This document shows positions 1 through 61,204 of a stretch of DNA of 61,204 bases, piece by piece. Position numbers and translations under genes: made by a program. The stretch lies in assembly GCA_038869755.1 (NCBI GenBank), contig JAWCQN010000002.1, positions 3,420 to 64,623 on the forward strand. The letters are read 5' to 3'. Within the stretch, counting starts at the first letter, position 1. Each line of letters opens with the position of its first letter. The notes under the pieces were generated by a model, which ran no database searches, had not been told where the DNA came from, and saw nothing but the letters and a program-made list of their open reading frames with translations. Origin of the DNA: Candidatus Pacearchaeota archaeon. Lineage in GTDB: Archaea > Nanobdellota > Nanobdellia > Pacearchaeales > GW2011-AR1.

Positions 1-163
1 CTACTTGATCTATTTCACCTTCAACAATAGCTTCAACATCACCATTATCAAGGTTTCTTACAAATCCCTTTAGTTCTAACTCTTCAGCGTGGTCTTTTAT
101 AAAATTCCTAAAATAAAGGCCCTGCACATTACCTTTAATAGTAAACTTAACTGCTTTTTTCAT
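1..163 (-). CDS. acyP: Acylphosphatase, N-terminal part (gene runs off window start)
   Basis: Reverse-strand ATG at 163. Translation MKKAVKFTIKGNVQGLYFRNF...LKGFVRNLDNGDVEAIVEG fits the acylphosphatase signatures V-x-G-x-VQG-x-x-FR and G-[WF]-VRN-x-x-x-G-x-VE. Absent from the ORF track because it is truncated. Confidence 0.6.
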   Translation of the reverse strand, partial: MKKAVKFTIKGNVQGLYFRNFIKDHAEELELKGFVRNLDNGDVEAIVEGEIDQV

Positions 164-253
164 TTTTTCAATCTTTTTTATTATTTTTTTTGCTGAAAAA
201 CTTAAGAAATTGTAATTTATTAAATCTATGGTTTTTATATATTTTTTATGTAA

Positions 254-991
254 CTATACAAATAACGCCATCAATAGGATAAAAAATAACAACCCAATAA
301 TTGCAGCAAATATTATCCAGGAAATAATTATAATTACAAATGCCTTTCCTTTTTTAATATCATAAAACTTGCTTACTCCAATCAAACTAAAAATAAATAT
401 ATGGATAATGGCTATTAAAGTTATCATCAAATTTATAATGGCTCCTGGCTGTTTTAAGAACGATAAAAAAATTTCTTTTTGAACTTCTTTGTTTTGGGTT
501 ACCTGTAATGCCTGTAACATTGAATTATCAAAGGTAAATAGATAAAAAAATATCAGGGAAATGAAATAATAAATAAACCATATTATTATTGAGTATAAAA
601 CAATTTTGGAGCTGCTTAAAAAGTCTTTTTTAGAGCTGAATATCTTGGCTACCAAAAATATAATATAGGAGAGCAGAAAGAAAATCAAACCAATATAAAA
701 AAGCCCGTTTATTGTAGAGTAAATGATTTCTGCTAGCCATATGTAAATAGACCTCTGATCCTGATAATTTTGATAAATACTTATTAGTGCCACAACCAAA
801 ATTGATAAGATGTAAAAACCAAAAAATAATTTCAATGAATCCTGAAGTTTTTCTTTTTTAATTTTATCAAAAAATAATCCAGGAAAGACAAACATATTTT
901 TTATTTTACTAATAAAATCTATTTTAATATATTCTTTTTCAATGTCTTCAGATTTTTGTAAATGCTTCTTAGCCTCTTTTTTTCCCTTCAT
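254..991 (-). CDS. Multi-pass membrane protein (Yip1-like topology)
   Basis: 245-aa ORF with a charged N-terminus followed by about 5 hydrophobic helices. Family assignment rests on general resemblance only. Confidence 0.4.
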   Translation of the reverse strand: MKGKKEAKKHLQKSEDIEKEYIKIDFISKIKNMFVFPGLFFDKIKKEKLQDSLKLFFGFYILSILVVALISIYQNYQDQRSIYIWLAEIIYSTINGLFYIGLIFFLLSYIIFLVAKIFSSKKDFLSSSKIVLYSIIIWFIYYFISLIFFYLFTFDNSMLQALQVTQNKEVQKEIFLSFLKQPGAIINLMITLIAIIHIFIFSLIGVSKFYDIKKGKAFVIIIISWIIFAAIIGLLFFILLMALFV

Positions 992-1115
992 TTAATATCC
1001 AATCTTTTTTGATTTATAAAGGTTGTGAATAAATAGGCTGAAACATTCTTTTAAGAAGGTTATTATTTTATACATATCCTTATTAATATATTGTAATTTA
1101 TTTAGCCATACAAAA

Positions 1116-1829
1116 ATGGTTGATTTAAAAATATCTGCAGGTTCTTATGATTTGAACAGGTTTCTTAGTGGAGGATATGAAAAAGATATTATAACAACAA
1201 TTTATGGTCCTGCAGGAAGTGGAAAAACCAATTTTTGTATGTTGGCCGCTGTTTCACAGGCAAAAAAAGGCAAAAAAGTTATTTTTGTAGATACAGAAGG
1301 TGGTTTTTCAGTTGAAAGGATAAAACAGATTTCAGAAGGAGAATATGATAGTATAATTAAAAATATAATTTTGATGAAGCCAACCAGTTTTGAGGAACAG
1401 AAAAAATCATTCAATTTGTTAGTAAAGGAAATTAAAAAACCAGATATTGGATTAGTAATTGTTGATGGGATTACAATGTTATATCGTCTCGAAATAAGCT
1501 CAAAATCAGATATACAAGAATTAAACAGGGAGTTAGCCAGACAATTAAGGACACTTTCAGAAATATCAAGGAATAAGTTTATACCAATATTAGTAACTAA
1601 TCAAGTATATTATGAATTTCTCCCTGAACATGAATTTAAGGAAGGAAAAGAGAGGAGTGCAAAAATGGCTGGAGGAGATTTATTAAAATATTGGAGTAAA
1701 TGTTTGATTGAATTAAAAAATGATAACGGAAAAAGAACTGCTATTCTAAAAAAACACAGGAGCCTTCCTGAAAAATCACTTAATTTTACTATTGACAATA
1801 AGGGAATCAGAAGGAAAGGATTTTTTTAA
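1116..1829 (+). CDS. radB: RadB, archaeal RecA/RadA paralogue
   Basis: Walker A GPAGSGKTNFC and Walker B LVIVDG. 237 aa, without the N-terminal HhH domain of RadA. Confidence 0.85.
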   Translation: MVDLKISAGSYDLNRFLSGGYEKDIITTIYGPAGSGKTNFCMLAAVSQAKKGKKVIFVDTEGGFSVERIKQISEGEYDSIIKNIILMKPTSFEEQKKSFNLLVKEIKKPDIGLVIVDGITMLYRLEISSKSDIQELNRELARQLRTLSEISRNKFIPILVTNQVYYEFLPEHEFKEGKERSAKMAGGDLLKYWSKCLIELKNDNGKRTAILKKHRSLPEKSLNFTIDNKGIRRKGFF

Positions 1830-1847
1830 TAATCTCTTTCTTTTGAA

Positions 1848-4175
1848 TCATTGGTCTTTGATATCAAGGTTGTTTGTGTTGTTTTGAACACCATTATATT
1901 CCTTTTTTTGCCTGCTTTCACAATCAGGATTGAAACAAAAAATCCACGGCCTTTTTCCTTTCCTTATAGAAATTAACATATTCCATCCACATAGTTCACA
2001 AATTTTCTCGGATTTTTTTATTAGCCCGTTTGGAGGAAGAGAATAGGTTATTTTACAATCAGGATAAGCCGAACATGCAATAAAATACCTATTTGAAGAT
2101 TTATTGTATTTGATAGTTAAGTCTCCATTGTTACAGATTTTACACTGCATAATTAAATTTTCTTTTTTTTGCTTTTCCCATAACTCTTCTGTGGCTTTGA
2201 CCAAATCTTTTCCAATTTCATGCTTATTTTTCGAGAATTCGTTACCTATTTTGTAAATAATTGATTTTGTTTCATCAATTATCTTTTCTTCTTTTTCAAA
2301 AGGGTTTTTTGATTGCCTTAGCTCATCTAATTTTTTTTCCATTTCCCTTGTCAGATTTTCATCAATTATTATTGGAGAGTTTTTTTCCAAAGTATCTATT
2401 AGCGATATTCCCAAGCTTGTCGCCTGTATGTTTTTTTCTCCAAATATATATCCTCTATCATATAGGGTTTCTATTATGGCAGCTCTTGTTGCCTTTGTTC
2501 CAAGGTTTCTTTTCTCAAGTTCTTTGATAAGTGAAGCAGGAGTATATCTGTGTGGCGGCTGAGTCATTTTTTCTTCAATAATAATTTTTTTTACAATTAC
2601 ATTTCTTTTTATGTCATCAAGCTCTTTTTCTTTCAATACACTTGGATAGATTTCCATCCACCCTTTCTTCCTTATAGACATGCCCTTGGCCTCAAACTTT
2701 TTTCCCTCAATATCAACGGAAATTTTTTTATCATCTAATACCGCGTCATCAAAAAAACAAGCAACAAATCTTTTTACTATTAAATCATATACATTTTTGT
2801 CGTTACCTTCTAAAATATGGAACTCTCCTGTCGGAAAAATAGATGGGTGGGCAGGATCTGTTTTTTTCCCTTCAACAGGTGTTTTTCTTGAAATTTTATT
2901 AACAAACGGATATCTGGCCTTTAATCTGTCAAGTATTTTCTCATATCCTATTTCCTTGGGAATTTTTTGGCTTGATGTTCTTGGATAGGATATTACTCCA
3001 CCAAGATAAAGTCTCTGTGCAATCTCCAACGTTTTTGAAGGATTTATTTTATATAATCTATAAACTTCTGTTTGTAATGATGTGAGATCAAATGGAGCTA
3101 AAGGAGGGACTTTTTGCTCTGTTTTAATTACTTCAGAAACACCTTCTCTACCCTCTAATTTCCTAAACTCGTCTAATATTCTTTCTTTGGTTATGTCTTT
3201 GACATATTTAACTTCAATTATTTTTTCTCCATCACTTACATCAGCAAATACCTGCCAGTATTTTGTGGGCCTGAATTTTTGTATTTCATGTTCTTTTTCA
3301 ACTATGATTTTTAAAGCAGGTCCTTGAACCCTTCCTATTGACATAAGCCTGAATTTTCCTGTTGTTTTTATCGCATCCATTAGTGCCCTTGATAAGTTAA
3401 TTCCGTAAATCCAGTCAAGATAGTGTCGTGTTTCTCCGGCAATGCCCTGCTTCCAGTCCAGACTATTAGATCTTTTTTCAAATGCTTCTTGTATCTCTTT
3501 GGATGTTAGGGTTGAGAATTTCATTCTTTCAGCGTCTTTTTGTCCGCATATATATCTTATAATATTCATTCCTATCACCTCTCCTTCTATATCATAATCA
3601 GTTGCTACCACAAATCCAGAAGCTTTTTTTGCCAAAGAAGAAATTGTATCATAGTACTTTTTTGTAAAGTCATTTTTCTTCACCATATAATTCGGCTTCC
3701 ATTTTATATCAAATGTTGGCCATGAATTTCTTGCATTCACCTGACTTAAAGTGAACAAATGTCCTACTGTACATACAACCTGTATAAGCCTGTCGTTTTT
3801 CACAAGTTCATAATAAGGGACATTATTGTATGTTCTTTTGGCAACTCCATTTTGTGAAAGAGCATCTGCAATTTTTTGTGATGCCTGTGGTTTTTCAGTT
3901 ATTATCATCATAGGGCCCGTTGGATTAAGAGTTGTTGGCCCTGAAACCCTGAATTCAATTTTTTTTCTTTTTAATTTCCCGCCTGTTTTTGACTTAGATT
4001 TGGCTTCCTTTTTTTCATCCTGTCTTTTTTGCTCAATTATTTCACTTCTTTTATTAGTTACAGGCACATCAACAGCTCCGACTATATCAGACTCATCAAC
4101 TGGAACATAGTCATGCCTTATTGTCTGCTCACTGTAGTGTTTTACAGGATCCTCAATCTTTTTTTTATCTGACAT
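1848..4175 (-). CDS. topA: Type IA DNA topoisomerase with Lys-rich N-terminal extension
   Basis: Toprim start MMIITEKPQA, acidic DYDIEGE motif and active-site Tyr context GGVISYPRTSSQ. C-terminal Cys4 zinc ribbons (CKICNNG..CSAYPDC; CELCGW..CFNPDC). About 90 aa of K/E-rich sequence precedes the Toprim domain. Confidence 0.9.
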   Translation of the reverse strand: MSDKKKIEDPVKHYSEQTIRHDYVPVDESDIVGAVDVPVTNKRSEIIEQKRQDEKKEAKSKSKTGGKLKRKKIEFRVSGPTTLNPTGPMMIITEKPQASQKIADALSQNGVAKRTYNNVPYYELVKNDRLIQVVCTVGHLFTLSQVNARNSWPTFDIKWKPNYMVKKNDFTKKYYDTISSLAKKASGFVVATDYDIEGEVIGMNIIRYICGQKDAERMKFSTLTSKEIQEAFEKRSNSLDWKQGIAGETRHYLDWIYGINLSRALMDAIKTTGKFRLMSIGRVQGPALKIIVEKEHEIQKFRPTKYWQVFADVSDGEKIIEVKYVKDITKERILDEFRKLEGREGVSEVIKTEQKVPPLAPFDLTSLQTEVYRLYKINPSKTLEIAQRLYLGGVISYPRTSSQKIPKEIGYEKILDRLKARYPFVNKISRKTPVEGKKTDPAHPSIFPTGEFHILEGNDKNVYDLIVKRFVACFFDDAVLDDKKISVDIEGKKFEAKGMSIRKKGWMEIYPSVLKEKELDDIKRNVIVKKIIIEEKMTQPPHRYTPASLIKELEKRNLGTKATRAAIIETLYDRGYIFGEKNIQATSLGISLIDTLEKNSPIIIDENLTREMEKKLDELRQSKNPFEKEEKIIDETKSIIYKIGNEFSKNKHEIGKDLVKATEELWEKQKKENLIMQCKICNNGDLTIKYNKSSNRYFIACSAYPDCKITYSLPPNGLIKKSEKICELCGWNMLISIRKGKRPWIFCFNPDCESRQKKEYNGVQNNTNNLDIKDQ

Positions 4176-4220
4176 ATCTTTAGAATTAAAGTTATTACTT
4201 ATAAATATGTTGTTAAATTA

Positions 4221-4442
4221 TTAGTGGTACTTTTCATGACTAAATAAAAATTTTGTAGATATTGCAGTTATTACAATGCCTATTATAAGCATAATTATCA
4301 ATGAAACTTTTGTTTTAAATATCTGATATGAATCTAATAGCTCCCATGCGCTTCTAAAAATCAATACTGCTGCAAATATCAACAGTATTTCCAGAGTTAA
4401 GTGAAATACCTCTTTTTTTAATAATTTTTTGCCAAAATTCAT
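4221..4442 (-). CDS. Small two-helix membrane protein
   Basis: 73-aa ORF with two hydrophobic segments; no recognisable family. Confidence 0.35.
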   Translation of the reverse strand: MNFGKKLLKKEVFHLTLEILLIFAAVLIFRSAWELLDSYQIFKTKVSLIIMLIIGIVITAISTKFLFSHEKYH

Positions 4443-4505
4443 ACTATTAAAATAAAAATGATTTTATTAAATTTTCTCTTTTTTCTCTTTGTTCTTTTAA
4501 ATTAA

Positions 4506-4558
4506 AGGGAACCTTGTTCTCTTAAAGGAGGGTTTGATAAAGGGAACCTTGGTGCCCT
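4506..4558. repeat. GC-rich intergenic repeat, copy 1
   Basis: AGGGAACCTTGTTCTCTTAAAGGAGGGT (4506-4533) is identical to 6498-6525. AGGGAACCTTGGTGCCCT (4541-4558) matches 6534-6551 at 17/18. It abuts the stop codon (4559-4561) of the phosphoesterase gene. Confidence 0.8.
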
Positions 4559-5176
4559 TTATATCTCAATAATTTTTCCTTCCCTACTAACATTGATTAC
4601 CCTTGTTTTTCCAATATGCTCTTCTAATCCTGATGCTTCATGTATGTGCCCATGAATTAAAATATCTGGCTTGAATTTTTTTATTGCATTTGCTATAGAC
4701 CTACTACCAGCTATTCCTGAAAATTCCGATTTGCTTCCTGAAGGATGCATATGAGTAACCATAATTTTTTTTTCTATACCCTTTAAACTTGAATATGCTT
4801 TTTCCAAAGCATTCATTATCTCTTTATCAGTTATATTGCCAGGGCCCGGTCCCTCTGCTCCACCTGCACCAAAAATTCCAATATTTCCATAGATTACTGA
4901 ATATCCATGAATATTTTTTATTCCATAAATATTAGCTAAAAATTCTGTTGTAGCGAAGTTATCCCAGTTTCCAGGAATAATCAAAACTTTTTTATTTTTA
5001 TCTTTGAACGGCTTGATAATGCCTTTTGTTTCAACCCACCCGGTTATATCTCCTGCAAGTATTACTAAATCAACATTTTCTTTTTCAGCTTTTTCAGCCA
5101 GTCTTTCTATTAATCTTTTATCGCCGTGTAGATCTCCAACTGCCAATATTTTTAATTTTTTAGTCTTAGTTTTCAT
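4559..5176 (-). CDS. Calcineurin-like metallophosphoesterase
   Basis: Motifs GDLHGD, GDITG, GNWD, HMHP and GHIHE appear in canonical order. Confidence 0.85.
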   Translation of the reverse strand: MKTKTKKLKILAVGDLHGDKRLIERLAEKAEKENVDLVILAGDITGWVETKGIIKPFKDKNKKVLIIPGNWDNFATTEFLANIYGIKNIHGYSVIYGNIGIFGAGGAEGPGPGNITDKEIMNALEKAYSSLKGIEKKIMVTHMHPSGSKSEFSGIAGSRSIANAIKKFKPDILIHGHIHEASGLEEHIGKTRVINVSREGKIIEI

Positions 5177-5232
5177 TTTATAGGTTAAAAAATATAAGAA
5201 AGATTTATTAATAAATATTTCCGGATGATATA

Positions 5233-5751
5233 ATGAAGAAAATTCCTGTACTCCTGTTGTTGTTGATTATAATTATTTTAATAGCATCTATTATTACAAT
5301 ATACCTATATAGTATTCCAGTCAAAGTTTCTTCTCAACCTAAATACAAACAAACATGGAATCAATCAACTTTATCAAATTTACAGGTGAATGAAAATGTT
5401 GTTGGATACATTTTAACTAAATTAGAGGCCAATAAACTGCATAATGTTCCTTTAACGAAAAATACTCCTAAAATAGAAATAGTTATAGATGATGAAACAT
5501 TTAGTGCAGAAGTAAATAGCGGCAAAATTAATGTTAAAAAAGGCCAGATAGCAAATGCAGACATAAAAATAATTATGGTTCGTCAGGATGTTATAAATAT
5601 TTTAAACTCATCTGATCAGGTAAAAGAAATTGAAAAATCAATAAATTCCGGGACAATGGAACTTGAGGTTATTGCGTCAAGATCGGAACTTTTGTCCAAA
5701 GGTTATTTGTCCCTCTATGAAAAATTTAGTGGAGAAAATCTGGAGATATGA
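5233..5751 (+). CDS. Hypothetical protein with N-terminal signal-anchor
   Basis: 172-aa ORF; N-terminal hydrophobic helix IPVLLLLLIIIILIASIITIYLY, then a soluble domain. Confidence 0.5.
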   Translation: MKKIPVLLLLLIIIILIASIITIYLYSIPVKVSSQPKYKQTWNQSTLSNLQVNENVVGYILTKLEANKLHNVPLTKNTPKIEIVIDDETFSAEVNSGKINVKKGQIANADIKIIMVRQDVINILNSSDQVKEIEKSINSGTMELEVIASRSELLSKGYLSLYEKFSGENLEI

Positions 5752-5891
5752 CTATTTTTTAATCGTAAAAACTAAAATTTAAACTTTGACATAGTAGTGA
5801 AAAAACTTATTTTTTTTGCTTTATAAATCACGAAACATTTAAAAAAGGGCATATTATAGTCCGATATATAGGTAAAATCATATATGTAAAA

Positions 5892-6167
5892 ATGGATAAG
5901 ATAAAAGATAACTTTGATATCTTTTTCAGAAGAAAGCCAGCGCTGATGATGATCGCGCTTAGAAAACTTGCCAGAGTGAGATACGGTTCTATACTTGCAA
6001 AAGAGGTTGATTGTACGTACAGCCACGCTGTTAAAATTCTCCAAACCCTTGAAGAGTTGGGTTTAGTGACATTTGAGAAAAAAGGCCGTATAAAACTGAT
6101 AAAACTTACAAAAAAAGGCATGGAAGTTGCGGACAACATTTCTAATATCAGGCAGTCAGTTGGTTAA
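5892..6167 (+). CDS. Small winged-helix DNA-binding protein
   Basis: 91 aa. The pattern GSILAKEVDCTYSHAVKILQTLEELGLVTFEKKGRIKLIKLTKKG is a typical HTH plus wing. The overlapping minus-strand ORFs look spurious. Confidence 0.6.
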   Translation: MDKIKDNFDIFFRRKPALMMIALRKLARVRYGSILAKEVDCTYSHAVKILQTLEELGLVTFEKKGRIKLIKLTKKGMEVADNISNIRQSVG

Positions 6168-6234
6168 TCTTCTGAGAAATAAAAATGAATTGGAAGAGAA
6201 AGGTTTATTTTTGAGTTTAGTAAAAATTAGTAAA

Positions 6235-6381
6235 TGGTCCCGGAGGGATTTGAACCCTCGACACCTGGATTTCTCCCGTTTTTCTGTTCTTATTCATCCA
6301 CTAAAGGGAGATGCTATAAGAAGAACCGTAAGTTCTTTTTATTAAGAGTCCAGTGCTCTAACCAGACTGAGCTACGGAACC
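6235..6381 (-). tRNA. tRNA-Lys(CUU) with ~72-nt intron at the canonical 37/38 position
   Basis: Reverse complement reads GGTTCCGTAGCTCAGTCTGGTTAGAGCACTGGACTCTTA[intron ~6271-6342]ATCCAGGTGTCGAGGGTTCAAATCCCTCCGGGACCA. Acceptor, anticodon (CTGGA/TCCAG) and T arms all pair. No encoded CCA. Confidence 0.85.
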
Positions 6382-6497
6382 GTAGCTCATTAAAGATAGG
6401 TTAATTTAAAAATTTAATTAATAAAAACTAACGGTAAATTTTATATTTTTTGAGATTATTTTTTACATGTTTATATAGGAAGTATAGCAGGAACATT

Positions 6498-6551
6498 AGG
6501 GAACCTTGTTCTCTTAAAGGAGGGTGATGCGTTAGGGAACATTGGTGCCCT
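6498..6551. repeat. GC-rich intergenic repeat, copy 2
   Basis: Same 28-nt core and 18-nt second module as 4506-4558. It ends 3 nt before the TFS stop codon (6555-6557). Confidence 0.8.
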
Positions 6552-6554
6552 ACG

Positions 6555-6872
6555 CTATTTATACTCTCTTACAGTATGTTTACATTTTGTGCACTTAAAA
6601 AAACGCGTTTCAGCTTCATCTGCAGCTCTTGTTTGTGAGGTCCAGAAATAAGCTTCCTTATTTCCACATTTTGGACATAAACTTGCCACTACCGGAAAAA
6701 CATCAGTATCTTTTTCTTTTATTACTCCAATTTCCTTGGTTTGCTCTATTTTTTCATTTGTCATTATTTTTACTTTTCCTTTGGAAATGTGTCCGCATCT
6801 GACACAACCAAAATTTTTTCTTTTTTCTTCCAATACAGAGCCACATTTCGGACAGAATTCCATATTTTTCAC
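6555..6872 (-). CDS. tfs: Transcription factor S (TFS / RNAP subunit M-like)
   Basis: N-terminal Zn ribbon CPKCG..CVRCG and a C-terminal TFIIS-type ribbon CPKCG...SQTRAADEAETRFFKCTKC with the acidic loop. Confidence 0.9.
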   Translation of the reverse strand: MKNMEFCPKCGSVLEEKRKNFGCVRCGHISKGKVKIMTNEKIEQTKEIGVIKEKDTDVFPVVASLCPKCGNKEAYFWTSQTRAADEAETRFFKCTKCKHTVREYK

Positions 6873-6933
6873 CTTATTTGTTATTTGAATTTAACAATCG
6901 TTACTATAATTTTTGTAGGTTTTTAAATTTTAC

Positions 6934-7563
6934 TTAATTTAATTTGCAAAAACCTCTCTCATTTGGGTTTCTAAAAGGTTCATAAAATATAAGTTTTAAC
7001 CATCCTATAAAAGGAATTTTTATAAAAGTTGCTTTTCCTATTATTTGTTCACTTTTAATATCAAGTTCATTTATCTCTGCATTGTTATTAGATAACGTAA
7101 ATTGCCCTTTGTTATTATCTCCTTTGGTTTGAAATGGCTCAATATTAACTAATCTATGTATGATTGGTCTTCTCTCTTTTCCTCCAGAGAAGATTATTAC
7201 ATCGCCAATTTTTAACTTCTCATGTTCTACTCCTCTGATTATAAAAATATCTCCTTTTGAAAATCCATTTTTTAGAGGAAAACTTAAAAATTGTTCTTTA
7301 CTTATTCCATTTTCTTCATACCAATCACTATTTGAGTTCCACCAATCATCAAAATTTGTTCCATGATACATAGAACAACTTTCAACAATAACTATTGGTA
7401 AAGGAGTACCCATAATTAAAGATATAATAGGGAAAAATATGAATTTAATAAAAATAAAAATTATACCTAAAAAAGTTATCCAACTTAATAGACTTTCGTC
7501 CTTCCAGATAAACTCCCAGAATTTTTTAAGTGTAGTTAAAAAATTATTCTTTTTTGTCTTCAT
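6934..7563 (-). CDS. Signal peptidase I, archaeal/eukaryal (Sec11) type
   Basis: N-terminal TM helix, catalytic Ser context VESCSMYHG, plus the GDIFIIRG, GDVIIF and IHRLV boxes. Confidence 0.8.
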   Translation of the reverse strand: MKTKKNNFLTTLKKFWEFIWKDESLLSWITFLGIIFIFIKFIFFPIISLIMGTPLPIVIVESCSMYHGTNFDDWWNSNSDWYEENGISKEQFLSFPLKNGFSKGDIFIIRGVEHEKLKIGDVIIFSGGKERRPIIHRLVNIEPFQTKGDNNKGQFTLSNNNAEINELDIKSEQIIGKATFIKIPFIGWLKLIFYEPFRNPNERGFCKLN

Positions 7564-7730
7564 TATTATTTTTTTCGAAAAGGAGGTATTTAAAAGTTAT
7601 GAAGAGAGGGTATTTTTTAAGAATTTCTTACACTTTAAAAAACCAAAAACTTTATATACTGGCGTATATCTAATATGTATATACAATATAGGATATACAA
7701 TAGTGTATCCTATACCCCTTTCACACCCCT

Positions 7731-7756
7731 GACGCTGTGTTTAATAACACAGCGTC
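7731..7756. repeat. Perfect 9-bp GC-rich palindrome (GACGCTGTG-N8-CACAGCGTC)
   Basis: Read directly from the sequence. It sits 12 nt upstream of the ATG at 7768, in an otherwise AT-rich divergent intergenic region. Confidence 0.7.
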
Positions 7757-7767
7757 TTTATACTAAT

Positions 7768-8136
7768 ATGGAAGACGATATATTTGATAACACAATAGTT
7801 TGTAAGAAATGTGAAGTTAAAATGAATAAGTTACAATTTCTTAAAAATGGATTTACATTCAGAGCTGTTCAGTGCCCAAAATGCGGGAATAGAATAGTTC
7901 ATCCACAAGATAAGGCCGATTATGAACTATATAATAATTTAAGGAATAAGGATTTTAGGGTTAAAATGAGAATGGTTGGAAATAGTTATACAATTTCTAT
8001 ACCAAAGGAAATAGCGAACTTTATAAATGAACAAAACAGATTAATGGATGATATGGTAAGACTCAGTTTAGAAAGGATGGGTAAATTGTCTCTGATATTT
8101 GATAGAATAAATGAAGATAGAGGAAAAAATGAGTGA
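7768..8136 (+). CDS. Zn-ribbon plus AbrB/SpoVT-like domain protein
   Basis: CKKCE..CPKCG ribbon followed by RMVGNSYTISIPKEIANF, the swapped-hairpin AbrB signature. Start placed at the first ATG in frame. Overlaps the cdc48 start region. Confidence 0.55.
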   Translation: MEDDIFDNTIVCKKCEVKMNKLQFLKNGFTFRAVQCPKCGNRIVHPQDKADYELYNNLRNKDFRVKMRMVGNSYTISIPKEIANFINEQNRLMDDMVRLSLERMGKLSLIFDRINEDRGKNE

Positions 8137-10444
8137 AGGGCTAATTAAAGGTGCTGTTAAATTAAGAGTAGCAGAAGCTTCTCAGGATGATGCATACAAA
8201 GGAATTGCAAGAATAGATTATGATACTATGAAATCTCTGGGATTGAGAAGGGGGGACGTCGTATTAATAAAGGGAAATAAAGAATCTGTTGCAATTGTTG
8301 ATAGGGCATATCCTGCAGATGTCGGGGAAGGTATTATAAGGATTGATGGAATTATAAGGAAAAATGCAAAAACCGGTGTTGGAGAGATAGTTGAGTTAAG
8401 AAAGGCAGATATAAAAGAAGCTAAAAAAATTACTATTGCCCCTGTTCAGGAAAATGTAGTTGTTCAGGGAGATCCAGAAATTTTCAGGAGAGGACTTTTA
8501 GGAAGAGCAGTTGTTAAAGGAGACATAGTTGTTTTAGGAGGAGTTCAGAGAAGAAGGGATTTATTGTCTGATGATATGGGTGATTTTGGAGATGTTTTTG
8601 GAGATATTCTGGGGAATTTTTCATCTAACTTCAATGGGATGGGTTTTGGTGGTTTACAACAATTGAAATTTTTAGTTGTAAGTACTACTCCTAACAATGT
8701 ACCAATTGTGATTACAGAAAATACCGAGGTTAGTGTGAATTCCAAAGCAATTGAGATATCAGAAGATAGGATAATAGATGTAACTTACGAAGATATAGGA
8801 GGGTTAAGAGAAGAAGTTAAAAAAATAAGGGAAATGATTGAATTGCCATTAAAACATCCAGAGATATTTGAGCGTCTTGGAGTTGAACCACCTAAAGGAG
8901 TTTTGCTTCATGGCCCACCCGGAACCGGTAAGACTTTATTAGCCAAGGCTGTTGCAAACGAGTCTGATGCTAACTTTATTTTATTGAATGGACCTGAAAT
9001 TATGTCAAAATTTTACGGAGAATCTGAGAAAAAGATAAGAGATATATTTAATGAAGCTGAAAAAACCTCTCCGGCAATTATTTTTATCGATGAGATAGAT
9101 GCGATTGCACCTAAAAGAGAGGATGTTCAGGGAGAAGTTGAGAGAAGGGTTGTTTCTCAATTACTAACAATGATGGATGGTCTTAAAACTCGTGGAAGAG
9201 TAGTAGTTATTGGTGCAACCAACAGACCAAATTCAATCGATCCTGCTTTAAGACGCCCGGGAAGGTTTGATAGGGAAATTTCGATAAATGTTCCTGACAA
9301 GGAAGGAAGACTTTCTATACTAAAAATCCACACAAGAAATATGCCTTTGACAAAGACTGTAAAGCTTGAGGATCTTGCTGCTATCACACACGGATTTGTT
9401 GGAGCTGATTTAGCAGCTCTTACAAAAGAAGCAGCTATGTCTGTTTTAAGAAGGGTTCTTCCAAAACTTGAATTGAAAGAAGACGAGGAAATTCCTCAAA
9501 GTGTTCTGGAGCAACTAAAAATTACTGAAAAAGATTTTCAGGATGCTTTAAGGGTTGTTCGTCCTAGTGCGATGAGAGAAGTCTTGGTTGAAACTCCAAA
9601 TATTTCTTGGAGTGATGTTGGAGGGTTGGATAAAATAAAGCAGGAATTAAAAGAGGCTGTTGAATGGCCAATGCAAAATCCAGATTCATTTTCAAGATTA
9701 GGTATAAGGCCTCCAAGAGGGATATTATTATACGGCCCTCCAGGGACTGGTAAGACTTTATTAGCCAAGGCTGTTGCAAAAGAATCCGAAGCTAATTTCA
9801 TACAGGTTAAAGGACCATCATTACTTTCAATGTGGGTTGGAAAGTCAGAAGAAGGAGTTCGTAAAATATTTGAAAGGGCCCGTCAAGTTTCTCCATGTAT
9901 CATATTCTTTGATGAAATAGATGCTTTAGCATCTAAAAGAGGGTTAGATGTTGGAGCGAAAGTTACTGAAAGAGTCCTTAATCAGCTTTTGGCAGAAATG
10001 GACGGTTTGGAAGAACTACATGATATAACTGTTATTGCTGCCACAAACAGGCCAGATATGCTTGATCATGCATTATTAAGACCAGGAAGATTTGACAGGA
10101 TTTTATTAGTACCGGGCCCTGGAAAAGAAGGTCGTTTGGAGATTTTAAAAATACATACAAAAAAAATGCCTCTTGGAAAAGATGTTGATCTGGATAAACT
10201 TGCAGATAAGACAGAGGGGTATGTAGGAGCTGATCTGGAGAATTTAGTAAGGGAAGCTGCAATGCTTGCATTAAGGGAAGATTTTAATATCAAACAAGTT
10301 TCAAAAAAACATTTTGATGAGGCAATGAAAAAAGTTCGCCCTAGTGTTACAAAAAGTGATATGGAATTATACCAGAAAATAGAAGAGAATTATCTGAAAT
10401 CTGCCAAGGCAGCCCTTGTTTCTCCAAAAACTTATTTAGGATAA
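8111..10444 (+). CDS. cdc48: Cdc48/VAT-type double AAA+ ATPase
   Basis: Two AAA modules, each with [15 protein letters not shown] and DEIDA, plus an N-domain upstream. An alternative start MSEGLIKG lies at 8129. Confidence 0.95.
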
Positions 10445-10468
10445 ATTTTTTTTATGCGGTTCTATTTT

Positions 10469-10708
10469 TTATTTGAAGGAAAGTATTTTTTTCTTTCTTA
10501 TATTGTAATAGACAATACCAAATATAATTAGTAATATTCCAAATAAGATACTGCCATATCCAAAATAAACATATCTGGTGTTATTTTCAAATAACTTTAT
10601 CAATGCAAAGCCGAGAACAAATGAGGCCAATCCTGTTCTTACATACGCAAGTGTAGTTCTTTCATTAGCCAGTATGGTTCTTTCTTGCTCAAGATTCTTG
10701 TTTTTCAT
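10469..10708 (-). CDS. DUF202 (YidH-like) small membrane protein
   Basis: LANERTTLAYVRTGLA motif followed by two TM helices. Confidence 0.65.
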   Translation of the reverse strand: MKNKNLEQERTILANERTTLAYVRTGLASFVLGFALIKLFENNTRYVYFGYGSILFGILLIIFGIVYYNIRKKKILSFK

Positions 10709-10750
10709 TGTAGTTTTATTAAAGTAAACAGCCTTTAGAAAAATTTTCTA

Positions 10751-11317
10751 TTAACACAAAACATTTCTGATTACACCCTGTCTTGTAATTCTGAAATCAA
10801 GGTCTTTCCTTCCTGAAATATCTTTTCCGTCTCTGGTTGCCCTTATTTTTATTCTTATGTTTCCTTCAGGAGCATCTTCCGGAATATTTAATGTTATAAC
10901 CTTTCTTGATTCCCTATCATTTGGAGTTATTACATCAGTCCAGCTATCATCACTAACCCAGCTTCTTATGTTTGTTCTTGGATCTATATCTGTTGAAGAG
11001 ATATCATCCATTACAACCCTGTAATTTCCTCCTGTTTTGGAATTAAATCCGCACCATACAAAATTTTGTTGTCCAGGAGTCATTGGTACAGCATCTCCTG
11101 CCCCTACACATGCTATTTCAGATTGTGAAGATTCAAATAATCTTTGTATTTCTCCATCTACTTTTGAGCCAATAGCATCTGTAAATCCTATTGCCCTGCA
11201 CATAATGCTTCTTACAAAGACAAACCCCAATATTAACAAGACTATTGAAAGAACTATCACTATTATAGTAGTCATACTAAGCTCAATTGCAGCTTTTTTT
11301 TCTCTAATAATCATCAT
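10751..11317 (-). CDS. Secreted protein with class III (type IV pilin/archaellin-like) signal peptide
   Basis: The N-terminus REKKAAIELSMTTIIVIVLSIVLLILGF resembles K-[KR]-G-A | hydrophobic prepilin sites. The remainder looks like a soluble beta-rich domain. Confidence 0.5.
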   Translation of the reverse strand: MMIIREKKAAIELSMTTIIVIVLSIVLLILGFVFVRSIMCRAIGFTDAIGSKVDGEIQRLFESSQSEIACVGAGDAVPMTPGQQNFVWCGFNSKTGGNYRVVMDDISSTDIDPRTNIRSWVSDDSWTDVITPNDRESRKVITLNIPEDAPEGNIRIKIRATRDGKDISGRKDLDFRITRQGVIRNVLC

Positions 11318-11559
11318 TTTTTCTTGAACTTGAGAATTAATTTTATGATAAAAATAATTAATAAATCCAAGGCTATAATGGAAATTCCTTCAACCCAGTC
11401 TTTAGTCCAGATTATATAACTTCCATACAGGAAGATTGCTAATAAAATAAGGTTAACAAAAAACCATCCTGCTGCGGTCATGTGGCGCTTTTTGGAATTC
11501 TCTCGTGGAGATTTGGCTGAATTTTTAGCCACAGATTTCTTCACCCTTTTTTTTGCCAT
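11314..11559 (-). CDS. Small basic membrane protein
   Basis: 81 aa with a K/R-rich N-terminus and two TM helices. A 4-nt overlap with the downstream pilin-like gene suggests an operon. Confidence 0.4.
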   Translation of the reverse strand: MAKKRVKKSVAKNSAKSPRENSKKRHMTAAGWFFVNLILLAIFLYGSYIIWTKDWVEGISIIALDLLIIFIIKLILKFKKK

Positions 11560-11663
11560 TTCTTTTCAATTATTATAATTACACAATATAGTTTATAAAC
11601 ATTTTCTTTAATAATTTAATTAACGCATATACTTATAAACTATCAATTTCTAAAATTGTTAGT

Positions 11664-11942
11664 ATGGTATTCAGAACATATCATAAAGATAAAATTCCAG
11701 AAGGGTATAAAAAAATTCCATTTGAATCACAAGATAAACTGAGGACGGTTGTTTATTCTTATGAAGGAGAATATGTTCTTATTTTAGATAGGAACAATAA
11801 TAGAGAATATTTTGAAGGAATTTTAATTTTATCTGGAGATAATAATATTTTTAAATTGGTTGATCCTACCAGTCCAAAGACGGACAAAGATTCCTTGAGT
11901 TTTAGGTTTTCTAACATTCTGGAAATATTGGTTAAGGATTAA
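11664..11942 (+). CDS. Hypothetical protein
   Basis: 92-aa ORF in a stop-rich background; no recognised motifs. Confidence 0.4.
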   Translation: MVFRTYHKDKIPEGYKKIPFESQDKLRTVVYSYEGEYVLILDRNNNREYFEGILILSGDNNIFKLVDPTSPKTDKDSLSFRFSNILEILVKD

Positions 11943-11943
11943 T

Positions 11944-12408
11944 TTATTTTAATGATTTTACAAACTCTAATGTTTCTTTTGCGTGGCCCAAGGCTTTCAC
12001 ATTTTCATAAACCTTAATTATTTTTTTATTTTTATCAATAATAAAAGTTGTCCTTTTTATTCCGAAAAACTTTTTTCCCATAAAAGATTTTTCACCATAA
12101 ACCCCATATCTTTTACAAACTTCAAAGTCAGGATCTGATAGGAGAATAATTTTGATACCACAAGATTCAATGAATTTTTGTTTTGATTTTTCATCACCTC
12201 CTGATATTCCGATAATTTCACATGATAGTTTTTTAAAATCATTTTTTAACTGAGAAAATTCCTTAGCTTCAATTGTGCATCCGGGTGTGCTGTCCTTAGG
12301 GTAAAAATACAAAACAATAAAATCAGAATTTAGTTTATTGATTGAATGTAATTTGCCATCTTTGTCTTTTAAAGAAAAATCCGGAGCTTTATTTTCTGTT
12401 TTTAACAT
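11944..12408 (-). CDS. bcp: Peroxiredoxin, Bcp/PrxQ type
   Basis: Peroxidatic Cys motif FYPKDSTPGCTIEA; 154 aa. Confidence 0.9.
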   Translation of the reverse strand: MLKTENKAPDFSLKDKDGKLHSINKLNSDFIVLYFYPKDSTPGCTIEAKEFSQLKNDFKKLSCEIIGISGGDEKSKQKFIESCGIKIILLSDPDFEVCKRYGVYGEKSFMGKKFFGIKRTTFIIDKNKKIIKVYENVKALGHAKETLEFVKSLK

Positions 12409-12415
12409 TTTAAAA

Positions 12416-12487
12416 TGGGGAAGGGGAGAATCGAACTCCCGACACCATGATCTTCAGTCATGTGCTCTCCCACTGAGCTACTTCCCC
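12416..12487 (-). tRNA. tRNA-Phe(GAA)
   Basis: Reverse complement GGGGAAGTAGCTCAGTGGGAGAGCACATGACTGAAGATCATGGTGTCGGGAGTTCGATTCTCCCCTTCCCCA folds as a 72-nt cloverleaf. No encoded CCA. Confidence 0.9.
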
Positions 12488-12510
12488 ATGTAAAAAAATA
12501 AGAATAACCC

Positions 12511-12520
12511 TTTTTTAAAT
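12511..12520 (-). promoter_or_regulatory. Candidate TATA box for tRNA-Phe (and bcp)
   Basis: The minus strand reads ATTTAAAAAA, centred about 28 nt upstream of the tRNA 5' end. Confidence 0.35.
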
Positions 12521-12545
12521 CTGCGTATAACAGGTAAAGGAAAAA

Positions 12546-12875
12546 GTGAGTTGGAAATAGGCCACATTCTGTCATTTTTCGTTTCCCAGAGGACGAACAA
12601 AATGCGTCAACATCTTTCTAAGCCCACGGTTAAAGTGGTTGCTCCGGTCAGGATGCTCGTTCCAGCTGTTATCTTTCTTTCGAAAGTGTCCCGTTTCTAT
12701 ATCAGTGCCCTGCCTCACAGCAGTATCTTTTCAGATATGACCACTCCCTTAATGAGAGCTGATAAGGGAAAATGAGTTCCCTTATGGAGTGCGGACCTTC
12801 CTCAGAATTCATTACTCATTCTTTTAGTAATTGCCAACTTAATGGCCGAATTCCGAAGTTGACTATCCAACTCAC
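12546..12875 (-). ncRNA. rnpB: RNase P RNA (archaeal type)
   Basis: The minus strand begins GTGAGTTGGATAG and ends CTATTTCCAACTCAC (P1 helix). It contains CR-I CTGAGGAAGGTCCGCAC and CR-V GACAGAATGTGGCCTA. GC content is clearly above that of the flanks. Confidence 0.85.
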
Positions 12876-13044
12876 TGTAAAAATGAGTTAGCAAGAGTAT
12901 TTAAGGATTTCTTTTACTCCAAAAAAATTACATGCCACTACCAAAAAATTGTTCAGTATAAAAAGAAATATGTATAGTAAAATATATATTTTTCAGTAAG
13001 ATTGTTTTTAAATAAATCTTAATTTTTTAGATAGGAGGTGGTTT

Positions 13045-13200
13045 ATGAGAATTAAAGTTCTCTTTGAGGATAAAAAAGGTTCTTTGGGATTAATTGAAAG
13101 AAACTTTGATATTATAAGAGACTTACTCCAAAGATACCCAAATGCTATATGGAGAAAATACAATAAGAATGGAAAAACAGGGTATGAATTACAAATTTAA
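13045..13200 (+). CDS. Small hypothetical protein (51 aa) with strong SD
   Basis: AGGAGGTG lies 6 nt upstream of the ATG and is complementary to the 16S 3' end in this window. Too short for the ORF track. Confidence 0.3.
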   Translation: MRIKVLFEDKKGSLGLIERNFDIIRDLLQRYPNAIWRKYNKNGKTGYELQI

Positions 13201-13278
13201 TATTTTTTTCTTTTTTGATTTTTTATTTAATTAATTTTATTTTTTAAATATAATTAATTGTTATACTAACTATAAATT

Positions 13279-13287
13279 AATGGTAAG
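13279..13287. repeat. Direct repeat AATGGTAAG (putative target-site duplication, left)
   Basis: Identical 9-mer at 16149-16157; each abuts an inverted-repeat terminus. Confidence 0.65.
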
Positions 13288-13327
13288 TGCATTGTTGCGT
13301 TATCGGGTGCTGGATTGAATAAAAAAA

Positions 13328-14206
13328 TTAAGTTTTGCTCATTTTGATTAAACTTAACAACTTATTCGTGCTTAAACTCAATTCAGGTATTGCTTCTTCT
13401 GATGGAGTTTTACCATCTATTCCTTGATGCTTTCTGACAAAATTATAGTAGATTTCCATTCCTTTCATTATGGCTTTAGCACTTTCCAAAGAACCATGAA
13501 AGCCACGCATGATTTTTGTTCTATCTCTTATTGTGTTGTGTAGTCTTTCTATTTTGTGATTAAATCCCCTTTCAGATGCTATGATTACATTATGAATAAT
13601 TGGGCTTTTGTGGTTCCAGTGAGTTTTTAACCCGAAAGATTTCTTCAAAACTCTTTCGTAACCTTGTAAGCCATCTGTTGTAACTATTTTTACATTTCCG
13701 TTAGTTACGAATTTACTTCTTTTGAGAACTTTTGTTAAATTTTCTATGGTTCTGCTTTTCATATAATCAGAAGCAACCATAAAACGAGTTTCTGTGTCCA
13801 TAACATCAACAAACCAATTCTGTTCTCCTAATCTGTGATATTCCATTTCATCAGACATTAGCTCTTGCCCAGATTGGATTTGCAAATTATCTGTTAATGT
13901 GCTTATCATGTTCGCATATTTTACAATCCACCTATAGATAGTTGAATAATGAGAGTTTTTAGGAGCAAACATCTGCAAGTGTTCTTGTATTTTTCTTAAT
14001 GACATTACAGCATAATACATATTCATACAGGCAGTTATTTTGTCTTCGTGGTTTTTCATCTTCCAGAAACCATCGTCTATAGAAAATCTGTGAGAGCAAT
14101 CCTTGCATTTATACCTTTGAACTTTGCCTCTATTTTTTGTTTCTCTAATTCCTTCTTTCTTAATGTTCTTTACCTTGCATTTCTCACAGATTATTTCTCT
14201 TTTCAT
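13328..14206 (-). CDS. IS6-family DDE transposase with N-terminal zinc finger
   Basis: CEKC..CKDC finger. D-D-E contexts are SDEMEY, IVTTDGLQGY and NHKIERLHNTIRDRTKIMRGF, the last matching the IS26-like N-x-x-E-x-x-H-x-x-x-K-x-R motif. Confidence 0.85.
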   Translation of the reverse strand: MKREIICEKCKVKNIKKEGIRETKNRGKVQRYKCKDCSHRFSIDDGFWKMKNHEDKITACMNMYYAVMSLRKIQEHLQMFAPKNSHYSTIYRWIVKYANMISTLTDNLQIQSGQELMSDEMEYHRLGEQNWFVDVMDTETRFMVASDYMKSRTIENLTKVLKRSKFVTNGNVKIVTTDGLQGYERVLKKSFGLKTHWNHKSPIIHNVIIASERGFNHKIERLHNTIRDRTKIMRGFHGSLESAKAIMKGMEIYYNFVRKHQGIDGKTPSEEAIPELSLSTNKLLSLIKMSKT

Positions 14207-14209
14207 ATT

Positions 14210-14240
14210 GTATACCTACAATAATATACTATAGGTATAC
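14210..14240. promoter_or_regulatory. 9-bp inverted repeat GTATACCTA-N13-TAGGTATAC between divergent tnp and Zn-ribbon/MTase genes
   Basis: Read directly from the sequence; it begins 4 nt upstream of the transposase start codon. Confidence 0.4.
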
Positions 14241-14313
14241 ACCTATTTAAATCTTTCGGTTATGCTATATAACTATAGTAAAATATTTAAAGTAGTAATA
14301 CAATCATATTTGT

Positions 14314-14457
14314 ATGAGCAAGAAAGAAATCAAGGTTTATGAGTGCAAATGTGAGAGATGCGGGCATGAATGGATAACAAGAAGCGAAGATGCTCCTATT
14401 GTATGCCCTAAATGTAAATCTCCGTATTGGGATAAACCATTAAATAACAAGAAGTGA
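14314..14457 (+). CDS. 47-aa Zn-ribbon protein immediately upstream of the methyltransferase
   Basis: MSKKEIKVYECKCERCGHEWITRSEDAPIVCPKCKSPYWDKPLNNKK has CxxC...CxxC. Its stop lies 4 nt before the MTase ATG. Confidence 0.45.
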   Translation: MSKKEIKVYECKCERCGHEWITRSEDAPIVCPKCKSPYWDKPLNNKK

Positions 14458-14461
14458 AAAA

Positions 14462-15502
14462 ATGAAAACAATACATAAAATAATTTATAGTGATGCAAGA
14501 GAAATGAAAGATATTAAATCTGAAAGTATAGATTTAATGATAACTTCTCCACCTTATCCTATGATAGAAATGTGGGATAAAATGTTTTCTTCACAAAATC
14601 CAGAAATAGCAAAAGCACTAAAAGAGAACAATGGGGAAAGAGTTTTTGAGTTGATGCATGAAGAATTAGATAAAGTTTGGAAAGAAGTTTATATGGTTCT
14701 AAAAGTTGGGGGAATTGCTTGTATTAACATCGGAGATGCAACAAGAAGTTTAAATGGAAAATTTAAGATTTATCCCAATCACGCAAGAATATTGAATTCT
14801 TGCCTAAATATCGGGTTTCATGCATTGCCATCAATTTTATGGATAAAAGAAACAAATAAACCAGATAAATTCATGGGTTCTGGAATGTTGCCTGTGGGGG
14901 CTTATGTTACTTTAGAACATGAGCATATTTTAATTTTAAGAAAAGGAAATAAAAGAGAGTTTAAGAAACCAGAAGAAAAATTAAACAGACAAAAAAGTGC
15001 TTTTTTTTGGGAAGAAAGAAATATTTGGTTTTCTGACAAATGGAAAGATATAAACGGAGTTTTCCAGAGATTAAACCATACAAAAGTAAGAGAGAGAAGT
15101 GCAGCTTATCCAATTGAACTAGCTTATAGATTGATAAATATGTTTTCTGTTCAGGGCGATACTGTTTTAGACCCATTTTTAGGAACAGGAACAACAACTT
15201 TGGGAGCTATTGCTTCTGCAAGAAATAGCATCGGTTTTGAAATTGATAAGAATTTCAAGGAGATAATAGAAGAAAGAATAAAAGAAATAAAAGAGATAGC
15301 AAATGTTTACATTGATGAAAGATTAGAAAAACATAAGGAGTTTATGGAGAAAAGAGCAGAATTGAAGGGAGAACATAAGTACTGGAATAAAAACTATAAT
15401 TTTCCTGTTATAACATTACAAGAGAAGAATATACTATTGCCAAAAGTAAAAGAAATTCAAAAAGCAGAAGAAAATTTATTTGAAGCAGAACATTTACTCT
15501 AA
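14462..15502 (+). CDS. Beta-class DNA methyltransferase (N4-cytosine/N6-adenine; SPPY type)
   Basis: Motif IV DLMITSPPYP is near the N-terminus and motif I DPFLGTGTTTLGA near residue 235, the beta-class order. Confidence 0.9.
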   Translation: MKTIHKIIYSDAREMKDIKSESIDLMITSPPYPMIEMWDKMFSSQNPEIAKALKENNGERVFELMHEELDKVWKEVYMVLKVGGIACINIGDATRSLNGKFKIYPNHARILNSCLNIGFHALPSILWIKETNKPDKFMGSGMLPVGAYVTLEHEHILILRKGNKREFKKPEEKLNRQKSAFFWEERNIWFSDKWKDINGVFQRLNHTKVRERSAAYPIELAYRLINMFSVQGDTVLDPFLGTGTTTLGAIASARNSIGFEIDKNFKEIIEERIKEIKEIANVYIDERLEKHKEFMEKRAELKGEHKYWNKNYNFPVITLQEKNILLPKVKEIQKAEENLFEAEHLL

Positions 15503-16107
15503 CTCGCTTATGTCTATTATAACTCCATCTTTCTTTTTATCATAGTAGATTATCCTAACTTCTATCTTTTCACTCAACATATTTTTAGTTTTGTAGGTTA
15601 TTGGCTTTATTGAAATTGGAATATTACCGATAAATCCATCTATACCTTTACTTTCTTCTTGAGGAGTGGCTAAACGATATTGTAATTTCTTTAGTTTTGC
15701 TATTCTTTTCAGTATTCCCTCTTGAAACTTTAATCCAATAAATGTTTTATCAATTACTAAATCTTCAACCCACTTTTTAACCATTTTTTCATCTATCTGA
15801 TTAATAGCTTTTTTCAATTCTTCAACCATAGAAAATATCTTTTTAGTAGCATCATCAATAGCTTTTGGCTGTTGCTGTAGATACCATCTTTCCATTTATG
15901 GTATTCTTTATGAGGGCATTTTACTATCAATTCTGATAATTGACCAACAACTCGCGGGCGAGTGCCTTGCGCATTTTGATTAGCTAAATTTATTATTTGA
16001 GCGGTATATTTAGGAAATTCTTTAGCTTCTCCAGAAATCTCCTTAATTAGCTCTTTGAAGCTAATTTTGATTAAATCACTTCCCATAAATTTGTTATGGT
16101 TAACCAA
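15494..16107 (-). pseudogene. Type II restriction endonuclease-like gene, split by a frameshift
   Basis: Two overlapping ORFs in different frames (16107-15814 and 15895-15494), convergent with and overlapping the MTase 3' end. The N-terminal part FPKYTAQIINLANQNAQGTRPRVVGQLSELI resembles MjaII-type enzymes as I recall them (unverified). Confidence 0.55.
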
Positions 16108-16148
16108 CTTAAAAAGTTATCTAAAACATCAGTAGATGCAACACTGCA

Positions 16149-16157
16149 AATGGTAAG
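16149..16157. repeat. Direct repeat AATGGTAAG (putative target-site duplication, right)
   Basis: Identical to 13279-13287. Confidence 0.65.
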
Positions 16158-16191
16158 ATAAATATAAAAACTATTTTCTTTAGTTAAATTC

Positions 16192-17256
16192 ATGGAAAAA
16201 CAAAAGATATTTATAAAAACATACGGATGTCAGGCGAACATAAATGATTCTGAGGTATTAGCCGGAAAACTTGTTAGCGAAGGCAATATATTAGTTTCAA
16301 ATGAGGCTGAAGCTGATAAAATAATAGTGAATACCTGTTCTGTCAAAAATAAAACACAAAGTAAGATTATACACTATCTGAATAAAATTGAAAATAATTA
16401 CACTGATAAAAAAATCGAAGTTGGAGGATGTTTAGTTAAAAGTGTTGATTTAACTAAAAGATTTCCTAATGTAAAATTTATTGATACAATAAATACAAAT
16501 AAATTAAATAGAAACATTGTTAGAACAAATAAAGAGATAGGGATTATACAGATTTCCCAAGGTTGTTTAAATGCCTGTACATTTTGTTCAACTAAATTGG
16601 CTAGGGGTGTTTTGAAAAGTTATAGGATTGGAGATATTAAAAGGCAGTTTCAAACTTTACTTGACGATGGTTGTAAAATAATTTATTTAACAAGTCAGGA
16701 TAATGGTTGTTATGGATTTGACATTAAGACAAATCTCCCAGAGTTAGTTAAAGAATTATTAAGTGTGAAAGGATTTAGCGATTATAAGATAAGAATCGGG
16801 ATGATGAATCCTTGGCATTTAAGAAAAATACTAAAAGAATTAGTTGAAGTATATAAAGATAAAAGAATTCAACCATTCTTACATATTCCTGTGCAAAGTG
16901 GGAGTGAAAAAGTTTTGAGAGATATGAAAAGAATTCATACTGTTTATGAATTCAGGGAAGCGGTTAGATTGTTTAGACAAGAAATTACAGATATTGATAT
17001 TGCGACTGATATTATTGTGGGATTTCCAACTGAAACAGATGAGGATTTTATGGAAACTTACAATTTGGTTAAAGAAATAAAACCTGAAGTATTAAACATA
17101 AGTGCATTTTCCTCAAGACCAAATACTAGAGCATCTCGGCTGAAACAGATTCCTTCAGAAATAATAAAGGAAAGAACAAAGAAACTGAATTATTTGTATT
17201 TGAGTTATAGGTCTTTAGTTGAAAAAAGATTTAATTACAAGATTAATAATATTTGA
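16192..17256 (+). CDS. MiaB/MtaB-family radical-SAM methylthiotransferase (no TRAM domain)
   Basis: N-terminal MTTase domain IKTYGCQANINDSE..NTCSV and radical-SAM cluster SQGCLNACTFCS. The protein ends without a TRAM domain. Confidence 0.8.
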   Translation: MEKQKIFIKTYGCQANINDSEVLAGKLVSEGNILVSNEAEADKIIVNTCSVKNKTQSKIIHYLNKIENNYTDKKIEVGGCLVKSVDLTKRFPNVKFIDTINTNKLNRNIVRTNKEIGIIQISQGCLNACTFCSTKLARGVLKSYRIGDIKRQFQTLLDDGCKIIYLTSQDNGCYGFDIKTNLPELVKELLSVKGFSDYKIRIGMMNPWHLRKILKELVEVYKDKRIQPFLHIPVQSGSEKVLRDMKRIHTVYEFREAVRLFRQEITDIDIATDIIVGFPTETDEDFMETYNLVKEIKPEVLNISAFSSRPNTRASRLKQIPSEIIKERTKKLNYLYLSYRSLVEKRFNYKINNI

Positions 17257-17305
17257 CTAAAAATAGTTACTTAAACTTTATAAACTTCTTAATTCTCGTA
17301 AAAAT

Positions 17306-18631
17306 ATGGTTAACAATAGTTTAACAGAAATTGAAATAATGTCTCCTGCAGGGAATTTTGAATGTTTGGCAGCTGCTATAAAAGCTGGAGCTAATTCAGT
17401 ATATTTTGGAGTTGAACAGCTTAACATGAGGGCAAGAGCTGCCAATAATTTTTCTCTTGATGATTTGCCAGAAATTGTTAAAATTTGTAACGAAAAAAAT
17501 GTTAAAACTTATTTAACTTTAAACACAATAATGTATGATCATGATATTGTTTTAATGAAAAAAATCTGCGATTCTGCTAAAAAAGCAGGAGTTAGTGCAG
17601 TAATAGCATCAGATATTTCCGCTATTGGATATGCTAATTCAATAGGTTTGGAAGTGCATATTTCAACCCAAACAAATGTATCTAACATAGAGGCTGTAAA
17701 ATTTTATTCGAAATTCGCAGATGTTATTGTTCTTGCAAGGGAATTAACCATAAGTCAAATTAAAAAAATTTGTGATGAAATTAATAAGGAAAATATTACT
17801 GGCCCAAAGGGAGAGTTAGTTAGAATAGAGTTATTTGCACATGGAGCAATGTGTGTCGCAATTTCAGGAAAATGTTACATGAGTCTTGGAACTTATAATG
17901 CATCAGCAAACAGGGGGGCATGTTTGCAAAATTGTCGTAGAAGTTATAGGGTAATTGATAACGAAACAGGAGATGAGTTAGTTATTGATAATGAATATGT
18001 TATGTCTCCAAGCGACTTATGCACTATTGGTTTCATAGATAAATTAATAGATGCAGGAGTAAAAGTTTTCAAGATAGAGGGAAGAGGAAGGTCGGCAGAT
18101 TATGTTTATATAACGACGAAATGTTATAGGGAAGCTGCAAATTCTTATTTGGAAGGAAGTTATACCGAGCAAAAGATTTCTGAGTGGATAAAACAGTTGG
18201 AAAGTGTTTATAACAGAGGGTTTTGGCATGGAGGTTATTACTTAGGTAAACAGCTAGGAGAATGGTCAGGAGTTTATGGAAGTAAAGCTACTAAAGAAAA
18301 AATTTTTGTTGGAATTGCAAAACATTATTTTCCTAAAACCCAGATTGGTGAGTTTCATATTCAGAGCGAAAAGATAAAAGTTGGAGACGAAATCTTGATT
18401 ACTGGAAATACAACAGGGGTTATACAAGGCAAAGTTGAAGAAATGTTTGTAAATGATAAAAAAGCTGAAATAAATGGGGAAGCAAAGGCAGGAGATGTTA
18501 TTACATTTAAGGTTTATGAAAGAGTTAGGGAAAATGATAAGTTATATGTTGTTAAAGATAAAATCAAACTGCAAGGAAATAATTCTTTAAAGGAAAAAAA
18601 TAAATTGAACGTGATTAATCATAGAGGATAA
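17306..18631 (+). CDS. Peptidase U32-family protein (RlhA/TrhP/UbiU-like)
   Basis: N-terminal AGANSVYFGVEQLNMRARAANNF and central CVAISGKCYMS...CLQNCRR Cys cluster, both typical of the U32 family. Confidence 0.8.
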   Translation: MVNNSLTEIEIMSPAGNFECLAAAIKAGANSVYFGVEQLNMRARAANNFSLDDLPEIVKICNEKNVKTYLTLNTIMYDHDIVLMKKICDSAKKAGVSAVIASDISAIGYANSIGLEVHISTQTNVSNIEAVKFYSKFADVIVLARELTISQIKKICDEINKENITGPKGELVRIELFAHGAMCVAISGKCYMSLGTYNASANRGACLQNCRRSYRVIDNETGDELVIDNEYVMSPSDLCTIGFIDKLIDAGVKVFKIEGRGRSADYVYITTKCYREAANSYLEGSYTEQKISEWIKQLESVYNRGFWHGGYYLGKQLGEWSGVYGSKATKEKIFVGIAKHYFPKTQIGEFHIQSEKIKVGDEILITGNTTGVIQGKVEEMFVNDKKAEINGEAKAGDVITFKVYERVRENDKLYVVKDKIKLQGNNSLKEKNKLNVINHRG

Positions 18632-18632
18632 A

Positions 18633-19064
18633 ATGAATGCACAAACAGAAAGAGGCTTGCCAGAATATATTAAGCACGAACTTGAAGAGTATAAGAAACT
18701 TCTTAGAGGTAGGAAAATAGTTGGATTTGTAGAATGTTTGTATTCTTTAGAACAAGGGATGGCTTCACTTTCAGAAGAAAAAAGAGGAGTGATAACAGAA
18801 TTAATTGTTGGGAATGGGATAAGCCTTTTAGAGTCAATAAATAGGGATAGTGAGGACTATCACTTTTTTGCTGGAAATATTGCAGCTTACTTACAAAACA
18901 TTAGACATAATTTTTTAACCCACCAATCTTTTAATAGAAATATATGTTTAAATTTAGCATATCTATTTGTTAGGACTAGAAACCCTTTAGCTTTTGAGAT
19001 TTTGGAAGATTGTTTAGATATAAAAAGAAATTGGTGGAAAGATTACAGAGAATTATATGGATAG
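18633..19064 (+). CDS. Hypothetical helical protein, translationally coupled to U32 gene
   Basis: 143-aa ORF whose ATG lies 1 nt after the U32 stop codon; no known motifs. Confidence 0.5.
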   Translation: MNAQTERGLPEYIKHELEEYKKLLRGRKIVGFVECLYSLEQGMASLSEEKRGVITELIVGNGISLLESINRDSEDYHFFAGNIAAYLQNIRHNFLTHQSFNRNICLNLAYLFVRTRNPLAFEILEDCLDIKRNWWKDYRELYG

Positions 19065-19117
19065 AGCAGAAGAGAATAACTTTAATATACTATTCTTTTT
19101 TCTTTTTCTTGTTTAAA

Positions 19118-19354
19118 ATGTCAAAATTAAAATTAATTCACCATAGAGATAAATGCATTGGGTGTAATGTCTGTTTTGAGGCTTCTCCTTCAAACTGGAA
19201 AATTAATGAAGAAGACGGAAAAGCCGATTTGATTGGAGGTAAGGAAACAAAGAAAGGAGTTTTTGTTAAAGAAATTTCTCAAATAGAACTTGCAGAAAAT
19301 AAATTAGCTGAAGATAACTGCCCAATGGGGATAATACATATTGATTCAAATTGA
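19118..19354 (+). CDS. Small ferredoxin-like protein (single 4Fe-4S type)
   Basis: CIGCNVCFEASP ... NCPMG Cys pattern. 78 aa counted from the first ATG. Confidence 0.6.
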   Translation: MSKLKLIHHRDKCIGCNVCFEASPSNWKINEEDGKADLIGGKETKKGVFVKEISQIELAENKLAEDNCPMGIIHIDSN

Positions 19355-19390
19355 GTTAAATTTAAAAACTTGAATACTTCTAAAATTTTC

Positions 19391-20401
19391 ATGCAACAAT
19401 ATAGGAAATATGAAGTAGAATGGATTAAGTTAAATGAATTAGCTAGAGAATACTTTGACATAACTCAAAAATTACTTCCTAATAATGGCAGAATTTATTA
19501 CGAATCAGGTAGGGATCCAGATACTGAAGAAATTGTTAAGATTGAAATTGATTCTCGTTCTCAAAGGCAAAAAGATTTAGCTGCAGATATAATTGAAGGA
19601 GCTTATCCATACATTAGGAAAATAGTTCAAAAATTAATGTATGGGGAAGGACAAGATGTTAAGGGAAAAAATGGCAAAACCAATAGGTTTTATCTATGTT
19701 CTTTGCAAGATTTTTCAACACTAGATGATTTAGTTAGTTTATCAGCAATTATAATAATGAAATCATTACACAATTATAATCCAAGATATAGTGTTTCCAC
19801 TTTCATCCATCAAAATGTTGTTTTTGGGCTTAATAGATATAGTAGTCCAGGATTAATAAGAATTCCAGAACATATGAAACAAAAAGCAAGAAAAGCAGTT
19901 AAAAATGGGAGCGGATCAACAATGAAACATAAAATTCATGATGAACTAAAAACAACTGAGGCAACAATGGGAAGTATTTCACACTCACTTACAGGAAGAT
20001 ATGTGAGTATTGATCAATTAATAGGACAGCAAAGTTTTATGAATCCAAGATATGGTGTGCCTAGAAGAAGGTCATATGCAGAAGTTTTTTTGCCAGACAA
20101 ATCTTTTGCAGGAGATACTGAAAGGCAGGTTGAAGAATCTCTAATGAAAGATGCTGTTGAGAGACAATTAAAAACACTTACTGAAAGAGAAGAAAGAGTT
20201 TTAAAATTGAGATATGGAATTGGCGAAGCAAAAAGAGTTAGTCCAAAATATAATATTTGGTATATGAGTTTAGAAGAAGTAGGGAATATTTTTAATGTTA
20301 GTAATAGTAGAGTTATGCAAATACAAAATAAAGCTGAAAGGAAATTAAGGCACCCTAAAAGAACAATAGAATTAAAACCATATTTAAAAGATTTAGAATA
20401 A
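19391..20401 (+). CDS. Sigma-70-family protein (bacterial-type) in an archaeal context
   Basis: Region 2: DDLVSLSAIIIMKSLHNYNPRYSVSTFIHQNVVFGLNRY..LIRIPEHM. Region 4: LTEREERVLKLRYGIG...SLEEVGNIFNVSNSRVMQIQNKAERKLRHPKR..LKPYL. The ORF track starts at a TTG at 19370; the first ATG is at 19391. Confidence 0.75.
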   Translation: MQQYRKYEVEWIKLNELAREYFDITQKLLPNNGRIYYESGRDPDTEEIVKIEIDSRSQRQKDLAADIIEGAYPYIRKIVQKLMYGEGQDVKGKNGKTNRFYLCSLQDFSTLDDLVSLSAIIIMKSLHNYNPRYSVSTFIHQNVVFGLNRYSSPGLIRIPEHMKQKARKAVKNGSGSTMKHKIHDELKTTEATMGSISHSLTGRYVSIDQLIGQQSFMNPRYGVPRRRSYAEVFLPDKSFAGDTERQVEESLMKDAVERQLKTLTEREERVLKLRYGIGEAKRVSPKYNIWYMSLEEVGNIFNVSNSRVMQIQNKAERKLRHPKRTIELKPYLKDLE

Positions 20402-20910
20402 TGAATTTTATGCAACAACAAATACTTGAATATATTGAAATTAAAAAATCAGGCATACACTCTAATGGAGCTTTTGCTAGATGTTTTATTCCTAAGGGAA
20501 CCAGAATAATAGAATATATAGGAAGAAAAATAAAAAAAAATGAAGCAGATGAAATCGCTGATAAAGAGCTGGAAAATCATAAAAAAGACAGCAGCAAAGG
20601 AGCTGTTTATATTTTTGAGCTAAATGATGAATACGATATAGATGGAAATGTTCCTTGGAATATGGCAAAATACATAAATCACTCTTGCTCTCCGAATGCA
20701 GAAGTAGAAATAGAAAATGATAGAATATGGATTATTGCAATGAGAGATATTAATTCTGGAGAAGAGATAACTTATGATTATGGTTATGATTTGGACGAAT
20801 GGGAAGATCATCCATGCAACTGCGGAAGTAAAAACTGCATAGGATATATAATATCAAGAGATGAGTGGGATAAGTTTAAAGAGATAAAAAAAGAGAATAG
20901 TAAAAATTGA
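20401..20910 (+). CDS. SET-domain protein lysine methyltransferase with post-SET Cys motif
   Basis: Motifs YINHSCSPNA, GEEITYDYGY and CNCGSKNCIGY. The start overlaps the sigma stop (TAATG). Confidence 0.9.
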   Translation: MNFMQQQILEYIEIKKSGIHSNGAFARCFIPKGTRIIEYIGRKIKKNEADEIADKELENHKKDSSKGAVYIFELNDEYDIDGNVPWNMAKYINHSCSPNAEVEIENDRIWIIAMRDINSGEEITYDYGYDLDEWEDHPCNCGSKNCIGYIISRDEWDKFKEIKKENSKN

Positions 20911-21026
20911 TAAGATAAAAATATAAAGAAATAAAATAACTATAATTAATAGATTATATTCAATCTTATCTGATTGATTAGATTTTGATTATAAAAATTT
21001 TTAAACTATGATTGTCCAAGAATTCT

Positions 21027-22133
21027 ATGGTTGGAAATTATAATAGGCAGCTTGATCGCATGTTAGATGTAATGACAGATGATATAGGAATAGTTCAACA
21101 CTGCGATTTCGATAAACCGATTAAAAAAACAAATAATCCATATCCATACTCTATAGATGATGTAGCAAGAGCTTTGGTTGTTTTATCAAGAATTTCAAGA
21201 ATTGACGGATTTTACAGCAAAATAAAAGAGAGAGAAAAAATGGCGGAAAAAATAAATCATTGTGTTGGAGTTTATTTAAATTTTATAAATAGGAATAAAA
21301 AACCAAATGGGTTTTTTCATAATTACCAGGATTTAAACGGAAATCCTGTAAAACAATCAATCAATGAAGAAGACTCTTTTGCAAGAGTTCTTTCTGCATG
21401 GACAGAATTTTTAAAAGGAAATTTTCCTAAAGATTTAAAAGAGCAAACAAGATATGATTTTATCGATGAGTTGCCAATATCACTTAAACTATTAAGCCCT
21501 ATAAGTCAGGCAATTTCTCTTATGTCTTTGGCAAGATATCTTGAAACCGAGAAAGATAAAAGTGTTGTAGCCGCTTCTAAGATTATTACTTTTGAATTGG
21601 CAGATAGGCTTTCTCGTCAGTATAAAGAACACCATGAAGAAGGATGGGTATGGTTTTCTGATAAAATGACATACTATAGTGCAAAGCTTCCACATTCTAT
21701 GCTTTTATCTTCTCAGATAACTGAAAGACAATCTGATAAAGATATTGGAAAAAAGACTCTGGATTTTTTAATAAAATTAACTTTTGAGGGTTTTACATTT
21801 AGCCCTATAGGGAATAGGGGATGGTACACAAAACAAGATTTTTTCAAGGGAAAATCTCCTCCAAAATATGACCAACAGACAGTAGAAGCATATTGTATGG
21901 TCGAGGCATGCTCAGATGCTGAAAAAATTTTATTGATTCCTGGTTATGAAATATATAAAAAAAATGCTTTTGAGTGGTTTAATGGAAGAAATATTAACAA
22001 GACAAGTTTATTGTCCAAAGAAGGAGGAGTTTATGACGCCCTTGTTCCAAAAACAAATGAAAATCCTGATGGTGTTAACAAAAATCAAGGGGCTGAATCA
22101 TTATTAAGCTATTTAATGGCCGCATCTGTTTGA
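21027..22133 (+). CDS. Hypothetical protein (possibly alpha/alpha-toroid carbohydrate-related)
   Basis: Long ORF convergent with the glycosyltransferase. The fold guess is a weak impression only. Confidence 0.45.
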   Translation: MVGNYNRQLDRMLDVMTDDIGIVQHCDFDKPIKKTNNPYPYSIDDVARALVVLSRISRIDGFYSKIKEREKMAEKINHCVGVYLNFINRNKKPNGFFHNYQDLNGNPVKQSINEEDSFARVLSAWTEFLKGNFPKDLKEQTRYDFIDELPISLKLLSPISQAISLMSLARYLETEKDKSVVAASKIITFELADRLSRQYKEHHEEGWVWFSDKMTYYSAKLPHSMLLSSQITERQSDKDIGKKTLDFLIKLTFEGFTFSPIGNRGWYTKQDFFKGKSPPKYDQQTVEAYCMVEACSDAEKILLIPGYEIYKKNAFEWFNGRNINKTSLLSKEGGVYDALVPKTNENPDGVNKNQGAESLLSYLMAASV

Positions 22134-22151
22134 TAAAATAATCTTATGAAA

Positions 22152-23588
22152 CTAATCGGATTTTCTCAACCCTAAAAGCCTTTCACTTCTAAGATCTTTT
22201 TCTTCTATTATATCTTGGAATAATAAATGATACTCTCCTCCAACTAAATTCCAAGGCATTCTTCTTCCTTGCCTTCTTGCTCTTAATTCCATATCTTTTC
22301 TTCTTTTTGTCGGTTCAAATAAAAGATATCTCTCTGCTCTTACTATTTCCTCCAAATCAGGAACAGGCATGTTCTCCCCTTCAGCATCATTTAAACTTAC
22401 GACAATCCCCTTGGACTTATCCCATATCTGTTCTAATTTAGCAAATCTGTTTCTGTTTTTTCCATAATTATGTAACCTAATTTCTTCAATTTCTGCTGCA
22501 CTTGGCAACATTACTTCTCTTGTGTAAAAAGATTCTGTTACTATACTAGCTTTTCCATAACCTAAAATCTCTGCAACTATTCCACTTGAAATTTGCCTTT
22601 TATCTCTTGTCGGATTTATAACTACGTCGCTTGCAATTAATAACTCTCTAAATTGTTTATCACTTAACATTTTATTCCATAAAATTATATCTTCAAAATT
22701 TTTTCTTTCTAATTTTACCAAATCCTTAACCTCTTTAAACGACAATTTTTCTTCTTCTATTATTCCTTTAAATTTGTCTTCATATTCTCTATAATATTTT
22801 CCATTTTCTGCTTGAATAAAATCTGGGTGATATCCTCCAGCCATTATATATACAACTCTATTTCTTTGAGATTGGCTTAAAGATTTAAGAAACTCTGCAT
22901 GGGCTTTTATTGCAAACTCTCTTCCTTTATTTGGTGAGTTAAATCCAAGGGTTGAGATAAGTATTGTATCCTGCAATCCATATTTTTCCTTTACTTTTTT
23001 TCTATCATCCTTTCTGAATTTATATGCCCTGACACCATGGTCTATTTGCATTATATTTGCATCAAGAGAATATGGTGGTTTTGAAAGGAGATCTCCTGCA
23101 ATCTTTGAAATAACAGTAATTGCATCACTATATTTTTCTATATTTTTAAGCACATTTAAATGATATTCACTTGGTTTATCTAATACGGTATGTAGTTGAG
23201 TGACTAATGGTATTCCATACTCTTTTAGTTTTTTAATAAATGGGCTGTAATTATCTTGTCTTTGATCATAATTTCCAATAATACCATACTCCATGTTTGC
23301 AAGGACAATACCATGTTTCCCAAGTTTTTTTCCCTCATTAATTCTTCTTGAAATGCTTTCAGCGCACTCTATCCATGATGATTCATCGAACTGATTTATT
23401 AGTGTAAATATTTCAGGAGTTTTGTATTCTAAATTTTTTTCTCCTTTATCAATTGCAGCGACATAAATGTCTCCTATGTCCTTATTGGCTTTTCTTATGG
23501 TTTTAAAAGTCTTGACTAAATTACCACTAAATTCCGCAATGCCACAATATCTTGGCTTATATGTGCTTACAACATATATGTCTATCAT
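22152..23588 (-). CDS. Glycosyltransferase, GT-B/GT4-like with C-terminal extension
   Basis: MIDIYVVSTYKPRYCGIAEFS start, and a two-Rossmann layout typical of group 1 GTs. Start placed at Met33 of the tracked ORF. Confidence 0.6.
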   Translation of the reverse strand: MIDIYVVSTYKPRYCGIAEFSGNLVKTFKTIRKANKDIGDIYVAAIDKGEKNLEYKTPEIFTLINQFDESSWIECAESISRRINEGKKLGKHGIVLANMEYGIIGNYDQRQDNYSPFIKKLKEYGIPLVTQLHTVLDKPSEYHLNVLKNIEKYSDAITVISKIAGDLLSKPPYSLDANIMQIDHGVRAYKFRKDDRKKVKEKYGLQDTILISTLGFNSPNKGREFAIKAHAEFLKSLSQSQRNRVVYIMAGGYHPDFIQAENGKYYREYEDKFKGIIEEEKLSFKEVKDLVKLERKNFEDIILWNKMLSDKQFRELLIASDVVINPTRDKRQISSGIVAEILGYGKASIVTESFYTREVMLPSAAEIEEIRLHNYGKNRNRFAKLEQIWDKSKGIVVSLNDAEGENMPVPDLEEIVRAERYLLFEPTKRRKDMELRARRQGRRMPWNLVGGEYHLLFQDIIEEKDLRSERLLGLRKSD

Positions 23589-24214
23589 CTTAAAATTAAA
23601 TTTTATTATTGCCCTATTTATAAATTTATTCTTTTTAAAAAACCACTTAAAAAGTAAATCTACAAATAATTTTATCATCATCATTAAATTATATAAAATT
23701 AAATTATATGGAATGGTTTTACCCGGCTCATTCTTTTGAGCTTTGAATTTTTGAGCTTGAATCTTTTTACATAAGTAATATCTTCATATCCATTAATACC
23801 TCAATATTTATTTTTAATCTGAAAAATCATTTTCACAAATACTTACTTTTTTGTTAATGTTTCTTGAGGGAAATCTTTAAACAGTATTTTTCTTAGAAAA
23901 AAATTTTGGTATCTTTTTTTCCTTAGCAATAGATTTAATCTTAGCAAAACTTTTATACAAATTCTTCTTTCTCATTTAAACTAATTTTTTGAAGTATTTT
24001 TGTTAGATAGTGAAGTTTTAACTATTAAACTTTCTACAGAGGTTTTAAAAAAAATATTTAATCTATTTCTACTGTTGATCTAATGGAATTTAAGAATTTT
24101 TGTTAATAGGTTTATTTTTTCATTGAACTTATCCATATTACTAATATCTGCTTTAATAATGGAAGAAGTAACTTATGGTTTTAGCATATTTATACTTTTT
24201 ACTTTTAAGAAATT

Positions 24215-24230
24215 TGAGACGAGTAGAGCA
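24215..24230. repeat. 23S processing-stem arm (3' side)
   Basis: TGAGACGAGTAGAGCA is the perfect reverse complement of 27140-27155. Confidence 0.85.
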
Positions 24231-24238
24231 TTTATTTA

Positions 24239-27060
24239 GATCCAATGTGGCTTTTAGTGACTGCGAGCTGAACATCTCGCCGAAGCTTGATGCTTACACT
24301 CCAGTTCTATCAACGTTGTCTTCTACAACGGCCTAAGTTGTCTCGTTTTGCGGATGGCTTCGTGCTTAGATGCTTTCAGCACTTATCCATTAATGCGTAG
24401 CTGCGCAGCTTGCTCGTAACAACTGCTACACCAGAGGCATCCAAGTCAGGTTCCTCTCGTACTACTGACTTGTTCCACTCAGACAACAACACACCTAGTA
24501 GATATCATACAAACTGTCTCACGACGTTCTTAACCCAGCTAACGATCCCTTTTAATGCGTGAACTCCGACACCCTTGGTGGCTTATGCACCACCAGGTTA
24601 GGAAGAGCCGACAGCGATGTACCAAACCGCGCCGTCAATTCGGACTATCGGGCGCGACAAGCCTGTTATCCTTGGGGTAACTTTTCTGTCACATTTGCAG
24701 CCTATTAAAAGTTGTCAAATGGTCGCTAAAGCCGACTTTCGTCTCTGCATCCATTACTTTTCAGAATACAGTTAGATGAGCTTTTGCTTTTGCACTCAAC
24801 CCTAGATTTCCACCCTAGGTGAGCTCATCTTTGCGCCCTATAGATATACTTTCTACAGGGTGCCGCCCCAGCCAAACTGCCCACAAGCTGCTGTCCTCTC
24901 GGAAGAGTTAGTATTTCCTTAAGCGATAAGTAGTATTACACTTTTGCTCCCCCTTTGCCGAAGCTAGGGTTCAACGCTCCTACTTATTCTATGTATCATT
25001 CAAAGAAACACAACAACAAGCTGCAGTAAAGTTCCACAAGGTCTTAGCTTCCCACTAGGTGTCACCGGCATTTTCACCGGTCAGTGATTTCAGAAGGTTC
25101 TGGTTAGGGACAGTGACCACCTCGTTAAACCATTCATGCAAGTCGCCATTCAGACGACAAGGTATTACGCTACCTTAAGAAGGTCATAGTTACCTCCGCC
25201 GTTTGATGGGCATTAGCTCTCTTGAAAAAGAGTTTCAGACACCACCACTGGGCAGGTCTCACCGAGTATACAAGTCCTTTCGGATTAGCACTCGGCTACG
25301 TTTTTGGTAAACAGTCGGGCAGTCCTTGTTACTGCGATCTACTTATGCCTTCTAATATCAAAGACATATATAGACACCCTTTCTACCTAAGATACAGGGC
25401 CAATATGCCGAATTCCCTTAACCAGGTTATACCTTTCAGGTCTTAGCCTTCTCAGCTAGGGCACCTGTGTTGGTTCTTGGTACAGCTTTCTTATCTCTAT
25501 TTAAAGAACTTTTCACTGACTCCTGGAATCAGCAGTTTTCATTGACACATTCACCTACTTCTTATCATTACGATCCATAGATTTCTATGCCAAATTTCCT
25601 TTCGGAAATCTGCTTATCCGGAAGCAATTCCTTAACATAGCGAAATAACAAAGTTCAGGAATATTAACCTGATGTCCATCGAAGTACTCGATTAAAGTAC
25701 TTCTTAGGTGCTGACTAACCCTTGGCTAACGATTAGTGCCAAGGAAACCGCGCCCTTTCGACCTTTTCCATTCTCAGGAAAATTTGATCCTACTCCAGCC
25801 AGGATTTTCATTACTCTTCGTTCCACTCCATCTCTCGATAAAGCTTCTACACAAAGAGTACGCCAGTTTACCAGAACACTCATCTGAGTGCCTCTATAGT
25901 ATCGGTAATATACTTAGCCCCGTCCATTTTCAGGGCCTCTAACCTCGATAGGTGAGCTGTTACGCTTTCTTTAAAGGATGGCTGCTTCTAAGCCTACCTC
26001 CCTAGTGTCTCAGGTTAAAGACACCTTTTATCACACTTAGCATATATTTTGGGACCTTAACTATAGTCTCCCTTGTTCGGGTCTCGGAACAGGACCTTAC
26101 GCCCTGCCCCCGATTCCTTCTCTATACAGTATACAAATTCTGAGTTGGAAAAGTTTCCGTAATCTTTCGATCCTGCGAACCTCATCCGTACTTTACCTCG
26201 TATACAAGCAGAGAAAGGCTATACTTAGGCATATTTCAACTGGAACCAGCCATCGCCAGATTAGAGTGGCTTTTCACCCCTAATCACAAGTCATTCGAGT
26301 GCATGTACACAACAACGGTTCAGGCCTCCATCTCTATTTCTAGAAACTTCGCCTTGCTCATGATTAGATCATCTGGCTTCGGGTCAATTCCCTGTGACTC
26401 GCGCTCTTTCGAACTCGCTTTCGCTACGGCTTCCTTAGTGTTAACCTTGCCACAAGAAATAACTCCCTGGCCCATTTTTCGAAACGTACGCTACAACCGC
26501 TTACAGAGTAAACAGGCAGTAGCGAGCTGTAACTGTTAGATTTCAAGTCTTTTAACCCCTTATTACAGGTACTTTTCAGCTTTCCCTCGCGGTACTATTT
26601 CTCTATCGGACTTGAGTTTATATTTAGAGTTAGCAGTTAATCCTGCCGTATTCATGCCTCCAATCCAGGAGACATTACTCTTTGAGGTATACCATATGCT
26701 TATATCTACGAGACTATCACTCTCTAAGGTAGTTCGTTCCAGAACACTTTGATATTTACACTTAGGTTTTAACCCTCACCACATCTCTACTCCTCTTTCA
26801 AGGAAAGATTCGGTTTGCCCTATACCCTTTTCACTCGCTGTTACTAGGGGTATCACTATTTGTTTTCTTTTCCTGCCGCTACTAAGATGTTTCAATTCAC
26901 GGCGTATGCTTTCCTCTCGGAATTCTCAAAAAGAGAATGTTTTCACATTAGGAAATTCCATGATCAAAGCTCGCATGCAGCTACCATGGACTTTTCGCAG
27001 CTTGCCACGTCCTTCGTCGCAACTCAAGCCAAGCTATTTGTCTAACAGCTTATTAGGATC
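24239..27060 (-). rRNA. rrl: 23S rRNA
   Basis: The minus strand begins near GATCCTAATAAGCTGTTAG...GGCTTGAGTTGCGACGAAGGACGTGGCAAGCTGCGAAAAGTCC and ends ...GTTCAGCTCGCAGTCACTAAAAGCCACATTGGATC. GC content is far above the flanks. Boundaries are approximate. Confidence 0.9.
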
Positions 27061-27139
27061 TTTTAACATTTATCACTATTTTTTCTTTTTAGAATTTTTT
27101 TAATCAACTTTTTTCTAAAAATTTTATAGTGGGATATAT

Positions 27140-27155
27140 TGCTCTACTCGTCTCA
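27140..27155. repeat. 23S processing-stem arm (5' side)
   Basis: TGCTCTACTCGTCTCA pairs with 24215-24230. Confidence 0.85.
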
Positions 27156-27590
27156 TTGCAATTGAATATTATTGCTCAACTCCCTCCTTTTCCGACGGAA
27201 AAGAAGTTCATAATTTTTTGTTTCAGATTACTCTGAATTCTTCACGTGAATTCTTTTGATTTTAGTTTTGAAAAACCTTTCTCAAAAGTTTTATGTGAAT
27301 ATTAAATTTTGATTTAGTTTATATATCGCTGTTGATAAATAAACTTTTAATTAACCAAACTTGTGATTAATTTTTACAAATTAGGAATCAGAAATTTTTT
27401 AATTCTTTAACATGATACATACTTTTCAGTATTTATTTTGTTAAAGTATGAATTATTTCTGATTACCATTTGATTATATAACTTGAAAAACAGGATTTAT
27501 AAAGCTTTCGTGAAAATTTCTTTATTATTCTGAGTAGTGTTTGGTATAATATGGAAAATTGGTAATAAAGATCAATAAAATATTAGTTTT

Positions 27591-27947
27591 TTATCTTTTT
27601 GATATTGCTAAGGTAATCATACCTAAAGAGTATGTAATTCCACTAACTGCTAATCCATTTACGATTTCATCTATATATATTAAATAATTATGCAATGGAG
27701 AAACATGGTTTCTATCTATTATGGCATATTCTTGTTTTGGATATATTTGAGAGAGTTTGTCAGCTATGTAAGAATTGCAACCTGAAATGCTTCCGGCTAA
27801 TCCAATGGTTATACTAAGTGCAGCTAATCCTCTTCTCAAATTTTTTCCAATATTTATTTTATTAATGGAATTATTATGGATTTCTGGAAATCTTGCATCA
27901 ATTTCTTCTCTCATTACTTCATGAACTGAACTCCTTTCGCTTTTCAT
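27591..27947 (-). CDS. Hypothetical membrane/lipoprotein-like protein inside the tRNA-Ala/23S spacer
   Basis: 118-aa ORF on the same strand as the rRNAs. It has LRRGLAALSITIGLAGSISGC (lipobox-like) and a C-terminal TM helix. Confidence 0.4.
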   Translation of the reverse strand: MKSERSSVHEVMREEIDARFPEIHNNSINKINIGKNLRRGLAALSITIGLAGSISGCNSYIADKLSQIYPKQEYAIIDRNHVSPLHNYLIYIDEIVNGLAVSGITYSLGMITLAISKR

Positions 27948-28513
27948 AATTTTTTTAGAAGTAATTGGTTTAAAAAACTATGTTTTTTATCAGTTGTAAA
28001 GTAGGCGTCTGGAATTTTGAACAAAAAAATTAAACCTTTTTGACCACCACGATTTTTCCTTAATCCTGATCTCTAATTTCTGTCCTCATTTAGACAGGAA
28101 TTATAGGAAGAAATTTTAAATCTATTGATTGTCGAACTTTGCAAAATAAGTATCGTTTGTAAAAAAGCCTAACAAAAAACATTTTTAATTTCAGATTTAT
28201 TTAATGTTAATTCTTGAGAATATCACTCCAGTGGTAAGTTTTAGTTTATAGACCTATTGACTATGTAACCATTTATAAGTTAGTATTAATAAAACACCGA
28301 CTCCTAAAAATTAAAAGATACTTTAGATCCCACCTGCAAGGATACGTAAAATTATTTAAGGATTTGGGGACTATTTCACTTTTTAATTTGTTACACCAAA
28401 AGATTTTTTCTTGTTTTTTTATCGGCTTTTTCAAAGTAAATTAAACTCGCGAGGGTAATTTTAAATATAAAATAATAGATAAAATGGTAATTTTTATATG
28501 TCAGATAAATAAA

Positions 28514-28584
28514 TGGACCTGCCGGGAATCGAACCCAGATCTCATCCTTGCAAAGGACGTATTCTACCATTGGACTACAGGCCC
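28514..28584 (-). tRNA. tRNA-Ala(UGC) in the rRNA spacer
   Basis: Reverse complement GGGCCTGTAGTCCAATGGTAGAATACGTCCTTTGCAAGGATGAGATCTGGGTTCGATTCCCGGCAGGTCCA. G3:U70 is present and the anticodon loop is TTTGCAA. The D-stem pairs weakly. Confidence 0.8.
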
Positions 28585-28820
28585 ATAAAAACAACCAAAG
28601 GTTTTCCTTATCAAACTTTACTTTAATAGAATATAATTAATGGTTTTTAAATTTAGTTGATTTGATAAAAATTAATCATAAACCTCAACATCTATTTTTG
28701 TAATAAATGAGTAATCTATTATACTATAAATAATGACATTAAGTTACACTATATTATCAAATTATTATTTTTGATTTTTAAACTAAAAAAGAAGAAATGT
28801 TAAAAAATAATATGGGTGCC

Positions 28821-28832
28821 TGCGAAGCAGTC
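28821..28832. repeat. 16S processing-stem arm (3' side)
   Basis: TGCGAAGCAGTC is the reverse complement of 30452-30463. Confidence 0.75.
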
Positions 28833-28872
28833 TGTTACTTACAATTTTTTCCAAAAATTCTGTTTAAAATTT

Positions 28873-30311
<1,439 letters not shown>

Positions 30312-30451
30312 TAATCAAACAGATTATCTGCATGATGCAATACAAATTTATTTGTAGTTATTACCAAGGAATAAGATAATAACGACCTAATCCTCCGACG
30401 ACTTTTTGTTATTTAAGAATTTTTGGGTTGTTTTTGTTACAAAGTTATTAT

Positions 30452-30463
30452 GACTGCTTCGCA
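30452..30463. repeat. 16S processing-stem arm (5' side)
   Basis: GACTGCTTCGCA pairs with 28821-28832. Confidence 0.75.
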
Positions 30464-30549
30464 TACATCATACCTTAGCTTGCGAGGCATGTTTTAAGGC
30501 ACTCATAAATATCATTTTAACATTTTAGTTTAATATTTTAGGTTTATAA

Positions 30550-31134
30550 ATGTTTTTGTTAAAAATCGAGGAAAAATTGATAAAGTATAGCACAAAAGAA
30601 TATAAAACATGGATAATACATAATAAAGTGGATAAAACAATTAAGGAAAAAGGTATAGAAACTGAAATAAAGTTTAAAGAATGGCTTGAGAATCATAATA
30701 TCCCTTATTTATACATTCACTAACAACCAGAGACATTCTCTTCATTTTTTAAAGAAGAGATCAAGGTGAAGAGACCTGATTTTATGTTACTAATCCCTTA
30801 TTTTGGATTTGTTTTTGTGGATGTTAAATACAAACAAATGAGTGATAATCAGAGAGGATTTCCTATAGATGCAACTGATGCAAAAAAATATTCTTCTCTT
30901 CAAAGAAGATTTAATATTAATACTTGGTTTGCAATTTCTAACGAAAAAGTCGGGTATAACACTTGGTATTGGATTCCTGTGTCAAAGGTTTTAGAAGCCG
31001 GAATTAATTTAAGGAGATCAGGTAAATCTGGAGAATTATTTTTTCCTATCCCTAAGAATTTATTTATTCAAGTCGCAGGCGACGATTCACTTTTAAGACT
31101 TTTTTCAAAACTTTTCGAAAGAGATCGTAGTTAA
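30550..31134 (+). pseudogene. PD-(D/E)xK nuclease-like gene interrupted by one in-frame TAA
   Basis: An ATG at 30550 opens 57 sense codons, then a TAA at 30721-30723, then 137 more in-frame codons. The motif is KRPDFMLL...FVFVDVKYK. The tracked ORF (30766, GTG start) covers only the distal part. Confidence 0.55.
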
Positions 31135-31265
31135 ATTTTTTAAGATATAATGTTTTAAGGTTTTTTGGTTAAATTACACTTTTTGGGTTTTGAATTATAT
31201 CATTTTGTTAATTTATTCAGTAACTATAAATTAAAGAAATATAAAAGTATATATAAGGAATAAAA

Positions 31266-31520
31266 TTACTCTTTATTTCTCTTGTACATATTGTATATAT
31301 CATAAAGTCCATAAATAATCGAACTTGTGCCGACAATACCTGCAATTCCAAATGCAACCTTTTGATCAAAGCTATCCATAGGTAAACCTTTGTAAACTGT
31401 TCCGGCACCAATTAAACCTAAACTTCCGATAGTAAGATATTCTGCCCAGCTTCTTGATTTTATATTTTCATCAAAATTTTTATTCCTATAATTACTTGAG
31501 ATTTTTTGTGTATGTTTCAT
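31266..31520 (-). CDS. Small two-helix membrane protein
   Basis: 84-aa ORF with Gly-rich hydrophobic helices. Confidence 0.4.
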   Translation of the reverse strand: MKHTQKISSNYRNKNFDENIKSRSWAEYLTIGSLGLIGAGTVYKGLPMDSFDQKVAFGIAGIVGTSSIIYGLYDIYNMYKRNKE

Positions 31521-31575
31521 TTTAATTATTTTTTACATTGGTTTTATAAAGATTTTTGCCCATTATTTTTTAAAA

Positions 31576-31824
31576 CTAAACTTTGTTATAATACTCTAAA
31601 GCAGATTTATACAATGATCTGATTTTATCGAATGAATCGAAACCGAAATATTTTGCTTCATTATCTAAATTAGGACTTATTTGGCCAATAGTTTCAAGAA
31701 CAAGGGTTGTTATTCTTAAAACCGGATCAATTTCAGGATCTTCTTTAGGAATTTTACATCTAAGAAAATCAATTATACTTTTACGCACATTTTCAATGAT
31801 GATTTCGTCTGTTCTATTTTCCAT
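31576..31824 (-). CDS. Hypothetical small protein
   Basis: 82-aa ORF; no motifs recognised. Confidence 0.35.
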   Translation of the reverse strand: MENRTDEIIIENVRKSIIDFLRCKIPKEDPEIDPVLRITTLVLETIGQISPNLDNEAKYFGFDSFDKIRSLYKSALEYYNKV

Positions 31825-32005
31825 AAATTTTCAATAAAAACCAAGTATTTAAATCTTTCGTTTTTGTAATTATTAGTAAGTAGTAATAAGAGGGATTAAA
31901 ATTAAAAAACAAATTTTGTAAAAGGAAGCAAAAATTTATTATTGGGTGTTTAAAAAATATCTGGAGTTAAATAAATTATATAAATATCTTTTTGTTTAAT
32001 ACAAC

Positions 32006-32368
32006 ATGACAATCTTCGTTATTCAGGAACATCATGCAAGAAAATTGCATTGGGATTTTAGGCTTGAGAAAAATAAAAAATTAAAATCATGGGCAATTAC
32101 AAAAATTCCTCCAAAAAAATCAGGAATTAAAAGGTTAGCAATTCAAACTCCAGATCATGCATGGAATTATAGAAATTTTGAAGGAGAAATTAAAGAAGGT
32201 TATGGGAAAGGTATGGTAAAAATCTGGGATAAAGGAACATACAAAGAAGAATCATGGAAAGCAAATAAGATTGTTTTTCATTTACAAGGAAACAAATTAA
32301 AAGGAAAATATGTTCTGGTTAATACAAATTATGGTAAAAATTCTTGGTTGTTTTTCAGGATTGAATAA
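32006..32368 (+). CDS. Stand-alone LigD-type 3'-phosphoesterase (PE) domain protein
   Basis: FVIQEHHARKLHWDFRLE, SWAITKIPP, DHAWNYRNFEGEI and GYGKGMVKIWDKGTY match the LigD PE domain signature. Confidence 0.8.
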   Translation: MTIFVIQEHHARKLHWDFRLEKNKKLKSWAITKIPPKKSGIKRLAIQTPDHAWNYRNFEGEIKEGYGKGMVKIWDKGTYKEESWKANKIVFHLQGNKLKGKYVLVNTNYGKNSWLFFRIE

Positions 32369-32668
32369 AAAATCACTACTAAGTCCAAATAGTAAAGGAC
32401 ATATAAAATCTGATAAATAATTAATGATTTTTTCTTCATTCGGTGTAATCCACTCTTATAATAATATCTTTCTTATACTTAAGTAACTTAAACTTCATAT
32501 AAATCTCTTCCTTTTACTTTTTTGAAGATATAAATAGGGAGCTTATTTTAACTTTAAAGATTACGTAAGAAATCCTATTGTTTTAGCTGAAGGGTGAATT
32601 ACGGCAATTATTTATTTCTAAGATAACATAAAAAAGTGAGTTTGGTATAGCTCATTGAAACTCCAATG

Positions 32669-32698
32669 TTATTTATAGTTATGCTTATAACTAAATAA
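32669..32698. repeat. Imperfect AT-rich hairpin upstream of the tnpA-like gene
   Basis: TTATTTATAGTTATGCTTATAACTAAATAA forms 6+5 bp arms with a 2-nt bulge. Confidence 0.3.
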
Positions 32699-32715
32699 TT
32701 TTATCAGAGGATAAA

Positions 32716-33132
32716 ATGTACAAGAATTATGAAACATCAGTAGGAAACAATCTAAAACACATACAATTACCAAAAAAATACAGATACAAAGTAATGAATA
32801 AAGAAAATATAAAAGTGCTTTGTAAAGTATTAATTGAAGAAGCGTGTAAGGGATACAAAATAGAAATTGTAATTCCGAAAGTCAAAGAAGAATACATACA
32901 TTTGACGGCAGATTTACCTATGATAATGTCAGATGCAAAAGCTATGCAGTTGATAAAGGGTTTTTCATCTTATCTTTTATTCAGGCTTTACTCAGCTTTA
33001 AGAGAGGTATATCATAAAGGACATTTTTGGAATGCAGGCTACTTTTGCTGTCCTGTTGGAGTCGATTTTGATAATGTATTTTTCATATATAGAAAATCAA
33101 TGGATTTGTCTAAGGGACGCTGTGGGCTTTAG
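32716..33132 (+). CDS. IS200/IS605 TnpA-like (Y1/HUH) protein with degenerate HUH motif
   Basis: KKYRYKVM, IKGFSSYLLF and HFWNAGYFCCPVG follow the TnpA layout. The HUH position reads Y-I-H (EEYIHL). No tnpB partner is present. Confidence 0.6.
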   Translation: MYKNYETSVGNNLKHIQLPKKYRYKVMNKENIKVLCKVLIEEACKGYKIEIVIPKVKEEYIHLTADLPMIMSDAKAMQLIKGFSSYLLFRLYSALREVYHKGHFWNAGYFCCPVGVDFDNVFFIYRKSMDLSKGRCGL

Positions 33133-33154
33133 CCCATCAGAGGATGCCAAATTT

Positions 33155-34063
33155 TTAAGAAGAAACAATAAGTGTTTCAACTGCCTGTTGTACTTCCTGC
33201 AGATCCTCTCCTATAAAATCATACATTGAAGGAATTTTTGTTTTTATTTTTCTTTTCTCCAGATATCCCCTGGCTAAAAGGTAAAATACTAACCCCAGGG
33301 ATTTTGCCCCTTTATTGTTACATGGAATTACTAAGTCTGCATTAGTTGTAAAGTTATTTGTATCTGCAAGCATAACAATTTTTTTATGTGTTTTAATAGC
33401 ATCACTTAGTGCATTCTTATCAATCCAAGGGTCACAAACAATCACAACTTCTGGTTCAAAAAAACTGTCCAATTCTATATTTGTCATCATTCCTGCAGGA
33501 TATTTTTTTGTGAAAACCTTTATTCCTGTAACTTCTGAAAGCAAGTTTGCTGCAGACCATCCAGCTTCTCTTTTACAGACCAGTATTATCTCTTCAGGAT
33601 AATATTTAGATAAAAAGTCTATGGCATTTTTTATTTTTTCATCAATGAGTGTTGTATTTAAAACACCAATACTATCTGCTCTTCTTCTATAGACATACTT
33701 TTTCATATCAGGAGTTATAACTTTTGTTCCTAAATGGATTCCTGTTTTAACATAATCTTCCAGAGGCACCAAAAGTTCTATTTTTTTCTCCAATTCTTCC
33801 TTTATCTTCTCTGTTTCTACTTCTTCAATACCTTCTGCCAGTTTTTTTGCTTTTTCTTTTAACTCTCTTAAAAGAACACTTCTGTCAGAGGTTCTTTTCT
33901 TTTTGATTTCTGGCTTTTGATTTTCTTCAAGAGAATTTTCTTCAGCACTTTTTTTGGTTTTACTCTTTTTCTTTTCTTTTGGAGAGCTTTCTATATTACT
34001 TACTTCTTCTGATTTTTCACTTTCTGATTCTTTCTTTCTTGGCATTTTTAAACTATTCATCAA
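33155..34063 (-). CDS. rps2: Ribosomal protein uS2 with ~95-aa K/E-rich N-terminal extension
   Basis: Core LLVPLEDYVKTGIHLGT...VIVCDPWIDKNALSDAIKTHKKIVMLADTN...IPCNNKGAKSLGLVFYLLAR. There is no internal Met between residue 7 and the core. Confidence 0.85.
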   Translation of the reverse strand: MMNSLKMPRKKESESEKSEEVSNIESSPKEKKKSKTKKSAEENSLEENQKPEIKKKRTSDRSVLLRELKEKAKKLAEGIEEVETEKIKEELEKKIELLVPLEDYVKTGIHLGTKVITPDMKKYVYRRRADSIGVLNTTLIDEKIKNAIDFLSKYYPEEIILVCKREAGWSAANLLSEVTGIKVFTKKYPAGMMTNIELDSFFEPEVVIVCDPWIDKNALSDAIKTHKKIVMLADTNNFTTNADLVIPCNNKGAKSLGLVFYLLARGYLEKRKIKTKIPSMYDFIGEDLQEVQQAVETLIVSS

Positions 34064-34182
34064 GGGAAAATTATATTTTTAAATCCTTCTATTTTAAAAT
34101 GTAATCCAATGCCGTAATATTGCCAGAATATAATTAAAATAATGATGAATACTTATTTTATTCATTTAAGGATTAGGTAAAT

Positions 34183-36084
34183 TTAAACACCCGGTTTAAT
34201 ACTACATTTCAAACCTTTCCACGCATAAATAGTGCGTTTTTGCAGAAGTCCAAATTTAGCATCATATACAGGGCACTGATTAATTTTGCAGAATGTTTCA
34301 GGAAGATCTATGTTAAACTCTTCAGGAAGACACTCGATTCCGCTAATATCATTATCTGTCCAACTTATACATCCTATGCTTTCAACATAACTGCACGATG
34401 GTTTATTGGTTGGACATGCCCATCTTTGACATCTCTGGCTTGGGCGTACAGGATTTACTGTAACGCCTTGGCGATATTCTGGAAAACATATTGGTATGTT
34501 ATCAAGTATAATATCTCTACAATTTTGGGGCCTACCAATTCTTACTACTATTTTTCCTTCTTGAAGGGCTACCATATAGGAAAAGGTATCTTCTGAATTT
34601 GAATATTCAAAATCGTTGGCAATTCTTATTATCCTATTGATATGCGGCTCTTTGAACTTACCAATAACGGAGAAATTTTCACTCAAAACTATTTTTTTAT
34701 TTGATGCTATTTTCTCTTCACCATAATAGCAAGTGAAATCATAAATTCCTCCCGGTACTATTGAGTTTGGAACATCAATTTTATTTTTTAATTCAACATA
34801 CTGGGCATCTCTTGACAGACCATAATTATTTAGCACATTTCTTACAGGTTTATTTTCATAAGAACAATACTTGTTGTACTCATTTTTATTTCCGGCAGGA
34901 ATTTCAAACTTCATCAAAGTTCCATCAAAAAAAGGAAAATTTATTAGACCATTATCTATTAAATTTTGTAGTGTTCTTGTCCTATTATTCCACTCTACAA
35001 GTATTTCACTGGCTTCATGGAATTTTTTATGGTCTCTATCTTTCCATGTTAAATCATCTAAGTTAACATCTGTTGGATCTTCAACGATAATACTCTCTGA
35101 ATCATCAGACGGAGACAATAAAACATCATTTTTCTGTTCTTTCATTTTACACTCTATTCCTTTAAATACATAAATTGTTTCCTTATCTAAAGGTCCATTT
35201 TTTACATCATACACAGGACATTTGTTAGTTTCAGTATTTATTACTCTTAACATTAGTTTGCCATCTATTAAGGCAATTTGCCATTCATAACTATCCGTAC
35301 CTTTATATTTTTGTCTTCCCCCAACGCCTATTCGTAAAACATGTTTTTCCTCTCCTGATGCAATTGTTTGAAACTGGTTTGATAATACAATATCTTTATT
35401 TGTTTTATCATCTTTTCCATAGGAACAGGTAAATCTGTATGTTTCTCCAAGTATTGGTTCTGATCTTGTTGAAATTTCTTTGTTATAAGATACAAATTTA
35501 TTATTTCCAGAACATATTTTTGTATAATCTTCTGCATTTGCATTTGGAGTTTTAAAGTTTGATATTACTCTTCTATTGTCATCATCTCTACTTCTTATTT
35601 CTCTTGTTCCACCACTAACAATAGCACTACCAATAACATTAGAAACATTAGAACTTAAAGAACCAGATAAAAGATTATAGGTTATAACATCTTGAAGAGA
35701 ATAATATTGTCTTCCAAGCTTTACTTTAATATCTTTTGCAAGATGGCTTTGGGTGTGCATTGACTCATTCCACGCATTTTCTGGTTTTAAGTTACCATCA
35801 ATTATGTCTTGTAGCGAAAATCTTCCAAATCCGAGTCTTGTGTTTATATCTGAAGCAGAATGGGATTCAAGAAGATTAGTTCTGACACCATCTCTTCTAC
35901 CAAGACTCTCAGAGCTTGTTCCATTTGAAGTACCTTGGTCGCTAGAATTAGAACCTGATGTTCCTTGGCTTACTTGTGCATTAGCGGGGTTGGAGGAAGT
36001 TAGGATAAGGAAGACAAATACAAATAAAACAAGTATGATTAAAATAAAGGTACCACTTAACTCTTTTTTTCTATTGTTTAACAT
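34183..36084 (-). CDS. Secreted 633-aa protein with internal domain duplication, Cys-rich C-terminal part
   Basis: Signal peptide ...LILTSSNPANA|Q and an S/G/T-rich linker. The S-L-Q-[DN]-x-I motif occurs three times. Two roughly 130-230-aa repeats each end C-P-V-Y-D-x-K-x-G-x-L-x-K-x-T-I-Y-x-x-K-G-x-x-C. Confidence 0.7.
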   Translation of the reverse strand: MLNNRKKELSGTFILIILVLFVFVFLILTSSNPANAQVSQGTSGSNSSDQGTSNGTSSESLGRRDGVRTNLLESHSASDINTRLGFGRFSLQDIIDGNLKPENAWNESMHTQSHLAKDIKVKLGRQYYSLQDVITYNLLSGSLSSNVSNVIGSAIVSGGTREIRSRDDDNRRVISNFKTPNANAEDYTKICSGNNKFVSYNKEISTRSEPILGETYRFTCSYGKDDKTNKDIVLSNQFQTIASGEEKHVLRIGVGGRQKYKGTDSYEWQIALIDGKLMLRVINTETNKCPVYDVKNGPLDKETIYVFKGIECKMKEQKNDVLLSPSDDSESIIVEDPTDVNLDDLTWKDRDHKKFHEASEILVEWNNRTRTLQNLIDNGLINFPFFDGTLMKFEIPAGNKNEYNKYCSYENKPVRNVLNNYGLSRDAQYVELKNKIDVPNSIVPGGIYDFTCYYGEEKIASNKKIVLSENFSVIGKFKEPHINRIIRIANDFEYSNSEDTFSYMVALQEGKIVVRIGRPQNCRDIILDNIPICFPEYRQGVTVNPVRPSQRCQRWACPTNKPSCSYVESIGCISWTDNDISGIECLPEEFNIDLPETFCKINQCPVYDAKFGLLQKRTIYAWKGLKCSIKPGV

Positions 36085-36144
36085 TATGTTCCTTTATTGG
36101 TATTTAGTATTTTTATTCTTTTAAATATTTCTATAAGGTTTTTT

Positions 36145-37317
36145 TTACATATACTCTTCAATTTTTCTGAGCCTTTTTAATTTTTCTTCCCTTCCGGGTC
36201 CCAAAGCTCCAAATTTGACAAAATCTGCTCCAAAACCAAAGGCAATATCTGAAATTATATCTTCTGAAGTTTCTCCGCTTCTATGGGAAAAAATCATTTT
36301 AATGTTGTTTTTCCTACAAATTTCAACAATTTTCTTTACTTCTAACAAGCTTCCGATCTGATTAGGTTTAATAATTATAGCATTAACTGACTTTTTCTTT
36401 ATTGCTTCTAAAAGCCTATCGGGACTTGTAGCTATTAAATCATCTCCAACAATAAGCCCTTTAGATATGCTTAAAATTTTAGAAAATCCTGTAAAATCAT
36501 TTTGCTCTAATGGGTCTTCTATATAAAAAAATCTTTTACTTAATCTTTCCATATATTTAATTTGCCCATTCTTTGACTCACTTCTTTTTTCTTTTTGGTA
36601 TATATAATTGTTATCTTTAAAAAATTCAGAAGCTGCAACATCTATTCCTAAGTGTATTGTGCCTCCAAATTCATCTAATATGTTTTCTTTTACATCCCAT
36701 ATTATTTCAATTACTTTCTCATTACCTAAATTTGTTTGCCAAGCATTCTCATCATTTAAACTTCCTTTAAAATTTTTATCTATATTCTTTAGAATTTCTC
36801 CGGAATTTTCATGAGCTCTTTTCAAAATCTCGATACTTCTTTTAATGCCTGAAACTGGAATTATATGGAATTCTTGGAAAGTTGGACCTTTCCAGTTGCT
36901 GTGTGCTCCGCCACCGATGATATTTCCAATAAGGTAAGGCATTTTTTTAGGTTTTATTTTAATAGAATCAGATACTACTTCCCAGACTTCTTTGTTTTCT
37001 TTAAAAGCGAGAGCTTTTAAAAAACAATATTCAAGGGCAATAATGGTATTTCCTCCAACTATTTCTGAAAAAGCTTCTTCAATTAAGTGCAAATCATTAA
37101 AATCTTTAAAATTTATATCTTCAATAAAATATTTATTTACTGTTAGAATATCATTATTGATGGATTTTTTCCAAATAGGCCTCTCGAATTCTCCCTTAGA
37201 TTTGCCATTTGGAGATGAAGAAACAAATTTTCCAAAATCTGTTTCTAAACTTACTTCAATAGTTTTTTCTCTACGCGTGTCATTTATGGTTTTGGCAAAA
37301 AGTTTTTTGATTTTCAT
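36145..37317 (-). CDS. eno: Enolase (divergent N-terminus)
   Basis: Metal and catalytic contexts GIDVAASEF, YIEDPL, VGDDL, IIKPNQIGS, SHRSGETSED and KLKRLRKIEE. Start set at MKIKKLF; the tracked ORF begins 8 codons upstream. Confidence 0.8.
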   Translation of the reverse strand: MKIKKLFAKTINDTRREKTIEVSLETDFGKFVSSSPNGKSKGEFERPIWKKSINNDILTVNKYFIEDINFKDFNDLHLIEEAFSEIVGGNTIIALEYCFLKALAFKENKEVWEVVSDSIKIKPKKMPYLIGNIIGGGAHSNWKGPTFQEFHIIPVSGIKRSIEILKRAHENSGEILKNIDKNFKGSLNDENAWQTNLGNEKVIEIIWDVKENILDEFGGTIHLGIDVAASEFFKDNNYIYQKEKRSESKNGQIKYMERLSKRFFYIEDPLEQNDFTGFSKILSISKGLIVGDDLIATSPDRLLEAIKKKSVNAIIIKPNQIGSLLEVKKIVEICRKNNIKMIFSHRSGETSEDIISDIAFGFGADFVKFGALGPGREEKLKRLRKIEEYM

Positions 37318-37404
37318 ATTTTTAAAATAAAAAAGAAACAAGTTTATTAATGTTATTAATGCAGCTTTATCAAAAACATATAAAATTTTAAGAATATTAA
37401 AGAT

Positions 37405-37818
37405 TTATTGCAACTCTTCACTTGACTCTCTTCCGCCGATATTCTCTTCGACAAACTCATCTTCTGGAGTTGCAAGTTCCATTATTTCCCCTTCTTCTTC
37501 AATTTCCCTTTCTTCAAGTTCTTCTGCTTCTTCAATTTGTTTGTCTTTTATCTCATCTTTTTCACTAGTTTTTTTAATTTTAACACTTTTTTTCTTTGGA
37601 AAAGGCTGTTTAACTGTAATAGGCAGAACATCAGAATCAAATTCTTCTTTTGCTATTTTCATAGGGTCATAATTTATTTCTTCCAATTTTTCCTTAGGTA
37701 TTCTTTTAAGAAGTGGAGCATCCATAGCTATTTGTAAAGATCTGGCTCCAAGAATTCTTGCTACTTCATATTTGGTGAATTCGTTAATCTTAAGGTTTGA
37801 TTTTTCCATTTTAGACAT
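37405..37818 (-). CDS. rpoK: RNA polymerase subunit K (Rpo6) with acidic C-terminal tail
   Basis: Core TKYEVARILGARSLQIAMDAPLL, followed by about 60 aa of K- then E-rich sequence. Confidence 0.8.
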   Translation of the reverse strand: MSKMEKSNLKINEFTKYEVARILGARSLQIAMDAPLLKRIPKEKLEEINYDPMKIAKEEFDSDVLPITVKQPFPKKKSVKIKKTSEKDEIKDKQIEEAEELEEREIEEEGEIMELATPEDEFVEENIGGRESSEELQ

Positions 37819-37841
37819 TAAAATACAGATTTGGGTTGTTT

Positions 37842-38684
37842 TTAAACCTTTTCTTTATCTCTCTTTTTTATCGCATCATCAATTATTTTCATCACTTTAG
37901 GAAAGAAATTTTTATGGTGTTTTTCGACAAATTCCATCATTTCTTCAAATTTTTCAATAGATATTTCCATCTTCTCCCCTTTTTGCATACTACATATTTT
38001 TAGTGGTTTGTCATTGACAACTGCCAACACAAGTTTTCCTTCTGAGGCTGCTTCTTCTTCAGGAACCGGATCTAACAATAATCTCTCTCCAATTTTATAA
38101 ATACTGTAATTTAAAGGTGTTCTTTCAGTAAGAGGTAATTTTTCTTTTGCAGGTTTTTCATAATCTACTTTCTCTTCTTTTTCATTATAATGAGGGATCA
38201 TCGCACTTTTTAGCGAAGCCAGTGTTCCTATAAATGCAGCATCTAAAAGATTTCCATCATCATTTATTGAATATATGTCTATATAAATATTCCATACTTT
38301 CTCTCCTTCTTTTATACATAGTTTAGAAAAATCAATATATTTAGATTCCCTGATGCCTCTATCTACAAGACGGCCAAGTTCAATAGCATCAAATTTCGGA
38401 GGTCCATACTCATATTTGTAGTGGCTCAAGGGAAGAAGTTCTGCAGTTACTATTAAATTTCCTTTATCTGGAGAATCAGGATAAGGTTCACCTACATCCA
38501 TTTTGACTCCAACCCAGACTTCTGTTTTTCCTATATTGACTTTTGCACTTCCTTCTGCTTTATTTGACAATTTGACTTCAACTTTTATTTCCCTAAATTC
38601 ATCTTCGGACCTATTGTCAAATCTTTTTCCACGCATTAGGTATGAAGCAATTCTTTCTTTTGTAAGCCTTGATGTTTCAATCAT
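37842..38684 (-). CDS. rrp42: Exosome subunit Rrp42
   Basis: RNase PH-like fold with N-terminus RIASYLMRGKRFDNRSEDEFREIKV. Positioned after rrp41. Confidence 0.85.
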   Translation of the reverse strand: MIETSRLTKERIASYLMRGKRFDNRSEDEFREIKVEVKLSNKAEGSAKVNIGKTEVWVGVKMDVGEPYPDSPDKGNLIVTAELLPLSHYKYEYGPPKFDAIELGRLVDRGIRESKYIDFSKLCIKEGEKVWNIYIDIYSINDDGNLLDAAFIGTLASLKSAMIPHYNEKEEKVDYEKPAKEKLPLTERTPLNYSIYKIGERLLLDPVPEEEAASEGKLVLAVVNDKPLKICSMQKGEKMEISIEKFEEMMEFVEKHHKNFFPKVMKIIDDAIKKRDKEKV

Positions 38685-38732
38685 TTTAACAAACCTCCAG
38701 CGGGTTTCTTAGAGTTCCAGCAACCAATCATT

Positions 38733-39440
38733 TTAACAAACCTCATTTTTGAATTCTTTTAAAGCCTTTATTTGTATATCACGGATTTTTTGAGAAGTTT
38801 TATATCCTAATTTAATTCCTTCCATTAATTCTTTAGTAGAGATGTTTCCATCTAATTGGATATGTGTAAGTTTTCCGGATCTTGACAGGAAGGACATGGC
38901 CATATCTGTTGCCCCTTCTCCTTCTTCATAATCTTCTTCTTTTTTATTTACATCTACAACCATTTCTTTATCTATTTTGCCGATAGATACTGAATTGACT
39001 AATTCTTTCATTGGAATACCTGCATGTGCCAATGCTAAGGAAGCTGCATTAATTCCAGCACATCTTGTAGAAGCATCTGCCTGAGGTATGGAAATATGGA
39101 CATCAACAACTGTATTTGGAAAATCTTCAAGCATTAACGCAGGTTCTAAGGCCCACTCTGTAATTTTTGATATTTCAGTGCTTCTTTTATTTGGCCCTGG
39201 CCTAACTCTTTCATGAACTGAAAAACTCATCATGCTGTAATTACACCTCAATATCCCTTTTTCAGGATTTTGCATATGCTGTGGATGTAACTGTCTTGGG
39301 CCATATACAGCTGCTATTGCAACTGTATCTCCGAATGCAAATATTGCAGATCCATCAGCATTAGGAACAACCCCTACTTTTGCAATTATTTTTCTGGTTT
39401 CATCATGCTTTCTTCCATCAAATCTTTTTGTGTATGTCAT
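38733..39440 (-). CDS. rrp41: Exosome subunit Rrp41 (RNase PH-like catalytic subunit)
   Basis: Motifs RFDGRKHDETR, DGSAIFAFGDT and QADASTRCAGINAASLALAHAGIPM. Confidence 0.9.
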   Translation of the reverse strand: MTYTKRFDGRKHDETRKIIAKVGVVPNADGSAIFAFGDTVAIAAVYGPRQLHPQHMQNPEKGILRCNYSMMSFSVHERVRPGPNKRSTEISKITEWALEPALMLEDFPNTVVDVHISIPQADASTRCAGINAASLALAHAGIPMKELVNSVSIGKIDKEMVVDVNKKEEDYEEGEGATDMAMSFLSRSGKLTHIQLDGNISTKELMEGIKLGYKTSQKIRDIQIKALKEFKNEVC

Positions 39441-39515
39441 TTTGTTACTAATTTTCCAATAAAAATGGATCTATTTGTCGATTTAATAAACTAATTTTCA
39501 TTATTGATTTTATCA

Positions 39516-40229
39516 TTATATTTTCTCCTTCTCATCCTTTAAAAATTTACTTACCTTTTCTGTAAGTCCAGAGATAAAGGAATTTTCTGCAACAAACATT
39601 ATAGCCTTTTTTGCCAATAATTCATCTTCCACTTTATCAGCCCTTATCCATACTAATCCATTCTGTCCAACAGTTATCCTTGAATTTGTTTCATCTTTTA
39701 TAAGTTTAATCATGCTCCCCGCTTTGCCTATAACTCTCGGAACTTTATTTGGATTTATGAATATTATCATTCCACCTTCCAGTTTTCCAAGCCCTTTTGA
39801 GTCAAGGGTTAGGTCAATCCCTTTTTGTTTGATTGTATTAATTTTAGCACTGAAGAAATCGCCTATGTCCAAAAATTCCGTTATATTGTTTTTATCAATA
39901 TATCTGGGAACTTCACTTAAAGGCAAAAATGAAGATTGCGGGGCATTTATATCTGCCATCCATCCATTGAATGAGATATCAGTTACTTGCCCAATAATAA
40001 CATTTCCTCTTCTTGGAATAAAGACGCCTGATAAAGGTATTACCTTTATTAATTTTCCGGAATGTTCAATCAACCCAAATCTTTCAGCAACTATTTCATT
40101 ACCTTCTCTTCTTGTACCTTCTCCAGGAAGATAGTCAGGTCCTGAGATTATTGTTTCTCCGGGAGTAATTATCTCTCTTTCTTTTTCATCATAATCTTCA
40201 TGAATGTTTTTTTCCATTTCCTGTTCCAT
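39516..40229 (-). CDS. rrp4: Exosome cap subunit Rrp4 (S1 + KH)
   Basis: S1 domain VIGQVTDISFNGWMADINAP and KH domain VPRVIGKAGSMIKLIKDETNSRITVGQNG. Confidence 0.85.
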   Translation of the reverse strand: MEQEMEKNIHEDYDEKEREIITPGETIISGPDYLPGEGTRREGNEIVAERFGLIEHSGKLIKVIPLSGVFIPRRGNVIIGQVTDISFNGWMADINAPQSSFLPLSEVPRYIDKNNITEFLDIGDFFSAKINTIKQKGIDLTLDSKGLGKLEGGMIIFINPNKVPRVIGKAGSMIKLIKDETNSRITVGQNGLVWIRADKVEDELLAKKAIMFVAENSFISGLTEKVSKFLKDEKEKI

Positions 40230-40230
40230 T

Positions 40231-40923
40231 TTATTTTATCTCCTCGCTTAAAACACTTCCATGTGTAATTGAATTTAGTTTATCATAGAATTCAATTTGA
40301 AACCCAACAGGTATGTTTACTACTACTACAAGGTCTCCATTTGGTTTCCAATCTTCACTTTCTTTATAACTCTGAATCAAACCATAGGTATGGCCTGTAT
40401 ATTGTGCAGGTATTGTAAGTTTTATTCTTTTAGTTTCAATTTTTATGGGAATTACCACTCTTAGTTTCTCAACTATATCATTAATTTGTACCTCAATTGG
40501 TTTATTTGTTATATTGATTCCTGCTTCATCTAAGGACTTTTCAATTCTATCAGGAGTATAAGGTCTATTGGTTCTCGGATCAACGGCATTTCTGACGATA
40601 AAGTCTATTACCTGCTTAATCCTTCCTTCTCTTTGTTTTTCTTTATACTCTAATGGAATTTGTATCTCTCCGTTAAGTATTATTTTTTTTACAATTTCAT
40701 TTATGTCTTTTGTTTTGAAAGCTTTTTGAATGTCTGATTCAGACGCATGCATCCCTTTTTTTGAATCTGAGAAAATAGATTCTATTTCAATAATTTCAGA
40801 AATATCCCCTTTTTGGGTTTTTTTAAATTCAAGAGCTTTGTCCAGATCAACTAAAGTTTCAAAGTTTTTACCATCAATTTTTATTCTTGCAAGAACACTC
40901 GTCATGTTAATTATATTAAGCAT
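40231..40923 (-). CDS. sdo1: SBDS/Sdo1 ribosome maturation protein
   Basis: 230 aa with N-terminal FYSH-like region ARIKIDGKNFETLVDLDKALEFKK. Conserved position between psmA and rrp4. Confidence 0.8.
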   Translation of the reverse strand: MLNIINMTSVLARIKIDGKNFETLVDLDKALEFKKTQKGDISEIIEIESIFSDSKKGMHASESDIQKAFKTKDINEIVKKIILNGEIQIPLEYKEKQREGRIKQVIDFIVRNAVDPRTNRPYTPDRIEKSLDEAGINITNKPIEVQINDIVEKLRVVIPIKIETKRIKLTIPAQYTGHTYGLIQSYKESEDWKPNGDLVVVVNIPVGFQIEFYDKLNSITHGSVLSEEIK

Positions 40924-41638
40924 ATTTCTTCAAAGATATTTCATCAACTCTAACTATCTTTTTTGTATCTTTCCTGATGTATGCAACATCAAACCTATTC
41001 AATTCAAAATTTTTTCCGAGGATTTCTTTAAAGATACTTAATGCTAATTTAATTCCTCCGTCAATATTTAGATTGTCATTGTATTTTAGTCTTAACATTT
41101 CTTTGATTTTTTCATCATTTTCACCAATTGCCATAGCCTTATATGAGAAATAATTACCAGTGATATCTGATGAAAATAACTTTGCTCCTGAGTTATCAAC
41201 ACCTGCAATCATTATGGCTACTCCATATGGTCTTGCCCCTCCATACTGAGTAAACATCTGTTTTGTATTGGCAATTTCTCTTATTATCTCTTCAACATCA
41301 ACAGGAGAGTCATAAGTGACTTTATTTTGCTGGGCAATAAGTCTTGCTTTATCAATTAAAACCCTTGCATCACTTAAAATTCCTGCAGCACTTGCTATTA
41401 TATGGTCATCAATCTCTAAAATTTTTGATGCAGATTCAGGCAGGATTAATTTGTCATTAACCCTTCTGTCAGCTACTAATGCAACTCCATCTTTGCAAAC
41501 TAGTGCTATACTTGAGCTTCCTAACCTTACTGTTTTTTCAGCATACTCAACCTGTAACAAATGACCGTCAGGAGAAAACATTGTCGCTGTGCGGTCATAG
41601 CCCATTGCTTGATGCTGAATCTCACTTGGCAAATCCAT
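40916..41638 (-). CDS. psmA: Proteasome alpha subunit
   Basis: GYDRTATMFSPDGHLLQVEYA signature. Confidence 0.95.
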   Translation of the reverse strand: MDLPSEIQHQAMGYDRTATMFSPDGHLLQVEYAEKTVRLGSSSIALVCKDGVALVADRRVNDKLILPESASKILEIDDHIIASAAGILSDARVLIDKARLIAQQNKVTYDSPVDVEEIIREIANTKQMFTQYGGARPYGVAIMIAGVDNSGAKLFSSDITGNYFSYKAMAIGENDEKIKEMLRLKYNDNLNIDGGIKLALSIFKEILGKNFELNRFDVAYIRKDTKKIVRVDEISLKKYA

Positions 41639-41760
41639 TTTTTATAAATGAGAAGTGTAATAATACTTATCTCTTCAATTCTTCTCTCAATCAGAAAATA
41701 TATGAAACTGGAGTTTAAAAGGTTTTCGGCTAAAAATTTAATAACTTTAGTACATTTTTT

Positions 41761-42021
41761 ATGTTAATGAAAAATCTTATATCTTTATTATCGGTTTCAG
41801 GATTAATCACTCTTAACTCTTTTGCCATTATTTATAGAGAGGATTTAAGAGAGATATTTCTTAAAAAAGAGGATGTAACAAAAGACGAAAAAAGGGATGT
41901 TGTTAACGTTGATTATGTCAAGCTTAATAATTTTATTCTAAATTATCTTGAGTCTAATAATATTCCGTTCGATAGGAAGGAATTTTATAAAAGTCGTGGT
42001 TGTCCGAATCCTTTTGATTAG
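41761..42021 (+). CDS. Hypothetical small protein with N-terminal hydrophobic segment
   Basis: 86-aa ORF on the opposite strand, between psmA and pop5. Confidence 0.35.
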   Translation: MLMKNLISLLSVSGLITLNSFAIIYREDLREIFLKKEDVTKDEKRDVVNVDYVKLNNFILNYLESNNIPFDRKEFYKSRGCPNPFD

Positions 42022-42296
42022 CGAATTTTATTTTTTAATCCTTTCAATGTTCCTGAAACTTTTACAACTCTTATATCTGAAAGTGCAAAACTTGCTTTTA
42101 TCTTTTCAATTTCAGATCTGTTAACAGCAAGTATTTTTTTGGAAACAAATATCGGAGAAGCTTTTGCGTATCCTAAAGCTCCAATGTAATACATAATGGC
42201 TTTTTCAATGTCATTTTTCGAGAAGTTGCCTTTTAAGAGAAGATATCTTTTTTTCTCTTTCATGCTTGGTTTTAAGGGCTTGATTTTTACAGACAT
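42018..42296 (-). CDS. pop5: RNase P protein component 2 (Pop5), short form
   Basis: LKPSMKEKKRYLLLKG and VVKVSGTLKGLKNKI align with the archaeal Pop5 termini LPPTLRDKKRYI... and ...VSGTIKRLKRK. Confidence 0.75.
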   Translation of the reverse strand: MSVKIKPLKPSMKEKKRYLLLKGNFSKNDIEKAIMYYIGALGYAKASPIFVSKKILAVNRSEIEKIKASFALSDIRVVKVSGTLKGLKNKIR

Positions 42297-42342
42297 GAAA
42301 ATACATAGGGATATTAATACTTAAATATTTCCAAATATATGT

Positions 42343-43521
42343 TTAAATATTGGAACTTTTTTTTAGAAATCTAAGTAAATCTTCTTCATAATATCTTCTT
42401 ACACTTGTATATGAATCATCCTCGCCAGAGTAAATATCAATAACTCCTTCTGGTTCTCTTCTCACTATTCCGGTAGGATAGACAGTATTTGGTCTGAATC
42501 CATGTGCAAGGCCATGCTCGTTTGGATTTATCAGGACATCAGATTTATATAATAATTTTGAAGGATTTTTATAGTCCAGTCCAAGAATTTTGGCTTTATA
42601 GGGAAAAAATCTTTCTTTTCCATATTTTTTTCTTATTTTTGGATTTACTTCATGATAAACAGCAAACCACAAGTTATCAATTTTTATAACAGGTGTTCCT
42701 GTTCCGCTAAATTCTCCGTTATCGCTACCAATAAGTCTTTCACTACCACCCCAGTAAAGAAGATTGTCCGAGTAAGAAATCCAAATTCCCGGGTTACTTA
42801 TGTCAGAAAACGCATTTGGTCTTGTTAGTGCTGCATAGTCAATTTTGTAATTTTCTAGTTCATCTTTTTTCAATTCAGGGCTTCTTACTTTTTCCGGAAA
42901 TATAGAAAAATCTTTAATCATGATTCTTATTGGCCTTGGTTTTCCTTGTAGTTCAAATCTTCTGAATTTTTTAAAATCCAAAGTTGTGGCCATTGAAGTT
43001 GAGACTCCGTATTTTCTATGAGGAGAGACATAAGTAAAAGCATATATATCTTCCTGCCCTGCCTGAGTTGTTACTTTTGTTATTCTTACATCTTCTATGC
43101 CAAACCTTTCATGTTCGTAACAAGGATAAAAACCGGGACTTTCTTCAATTGAGTCTATTGTTAATCCATCACTGCTTCTTGCGATAATTGGATATGAGAT
43201 ATGTTTTAACCTTGAATATCTTTCTTTTTTCAAGAATACACTATCTCTATATTCTTTTTTAATCTGGTTTTTATTTAATTTATCAACAAGAATTTCAAAA
43301 GGTGAGTTCAAAGAACCATTAACATTAAAATACGGGAGCAAAATTCCATCCTCGATAGGCATTTCAGTAACTCTTAACATAAAAATAGTCTCATTTTTGT
43401 AAACAGAAACTCCGGGATTGAACACACCAATAACCTTCATTTTGTCTGAAGAAGGCTTTACAGATTCAGGAGTTGCCAGCACCCTGAATTCAAGTGGCTT
43501 GGGAGGTTTTATTCTTCCCAT
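42343..43521 (-). CDS. GH130-like glycosidase/phosphorylase (beta-propeller)
   Basis: VFNPGV.., GIEDVRITKV, WFAVYHE and TGIV.. blocks resemble the GH130/DUF377 family. Confidence 0.6.
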   Translation of the reverse strand: MGRIKPPKPLEFRVLATPESVKPSSDKMKVIGVFNPGVSVYKNETIFMLRVTEMPIEDGILLPYFNVNGSLNSPFEILVDKLNKNQIKKEYRDSVFLKKERYSRLKHISYPIIARSSDGLTIDSIEESPGFYPCYEHERFGIEDVRITKVTTQAGQEDIYAFTYVSPHRKYGVSTSMATTLDFKKFRRFELQGKPRPIRIMIKDFSIFPEKVRSPELKKDELENYKIDYAALTRPNAFSDISNPGIWISYSDNLLYWGGSERLIGSDNGEFSGTGTPVIKIDNLWFAVYHEVNPKIRKKYGKERFFPYKAKILGLDYKNPSKLLYKSDVLINPNEHGLAHGFRPNTVYPTGIVRREPEGVIDIYSGEDDSYTSVRRYYEEDLLRFLKKSSNI

Positions 43522-43621
43522 TTTCTAATATTTTAATAATATTTATTTTTAAAAATATTTATATTTTTTCTTATTAAGCCAACTCCAAAGATATTTAAAT
43601 ATCTTTTTTGTTTTTAATTAA

Positions 43622-44953
43622 ATGGAAATACATACACTAGGAGGATATAACGAAGTCGGTAAAAATATGACTGCTGTTGATCTTGGAGATGATATTATTG
43701 TTTTTGATTGTGGACTTTATATTCCTGCAGTTATTGATTTGCAGGAGACAACCAAACAACCAACTCCTAAATTATTAAATTCTGTTGGAGCACTTCCGGA
43801 TGATGATTTTTTATACAAAAATAAGGATAGAGTAAGGGCATTTTTAATCACTCATGCACATCTTGATCATGTTGGAGCATTGCATTATGTTGCATTTAAA
43901 TATCCAAGAGCCGAGATTTTTGCAACTCCTTATACTGTGGAAGTTCTATATGCTTTGATGAAAGACAGCAGGAATATTTTAAAAAACAAAATTACATCTG
44001 TTCTTCCAAATTCCTCCTGCATAATTAAAGGAAAAAACAAATCTTACAAAGCTGATTTTGTTAATATTACACATTCAACAGTTCAGTCAACAATGATTGC
44101 ATTACACACTCCTAAAGGGATTATTGTATATGCAAATGACTATAAATTAGATAACACTCCTATGATGGGTCTGCCTCCGAATTACCAGAAAATGAAAGAG
44201 TTATCAAAAGAAGGGGTCAAGGTTTTGATTATTGATTGTTTATATTCAGGAGATGATAGAAAAACCCACTCTGAGAAAATAGCAAAGGCAATGGTTGAAG
44301 AGGTTTTATTGACAGTAGATCATGGGAATCATGGTATAATAATAAGTACTTTTTCTTCTCATATTGCAAGACTAAAAAGTATAGTTGAATACAGCAAAAA
44401 ATTGGATAGAAATGTTGTTTTCGTCGGCAGGTCACTGGCAAAATATGTTAATGCCGCAAAAAAATCAGATCAATGCCCATTTTGGAAAGACATACAGATG
44501 ATTTCATTTAATAACCAGATAAAGTCCAAACTCAAGCAGATAAATAAAAACAGGCACGAGTATGTAATTGTATGTACAGGCCATCAGGCAGAGCCGGGTT
44601 CTGTGCTTGATAGGCTGGTAAATGACAAACTGCCATTTGAATTTAAATCACAGGATAGTGTAATTTTCTCTTCCAAAGTTATACCTGTCCCAATTAATAT
44701 ATCAAACAGAGCCAATATGGATAAAAAATTAAAAATGAAGGATGTAAGGATTTTTGATGATGTGCATGTTTCAGGACATGGCGGCCGTGAGGATTTAAGA
44801 GAAATGATTAACTTATTGAAGCCAGAACATATAATACCAAGCCATGGAGGGTTAGACAAAACAACTCCTGCAATGGAACTTGCTAAGGAAATGGGTTACT
44901 CATACGGAAAAACTGCTCATTTATGCCAAAATGGAAGCATAGTTAAAATATAA
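43622..44953 (+). CDS. rnj: Archaeal RNase J (beta-CASP metallo-beta-lactamase)
   Basis: MEIHTLGGYNEVGKNM start, ITHAHLDHVGAL, and C-terminal HVSGHG / PSHG motifs. Confidence 0.85.
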   Translation: MEIHTLGGYNEVGKNMTAVDLGDDIIVFDCGLYIPAVIDLQETTKQPTPKLLNSVGALPDDDFLYKNKDRVRAFLITHAHLDHVGALHYVAFKYPRAEIFATPYTVEVLYALMKDSRNILKNKITSVLPNSSCIIKGKNKSYKADFVNITHSTVQSTMIALHTPKGIIVYANDYKLDNTPMMGLPPNYQKMKELSKEGVKVLIIDCLYSGDDRKTHSEKIAKAMVEEVLLTVDHGNHGIIISTFSSHIARLKSIVEYSKKLDRNVVFVGRSLAKYVNAAKKSDQCPFWKDIQMISFNNQIKSKLKQINKNRHEYVIVCTGHQAEPGSVLDRLVNDKLPFEFKSQDSVIFSSKVIPVPINISNRANMDKKLKMKDVRIFDDVHVSGHGGREDLREMINLLKPEHIIPSHGGLDKTTPAMELAKEMGYSYGKTAHLCQNGSIVKI

Positions 44954-44988
44954 ATAGGGTAAAAACCATATAATTATATAAAAAAGAG

Positions 44989-45471
44989 ATGGTGCGTCAG
45001 GATATTTTAACAGGATTAAGAAATGCTCTTGAAAGAGGACATAGTTTACAACAGGCTCAACGAATTCTTTTTAATTCAGGATACAGCGCAAAGGATATTA
45101 ATGAGGCAACTAAGTATCTTGCAGGAAGTATCGGTATTTCTGAATTAAAAAAATATATTCATCCAAGTCAGAGCAATATTCCAACAACTAATCAAAGCAA
45201 TATTCCAGTAACTGGCCAAATTAATCAGAATATCATGCCAAATACGCAAAATATCCCTGTAAAAAAAATCGAACCGCCCCAACAAATTCAACAACTTTCC
45301 CAATATTCAGTTCAGGAACAAATACCTATTCATAATGAGCATTCTTCATCAGGTTTCTGGGTATTATTTAGCATATTATTTCTTTTACTGCTTTCACTTA
45401 TCGGCCTGTTGGTTACTCTTATTATCCAAAAAGACAAAGTGATAGCAATTCTTCAAAGTTTTTTGTCTTAA
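44989..45471 (+). CDS. Tail-anchored protein with small N-terminal helical domain and Q/N/P-rich linker
   Basis: N-terminal LRNALERGHSLQQAQRILFNSGYSAKDINEATKYL, a codon-level tandem QSNIPTTN/QSNIPVTG, and a C-terminal TM helix. Confidence 0.5.
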   Translation: MVRQDILTGLRNALERGHSLQQAQRILFNSGYSAKDINEATKYLAGSIGISELKKYIHPSQSNIPTTNQSNIPVTGQINQNIMPNTQNIPVKKIEPPQQIQQLSQYSVQEQIPIHNEHSSSGFWVLFSILFLLLLSLIGLLVTLIIQKDKVIAILQSFLS

Positions 45472-45472
45472 A

Positions 45473-46039
45473 ATGGATATTTATCAACCGGCAGAAGACT
45501 CTTATTTTCTTGCAGGTATTGTTTCAGATTATTTGAAAATAATTTCAAAATCAGATAAAAATAAAATGCTGGTTTTGGATATGGGGGCAGGATCCGGAAT
45601 ACAAAGTAAAAACCTTATAAGATTTGGAATTAAAAAACAAAATATAACTGCAGTAGATATGAATAAAGATGCAATAAATGAAACAAAGAAAATAGGAATT
45701 AAAATAATAAAATCTGATTTATTTGGTTCTTTAAATAAAAAAACAAAATTTAACTTAATTATATTTAATCCGCCATATCTTCCAGAGCATAAATATGATA
45801 AAAAACCAGATACTACTGGAGGAAAGAAAGGTGATGAAACTATCCTTGAATTTATTAAAGAGCTAAAATATCATTTAATAGAAAAAGGGGTTTGTTTTTT
45901 ATTGTCCTCATCTATGACCCCTGAAAACAGATGGAAAGCAGAAGCAAAAAAACAAAATCTCAAAGTCAAAATAATTGCAGAGAAAAAATTATTTTTTGAA
46001 ACACTTTTTGTGTGGGAGATAAAAATATCTAATCAATAA
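45473..46039 (+). CDS. HemK/Mtq2-like N5-glutamine methyltransferase
   Basis: SAM motif VLDMGAGSGIQS and catalytic IIFNPPYLP. Confidence 0.8.
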   Translation: MDIYQPAEDSYFLAGIVSDYLKIISKSDKNKMLVLDMGAGSGIQSKNLIRFGIKKQNITAVDMNKDAINETKKIGIKIIKSDLFGSLNKKTKFNLIIFNPPYLPEHKYDKKPDTTGGKKGDETILEFIKELKYHLIEKGVCFLLSSSMTPENRWKAEAKKQNLKVKIIAEKKLFFETLFVWEIKISNQ

Positions 46040-46124
46040 TTTACTACAATTATCTTTATAAAAAGCAATTCTATAAACAGGTTGTGTAATGGTATTAAAA
46101 AATAACTAAAAAGAGTATTTTAAA

Positions 46125-47291
46125 ATGAAATTTGCACATCTTGGAGACTGCCATTTGGGAGGATGGAGGTATCCTGAATTACAGGAACTGAATATGAAAA
46201 GCTTTTCCAGTGCCTTGGATTTATGTATTCAGGAGAAAGTTGATTTGGTTTTAATAGCAGGAGATTTATTTGACTCTGCATATCCTCCTATAGATACATT
46301 AAAAGAAACTTTTAGGGAGTTTAAGAAACTTCATGATGTAAAAATACCATGTTTCATTATTGCAGGGAGCCATGATTACAGTGTTTCTGGAAAAACATTT
46401 CTTGATGTTTTGGAGCATGCCGGCTTTTGCGAAAATATCTATAAATTTGAGGAGAGGGAAGGAAAAATTATACTGCAACCGACAATATACAATAATTATG
46501 CTTTGTATGGATATCCTGGCATGAAATCAGGCCTTGAGTTAGAAGGGTTAAGAAAAGTTGTCTTAAACGAAGCTCCGGGATTTTTTAAGGTATTTGTATT
46601 ACATACAGCTTTAAAAGAGGCAATAGGAAATCTGCCTATGGATTCTATATCACTAAATGAGTTGCCGAAGGCAAATTATTATGCTCTTGGCCATTTACAT
46701 GTAGAGTTCGGTAGAAATGATGCAGCTTACTCTGGGCCAATATTCCCAAATAATTTTGATGAATTAGAAGAACTTAAACATGGTAGGTTCCAGATAGTTA
46801 ATTACTCAAACAACATTATTAAAAGAGACACAATAAAGATAAAGTTAAAGGAAGTTTTATGTATAGATATCGAGTTGGAGAATACACTGACTGCAACTGA
46901 AAAAATAATTATGGAGTTGGACAAAAATAATTTGGCTGATAAGATAATACTTCTAAAATTATTCGGAACATTTTCAAATGGCAGGATTTCAGATATAAGG
47001 TTTAATGAAATAGAAAATTTTGCAAAAAATAAAGGATGTTATGCTTTTATAAAAAATATTTCAAGACTAAAGGTTGAAGAAGCTCATACAGATATAGAAA
47101 CTAAAGAGATGCGTGATGTAGAAGATAGCATGATAAAACAATATTCCCAGAAAAATCCATCAAAATTCAACGAAAAAATTCCTGTTCTTATTAAATCATT
47201 AGGAACTGAAAAGCAGGAAGATGAAAAAAACCAAATTTTTCAGGAAAGGTTGTTCAGTGAGATTAAAAGTATTTTGAATGTTAATTTTTAA
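46125..47291 (+). CDS. mre11: Mre11 nuclease
   Basis: Phosphoesterase motifs HLGDCHLG, LIAGDLFD, AGSHD, VLHT and GHLH. Confidence 0.85.
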   Translation: MKFAHLGDCHLGGWRYPELQELNMKSFSSALDLCIQEKVDLVLIAGDLFDSAYPPIDTLKETFREFKKLHDVKIPCFIIAGSHDYSVSGKTFLDVLEHAGFCENIYKFEEREGKIILQPTIYNNYALYGYPGMKSGLELEGLRKVVLNEAPGFFKVFVLHTALKEAIGNLPMDSISLNELPKANYYALGHLHVEFGRNDAAYSGPIFPNNFDELEELKHGRFQIVNYSNNIIKRDTIKIKLKEVLCIDIELENTLTATEKIIMELDKNNLADKIILLKLFGTFSNGRISDIRFNEIENFAKNKGCYAFIKNISRLKVEEAHTDIETKEMRDVEDSMIKQYSQKNPSKFNEKIPVLIKSLGTEKQEDEKNQIFQERLFSEIKSILNVNF

Positions 47292-47335
47292 TTCAGCATA
47301 AACAACAGGTTAATGACATAATTAATAATCAATTC

Positions 47336-49387
47336 ATGAAAATGCAAATAAAAAGAATAAAAATAAAAAACATAAGAAGCTATGAAGATGCAGAGATATT
47401 TTTTCCAAAAGGATCAGTCTTATTATCAGGAGATATAGGATCAGGTAAAACATCAATTTTACTCTCTATAGAATTTGTTCTTTTTGGCTTACAGCCGGGA
47501 CAGAAAGGAGCTTCTCTTCTTAAAAATGGAAAAGACGAAGGCTTTGTAGAATTGGAATTTGAAATAGACGGCAATAATGTGATTTTGAAAAGGACTTTAA
47601 AAAGGAAAAAAACAGTTTCACAAGACGAATCTTTTATTAATTTTAACGGAAAAGTTGAAGAGAAAGCCACTACTGAGATGAAAAATTTTGTTTTACATAT
47701 TTTAAACTATCCTTTGGAATTTGCGAAAAAGACAAATCTTCTTTACAGATACACAGTATTTACTCCTCAGGAAAACATGAAACAGATTATTTTAGAGGAT
47801 GCCGAAACAAGGTTAAATACATTAAGGCATGTATTCGGGATTGATAAATACAAAAGGGTAAAGGAAAATACTGCCATATTGACATCCAAATTAAGGGAAA
47901 TATCAAGATTAAAACAAGGCCAATTATCGGATTTAGAGGGTTTAAAAATGAAAATAATGGAAAAAATATCTATGATGGATGAAATTCAAAATACAATACC
48001 AGCACTTGATGAAAAGATAAACTTTCATGTTAGAGAAAGAAAAGCTAAGGAGTTGGAAATAAATGAGGTTAAATCAAAAATGGAACAAAAGATAAAATTA
48101 GAAAACGAATCTGATAAGGCAAATATTATACTTTTATCAAAAAAAGAACAAATACTCAGAATTTCCAAAGATATCTCAAATATAAAGTTGAGGTTCGAAC
48201 AAACAAATAGAAATTTCGATCAGTCTTATTTTGATATTACTTTGAGAAATTTAGAGGATAAAAAACTAATCTATGAAAAAATAAAAAAAGATGTATCAGA
48301 TATTTCATATAAAATAGAAATATATTCATCAAAAATTCAGGATTTGGAAAAACTCAAAGAAAAAATATCAAATCTTAAAATATGTCCAACATGCCTTCAG
48401 GAAGTTAATGACCAGCATAAACACAATATTTTAAACGAGGCTGACAGGGAACTTTCAAACATCAAAACCGAAAAAATATCTTTTGATAATGAAAAACAGA
48501 AAAAAGAGATTTTTATTAAAGGTATCGAAGCAGAGATTATGGAACTGGAAAAGAAAAAATCCCATATGCAAGAGGTAAAAATTAGGTTAAAAACCTTGGA
48601 AGAAGATAATAAAAAAATTATTGATTATGAAAATCAAAAAAGCCTTTTAGAGAAAGATGTAGTGTTGTTGGAGGAGCAGATATTGAGGCTTAAGGAATCT
48701 ATAAGTGGATTAAAGAAATTTGAAAATATTTTGCAGATAAGGGAAAGAGAACTAAATGAAATACAAGCTAAGGAAAGAAGTTTGGAAATAAAAAAAGCCC
48801 AAATTTTAAAGGAAATTGAAATTGGAAAGATTGACATTAAAAGAATGGAAAAAGAAGTTGAAGAGAAAGAAAAGATTAAAGACGAATTAATGTATATAGT
48901 TGAATTAGAGTCGTGGCTTTCAACAGGGTTTAATGATTTGGTAGGATTTATAGAAAAGAATGTTATGATTAAACTGAGAGATGAATTTTCCAGACTTTTT
49001 AACGAATGGTTTTCTATTTTGGTGCCAGATGCTTTTATTGTTAAGCTTGATGAAAGTTTTACCCCGATAATTGAACAGCAAGGATACGAATTAGATTATG
49101 CATATTTATCCGGAGGTGAGAGAACAGCAATTGCACTTGCTTACAGATTGGCCTTAAATCAGACAATAAATTCATTAATGAGTGAAATTAAGACGAAGGG
49201 CATTGTAATTTTAGATGAACCAACAGATGGTTTTTCACAACAGCAACTTGATAAAATGAGAGATGTTTTAAAAGAGCTTAAGGTAAACCAGTTGATAATA
49301 GTGAGTCACGACCAGAAGATAGAAAGCTTTGTTGATAATATAATAAGGCTGAAAAAACATGGAGGAATTACAAACGTTCTCACATAA
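47336..49387 (+). CDS. rad50: Rad50 ATPase (short coiled coil, 683 aa)
   Basis: Walker A GDIGSGKTS, zinc hook CPTC, signature LSGGERTAIALAYRLAL, Walker B VILDEPTDGF, and VSHD. Confidence 0.9.
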   Translation: MKMQIKRIKIKNIRSYEDAEIFFPKGSVLLSGDIGSGKTSILLSIEFVLFGLQPGQKGASLLKNGKDEGFVELEFEIDGNNVILKRTLKRKKTVSQDESFINFNGKVEEKATTEMKNFVLHILNYPLEFAKKTNLLYRYTVFTPQENMKQIILEDAETRLNTLRHVFGIDKYKRVKENTAILTSKLREISRLKQGQLSDLEGLKMKIMEKISMMDEIQNTIPALDEKINFHVRERKAKELEINEVKSKMEQKIKLENESDKANIILLSKKEQILRISKDISNIKLRFEQTNRNFDQSYFDITLRNLEDKKLIYEKIKKDVSDISYKIEIYSSKIQDLEKLKEKISNLKICPTCLQEVNDQHKHNILNEADRELSNIKTEKISFDNEKQKKEIFIKGIEAEIMELEKKKSHMQEVKIRLKTLEEDNKKIIDYENQKSLLEKDVVLLEEQILRLKESISGLKKFENILQIRERELNEIQAKERSLEIKKAQILKEIEIGKIDIKRMEKEVEEKEKIKDELMYIVELESWLSTGFNDLVGFIEKNVMIKLRDEFSRLFNEWFSILVPDAFIVKLDESFTPIIEQQGYELDYAYLSGGERTAIALAYRLALNQTINSLMSEIKTKGIVILDEPTDGFSQQQLDKMRDVLKELKVNQLIIVSHDQKIESFVDNIIRLKKHGGITNVLT

Positions 49388-49459
49388 TCGAAAGGTTTAT
49401 AAATATTTAATATATAAGAAAGTTGTAAGTTCTTGAGGTATTTACAAGATTCTATAAAT

Positions 49460-50122
49460 ATGGCAACAACTAATGAAGATATAAGCAAATCAATGTTAAA
49501 AACTGGAACAAGTATTTTGGGAATTAAATGCACAGATGGAATTGTTCTCGCTTCTGATAGACAGGTAAGTGCAGGTAATATGGTCGTTGGAAAAAATTTT
49601 CAGAAGATAATCCATATTAACGACCGGCTTTTAGCCGCTATAACCGGAGGAGTTTCAGATGCCCAATTTTTAATGAGGATTGTTGCTGCAGAAATAAAAT
49701 TAAAAGAATTAAGGAGCAAACAGAAATCAAGTGTTAAGGAATCTGCCAGTTTATTGGCTTATTTGACTTTTAGGAACATAAGGACTCCATCAATGATACC
49801 ATCAATTGTGGGATCTCTTGTTGCAGGCATTGATCCTGATGGAACAGCAAAGCTTTACACTATTGAGCCTGCTGGAGCAATATCTGAAGTAGAGGATTAT
49901 GACGCCAACTTTTCAAGTGGTATGCCTTACATACTTGGAGTTCTTGAAAGAGGATATAAAAAAGATATAAATGTAAAACAGGGAGTTCAGCTTGCTATTG
50001 AATGTTTGAAAGCTTCTACACAGAGAGATATGGGGAGTGGTTATGGCATCGATATTTATACTCTGACTAAAGACGGAATAAAAAAAGCAGTAAGTCAAGA
50101 GATAAAATCAGTTTTTGAATAA
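49460..50122 (+). CDS. psmB: Proteasome beta subunit
   Basis: Propeptide followed by G|TSILGIKCTDGIVLASDRQ, with the catalytic Thr. Start placed at the first ATG; the tracked ORF uses an upstream TTG. Confidence 0.9.
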   Translation: MATTNEDISKSMLKTGTSILGIKCTDGIVLASDRQVSAGNMVVGKNFQKIIHINDRLLAAITGGVSDAQFLMRIVAAEIKLKELRSKQKSSVKESASLLAYLTFRNIRTPSMIPSIVGSLVAGIDPDGTAKLYTIEPAGAISEVEDYDANFSSGMPYILGVLERGYKKDINVKQGVQLAIECLKASTQRDMGSGYGIDIYTLTKDGIKKAVSQEIKSVFE

Positions 50123-50154
50123 TCTTAAATTTTTATGACATTAAGTTCTACAAA

Positions 50155-52029
50155 ATGGATATACTAAAAGGTATTACTGATGAGTTGCCTAAGGTTATAA
50201 GTGATGCAGGATTTGAAGGAGCTAATATAGTTCTTTATACTGATAATCCTGAATTTTTTAAAGACGGAGAGAATCAAATAAAAGAATTAGTTAACAAGTA
50301 TAAAAAAAGGATTGAGTTAAGGGCAGATCAGAAAATTCTTGAATCTGAAGAAAAAACCGAAAAGTTTATCAAAAAAACAATTCCGGAAGAAGCCGAGGTT
50401 ACAAATGTTATTTTTGATGTTCAGAGAAGTGTTGTAATAATTGAGGCAAAAAAACCGGGTTTGGTAATTGGAAAACAGGGGTCTGTATTACAGGAGATAA
50501 AAGAGGAGACATTATGGACACCACAGGTTCAAAGGTCTTCTTCCATTCCAAGCAAAATTACAGAGAGTATAAGGGAAGTTTTATATGCCAATAACAATTA
50601 CAGAAGAAGATTTTTAAATAATATTGGAAAAAAAATTTACAAAGACTGGAGCTCTGAAAAAAGGGACGGATGGATAAGGCTTACAATGCTTGGTTCCGGG
50701 CGTCAGGTTGGAAGATCATGTATTTTATTACAGACATCTGAATCAAAAATATTGCTGGACTGTGGAATAGATGTAGCTGCACACGGATCTGAAAAATTCC
50801 CTTATTTTGATGTTGCTGAATTTGATATATCATCGATAGATGCAGTTATTTTAAGTCATGCTCATTTAGATCATTGTGCTTTAATCCCTTACCTGTATAA
50901 GATGGGTTATACTGGTCCTGTATATATGACATATCCCTCAAGAGATATTGCCGCCCTTCTTGGCCTGGATTTTATAGGGGTTGCATACAAACAGGCAACT
51001 GCACCTATTTTTAGTTCAAATGATATTAAGGAGATGGTTAAACATTCTATATGCCTTAATTATAATGAGGTTACTGATGTAACTCCTGATATCAGGATAA
51101 CTTTTTATAATGCTGGCCACGCACTTGGAAGTGCAATGGTTCACATAAATATCGGGAATGGAGCCCATAATTTACTTTATGGTGCTGACATAAAATATCA
51201 GAAAACAAGACTCTTAGATCCTGCAATTACAAATTTTCCAAGAGTTGAAACAGTAATTATTGAATCTACTTATGGTGGAAAGAATGATATAATGCCTCCG
51301 AGGATTGAATCTGAAACCCAGTTGCTTGATATTATCAAGAAAACAATTGAAAGAGACGGAAAAGTTTTAATTCCAGAACTTGGTCTTGGAAGAGCTCAGG
51401 AAACAATGCTCATAATAGATGATGCAATTAAATCTGGCAAACTTCCCCAGATACCTGTTTATATTGATGGAATGATATGGGACATTAATGCAATTCATAC
51501 TGCTTATCCGGATTATTTAAGTCACTCTGTCAAAAACCTTGTTTTTCAGGATAAAAATCCATTTGTATCTGAAATATTTAAAAGAGTTGGTTCTCCACAG
51601 GAGAGAAAGCAGGTTATTGAAGGTGGCCCATGTGTTGTTCTCGCAACTTCAGGTATGTTGGTTGGAGGAGCATCTGTAGAATATTTTAAACATTTCGCTT
51701 CAAATTCAAGGAATTCTTTAGTGTTTGTGTGCTATCAGGGTGTTGGCTCTCTTGGCAGACAGGTTCAGGAAGGTCTTAAGGAATATAAAACAGATCAGGG
51801 AGAAATAATTCCAATAAATTTTGAAGCATACACTATTTCAGGATTTTCAGCACATGCAGGCCGTACTGAATTACTGAATTTTATTAAAAACTGCAAGCCC
51901 AAACCTAAAAGAGCAATTATAAATCACGGAGAGGTTTCAAAGTGCCTTGATCTGGCAAGTGCTATATACAAAATAGAGCATATTGAAACAAATGTTCCAA
52001 GAAATCTTGAGACTTTAAGGCTGAAATAA
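50155..52029 (+). CDS. aCPSF1 (KH-KH-beta-CASP ribonuclease, transcription termination factor FttA-like)
   Basis: N-terminal KH domains (LVIGKQGSVLQEIK), MBL motif LSHAHLDHCA, and a beta-CASP C-terminus. Confidence 0.9.
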   Translation: MDILKGITDELPKVISDAGFEGANIVLYTDNPEFFKDGENQIKELVNKYKKRIELRADQKILESEEKTEKFIKKTIPEEAEVTNVIFDVQRSVVIIEAKKPGLVIGKQGSVLQEIKEETLWTPQVQRSSSIPSKITESIREVLYANNNYRRRFLNNIGKKIYKDWSSEKRDGWIRLTMLGSGRQVGRSCILLQTSESKILLDCGIDVAAHGSEKFPYFDVAEFDISSIDAVILSHAHLDHCALIPYLYKMGYTGPVYMTYPSRDIAALLGLDFIGVAYKQATAPIFSSNDIKEMVKHSICLNYNEVTDVTPDIRITFYNAGHALGSAMVHINIGNGAHNLLYGADIKYQKTRLLDPAITNFPRVETVIIESTYGGKNDIMPPRIESETQLLDIIKKTIERDGKVLIPELGLGRAQETMLIIDDAIKSGKLPQIPVYIDGMIWDINAIHTAYPDYLSHSVKNLVFQDKNPFVSEIFKRVGSPQERKQVIEGGPCVVLATSGMLVGGASVEYFKHFASNSRNSLVFVCYQGVGSLGRQVQEGLKEYKTDQGEIIPINFEAYTISGFSAHAGRTELLNFIKNCKPKPKRAIINHGEVSKCLDLASAIYKIEHIETNVPRNLETLRLK

Positions 52030-52168
52030 AGTTAAATTTTATGTAAAATAATATTTTTCCCAATCTTTAAAAACCATCTTTATTTAGTATTAAAAAGAAT
52101 ATGGCAGTTGGTTTTATTTATAAAGACAATAAAAATTTTTGAAACATGTCACCTATTTATATTGATGC

Positions 52169-53185
52169 ATGAAGGAAACTAAAATGAAGCATAACATACA
52201 AATAACTATGATATTGATTGGAATGTTTCTTATAACTCAGTTAATTGGGCTTGCAGTTATTTATGCATACACTCCACAAGTAGAGCAAATTGAAATTAAT
52301 GGAACAGTACAAAATGTAACTATAAATCCTCTTCCTTATAATTTGGAGCAGCCTGAAGTTGATAAAAGAATTTCTTTTGTATCAATTTTGTTTGCTTTTA
52401 TTATTGCTATTTTTTTTGTGTTTATACTAACTAAAATAAGAGCGGCTGTTATACTTAGGTACTGGTTTTTCTTTGTTGTAACCATTGTTTTGGGCATAGT
52501 TATAAACGCAATTCTGATGCAGTTTATTAACCATAACTTACTTATCAATGATTTTTCCATACCTATTGCCTCCACACTTGCAATTTTGTTGGCTTTGCCT
52601 CTTGCAGTCTATAAAATATTCAAAAGAAACATTTATGTTCATAATATAACAGAGTTGTTAATATATCCAGGTATTGCAGTTGTTCTTATCCCGCTCTTAA
52701 ATTTATGGACAATTGTTATTTTGTTGCTAATTATTTCTTTGTATGACATATGGGCTGTCTGGCATTCAGGATTTATGCAGAAAATGGCACATTTTCAAAT
52801 TAATGAGCTTAAAATATTTGGGGGTTTTTTTGTGCCTTATCTTAATAAGAAACAGAGAGCAATGATAAGGGAAGCAAGGCTAAAAAAATCAAGATATGCT
52901 AAAATGCGAAAACTAAAGAAAATGAAAATTAATCTTGCGATTTTAGGTGGAGGAGATATAGTATTTCCGATAATAACCGCAGGCGTTGTCATTCGGGATC
53001 ATAATTTCTCAATTCCTCTTTTTGGAATTCCCGGGTTGTTATCAGCATTGATTGTTGTTTTCGGAGCAACTTTTGCACTTTCATTATTGTTTTTCTACTC
53101 TAAAAAAGGAAAGTTTTATCCTGCAATGCCGTTTATAACTGCCGGACTTTTGCTTGGGATATTAATATCCTCTTTCTTACGATAA
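52169..53185 (+). CDS. Presenilin/signal-peptide-peptidase homologue (A22 aspartyl intramembrane protease)
   Basis: YD motif (SLYDIWAVW), GxGD motif (LGGGDIVFP) and PAL-like YPAMPF, on a background of about 9 TM helices. Confidence 0.8.
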   Translation: MKETKMKHNIQITMILIGMFLITQLIGLAVIYAYTPQVEQIEINGTVQNVTINPLPYNLEQPEVDKRISFVSILFAFIIAIFFVFILTKIRAAVILRYWFFFVVTIVLGIVINAILMQFINHNLLINDFSIPIASTLAILLALPLAVYKIFKRNIYVHNITELLIYPGIAVVLIPLLNLWTIVILLLIISLYDIWAVWHSGFMQKMAHFQINELKIFGGFFVPYLNKKQRAMIREARLKKSRYAKMRKLKKMKINLAILGGGDIVFPIITAGVVIRDHNFSIPLFGIPGLLSALIVVFGATFALSLLFFYSKKGKFYPAMPFITAGLLLGILISSFLR

Positions 53186-53596
53186 GACAACCAAATTAGG
53201 CTTTCTATTTCTTTTGGTATTTTCTTTTACAGGCTCTTCCGAAGGTTTTATTGCTGATACTATGTAATGTTTAGCAGTAAGCAAATTATCATACATATTT
53301 TGGATTTGTATATAATTTGTTCTTTCTAATCCAGAATTTTTTCTTCTATTTCTCCATAAATCATAGATAACATTGTCTAAACAATTAAGAACACTTCCAA
53401 TATAAGAGAGTGATTCTTCTAAATCATCTATGTAATTTTCCCCAATATCTGTGTTTTCAAGGAAAGATATTGCATCTGCCAACGTTTCTAAGTAGTCAAG
53501 CTCAAAAATTTTTTCATAATAATTATCACAGACAAATTCAACCAGTTCACGGGCTTTGTTTATTCTTGATTCACATAGTTTATTTACATAGACCAT
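53177..53596 (-). CDS. Hypothetical acidic helical protein
   Basis: 139-aa ORF; no motifs recognised. Confidence 0.4.
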   Translation of the reverse strand: MVYVNKLCESRINKARELVEFVCDNYYEKIFELDYLETLADAISFLENTDIGENYIDDLEESLSYIGSVLNCLDNVIYDLWRNRRKNSGLERTNYIQIQNMYDNLLTAKHYIVSAIKPSEEPVKENTKRNRKPNLVVLS

Positions 53597-53723
53597 ACTA
53601 ATACATTTCTAAAAAGCTTTTTAAATTTTGTCTTTACTATATAAAAGTAACACTATAGAAAAGTTTATAAACCGGTTAGTCACTTAAAAGTTAATACATT
53701 GGACTTTTAGAGAGAAGTCGGAA

Positions 53724-54515
53724 ATGATAGTAAAAACAGAACTTATCAAGAAAATAAAAGATTATTTTAATTTAAATATTTATGAAACTAAGGTATGGTT
53801 GGCCCTTTTGTCTAAAGGAGTTGCTTCAGCCGGAGAAATTGCAGAGCTTTCCGGAGTTCCAAGATCAAGAACCTATGATGTATTAGAAAGCTTGGAAAAA
53901 CAGGGATTTGCAATGCAGAAAATAGGGAAACCTGTAAAATACTTTGCAGTTAAACCAACAGCGGTTATTGAAAAACTTAAGAAAGGAACTATGGATGAAA
54001 TGAATGAAAGGTTGTCAATACTTACAAATATTAAAGACACGCCGGAGTATCAGGAACTTGAAATGCTCCATTCAACAAAATCAGAGTTGATAAAGAAACA
54101 GGATATTTCAAGTACCTTGAGAGGCAGGATGAATATAAATTCACAGATTTCAGACCTTATAAATCTGGCAAAAGAAGAAGTAATTATTTGCGCTCCTGTT
54201 TCAGAAATAAAAAGAAGAATAAAACTTTTAGAACCTATTTTTAAACAGCTTACTAATTCTAAAATAAAATTTACAGTGGCTTTAAATGGTTCAGATTCAG
54301 ATATAAAAATGGTTAATGATAGGCTTGAAATAAAAGCCAAAAAAATAGATATTCATGCTTCATTTTATATTGCAGACAAAAAAGAAATACTATTTATGCT
54401 GAATGAAACGGATGACAATCAGGAGCAAATGGCTGTCTGGTTTTCATCGCCTTTTTTTGTTGAGTCATTCACAAATTTGTTTGAAATGGCCTTAAAAAGA
54501 TCTAACGGAAAATAA
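53724..54515 (+). CDS. TrmB-family transcriptional regulator
   Basis: N-terminal wHTH YETKVWLALLSKGVASAGEIAELSGVPRSRTYDVLESLEKQGF. Confidence 0.85.
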   Translation: MIVKTELIKKIKDYFNLNIYETKVWLALLSKGVASAGEIAELSGVPRSRTYDVLESLEKQGFAMQKIGKPVKYFAVKPTAVIEKLKKGTMDEMNERLSILTNIKDTPEYQELEMLHSTKSELIKKQDISSTLRGRMNINSQISDLINLAKEEVIICAPVSEIKRRIKLLEPIFKQLTNSKIKFTVALNGSDSDIKMVNDRLEIKAKKIDIHASFYIADKKEILFMLNETDDNQEQMAVWFSSPFFVESFTNLFEMALKRSNGK

Positions 54516-54521
54516 TAAAAA

Positions 54522-54785
54522 ATGGTTGCTCTTCCAGAAAATCCAGCTGTCAATTTACTTTACAGACGCGATTCTAAAGGAGAATCTTATGAAGTGTTGA
54601 TAGGTTATTATGAAAATGGCCATTTTTTCACTTGTGAAGAGAGTAATTCAGTAGACTTTCCAAATTTAAGGATTAAAAATATAAGAAATTACAGCTTAAT
54701 TAAAGAAGAGTTAGGAAAAATTTTGAATGGAGCTGTAAAAGGTGAATTAAAATTGTTTATTAATGACAAATTAGTTTCCAACTAA
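54522..54785 (+). CDS. Hypothetical small protein
   Basis: 87-aa ORF starting 7 nt after the trmB-like gene. Confidence 0.35.
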   Translation: MVALPENPAVNLLYRRDSKGESYEVLIGYYENGHFFTCEESNSVDFPNLRIKNIRNYSLIKEELGKILNGAVKGELKLFINDKLVSN

Positions 54786-56095
54786 CATTCTTTTACAATT
54801 TTAATCTTTGTTATAGACATTTCCTTCATAATTTTTTTGAATTTTTTCCTGAAAATATCAAGAAATTCTTTTAATTTTATATCGTTTGGTTTTGCTGCTT
54901 TCAGCTTTCCGTTTTCAACATACCAGATTTTATGTTTCTTCTTAAAGTTTTCAGCAGCTTCGTTATAATGTATGGATGGACCATCAAATACTATTTCCTT
55001 TTTTCTTTTTAGAACAAAATATATTTTGGCTTCTTTTTCCCCTAAATATTCAAATTCTTCCTCTATAATCTCAAAATATTTATTCAATTCTCTTACAAAA
55101 ATTTTTGAAAACTTAAGCATTTTGCTTCCTGCAATATCTCCTTCTTGTTTATCTGTTTGTATTTCAAATACGCTAAAGATTCCATCTATGTTTTTGGCAG
55201 TATCAATAAAATGTTTGGTATTAATACCTTTATCTTGGAAAAAATCCATGGAAGGCGATTTAAGAAATTTACTACATGCTTTCTTAAATTTATCAAAAGT
55301 TTGTTGGGTTAATGCTCCGGCAGCATTTCTTTCCTTAAAAGTCGGATCAATTAATATAATAGGAGAGGTCATTTTTGAAGGGTTTAATTCTTTGATTATT
55401 TCCTCGTTCTTTTTATACAGCTTTTCTATATCTATTACTATTTTGCCATGTGTTTTTGCAATAACTTCTATGAATTTGATAAAATCTTTAAAATAAACAA
55501 GGAGTAGTTCAAGAGCATATCCTGAGAATCCTCCTATGTAAGATTCTGCTCCATAGCATTTTTGTCCATGGCAGAACGATTTCGCCAAAATAATCTGTTC
55601 AATAAGCCCTTTGTTTTCCTCAGTTTTCTTTTTAATATAACTAACATGGAAGTAAGATAGGTCAGTGATGTTCCTTGCTTCTTTCGGATTGTTAATCTTC
55701 AGAGTAGGAATTACCTCAAAAGTCAGGTTTTTATTAAATCTTGGAATTGCCTTATAATAGTCCCTTGAACCACGAATTTTTTTGATACTAAACCTATGCC
55801 ATGGTATTCTAAACCAGTTGAATATCTCACTCATGTGTTTTTTTATGTCTTCTTCACTATATTTGGAGTCAAATCTGATGAAGATATCTATATCATATTT
55901 ATCCTTCCTTATTATAGTATTTTTTGCAAGAGATCCTCCGACATATACAGATGCTTTTATTCCAAGAGCCTTTATTTTTTTATCGATATAATCGGAAAAT
56001 TTTTTGGTAAAATTTTTTATAGAGGCTAATTCATTATTGCTAAGCTTGACTCTTTCAATCTCTTGTTTAAGGATTTCCCTCATAAGCTTATCCAT
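54782..56095 (-). CDS. cca: Class I (archaeal) CCA-adding tRNA nucleotidyltransferase
   Basis: GGSLAKNTIIRKDKYDIDIFIRF nucleotidyltransferase motif; 437 aa. Consistent with the tRNA genes here lacking an encoded CCA. Confidence 0.85.
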   Translation of the reverse strand: MDKLMREILKQEIERVKLSNNELASIKNFTKKFSDYIDKKIKALGIKASVYVGGSLAKNTIIRKDKYDIDIFIRFDSKYSEEDIKKHMSEIFNWFRIPWHRFSIKKIRGSRDYYKAIPRFNKNLTFEVIPTLKINNPKEARNITDLSYFHVSYIKKKTEENKGLIEQIILAKSFCHGQKCYGAESYIGGFSGYALELLLVYFKDFIKFIEVIAKTHGKIVIDIEKLYKKNEEIIKELNPSKMTSPIILIDPTFKERNAAGALTQQTFDKFKKACSKFLKSPSMDFFQDKGINTKHFIDTAKNIDGIFSVFEIQTDKQEGDIAGSKMLKFSKIFVRELNKYFEIIEEEFEYLGEKEAKIYFVLKRKKEIVFDGPSIHYNEAAENFKKKHKIWYVENGKLKAAKPNDIKLKEFLDIFRKKFKKIMKEMSITKIKIVKEC

Positions 56096-56119
56096 AGAGT
56101 TATTAAAGAATTATCTTTT

Positions 56120-56527
56120 TTAATCTTTACTCATTTTTCTCTCTGATTCTTCAATTGCAGATTTGAAGCTTGCAGCGAGGTCTATTATATACTTTCCCTC
56201 TTCTAATTTGTAGATTAACGGCCTTTTTTTATTGAATAAATTAACTATATCAATTTCAAATTTTCCCGGGCCTAAAACCCTTATAGATTCCAGATCAAGA
56301 ATAACAGGAGTTTCCTCATTTTCAAGACCCATAATTTCCCTTACATCATGCTCAATTTTTTCCTTGTCCTCTTCCCTTAATTCAAGCACAATTTCTTTTT
56401 CCTGAATTTTTTTAAGTTGGTCTTCTTTAATATAGAAGAAAAAATGGCTTCCACAGCTACATCCTTTTAAGAGTTCTTCTGAAGCATCAGGGTATAGTTT
56501 TGAGCAATGGATACATTGGTGAGGCAT
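56120..56527 (-). CDS. Zn-ribbon protein of the conserved archaeal GTPase triad (DUF2072-like)
   Basis: MPHQCIHCSKLY...GCSCGSHFFFY N-terminal ribbon. The family name is recalled, not verified. Confidence 0.6.
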   Translation of the reverse strand: MPHQCIHCSKLYPDASEELLKGCSCGSHFFFYIKEDQLKKIQEKEIVLELREEDKEKIEHDVREIMGLENEETPVILDLESIRVLGPGKFEIDIVNLFNKKRPLIYKLEEGKYIIDLAASFKSAIEESERKMSKD

Positions 56528-56613
56528 TATCCATTAAAGAACAAATCATTTATATAGATTGTGATTGGCTGTGATATATTTATTTTGTTACATTTATTTT
56601 TATATTATCCTGT

Positions 56614-57003
56614 TTATCTTTTCAGCATCAATTCAATTTTTTTCGGATTTCTTTTTATTTCTTTTACTATTGAAGCGGGACCTATTATGGTCATGGCAGC
56701 TGTGTCTCCTGCAAGTGCTTTTGCAACACCTTGGGCAAATCTTCTCAGAATTGGGACGGAATTTGCATTTGAAGAAATAACTGCAAGTTCAATTCCTTTA
56801 AATCCTTTTACATGGCCTATCATTGCCATTGTGTCCTCTATAAGCCGGGTTTCTTCTTCTGGTTTTAACCTTCCTTGTAAAACTATTATTCTGTTGGAAA
56901 GGACAATAGAGAGAATTTTTTTAATTCTCTCACTGCTGTCCAGATCCCTTATTTCTGAATAAGGCATAAATTCCAATGTTAAACCACCTATCTTTTTCCC
57001 CAT
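56614..57003 (-). CDS. DUF2073-like protein
   Basis: The MGKKIGGLTLEFMPYSE start lies 4 nt downstream of the GTPase stop. The tracked ORF's upstream extension overlaps the GTPase and is unlikely to be real. Confidence 0.55.
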   Translation of the reverse strand: MGKKIGGLTLEFMPYSEIRDLDSSERIKKILSIVLSNRIIVLQGRLKPEEETRLIEDTMAMIGHVKGFKGIELAVISSNANSVPILRRFAQGVAKALAGDTAAMTIIGPASIVKEIKRNPKKIELMLKR

Positions 57004-57007
57004 TTTA

Positions 57008-57643
57008 TTAATGTGCGATTTTAAAGAGAGTTTCATAAAACTCTTCCATATTTTCACCTGTTTTTGCACTAATACCAACAACATCATATTCCGGAAATGC
57101 TGCTTCAACTTTTTTTACATCAGCTTTTCTTAAATCTATTTTGTTTGCAGCAATGAGCACCGGAATTTTTCTTGCGGCTAAGTTCCCAATAATAGTTATA
57201 TTTACTTGAGAGTATGGATTTTTTGTGGCATCTAAAACAACAACAACTGCATCCATATCTTCAATCCATTTAATAGCATCTATAACTCCTTGCGTAGCTT
57301 CCTTTGCTCTCTGCTGTGCCTCTTTTTTCTTTATTCCATACTTTATAAATTCTTCATAATCAATTTTTGTTGCAATTCCCGGGGTGTCTACCATTTTAAA
57401 AACCATTTTTTTACCCTTATATTCAATTTCTACTTTTTCCTTAAACTGGATTTCTCTTGTTTCGTGAGGTATATTACTTACCGTTCCAAGCTCTTCTCCA
57501 ACCCAGTCCTTACAAATCAGGTTTGCAAGACTTGTTTTACCTGCATTTGGTGGCCCGTAAAAACCAAGGCTGATACTTTTTTTCTTCCTGAAAATCCCAT
57601 AGAAAATCCTTTTTGCAAAATTTTTAAAAATTTTCACCTTCAT
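57008..57643 (-). CDS. Small GTP-binding protein (Era/EngA-like, archaeal)
   Basis: G1 GPPNAGKTS, G3 DTPG and G4 NKID. Confidence 0.8.
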   Translation of the reverse strand: MKVKIFKNFAKRIFYGIFRKKKSISLGFYGPPNAGKTSLANLICKDWVGEELGTVSNIPHETREIQFKEKVEIEYKGKKMVFKMVDTPGIATKIDYEEFIKYGIKKKEAQQRAKEATQGVIDAIKWIEDMDAVVVVLDATKNPYSQVNITIIGNLAARKIPVLIAANKIDLRKADVKKVEAAFPEYDVVGISAKTGENMEEFYETLFKIAH

Positions 57644-57684
57644 AAACCCTTCATGATATTTTTCTATTTAAATGTTTCTTTGAT

Positions 57685-60387
57685 TTACAATATAGTTTTC
57701 TTCGCATTTCTTTTTTCCATTTCTTTTCTTATCTTTCTTTTTTCATACCATGAGAATATGGGGATTTCCCACATTCCAAGCCTTTTTCCATAAAATTTGT
57801 TGAAGGCATAATTTATCTGTTCATTTTTCCATTTAGAAGTTTTTAATTGACTCTTTATTTCAGAATCTGTCATTCCCTGATTTTTTCCGTTTTTAATAAA
57901 AAACAAAACATTATACAAATCATTTTGATTTTTGAAAAGATAATATTGGTATTTTCTTTTATACCATTCCTGAAGTAGTATGTAAATTACTAATGTAAAA
58001 AAAATTACGATAAATGATCCTATCAGGAATTTTGTCCAAAATCCTCTTTCATTACTAACCTGCTCTTCTCTTATGACTATCTGGTTTAGGTGTGGAGAAA
58101 AATAAACGGGTATGGAGAATTCATCAATACCTTCTTCAACAAAAAATCTTATATTTTTCTCATTTGTTAAATCAAGTTTAATTCCTGTTAATCCTGCTCT
58201 GTCTGCAATCTCATATCTTTCAATAAAATTAATATCTTCTTTATCCAATAGTATCATCATATAGACAGGATAATCAAAATTTCGTTTCGGAGTTATTTTA
58301 TATTCAAATTCAGTTAGGAATTCTTCTTTTCTGTCATTATAAAAAACCGAATAGATTGAGTGTGTTAAGGTGACATCAAGATTTTCATTATACCATGAAA
58401 ATATGGCATTTGCATATTCATTTTCTTTACCTAAAATATAATAGTCATTGTACAATGATTTAATATATGCAACATTTATTCTTTCAATCTCTTGTATAAA
58501 AGGAAGAACTGATTTTTTGCTTGGTTTTATTTGTATTGGAACATCAAGTCCGGCAACTTTCTGCATAAGGGAGATATACTCTATAGAGGGTGTATTTGGA
58601 TTTTTTGAAAGCAAGTTAAATTCATCTTCTAATTCCCTAATATTGAAATTTAATTTATCAGGATCAAAACCCTGAGATTTTAATACATTTTGGTATTGTG
58701 AAGGAAGTTCTGTAAGTTCTTTTTTTACATTATTAATCCTTTCATCATATATTTTTAAGGTAGAATTTATTGCATCAATTGGTGAGATAACAGATATTTT
58801 AAAAGACGCACTATCTATGGTTTGTCCCGATTTAATTAAGTCTATTTTTAGTGTATAATTGCCAATTGAATTGTAAGTATGTATAATTTTGTTTGTTGTC
58901 GAATCTTGCACAGGGGTATTGTCCCCAAAATCCCATCTTAACGCCAATGAACCATTTAAACCCTGATTTTCTATAAAAGCAATAAATTCAGTTGGATTTG
59001 CAGCTGCAACAATTTTCGGATAAACCTGCTCCACTAACGATTCTCCTTCTGCTTTTATATTTATGGTTTTTTCAAATATTTTAACCCCATTTGAGATTAA
59101 TTTAAATGAATACTTTCCTGATTTATCCGGAACATTTATATTAAGATTTCCGATATCCAATAAATTATATCCAGAGTTTATTAATGCAGATGTTTTTGAT
59201 AGAAGATAGAGGTTGTTTTCTTCAACTCCACTACTTCCTTCAAATGAATATCTGACTGAATGCTGGCTTAAGTCTATCTGCTGGTTTATACCAGAAAAGC
59301 TTATAGGTATGATGCATCCTTCTTGCGGACATACTCCTTTATATTTGTCATTTATATAATCATTAAATTTTCCAATTAGGGATTCTTGGGTTGATGAATA
59401 GAATGTTGATTCATTGAGCTTTATTGATCCTACGGGTGCAAATTTTTTTGCCGAAACCATAATGTTATAATCTGCTGAAAAAGAGTTTACCTGAGAAGGA
59501 TCCCCTAAAAATCCACATTTCTCTCCAGTTGATCTTGCCTGTATCTGGTATCCTTGGTTACTTGAACCTTCTTTTAGTGAGATACATGCATAATAATCTC
59601 CTGATTCTTTTGGAAGATGGTTTATTCTGCATGAGACAAAACTTCCTGATGAAGAAGGTTTTGGAAGGTTACACGAGCCAACAAATTGCTTTTCAGTATT
59701 ATATAGTGAGGCCTTTAATAAATCGCTTGAATAACTTGACTGGCCATCATATTTTAGAAAAGCTTTAACTTCAAATGCAGGATATTTTCCGAGATAGATT
59801 TTTTCACAATATGGAACTTGTTCAATTAAAAACCATGACGGAAAATTTCCAGACCCGTAACAGTTTGACTTTGTATCTGAAATACATGTTTCATCAGAGA
59901 ATTTATTATTTCCCCAATCAATTATTCCATCGCTAATAATATCTATACTTAACTGTTGTTGGCACGATGCTCCTGCATTGCTGTTTATAGTTATTGAGAA
60001 ATCTTTTATTTCAACATTATTTCCGTTAATAGCAGAGCCTGTGATTTTAGTATTAGTCAATGAAAAGGATTTGGTTGTTCCTCCATTATCCTCTTTTTTA
60101 AAATCTTCCTTACAATCTTTCGGAGTGCATGTATAGTTGGCTCCTGAATTATTTTTTATTAAATCCATCAATAAAACATTTCCATGTGAAATGTTTTCGA
60201 ATCTAAAATCAAAAAAAGTGTTGACGGGCTCATTGCTTATACTTAAATTTATTTTGCCCTCAATTTTTTCATTTATAAAATAATTATCTTTAACACTTGA
60301 ATGGTTTCCAACTTGAATTATGGCAGCGACTAAGGAAAAGGAAAAAAAGAATACTAATATAAAAATTATTGCTTTATTTTTCATCAC
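57685..60387 (-). CDS. 900-aa type I membrane surface protein with PKD-like domain
   Basis: N-terminal signal peptide, WDFGDNTPV..HTYNSIGNYTLKI (PKD signature), a TM helix FLIGSFIVIFFTLVIYILL, and a 95-aa cytoplasmic tail. Confidence 0.75.
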   Translation of the reverse strand: MMKNKAIIFILVFFFSFSLVAAIIQVGNHSSVKDNYFINEKIEGKINLSISNEPVNTFFDFRFENISHGNVLLMDLIKNNSGANYTCTPKDCKEDFKKEDNGGTTKSFSLTNTKITGSAINGNNVEIKDFSITINSNAGASCQQQLSIDIISDGIIDWGNNKFSDETCISDTKSNCYGSGNFPSWFLIEQVPYCEKIYLGKYPAFEVKAFLKYDGQSSYSSDLLKASLYNTEKQFVGSCNLPKPSSSGSFVSCRINHLPKESGDYYACISLKEGSSNQGYQIQARSTGEKCGFLGDPSQVNSFSADYNIMVSAKKFAPVGSIKLNESTFYSSTQESLIGKFNDYINDKYKGVCPQEGCIIPISFSGINQQIDLSQHSVRYSFEGSSGVEENNLYLLSKTSALINSGYNLLDIGNLNINVPDKSGKYSFKLISNGVKIFEKTINIKAEGESLVEQVYPKIVAAANPTEFIAFIENQGLNGSLALRWDFGDNTPVQDSTTNKIIHTYNSIGNYTLKIDLIKSGQTIDSASFKISVISPIDAINSTLKIYDERINNVKKELTELPSQYQNVLKSQGFDPDKLNFNIRELEDEFNLLSKNPNTPSIEYISLMQKVAGLDVPIQIKPSKKSVLPFIQEIERINVAYIKSLYNDYYILGKENEYANAIFSWYNENLDVTLTHSIYSVFYNDRKEEFLTEFEYKITPKRNFDYPVYMMILLDKEDINFIERYEIADRAGLTGIKLDLTNEKNIRFFVEEGIDEFSIPVYFSPHLNQIVIREEQVSNERGFWTKFLIGSFIVIFFTLVIYILLQEWYKRKYQYYLFKNQNDLYNVLFFIKNGKNQGMTDSEIKSQLKTSKWKNEQINYAFNKFYGKRLGMWEIPIFSWYEKRKIRKEMEKRNAKKTIL

Positions 60388-61204
60388 ACTTCTTTTTTTG
60401 TTTATTATATATGAGATATATTAAAAATATGAACAAAGAGGCAATTATGAGGTTTAATATATTAAAAAAAGGGACTTTTGCAATTAACTGACAATTGTAT
60501 AGTCTAGAACCTGAAACACACCCATTTTCAGGTGACTCTCCTCCTGTTGGACTATTCCAGTTTGCAATCCATGATTCTGTTGCAGTGTTATCGAGATTAC
60601 ACGAACTTGTGACAATATTTGATATAAAACACTGTCCTCCTCCAGAAGTAATTTCCACTTTTTCAAGGCATTTATTATTATATGTAGAATAAAAACAGCT
60701 GCACTTTACCTGAGAAATTGGATTTGTGCAGAAGTCATATGGCCAGCCATTTTTTTCAGCTATTACTCTATTGTGGTCTTCAATTTTTTTCAATATCTGA
60801 TTATTCCACGAGGTTGGATTTTCACAATTTTCCTTATCTCCATCAAATTTGCTACATGTATAATTTATTTTTATAGGAACGCACTGGCTGACATTATAAT
60901 TACAATCATTTCCACATTTTAGATTTCCTCCTGCAAATCCAAATGTTTTACAGTCTACTTGATCCCTGAATATAGGGTTTCCATTTACAATGTCACATTG
61001 TTCAAGTAGACTATTTAATTGACCATTTCCACAGCTACATATTGGAGATATTTTTCTGAAATTTATCCCATCACTTGACTCATAAACTTCATAGTTATAC
61101 CAGACAACTATTTTATACCTAAGCCAGTCGAAATATCCTGCTGTAGGAATTCTATTTTGTGGTGGCAATCCAGTTGGGTAAATTCTATTTATTTGATTAG
61201 TAGG
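60374..61204 (-). CDS. Cys-rich surface protein with C-terminal TM anchor (5' end beyond window)
   Basis: The frame stays open to the window edge. More than 25 Cys residues and the C-terminal LNLIIASLFIFLIYLIY anchor. A 14-nt overlap with the downstream 900-aa gene. Confidence 0.65.
   Translation of the reverse strand, partial: PTNQINRIYPTGLPPQNRIPTAGYFDWLRYKIVVWYNYEVYESSDGINFRKISPICSCGNGQLNSLLEQCDIVNGNPIFRDQVDCKTFGFAGGNLKCGNDCNYNVSQCVPIKINYTCSKFDGDKENCENPTSWNNQILKKIEDHNRVIAEKNGWPYDFCTNPISQVKCSCFYSTYNNKCLEKVEITSGGGQCFISNIVTSSCNLDNTATESWIANWNSPTGGESPENGCVSGSRLYNCQLIAKVPFFNILNLIIASLFIFLIYLIYNKQKKKCDEK

What the first reader, a model, noticed from the sequence alone, without database searches (positions are those of the whole stretch)
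19370..20910. Bacterial-type sigma-70 homologue translationally coupled to a SET-domain methyltransferase in an archaeal genome
The flanking genes are unambiguously archaeal, and archaea initiate transcription with TBP/TFB, not sigma factors.

- The 19391-20401 product still shows a sigma-70 layout. Region 2.1-2.4 reads IIEGAYPYIRKIVQKL...DDLVSLSAIIIMKSLHNYNPRYSVSTFIHQNVVFGLNRY...LIRIPEHM.
- Its region 4 is very well preserved: LTEREERVLKLRYGIG...SLEEVGNIFNVSNSRVMQIQNKAERKLRHPKR..LKPYL.
- At the position of the aromatic/basic -10 melting block of housekeeping sigmas (T-Y-A-x-W-W-I-R-Q) it reads T-F-I-H-Q-N-V-V-F. An insertion of about 23 aa splits region 2.1/2.2. A conventional promoter-melting role is therefore doubtful.
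- Its stop overlaps the ATG of a SET/post-SET lysine methyltransferase (TAATG at 20399-20403), implying co-expression.

A sigma region-4 HTH protein paired with a protein methyltransferase has no described function in archaea. Possible roles are a repurposed DNA-binding targeting module for the methyltransferase, or a factor aimed at a bacterial partner's RNA polymerase. Both ideas are speculative.
Basis: partly seen in the sequence, partly recalled or inferred. Interest (0 to 1): 0.7.

Follow-up and report, generated by a model that had tools for sequence, protein, structure and literature searches.

The report
Bacterial-type sigma gene beside archaeal SET methyltransferase
A small-genome (DPANN-type) archaeon carries an intact, expressed-looking copy of a bacterial-style sigma factor next to a protein lysine methyltransferase; such archaeal sigma genes are already reported but unexplained, and the conserved pairing with the methyltransferase is a modest new lead.

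Summary
Positions 19391-20401 encode a 336-aa sigma-70-family protein. Evidence: Pfam region 4, the NCBIfam sigma-70 superfamily model, and an AF2 model that matches SigA/RpoD over about 290-350 columns. The contig is unambiguously archaeal, with 16S/23S rRNA, RpoK, TFS, exosome, proteasome, CDC48 and FttA. A SET/post-SET lysine methyltransferase follows.

The idea is not new. Sigma-70 genes in DPANN archaea, especially Woesearchaeota, are published (PMC8204110; Rinke 2013 from my own knowledge), and their function is still unknown.

What I add:
- This gene belongs to a distinct ~300-aa sigma subfamily found in several archaeal contexts and in some bacteria.
- Its own subclade (39-70% identity; groundwater and Tara Oceans assemblies, plus two Logan read-run assemblies of unrecorded source) always sits directly upstream of SET.
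- The gene has a canonical archaeal TATA box at -30 and looks leaderless. It evolves under purifying selection.
- In the window protein the bacterial core-binding (E407/G408) and -10-melting (W433/W434) residues are lost.

The TAATG "coupling" is doubtful. The conserved SET start is ATG 20410, and relatives have 22-66 bp spacers with a separate SET promoter.

Most likely it is a repurposed DNA-binding regulator. A functional link to SET is plausible but unproven.

The parts
19361..19368 (+). TATA-box-like element (TTTAAAAA) of the sigma gene, at -30 to -23 from the ATG. This predicts a leaderless mRNA.
   Evidence: The same kind of box sits at the same distance in all ten archaeal sigma loci examined. 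It is absent from the bacterial loci L004 and L005, which have a GAGG Shine-Dalgarno instead. Eleven window ORFs carry such a box starting at -28 to -34. The promoter architecture is as described in PMC7289017.
19391..20401 (+). Sigma-70-family gene (336 aa, P0001), including the stop codon.
19391..19561 (+). Family-specific N-terminal module (residues 1-57). It contains the W..LNELAREY helix, a beta-hairpin, and the (D/N)RS..Q..LA motif.
   Evidence: The motif is present in about 25 of the top 150 representatives and absent from RpoD-type hits. Secondary structure comes from the AF2 model.
19562..19840 (+). Sigma region 2 equivalent (residues 58-150). It includes a beta-hairpin insert at residues 84-102 (19640-19696).
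   Evidence: Alignment to E. coli and Bacilli RpoD. D403 and L404 are kept. Q406/E407/G408/N409 become S/L/S/A. Y430 becomes F. W433/W434 become Q/N. R436/Q437 become V/F. There is no Pfam r2 hit.
19847..19993 (+). Sigma region 3 equivalent (residues 153-201). The IRIPEHM (3.0) motif is retained.
   Evidence: The H455 equivalent is kept.
20117..20395 (+). Sigma region 4 (residues 243-335). A clade-specific 9-aa insert (VSPKYNIWY, 20237-20263) lies between 4.1 and the HTH.
   Evidence: Pfam PF04545. In the alignment, the -35-contact positions R584/E585/R586/R588/Q589 read N/S/R/M/Q in the window. They remain R/E/R/R/Q in P0004 and in most family members.
20382..20389 (+). TATA-like ATTTAAAA inside the 3' end of the sigma ORF, 28 nt upstream of ATG 20410. 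It is a candidate separate promoter for SET.
   Evidence: Sequence. The spacing matches other window promoters. Relatives carry a SET-specific TATA box in their spacers. There is no Shine-Dalgarno before either ATG, whereas internal operon genes in the window have GAGG or GGTGA.
20410..20910 (+). SET/post-SET lysine methyltransferase gene (166 aa from the conserved start). An alternative in-frame ATG at 20401 overlaps the sigma stop codon (TAATG).
   Evidence: Pfam SET 84.9 bits. Best PDB matches are KMT2D and MLL1 SET at 1e-23. Invariant NHSC, Y.DY and C.C...C motifs. AF2 plus Foldseek gives MLL1 SET with probability 1.0.

Best explanation
**What it is (shown)**
- The gene is a member of the bacterial-origin sigma-70-like family that is scattered through DPANN archaea.
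- It is domesticated in this lineage.
  - It sits in a conserved chromosomal neighbourhood.
  - It has the host's base composition.
  - It is preceded by a standard archaeal TATA box at the distance used by this genome's leaderless genes.
  - It stays an intact ORF under purifying selection across relatives that diverge to 35-40% identity.
- It encodes a complete sigma2-sigma3-sigma4 fold plus a family-specific N-terminal module.
- In the window's own branch (with the L001-L003 and P0121 relatives), the residues that bacterial sigmas use to grip the beta-prime clamp helices (E407/G408/N409) are replaced. The marine members P0122 and P0123 keep E-G.
- The W433/W434 pair used to wedge open the -10 element is replaced in all members aligned.
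- The sigma4 helix-turn-helix and the 3.0 helix are kept.

**How it most likely works (inferred)**
- It no longer acts as a general initiation factor.
- It acts as a sequence-specific DNA-binding regulator alongside the normal TBP/TFB/TFE machinery.

**The SET neighbour**
- The neighbouring gene is an ordinary, DPANN-wide SET/post-SET protein lysine methyltransferase.
- By analogy with Go1-SET, it probably methylates a chromatin or DNA-binding protein.
- In this sigma subclade the two genes have stayed adjacent while the surrounding genes changed. This suggests, but does not prove, a functional link: the regulator controls, recruits, or is modified by SET.
- In relatives each gene has its own promoter. 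In the window the spacer is compacted, so the SET promoter lies inside the end of the sigma ORF.
For: **Identity**
-.

**Archaeal host and no chimera**
-.
- Synteny in independent assemblies.

**Wider family in archaeal contexts**
- L018 carries RNA_pol_N and Rpr2.
- L020 carries PCNA, prefoldin and diphthamide synthase.

**Archaeal promoter**
-.

**Selection**
- dN/dS is 0.24-0.42 for the close pairs.
- The ORF is intact in 7 lineages.
- Sigma evolves faster than its neighbours: 41% identity against 54-67% for the syntenic genes.

**Loss of core-binding and melting residues**
-.

**No excess of sigma-70-type promoters**
- 92 sites found against 90.1 +/- 10.7 expected.

**Sigma-SET adjacency**
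- It holds in 6 of 6 informative loci, with three different upstream neighbours.

**SET properties**
-.

**Literature**
- PMC8204110.
- PMC3980110 for Go1-SET and MC1-alpha.
Against: **No direct evidence**
- Nothing here shows DNA binding, targets, or any physical or regulatory link to SET.

**The link to SET may be absent or non-obligate**
- Each gene has its own promoter in relatives.
- SET occurs in thousands of genomes without this sigma clade.
- The 74%-identical SET P0402 has no sigma orthologue in the protein database (this is an inference, since its context was not fetched).
- Two other archaeal family members have no SET neighbour.
- Adjacency could simply be inherited gene order. The upstream block is also syntenic in Tara.

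**A sigma-like use is not excluded**
- Region 4 and the 3.0 helix remain strikingly RpoD-like.
- Many family members keep the E-G of region 2.2.
- Some RNAP-docking or sigma-like function therefore remains possible.

**Selection is only moderately purifying**
- dN/dS is up to about 0.4 for the close pairs.
Confidence: 0.5

Rival explanations
1. The adjacency to SET is only inherited gene order. The sigma-like gene is an accessory regulator, or a slowly decaying passenger, with no functional connection to the methyltransferase.
For: - Relatives have separate TATA boxes for the two genes.
- SET is a DPANN-wide gene.
- The upstream block is also syntenic with Tara.
- Other archaeal sigma-like genes lack a SET neighbour.
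- Sigma is the fastest-evolving gene of the block.
Against: - Adjacency survives where the upstream neighbour differs: ferredoxin, a 355-aa unknown, or a Cys-rich protein.
- Adjacency also survives where the downstream genes differ.
- It persists at 39% sigma identity with saturated dS.
Confidence: 0.3
2. It is still a sigma in the functional sense. It docks on the archaeal RNAP, with sigma2 on the Rpo1 clamp coiled-coil that is homologous to the beta-prime clamp helices, and it redirects that RNAP to a subset of promoters.
For: - The full sigma2-3-4 fold is retained.
- Region 4 and the 3.0 helix are conserved to RpoD level across the family. Many archaeal members keep D-L-V-x-E-G in region 2.2.
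- Archaeal RNAP subunits lie on the same contig.
Against: - The window clade has lost E407/G408/N409 and the W-W pair.
- There is no excess of -35/-10-like sites.
- No precedent exists. PMC8204110 found no anti-sigma factors and calls the mechanism unclear.
Confidence: 0.1
3. It is aimed at a bacterial partner. The protein would be delivered to, or act on, a bacterial host's RNA polymerase.
For: - Region 4 is near-identical to bacterial RpoD.
- PMC8204110 speculates that Woese-/Pacearchaeota may attach to bacterial cell walls.
Against: - The N-terminus is hydrophilic, with no signal-peptide-like segment (sequence).
- The core-binding residues of region 2.2 are lost.
- The gene is chromosomal, lies among housekeeping genes, and has no secretion genes nearby.
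Confidence: 0.04
4. It is an artefact: a chimeric assembly or mis-binned bacterial DNA. Alternatively it is a recent viral or mobile insertion.
For: - rpoS-like genes are reported on DPANN viruses and prophages (PMC12647753).
- A transposase and a restriction-modification system lie 3-6 kb upstream.
Against: - The gene is on the same contig as archaeal rRNA and RNAP subunits.
- GC content is identical to the flanks.
- It has an archaeal leaderless promoter.
- The same arrangement appears in independent assemblies from groundwater and ocean.
- No relatives were found in IMG/VR.
Confidence: 0.02

Closest known systems
Sigma-70-like genes of DPANN archaea (Castelle et al. 2021, fam00359, PMC8204110; Rinke et al. 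2013 Nature 499:431, the latter from my own knowledge because the paper is not held)
   Same: - It is a bacterial-type sigma-70 homologue encoded in small-genome archaea of the Woese-/Pace-/Nanoarchaeia type.
- It is not a binning artefact.
- No anti-sigma factor is present.
- The function is unknown.
   Different: - I could not check whether this protein falls in fam00359.
- The conserved position directly upstream of a SET gene is not mentioned in the papers I could read.
- The degenerate region 2.2/2.3 is not mentioned there either.
- The 9-aa insert in region 4 is likewise not mentioned.
Bacterial group 1/2 sigma factors (RpoD/SigA)
   Same: - The order of regions 2, 3 and 4 and the fold are the same.
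- Region 4.2 and the IRIP.HM helix are nearly identical.
- The best sequence and structure matches are SigA/RpoD.
   Different: - Regions 1.1 and 1.2 are absent.
- Scores are far below the equivalog cutoffs, for example 69.9 against 354.
- There is a family-specific N-terminal module.
- The core-binding and melting residues are lost.
- The host has no bacterial RNAP.
Go1-SET of Methanosarcina mazei, and the eukaryotic KMT2/MLL SET domains
   Same: - It is a minimal SET plus post-SET enzyme of about 165 aa.
- The catalytic NHSC and Y motifs and the Zn-binding cysteines are present.
- It is closest to the MLL/SET1 class.
- Go1-SET methylates a chromatin protein (PMC3980110).
   Different: - The substrate here is unknown.
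- It has a lysine-rich C-terminal tail.
- It belongs to a very large DPANN-specific orthologue group.
- No WRAD-type partners are known.
MzaA, the sigma-70-family protein of the MZA anti-phage system
   Same: It is the top NCBIfam and PADLOC hit, through the shared sigma C-terminus.
   Different: - Only the last ~165 of 726 profile positions match.
- The score is 72.5 bits against a cutoff of 800.
- No other Mza components lie nearby.
- It is not a member.

Membership tests
Sigma-70 family | Region 4 helix-turn-helix (Pfam PF04545) above the gathering score | tested here: met
   45.7 bits against a cutoff of 24.1. 27 of 27 family members hit.
Sigma-70 family | Region 2 (Pfam PF04542) detectable | tested here: not met
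   No hit for the window protein even at E<=10. 15 of 27 relatives do hit. Region 2 is recognisable only through alignment and structure.
Sigma-70 family | Whole-protein superfamily model (TIGR02937) above its cutoff, spanning regions 2-4 | tested here: met
   54.8 bits against a cutoff of 42.9, residues 71-328.
Sigma-70 family | Sigma2-sigma3-sigma4 three-domain fold | tested here: met
   AF2 pLDDT 82.2. The Foldseek top 50 are all SigA/RpoD chains, probability 1.0, 280-380 aligned columns.
Sigma-70 family | Region 2.2 residues that bind the beta-prime clamp helices (E. coli Q406, E407, N409; residue roles are from my own knowledge) | tested here: not met
   The window has S, L, A at these positions. 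E-G is kept in P0122, P0123, P0136 and P0148.
Sigma-70 family | Region 2.3/2.4 aromatic and basic residues for -10 recognition and melting (Y430, W433, W434, R436, Q437; residue roles are from my own knowledge) | tested here: not met
   The window has F, Q, N, V, F. ECF sigmas also lack the W-W pair, so this alone does not exclude melting.
Sigma-70 family | Binds RNAP core and confers promoter-specific initiation | not testable with these tools
   This needs biochemistry or co-folding. The window shows no excess of -35/-10-like sites.
Primary sigma (RpoD, group 1) | Regions 1.1/1.2 and equivalog-level similarity | tested here: not met
   No PF00140 or PF03979 hit. RpoD_Cterm scores 69.9 bits against a cutoff of 354.
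DPANN archaeal sigma-70-like genes (as reported in PMC8204110) | Sigma-70 homologue encoded on a contig with archaeal marker genes, mis-binning excluded | tested here: met
   Archaeal rRNA operon, RpoK, TFS and exosome lie on the same contig. Synteny is reproduced in independent assemblies. The nearest named SET homologues are from Nanoarchaeia, Pacearchaeota and Woesearchaeota.
DPANN archaeal sigma-70-like genes (as reported in PMC8204110) | Sequence membership in their family fam00359 | not tested
SET-domain lysine methyltransferases | SET domain above the Pfam cutoff, NHSC and catalytic-Tyr motifs, and post-SET Cys cluster | tested here: met
   84.9 bits against a cutoff of 22.4. N90-H91-S92-C93, Y122/Y124, and C136/C138/C143 are invariant in 12 sequences.
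SET-domain lysine methyltransferases | SET fold | tested here: met
   The AF2 core has pLDDT 75-94. The post-SET segment has low confidence, as expected without Zn. Foldseek gives MLL1/MLL4 SET with probability 1.0 and 35-37% identity.
SET-domain lysine methyltransferases | Methyltransferase activity and a defined substrate | not testable with these tools
   No assay was possible.
MZA anti-phage system (MzaA) | Full-length MzaA match plus partner genes | tested here: not met
   72.5 bits against a cutoff of 800, C-terminal part only. PADLOC finds nothing else in the neighbourhood.

The most novel reading that the evidence does not exclude
The sigma-like protein is a working part of archaeal transcription. 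It docks on the archaeal RNA polymerase or pre-initiation complex and selects a regulon. The adjacent SET enzyme methylates it or local chromatin proteins. Together they would form a hybrid bacterial/eukaryote-like promoter-marking module in DPANN archaea.
Probability: 0.08. Interest if true: 0.9.

Novelty: new member of a known kind. Interest (0 to 1): 0.4.

Why it matters
Bacterial sigma factors and the archaeal/eukaryotic TBP-TFB system are textbook alternatives. Sigma genes in DPANN archaea have been an unexplained oddity since 2013.

This locus does not solve the puzzle, but it sharpens it in three ways:
- At least one archaeal sigma lineage is vertically maintained, carries an archaeal promoter, and is under selection.
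- That lineage has shed the residues needed for the bacterial job.
- It is consistently parked next to a chromatin-type methyltransferase.

This gives a concrete, cheap experiment: express two small proteins, then test DNA binding, methylation and RNAP pull-down. That experiment would address what a sigma fold does in a cell without bacterial RNA polymerase.

If the pairing turns out to be mere synteny, the locus is just another example of a known HGT-derived family.

Tried and rejected
**Searches that found nothing or were blocked**
- GTDB species-representative genomes, scan 1: back-translated patterns from the four close homologues gave 100 pattern matches, none confirmed.
- GTDB species-representative genomes, scan 2: my own degenerate pattern for EIDSRS(E/Q)(R/E)QK.LA gave 0 matches. 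I therefore could not obtain organism names or a genome-wide survey.
- JGI/ENA metagenome contigs, same pattern: this returned only the Hainich and Tara contigs already known.
- IMG/VR viral contigs: no relatives.
- The listing of cluster members gave no organism names.

**Word-index limits**
- The second homologue search was swamped by RpoD sequences. It returned only P0148, P0270 and P0271 from the family.

**Hypotheses checked and rejected**
- PADLOC and MzaA: rejected as a generic hit to the sigma C-terminus.
- Shared sigma/SET promoter motif as evidence of autoregulation: rejected. The same AAA..TTTAAAAAC-type box precedes many unrelated genes in the window.
- The 143-aa ORF (18633-19064) as a possible anti-sigma or partner: it has no family hit and is not conserved in any related locus.
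- Ferredoxin as part of the sigma unit: rejected. It has no promoter of its own and follows the U32 gene, whose TATA box is at 17277. Sigma has a separate promoter. Ferredoxin is absent upstream of sigma in L003 and L010.

**Literature**
- Full-text searches timed out repeatedly before they succeeded.
- Rinke et al. 2013 is not held.

**Limits on methods**
- Co-folding of sigma with SET or with RNAP was not possible with the tools.
- The NJ tree has no support values. I use it only to say that the SET-linked clade groups together.
Full report
**1. What is in the sequence**

The window is an AT-rich (~30% GC) archaeal chromosome fragment.
- It carries archaeal 23S (24234-27065, minus strand) and 16S (28873-30311, minus strand) rRNA genes.
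- It also carries CDC48, FttA/aCPSF1, Mre11-Rad50, RNase J, enolase and topoisomerase.
- Further genes are RadA, TFS, RNAP subunit K, exosome Rrp4/41/42, SBDS, both proteasome subunits, a TrmB regulator and the archaeal CCA enzyme.
- Base composition across 19-21 kb (0.29) does not differ from the flanks.

The ORF listed from TTG 19370 really begins at ATG 19391.
- All homologues start M-(K/Q)-Q and are 336 aa long.
- The gene ends at 20401.
- A SET gene follows on the same strand.

**2. Is it a sigma factor by sequence and fold?**

| Test | Result |
|---|---|
| Pfam Sigma70_r4 | 45.7 bits |
| Pfam region 2 | No hit, even at E<=10 |
| NCBIfam TIGR02937 (sigma-70 superfamily) | Above cutoff, residues 71-328 |
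| PDB sequence search | Best hits all SigA/RpoD (best E 3e-13); one alignment runs through regions 2-4 |
| Profile of 27 family members against bacterial RpoD | About 1e-50 |
| AF2 model | pLDDT 82 |
| Foldseek on the model | Only sigma-A/RpoD chains from holoenzyme structures; probability 1.0; 280-380 columns |

Across the 27 relatives, Pfam r4 hits 27, r2 hits 15 and r3 hits 1. So this is a genuine but divergent sigma-70-family protein with a sigma2-sigma3-sigma4 architecture.

It lacks region 1.1/1.2. Instead it has a family-specific N-terminal module with the motifs W..LNELAREY and (D/N)RS..Q..LA.

**3. Residue-level state**

The functional roles of the E. coli residues below come from my own knowledge of the sigma-70 literature.

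| Region | E. coli residues | Window protein |
|---|---|---|
| 2.2 | D403, L404 | Kept |
| 2.2 | Q406, E407, G408, N409 | S, L, S, A |
| 2.3/2.4 | Y430, W433, W434, R436, Q437 | F, Q, N, V, F |
| 3.0 | IRIP.HM helix | Kept |
| 4.2 | R584, E585, R586, R588, Q589 | N, S, R, M, Q |

- A beta-hairpin insert lies between 2.1 and 2.2 (residues 84-102 in the model).
- In region 4.2, the close homologue P0004 and most family members keep RERIRQ.
- The four closest sequences share a 9-aa insert between 4.1 and the HTH.
- Other members, including archaeal ones, keep the E-G of region 2.2.
- The window's own branch (P0001-P0004 and P0121) is therefore the most degenerate part of the family in exactly the positions that matter for the bacterial job.

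**4. Relatives and genomic contexts**

Only three close homologues exist in 5.8 billion proteins. They are 67-70% identical and come from an NCBI MAG, Hainich groundwater and a Logan run.

An exhaustive HMMER search found a wider family of ~300-aa proteins. About 25 of the top 150 representatives carry the N-terminal motif.

| Member | Identity to window | Context | Domain | SET downstream? |
|---|---|---|---|---|
| P0123 (three Tara/ENA assemblies) | 41% | CDC48 ... radical-SAM(UPF0004), U32, ferredoxin, sigma, SET: the same order as the window | Archaeal | Yes |
| P0122 | 39% | 355-aa unknown, then sigma, then SET | Not established (no marker gene on the contig) | Yes |
| L001, L002, L003 | 67-70% | Sigma followed by SET | Not established (contigs 1.5-3.8 kb, no marker gene) | Yes |
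| P0126 | about 31% | RNA_pol_N, Rpr2 | Archaeal | No |
| P0136 | about 29% | PCNA, prefoldin, diphthamide synthase | Archaeal | No |
| P0148, P0271 | about 25-28% | ComF, PBP4B-like, PilZ; GAGG Shine-Dalgarno | Bacterial | No |

- In a rough NJ tree the SET-linked sequences group together (no support values).
- The family is therefore shared between some bacteria and several archaeal lineages.
- The SET linkage is specific to one archaeal subclade. There it holds in all six loci where downstream sequence exists.

**5. Expression signals**

- Every archaeal locus has a TATA-like box (TTTAAAAA, TTTTTAAA or TTTATATA) about 22-30 nt before the sigma ATG. The bacterial loci do not.
- In the window the box is at 19361-19368, which is -30 to -23.
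- Ten other window genes have the same arrangement. Internal operon genes instead have GAGG or GGTGA Shine-Dalgarno sequences.
- This matches the archaeal TATA/BRE promoter model (PMC7289017) with leaderless mRNAs.
- The ferredoxin upstream has no such box and follows the U32 gene, which has one. Sigma is therefore a transcription unit separate from the U32/ferredoxin genes.

**6. The junction with SET**

- TAATG (20399-20403) exists.
- The database gene call for this very contig is 166 aa. The 74%-identical Nanoarchaeia orthologue begins with the identical MQQQILEYIEI. The conserved start is therefore ATG 20410, 8 nt after the sigma stop.
- Neither ATG has a Shine-Dalgarno.
- An ATTTAAAA box lies 28 nt before ATG 20410, inside the last sigma codons.
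- In relatives the spacer is 22-66 bp and contains a separate TATA box at the usual distance from the SET start.
- I conclude that the overlap is a product of spacer compaction in this genome. Translational coupling is not required. Read-through co-transcription remains possible.

**7. Selection**

- The ORF is intact in seven lineages.
- Nei-Gojobori dN/dS is 0.24-0.42 for the close pairs. SET in the same genome pair gives 0.13.
- Window against the Tara lineage, amino-acid identity:

| Gene | Identity |
|---|---|
| Radical-SAM | 67% |
| U32 | 66% |
| Ferredoxin | 54% |
| SET | 54% |
| Sigma | 41% |

The gene is constrained, but it is the fastest-evolving member of the block.

**8. The SET gene**

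- Pfam SET scores 84.9 bits.
- The NHSC and Y.DY motifs and the post-SET C.C...C are invariant.
- The best sequence and fold matches are MLL/KMT2 SET domains.
- It belongs to a very large orthologue group of ~165-180-aa proteins. At least 7,832 hits reach E<=1e-10, and the top hits are 50-74% identical.
- The named members come from Nanoarchaeia, Pacearchaeota and Woesearchaeota.
- This also gives the best available guess at the window organism's taxonomy.
- The only characterised archaeal SET, Go1-SET, methylates the chromatin protein MC1-alpha (PMC3980110).

**9. What is already known**

- PMC8204110 reports sigma-70 genes in DPANN archaea. It says they are "particularly prevalent in Woesearchaeota" and that mis-binning is ruled out. 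It found no anti-sigma factors and calls the mechanism unclear.
- From my own knowledge, Rinke et al. 2013 (Nature 499:431) first announced complete bacterial-like sigma factors in archaeal single-cell genomes. That paper is not held.
- rpoS-like genes are also reported on DPANN viruses (PMC12647753).
- None of the 15 top-ranked open papers returned by a search pairing "SET domain" with DPANN lineage names contained the term "SET domain". I found no mention of a sigma-SET pair.

**10. Interpretation**

*Shown*
- A domesticated, selected, archaeal-promoter-driven sigma-70-family gene.
- Its bacterial core-binding and melting residues are lost in this clade.
- It has conserved adjacency to a DPANN-wide SET gene.
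- The window has no excess of bacterial-type promoters: 92 sites against 90.1 +/- 10.7 expected.

*Inferred*
- It acts as a sequence-specific DNA-binding regulator through sigma4, and possibly through the 3.0 helix, rather than as an initiation factor.
- The SET link is functional: control, recruitment or modification.

*Rivals*
- Mere synteny is a serious rival.
- A true sigma-like role on the archaeal RNAP is the exciting minority reading.
- A host-directed role and an assembly artefact are unlikely.

**11. Verdict**

The central surprise, a sigma in an archaeon, is a published phenomenon, and the "translational coupling" is probably not real.

The new elements are the subfamily definition, the archaeal promoter, the clade-specific decay of sigma2, and the conserved SET neighbour. 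These make it a useful but incremental lead.

Noticed in passing
window 16192-19354 (+): A MiaB-like radical-SAM/UPF0004 gene, a U32 'peptidase', a 143-aa orphan and a small 4Fe-4S ferredoxin lie upstream of sigma. This block is syntenic in Tara contigs. From my own knowledge, U32 proteins (TrhP/RlhA) are RNA hydroxylases, and TrhP depends on a ferredoxin. The block therefore looks like an RNA-modification cluster, not proteolysis. The ferredoxin belongs to it rather than to sigma.
   Followed up: partly
window 20401 vs 20410: There are two in-frame ATGs for SET. Orthologue N-termini and the public gene call favour 20410. The famous-looking TAATG overlap is probably incidental.
   Followed up: yes
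window 21012/21027-22133 (+): A 368-aa ORF downstream of SET has no family hit and is absent from related loci. A TATA box (TTTTTAAA at -29) indicates that the start is ATG 21027 rather than TTG 21012.
   Followed up: partly
window 13328-15895: A DDE integrase/transposase (13328-14206, minus strand) sits next to a type II restriction-modification pair: an N4/N6 DNA methylase (14462-15502) and an MjaI-family endonuclease (15494-15895, minus strand). An IS200-like Y1 transposase lies at 32716-33132.
   Followed up: no
window 6235-6381 (-): Rfam finds a tRNA spanning 147 nt that ARAGORN does not report. It is probably an intron-containing archaeal tRNA.
   Followed up: no
window 24234-30311 (-): The rRNA operon is 16S, tRNA-Ala, an unusually long ~1.4 kb spacer, then 23S. 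The spacer holds a 118-aa ORF (27591-27947) with its own TATA box.
   Followed up: no
P0138 (511 aa, NCBI contig of 20 kb; not fetched): A member of the same sigma subfamily carries a C-terminal domain that matches the bacterial RNA polymerase alpha-subunit CTD (Pfam RNA_pol_A_CTD, 3e-08). This is a sigma / alpha-CTD fusion. Its domain of life is unknown.
   Followed up: no
L009 742-2142 (P0121, 466 aa): The 51%-identical relative has a ~150-aa C-terminal extension with no family hit. The contig ends 76 bp after the gene, so whether SET follows is unknown.
   Followed up: no
L004 6443-7330; L005 6770-7663: Bacterial members of the subfamily (P0148, P0271) lie convergent to a response-regulator/PAS gene and near PilZ and ComF genes. 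They may point to the bacterial lineage that shares this sigma type with DPANN archaea.
   Followed up: partly
L003 1-246: In this relative the gene upstream of sigma is not ferredoxin. It is the Cys-rich C-terminus of another protein (…CTTCGK…CRSNEC…CVEC…CC..NC…). The sigma-SET pair has therefore been retained in a different upstream context.
   Followed up: no
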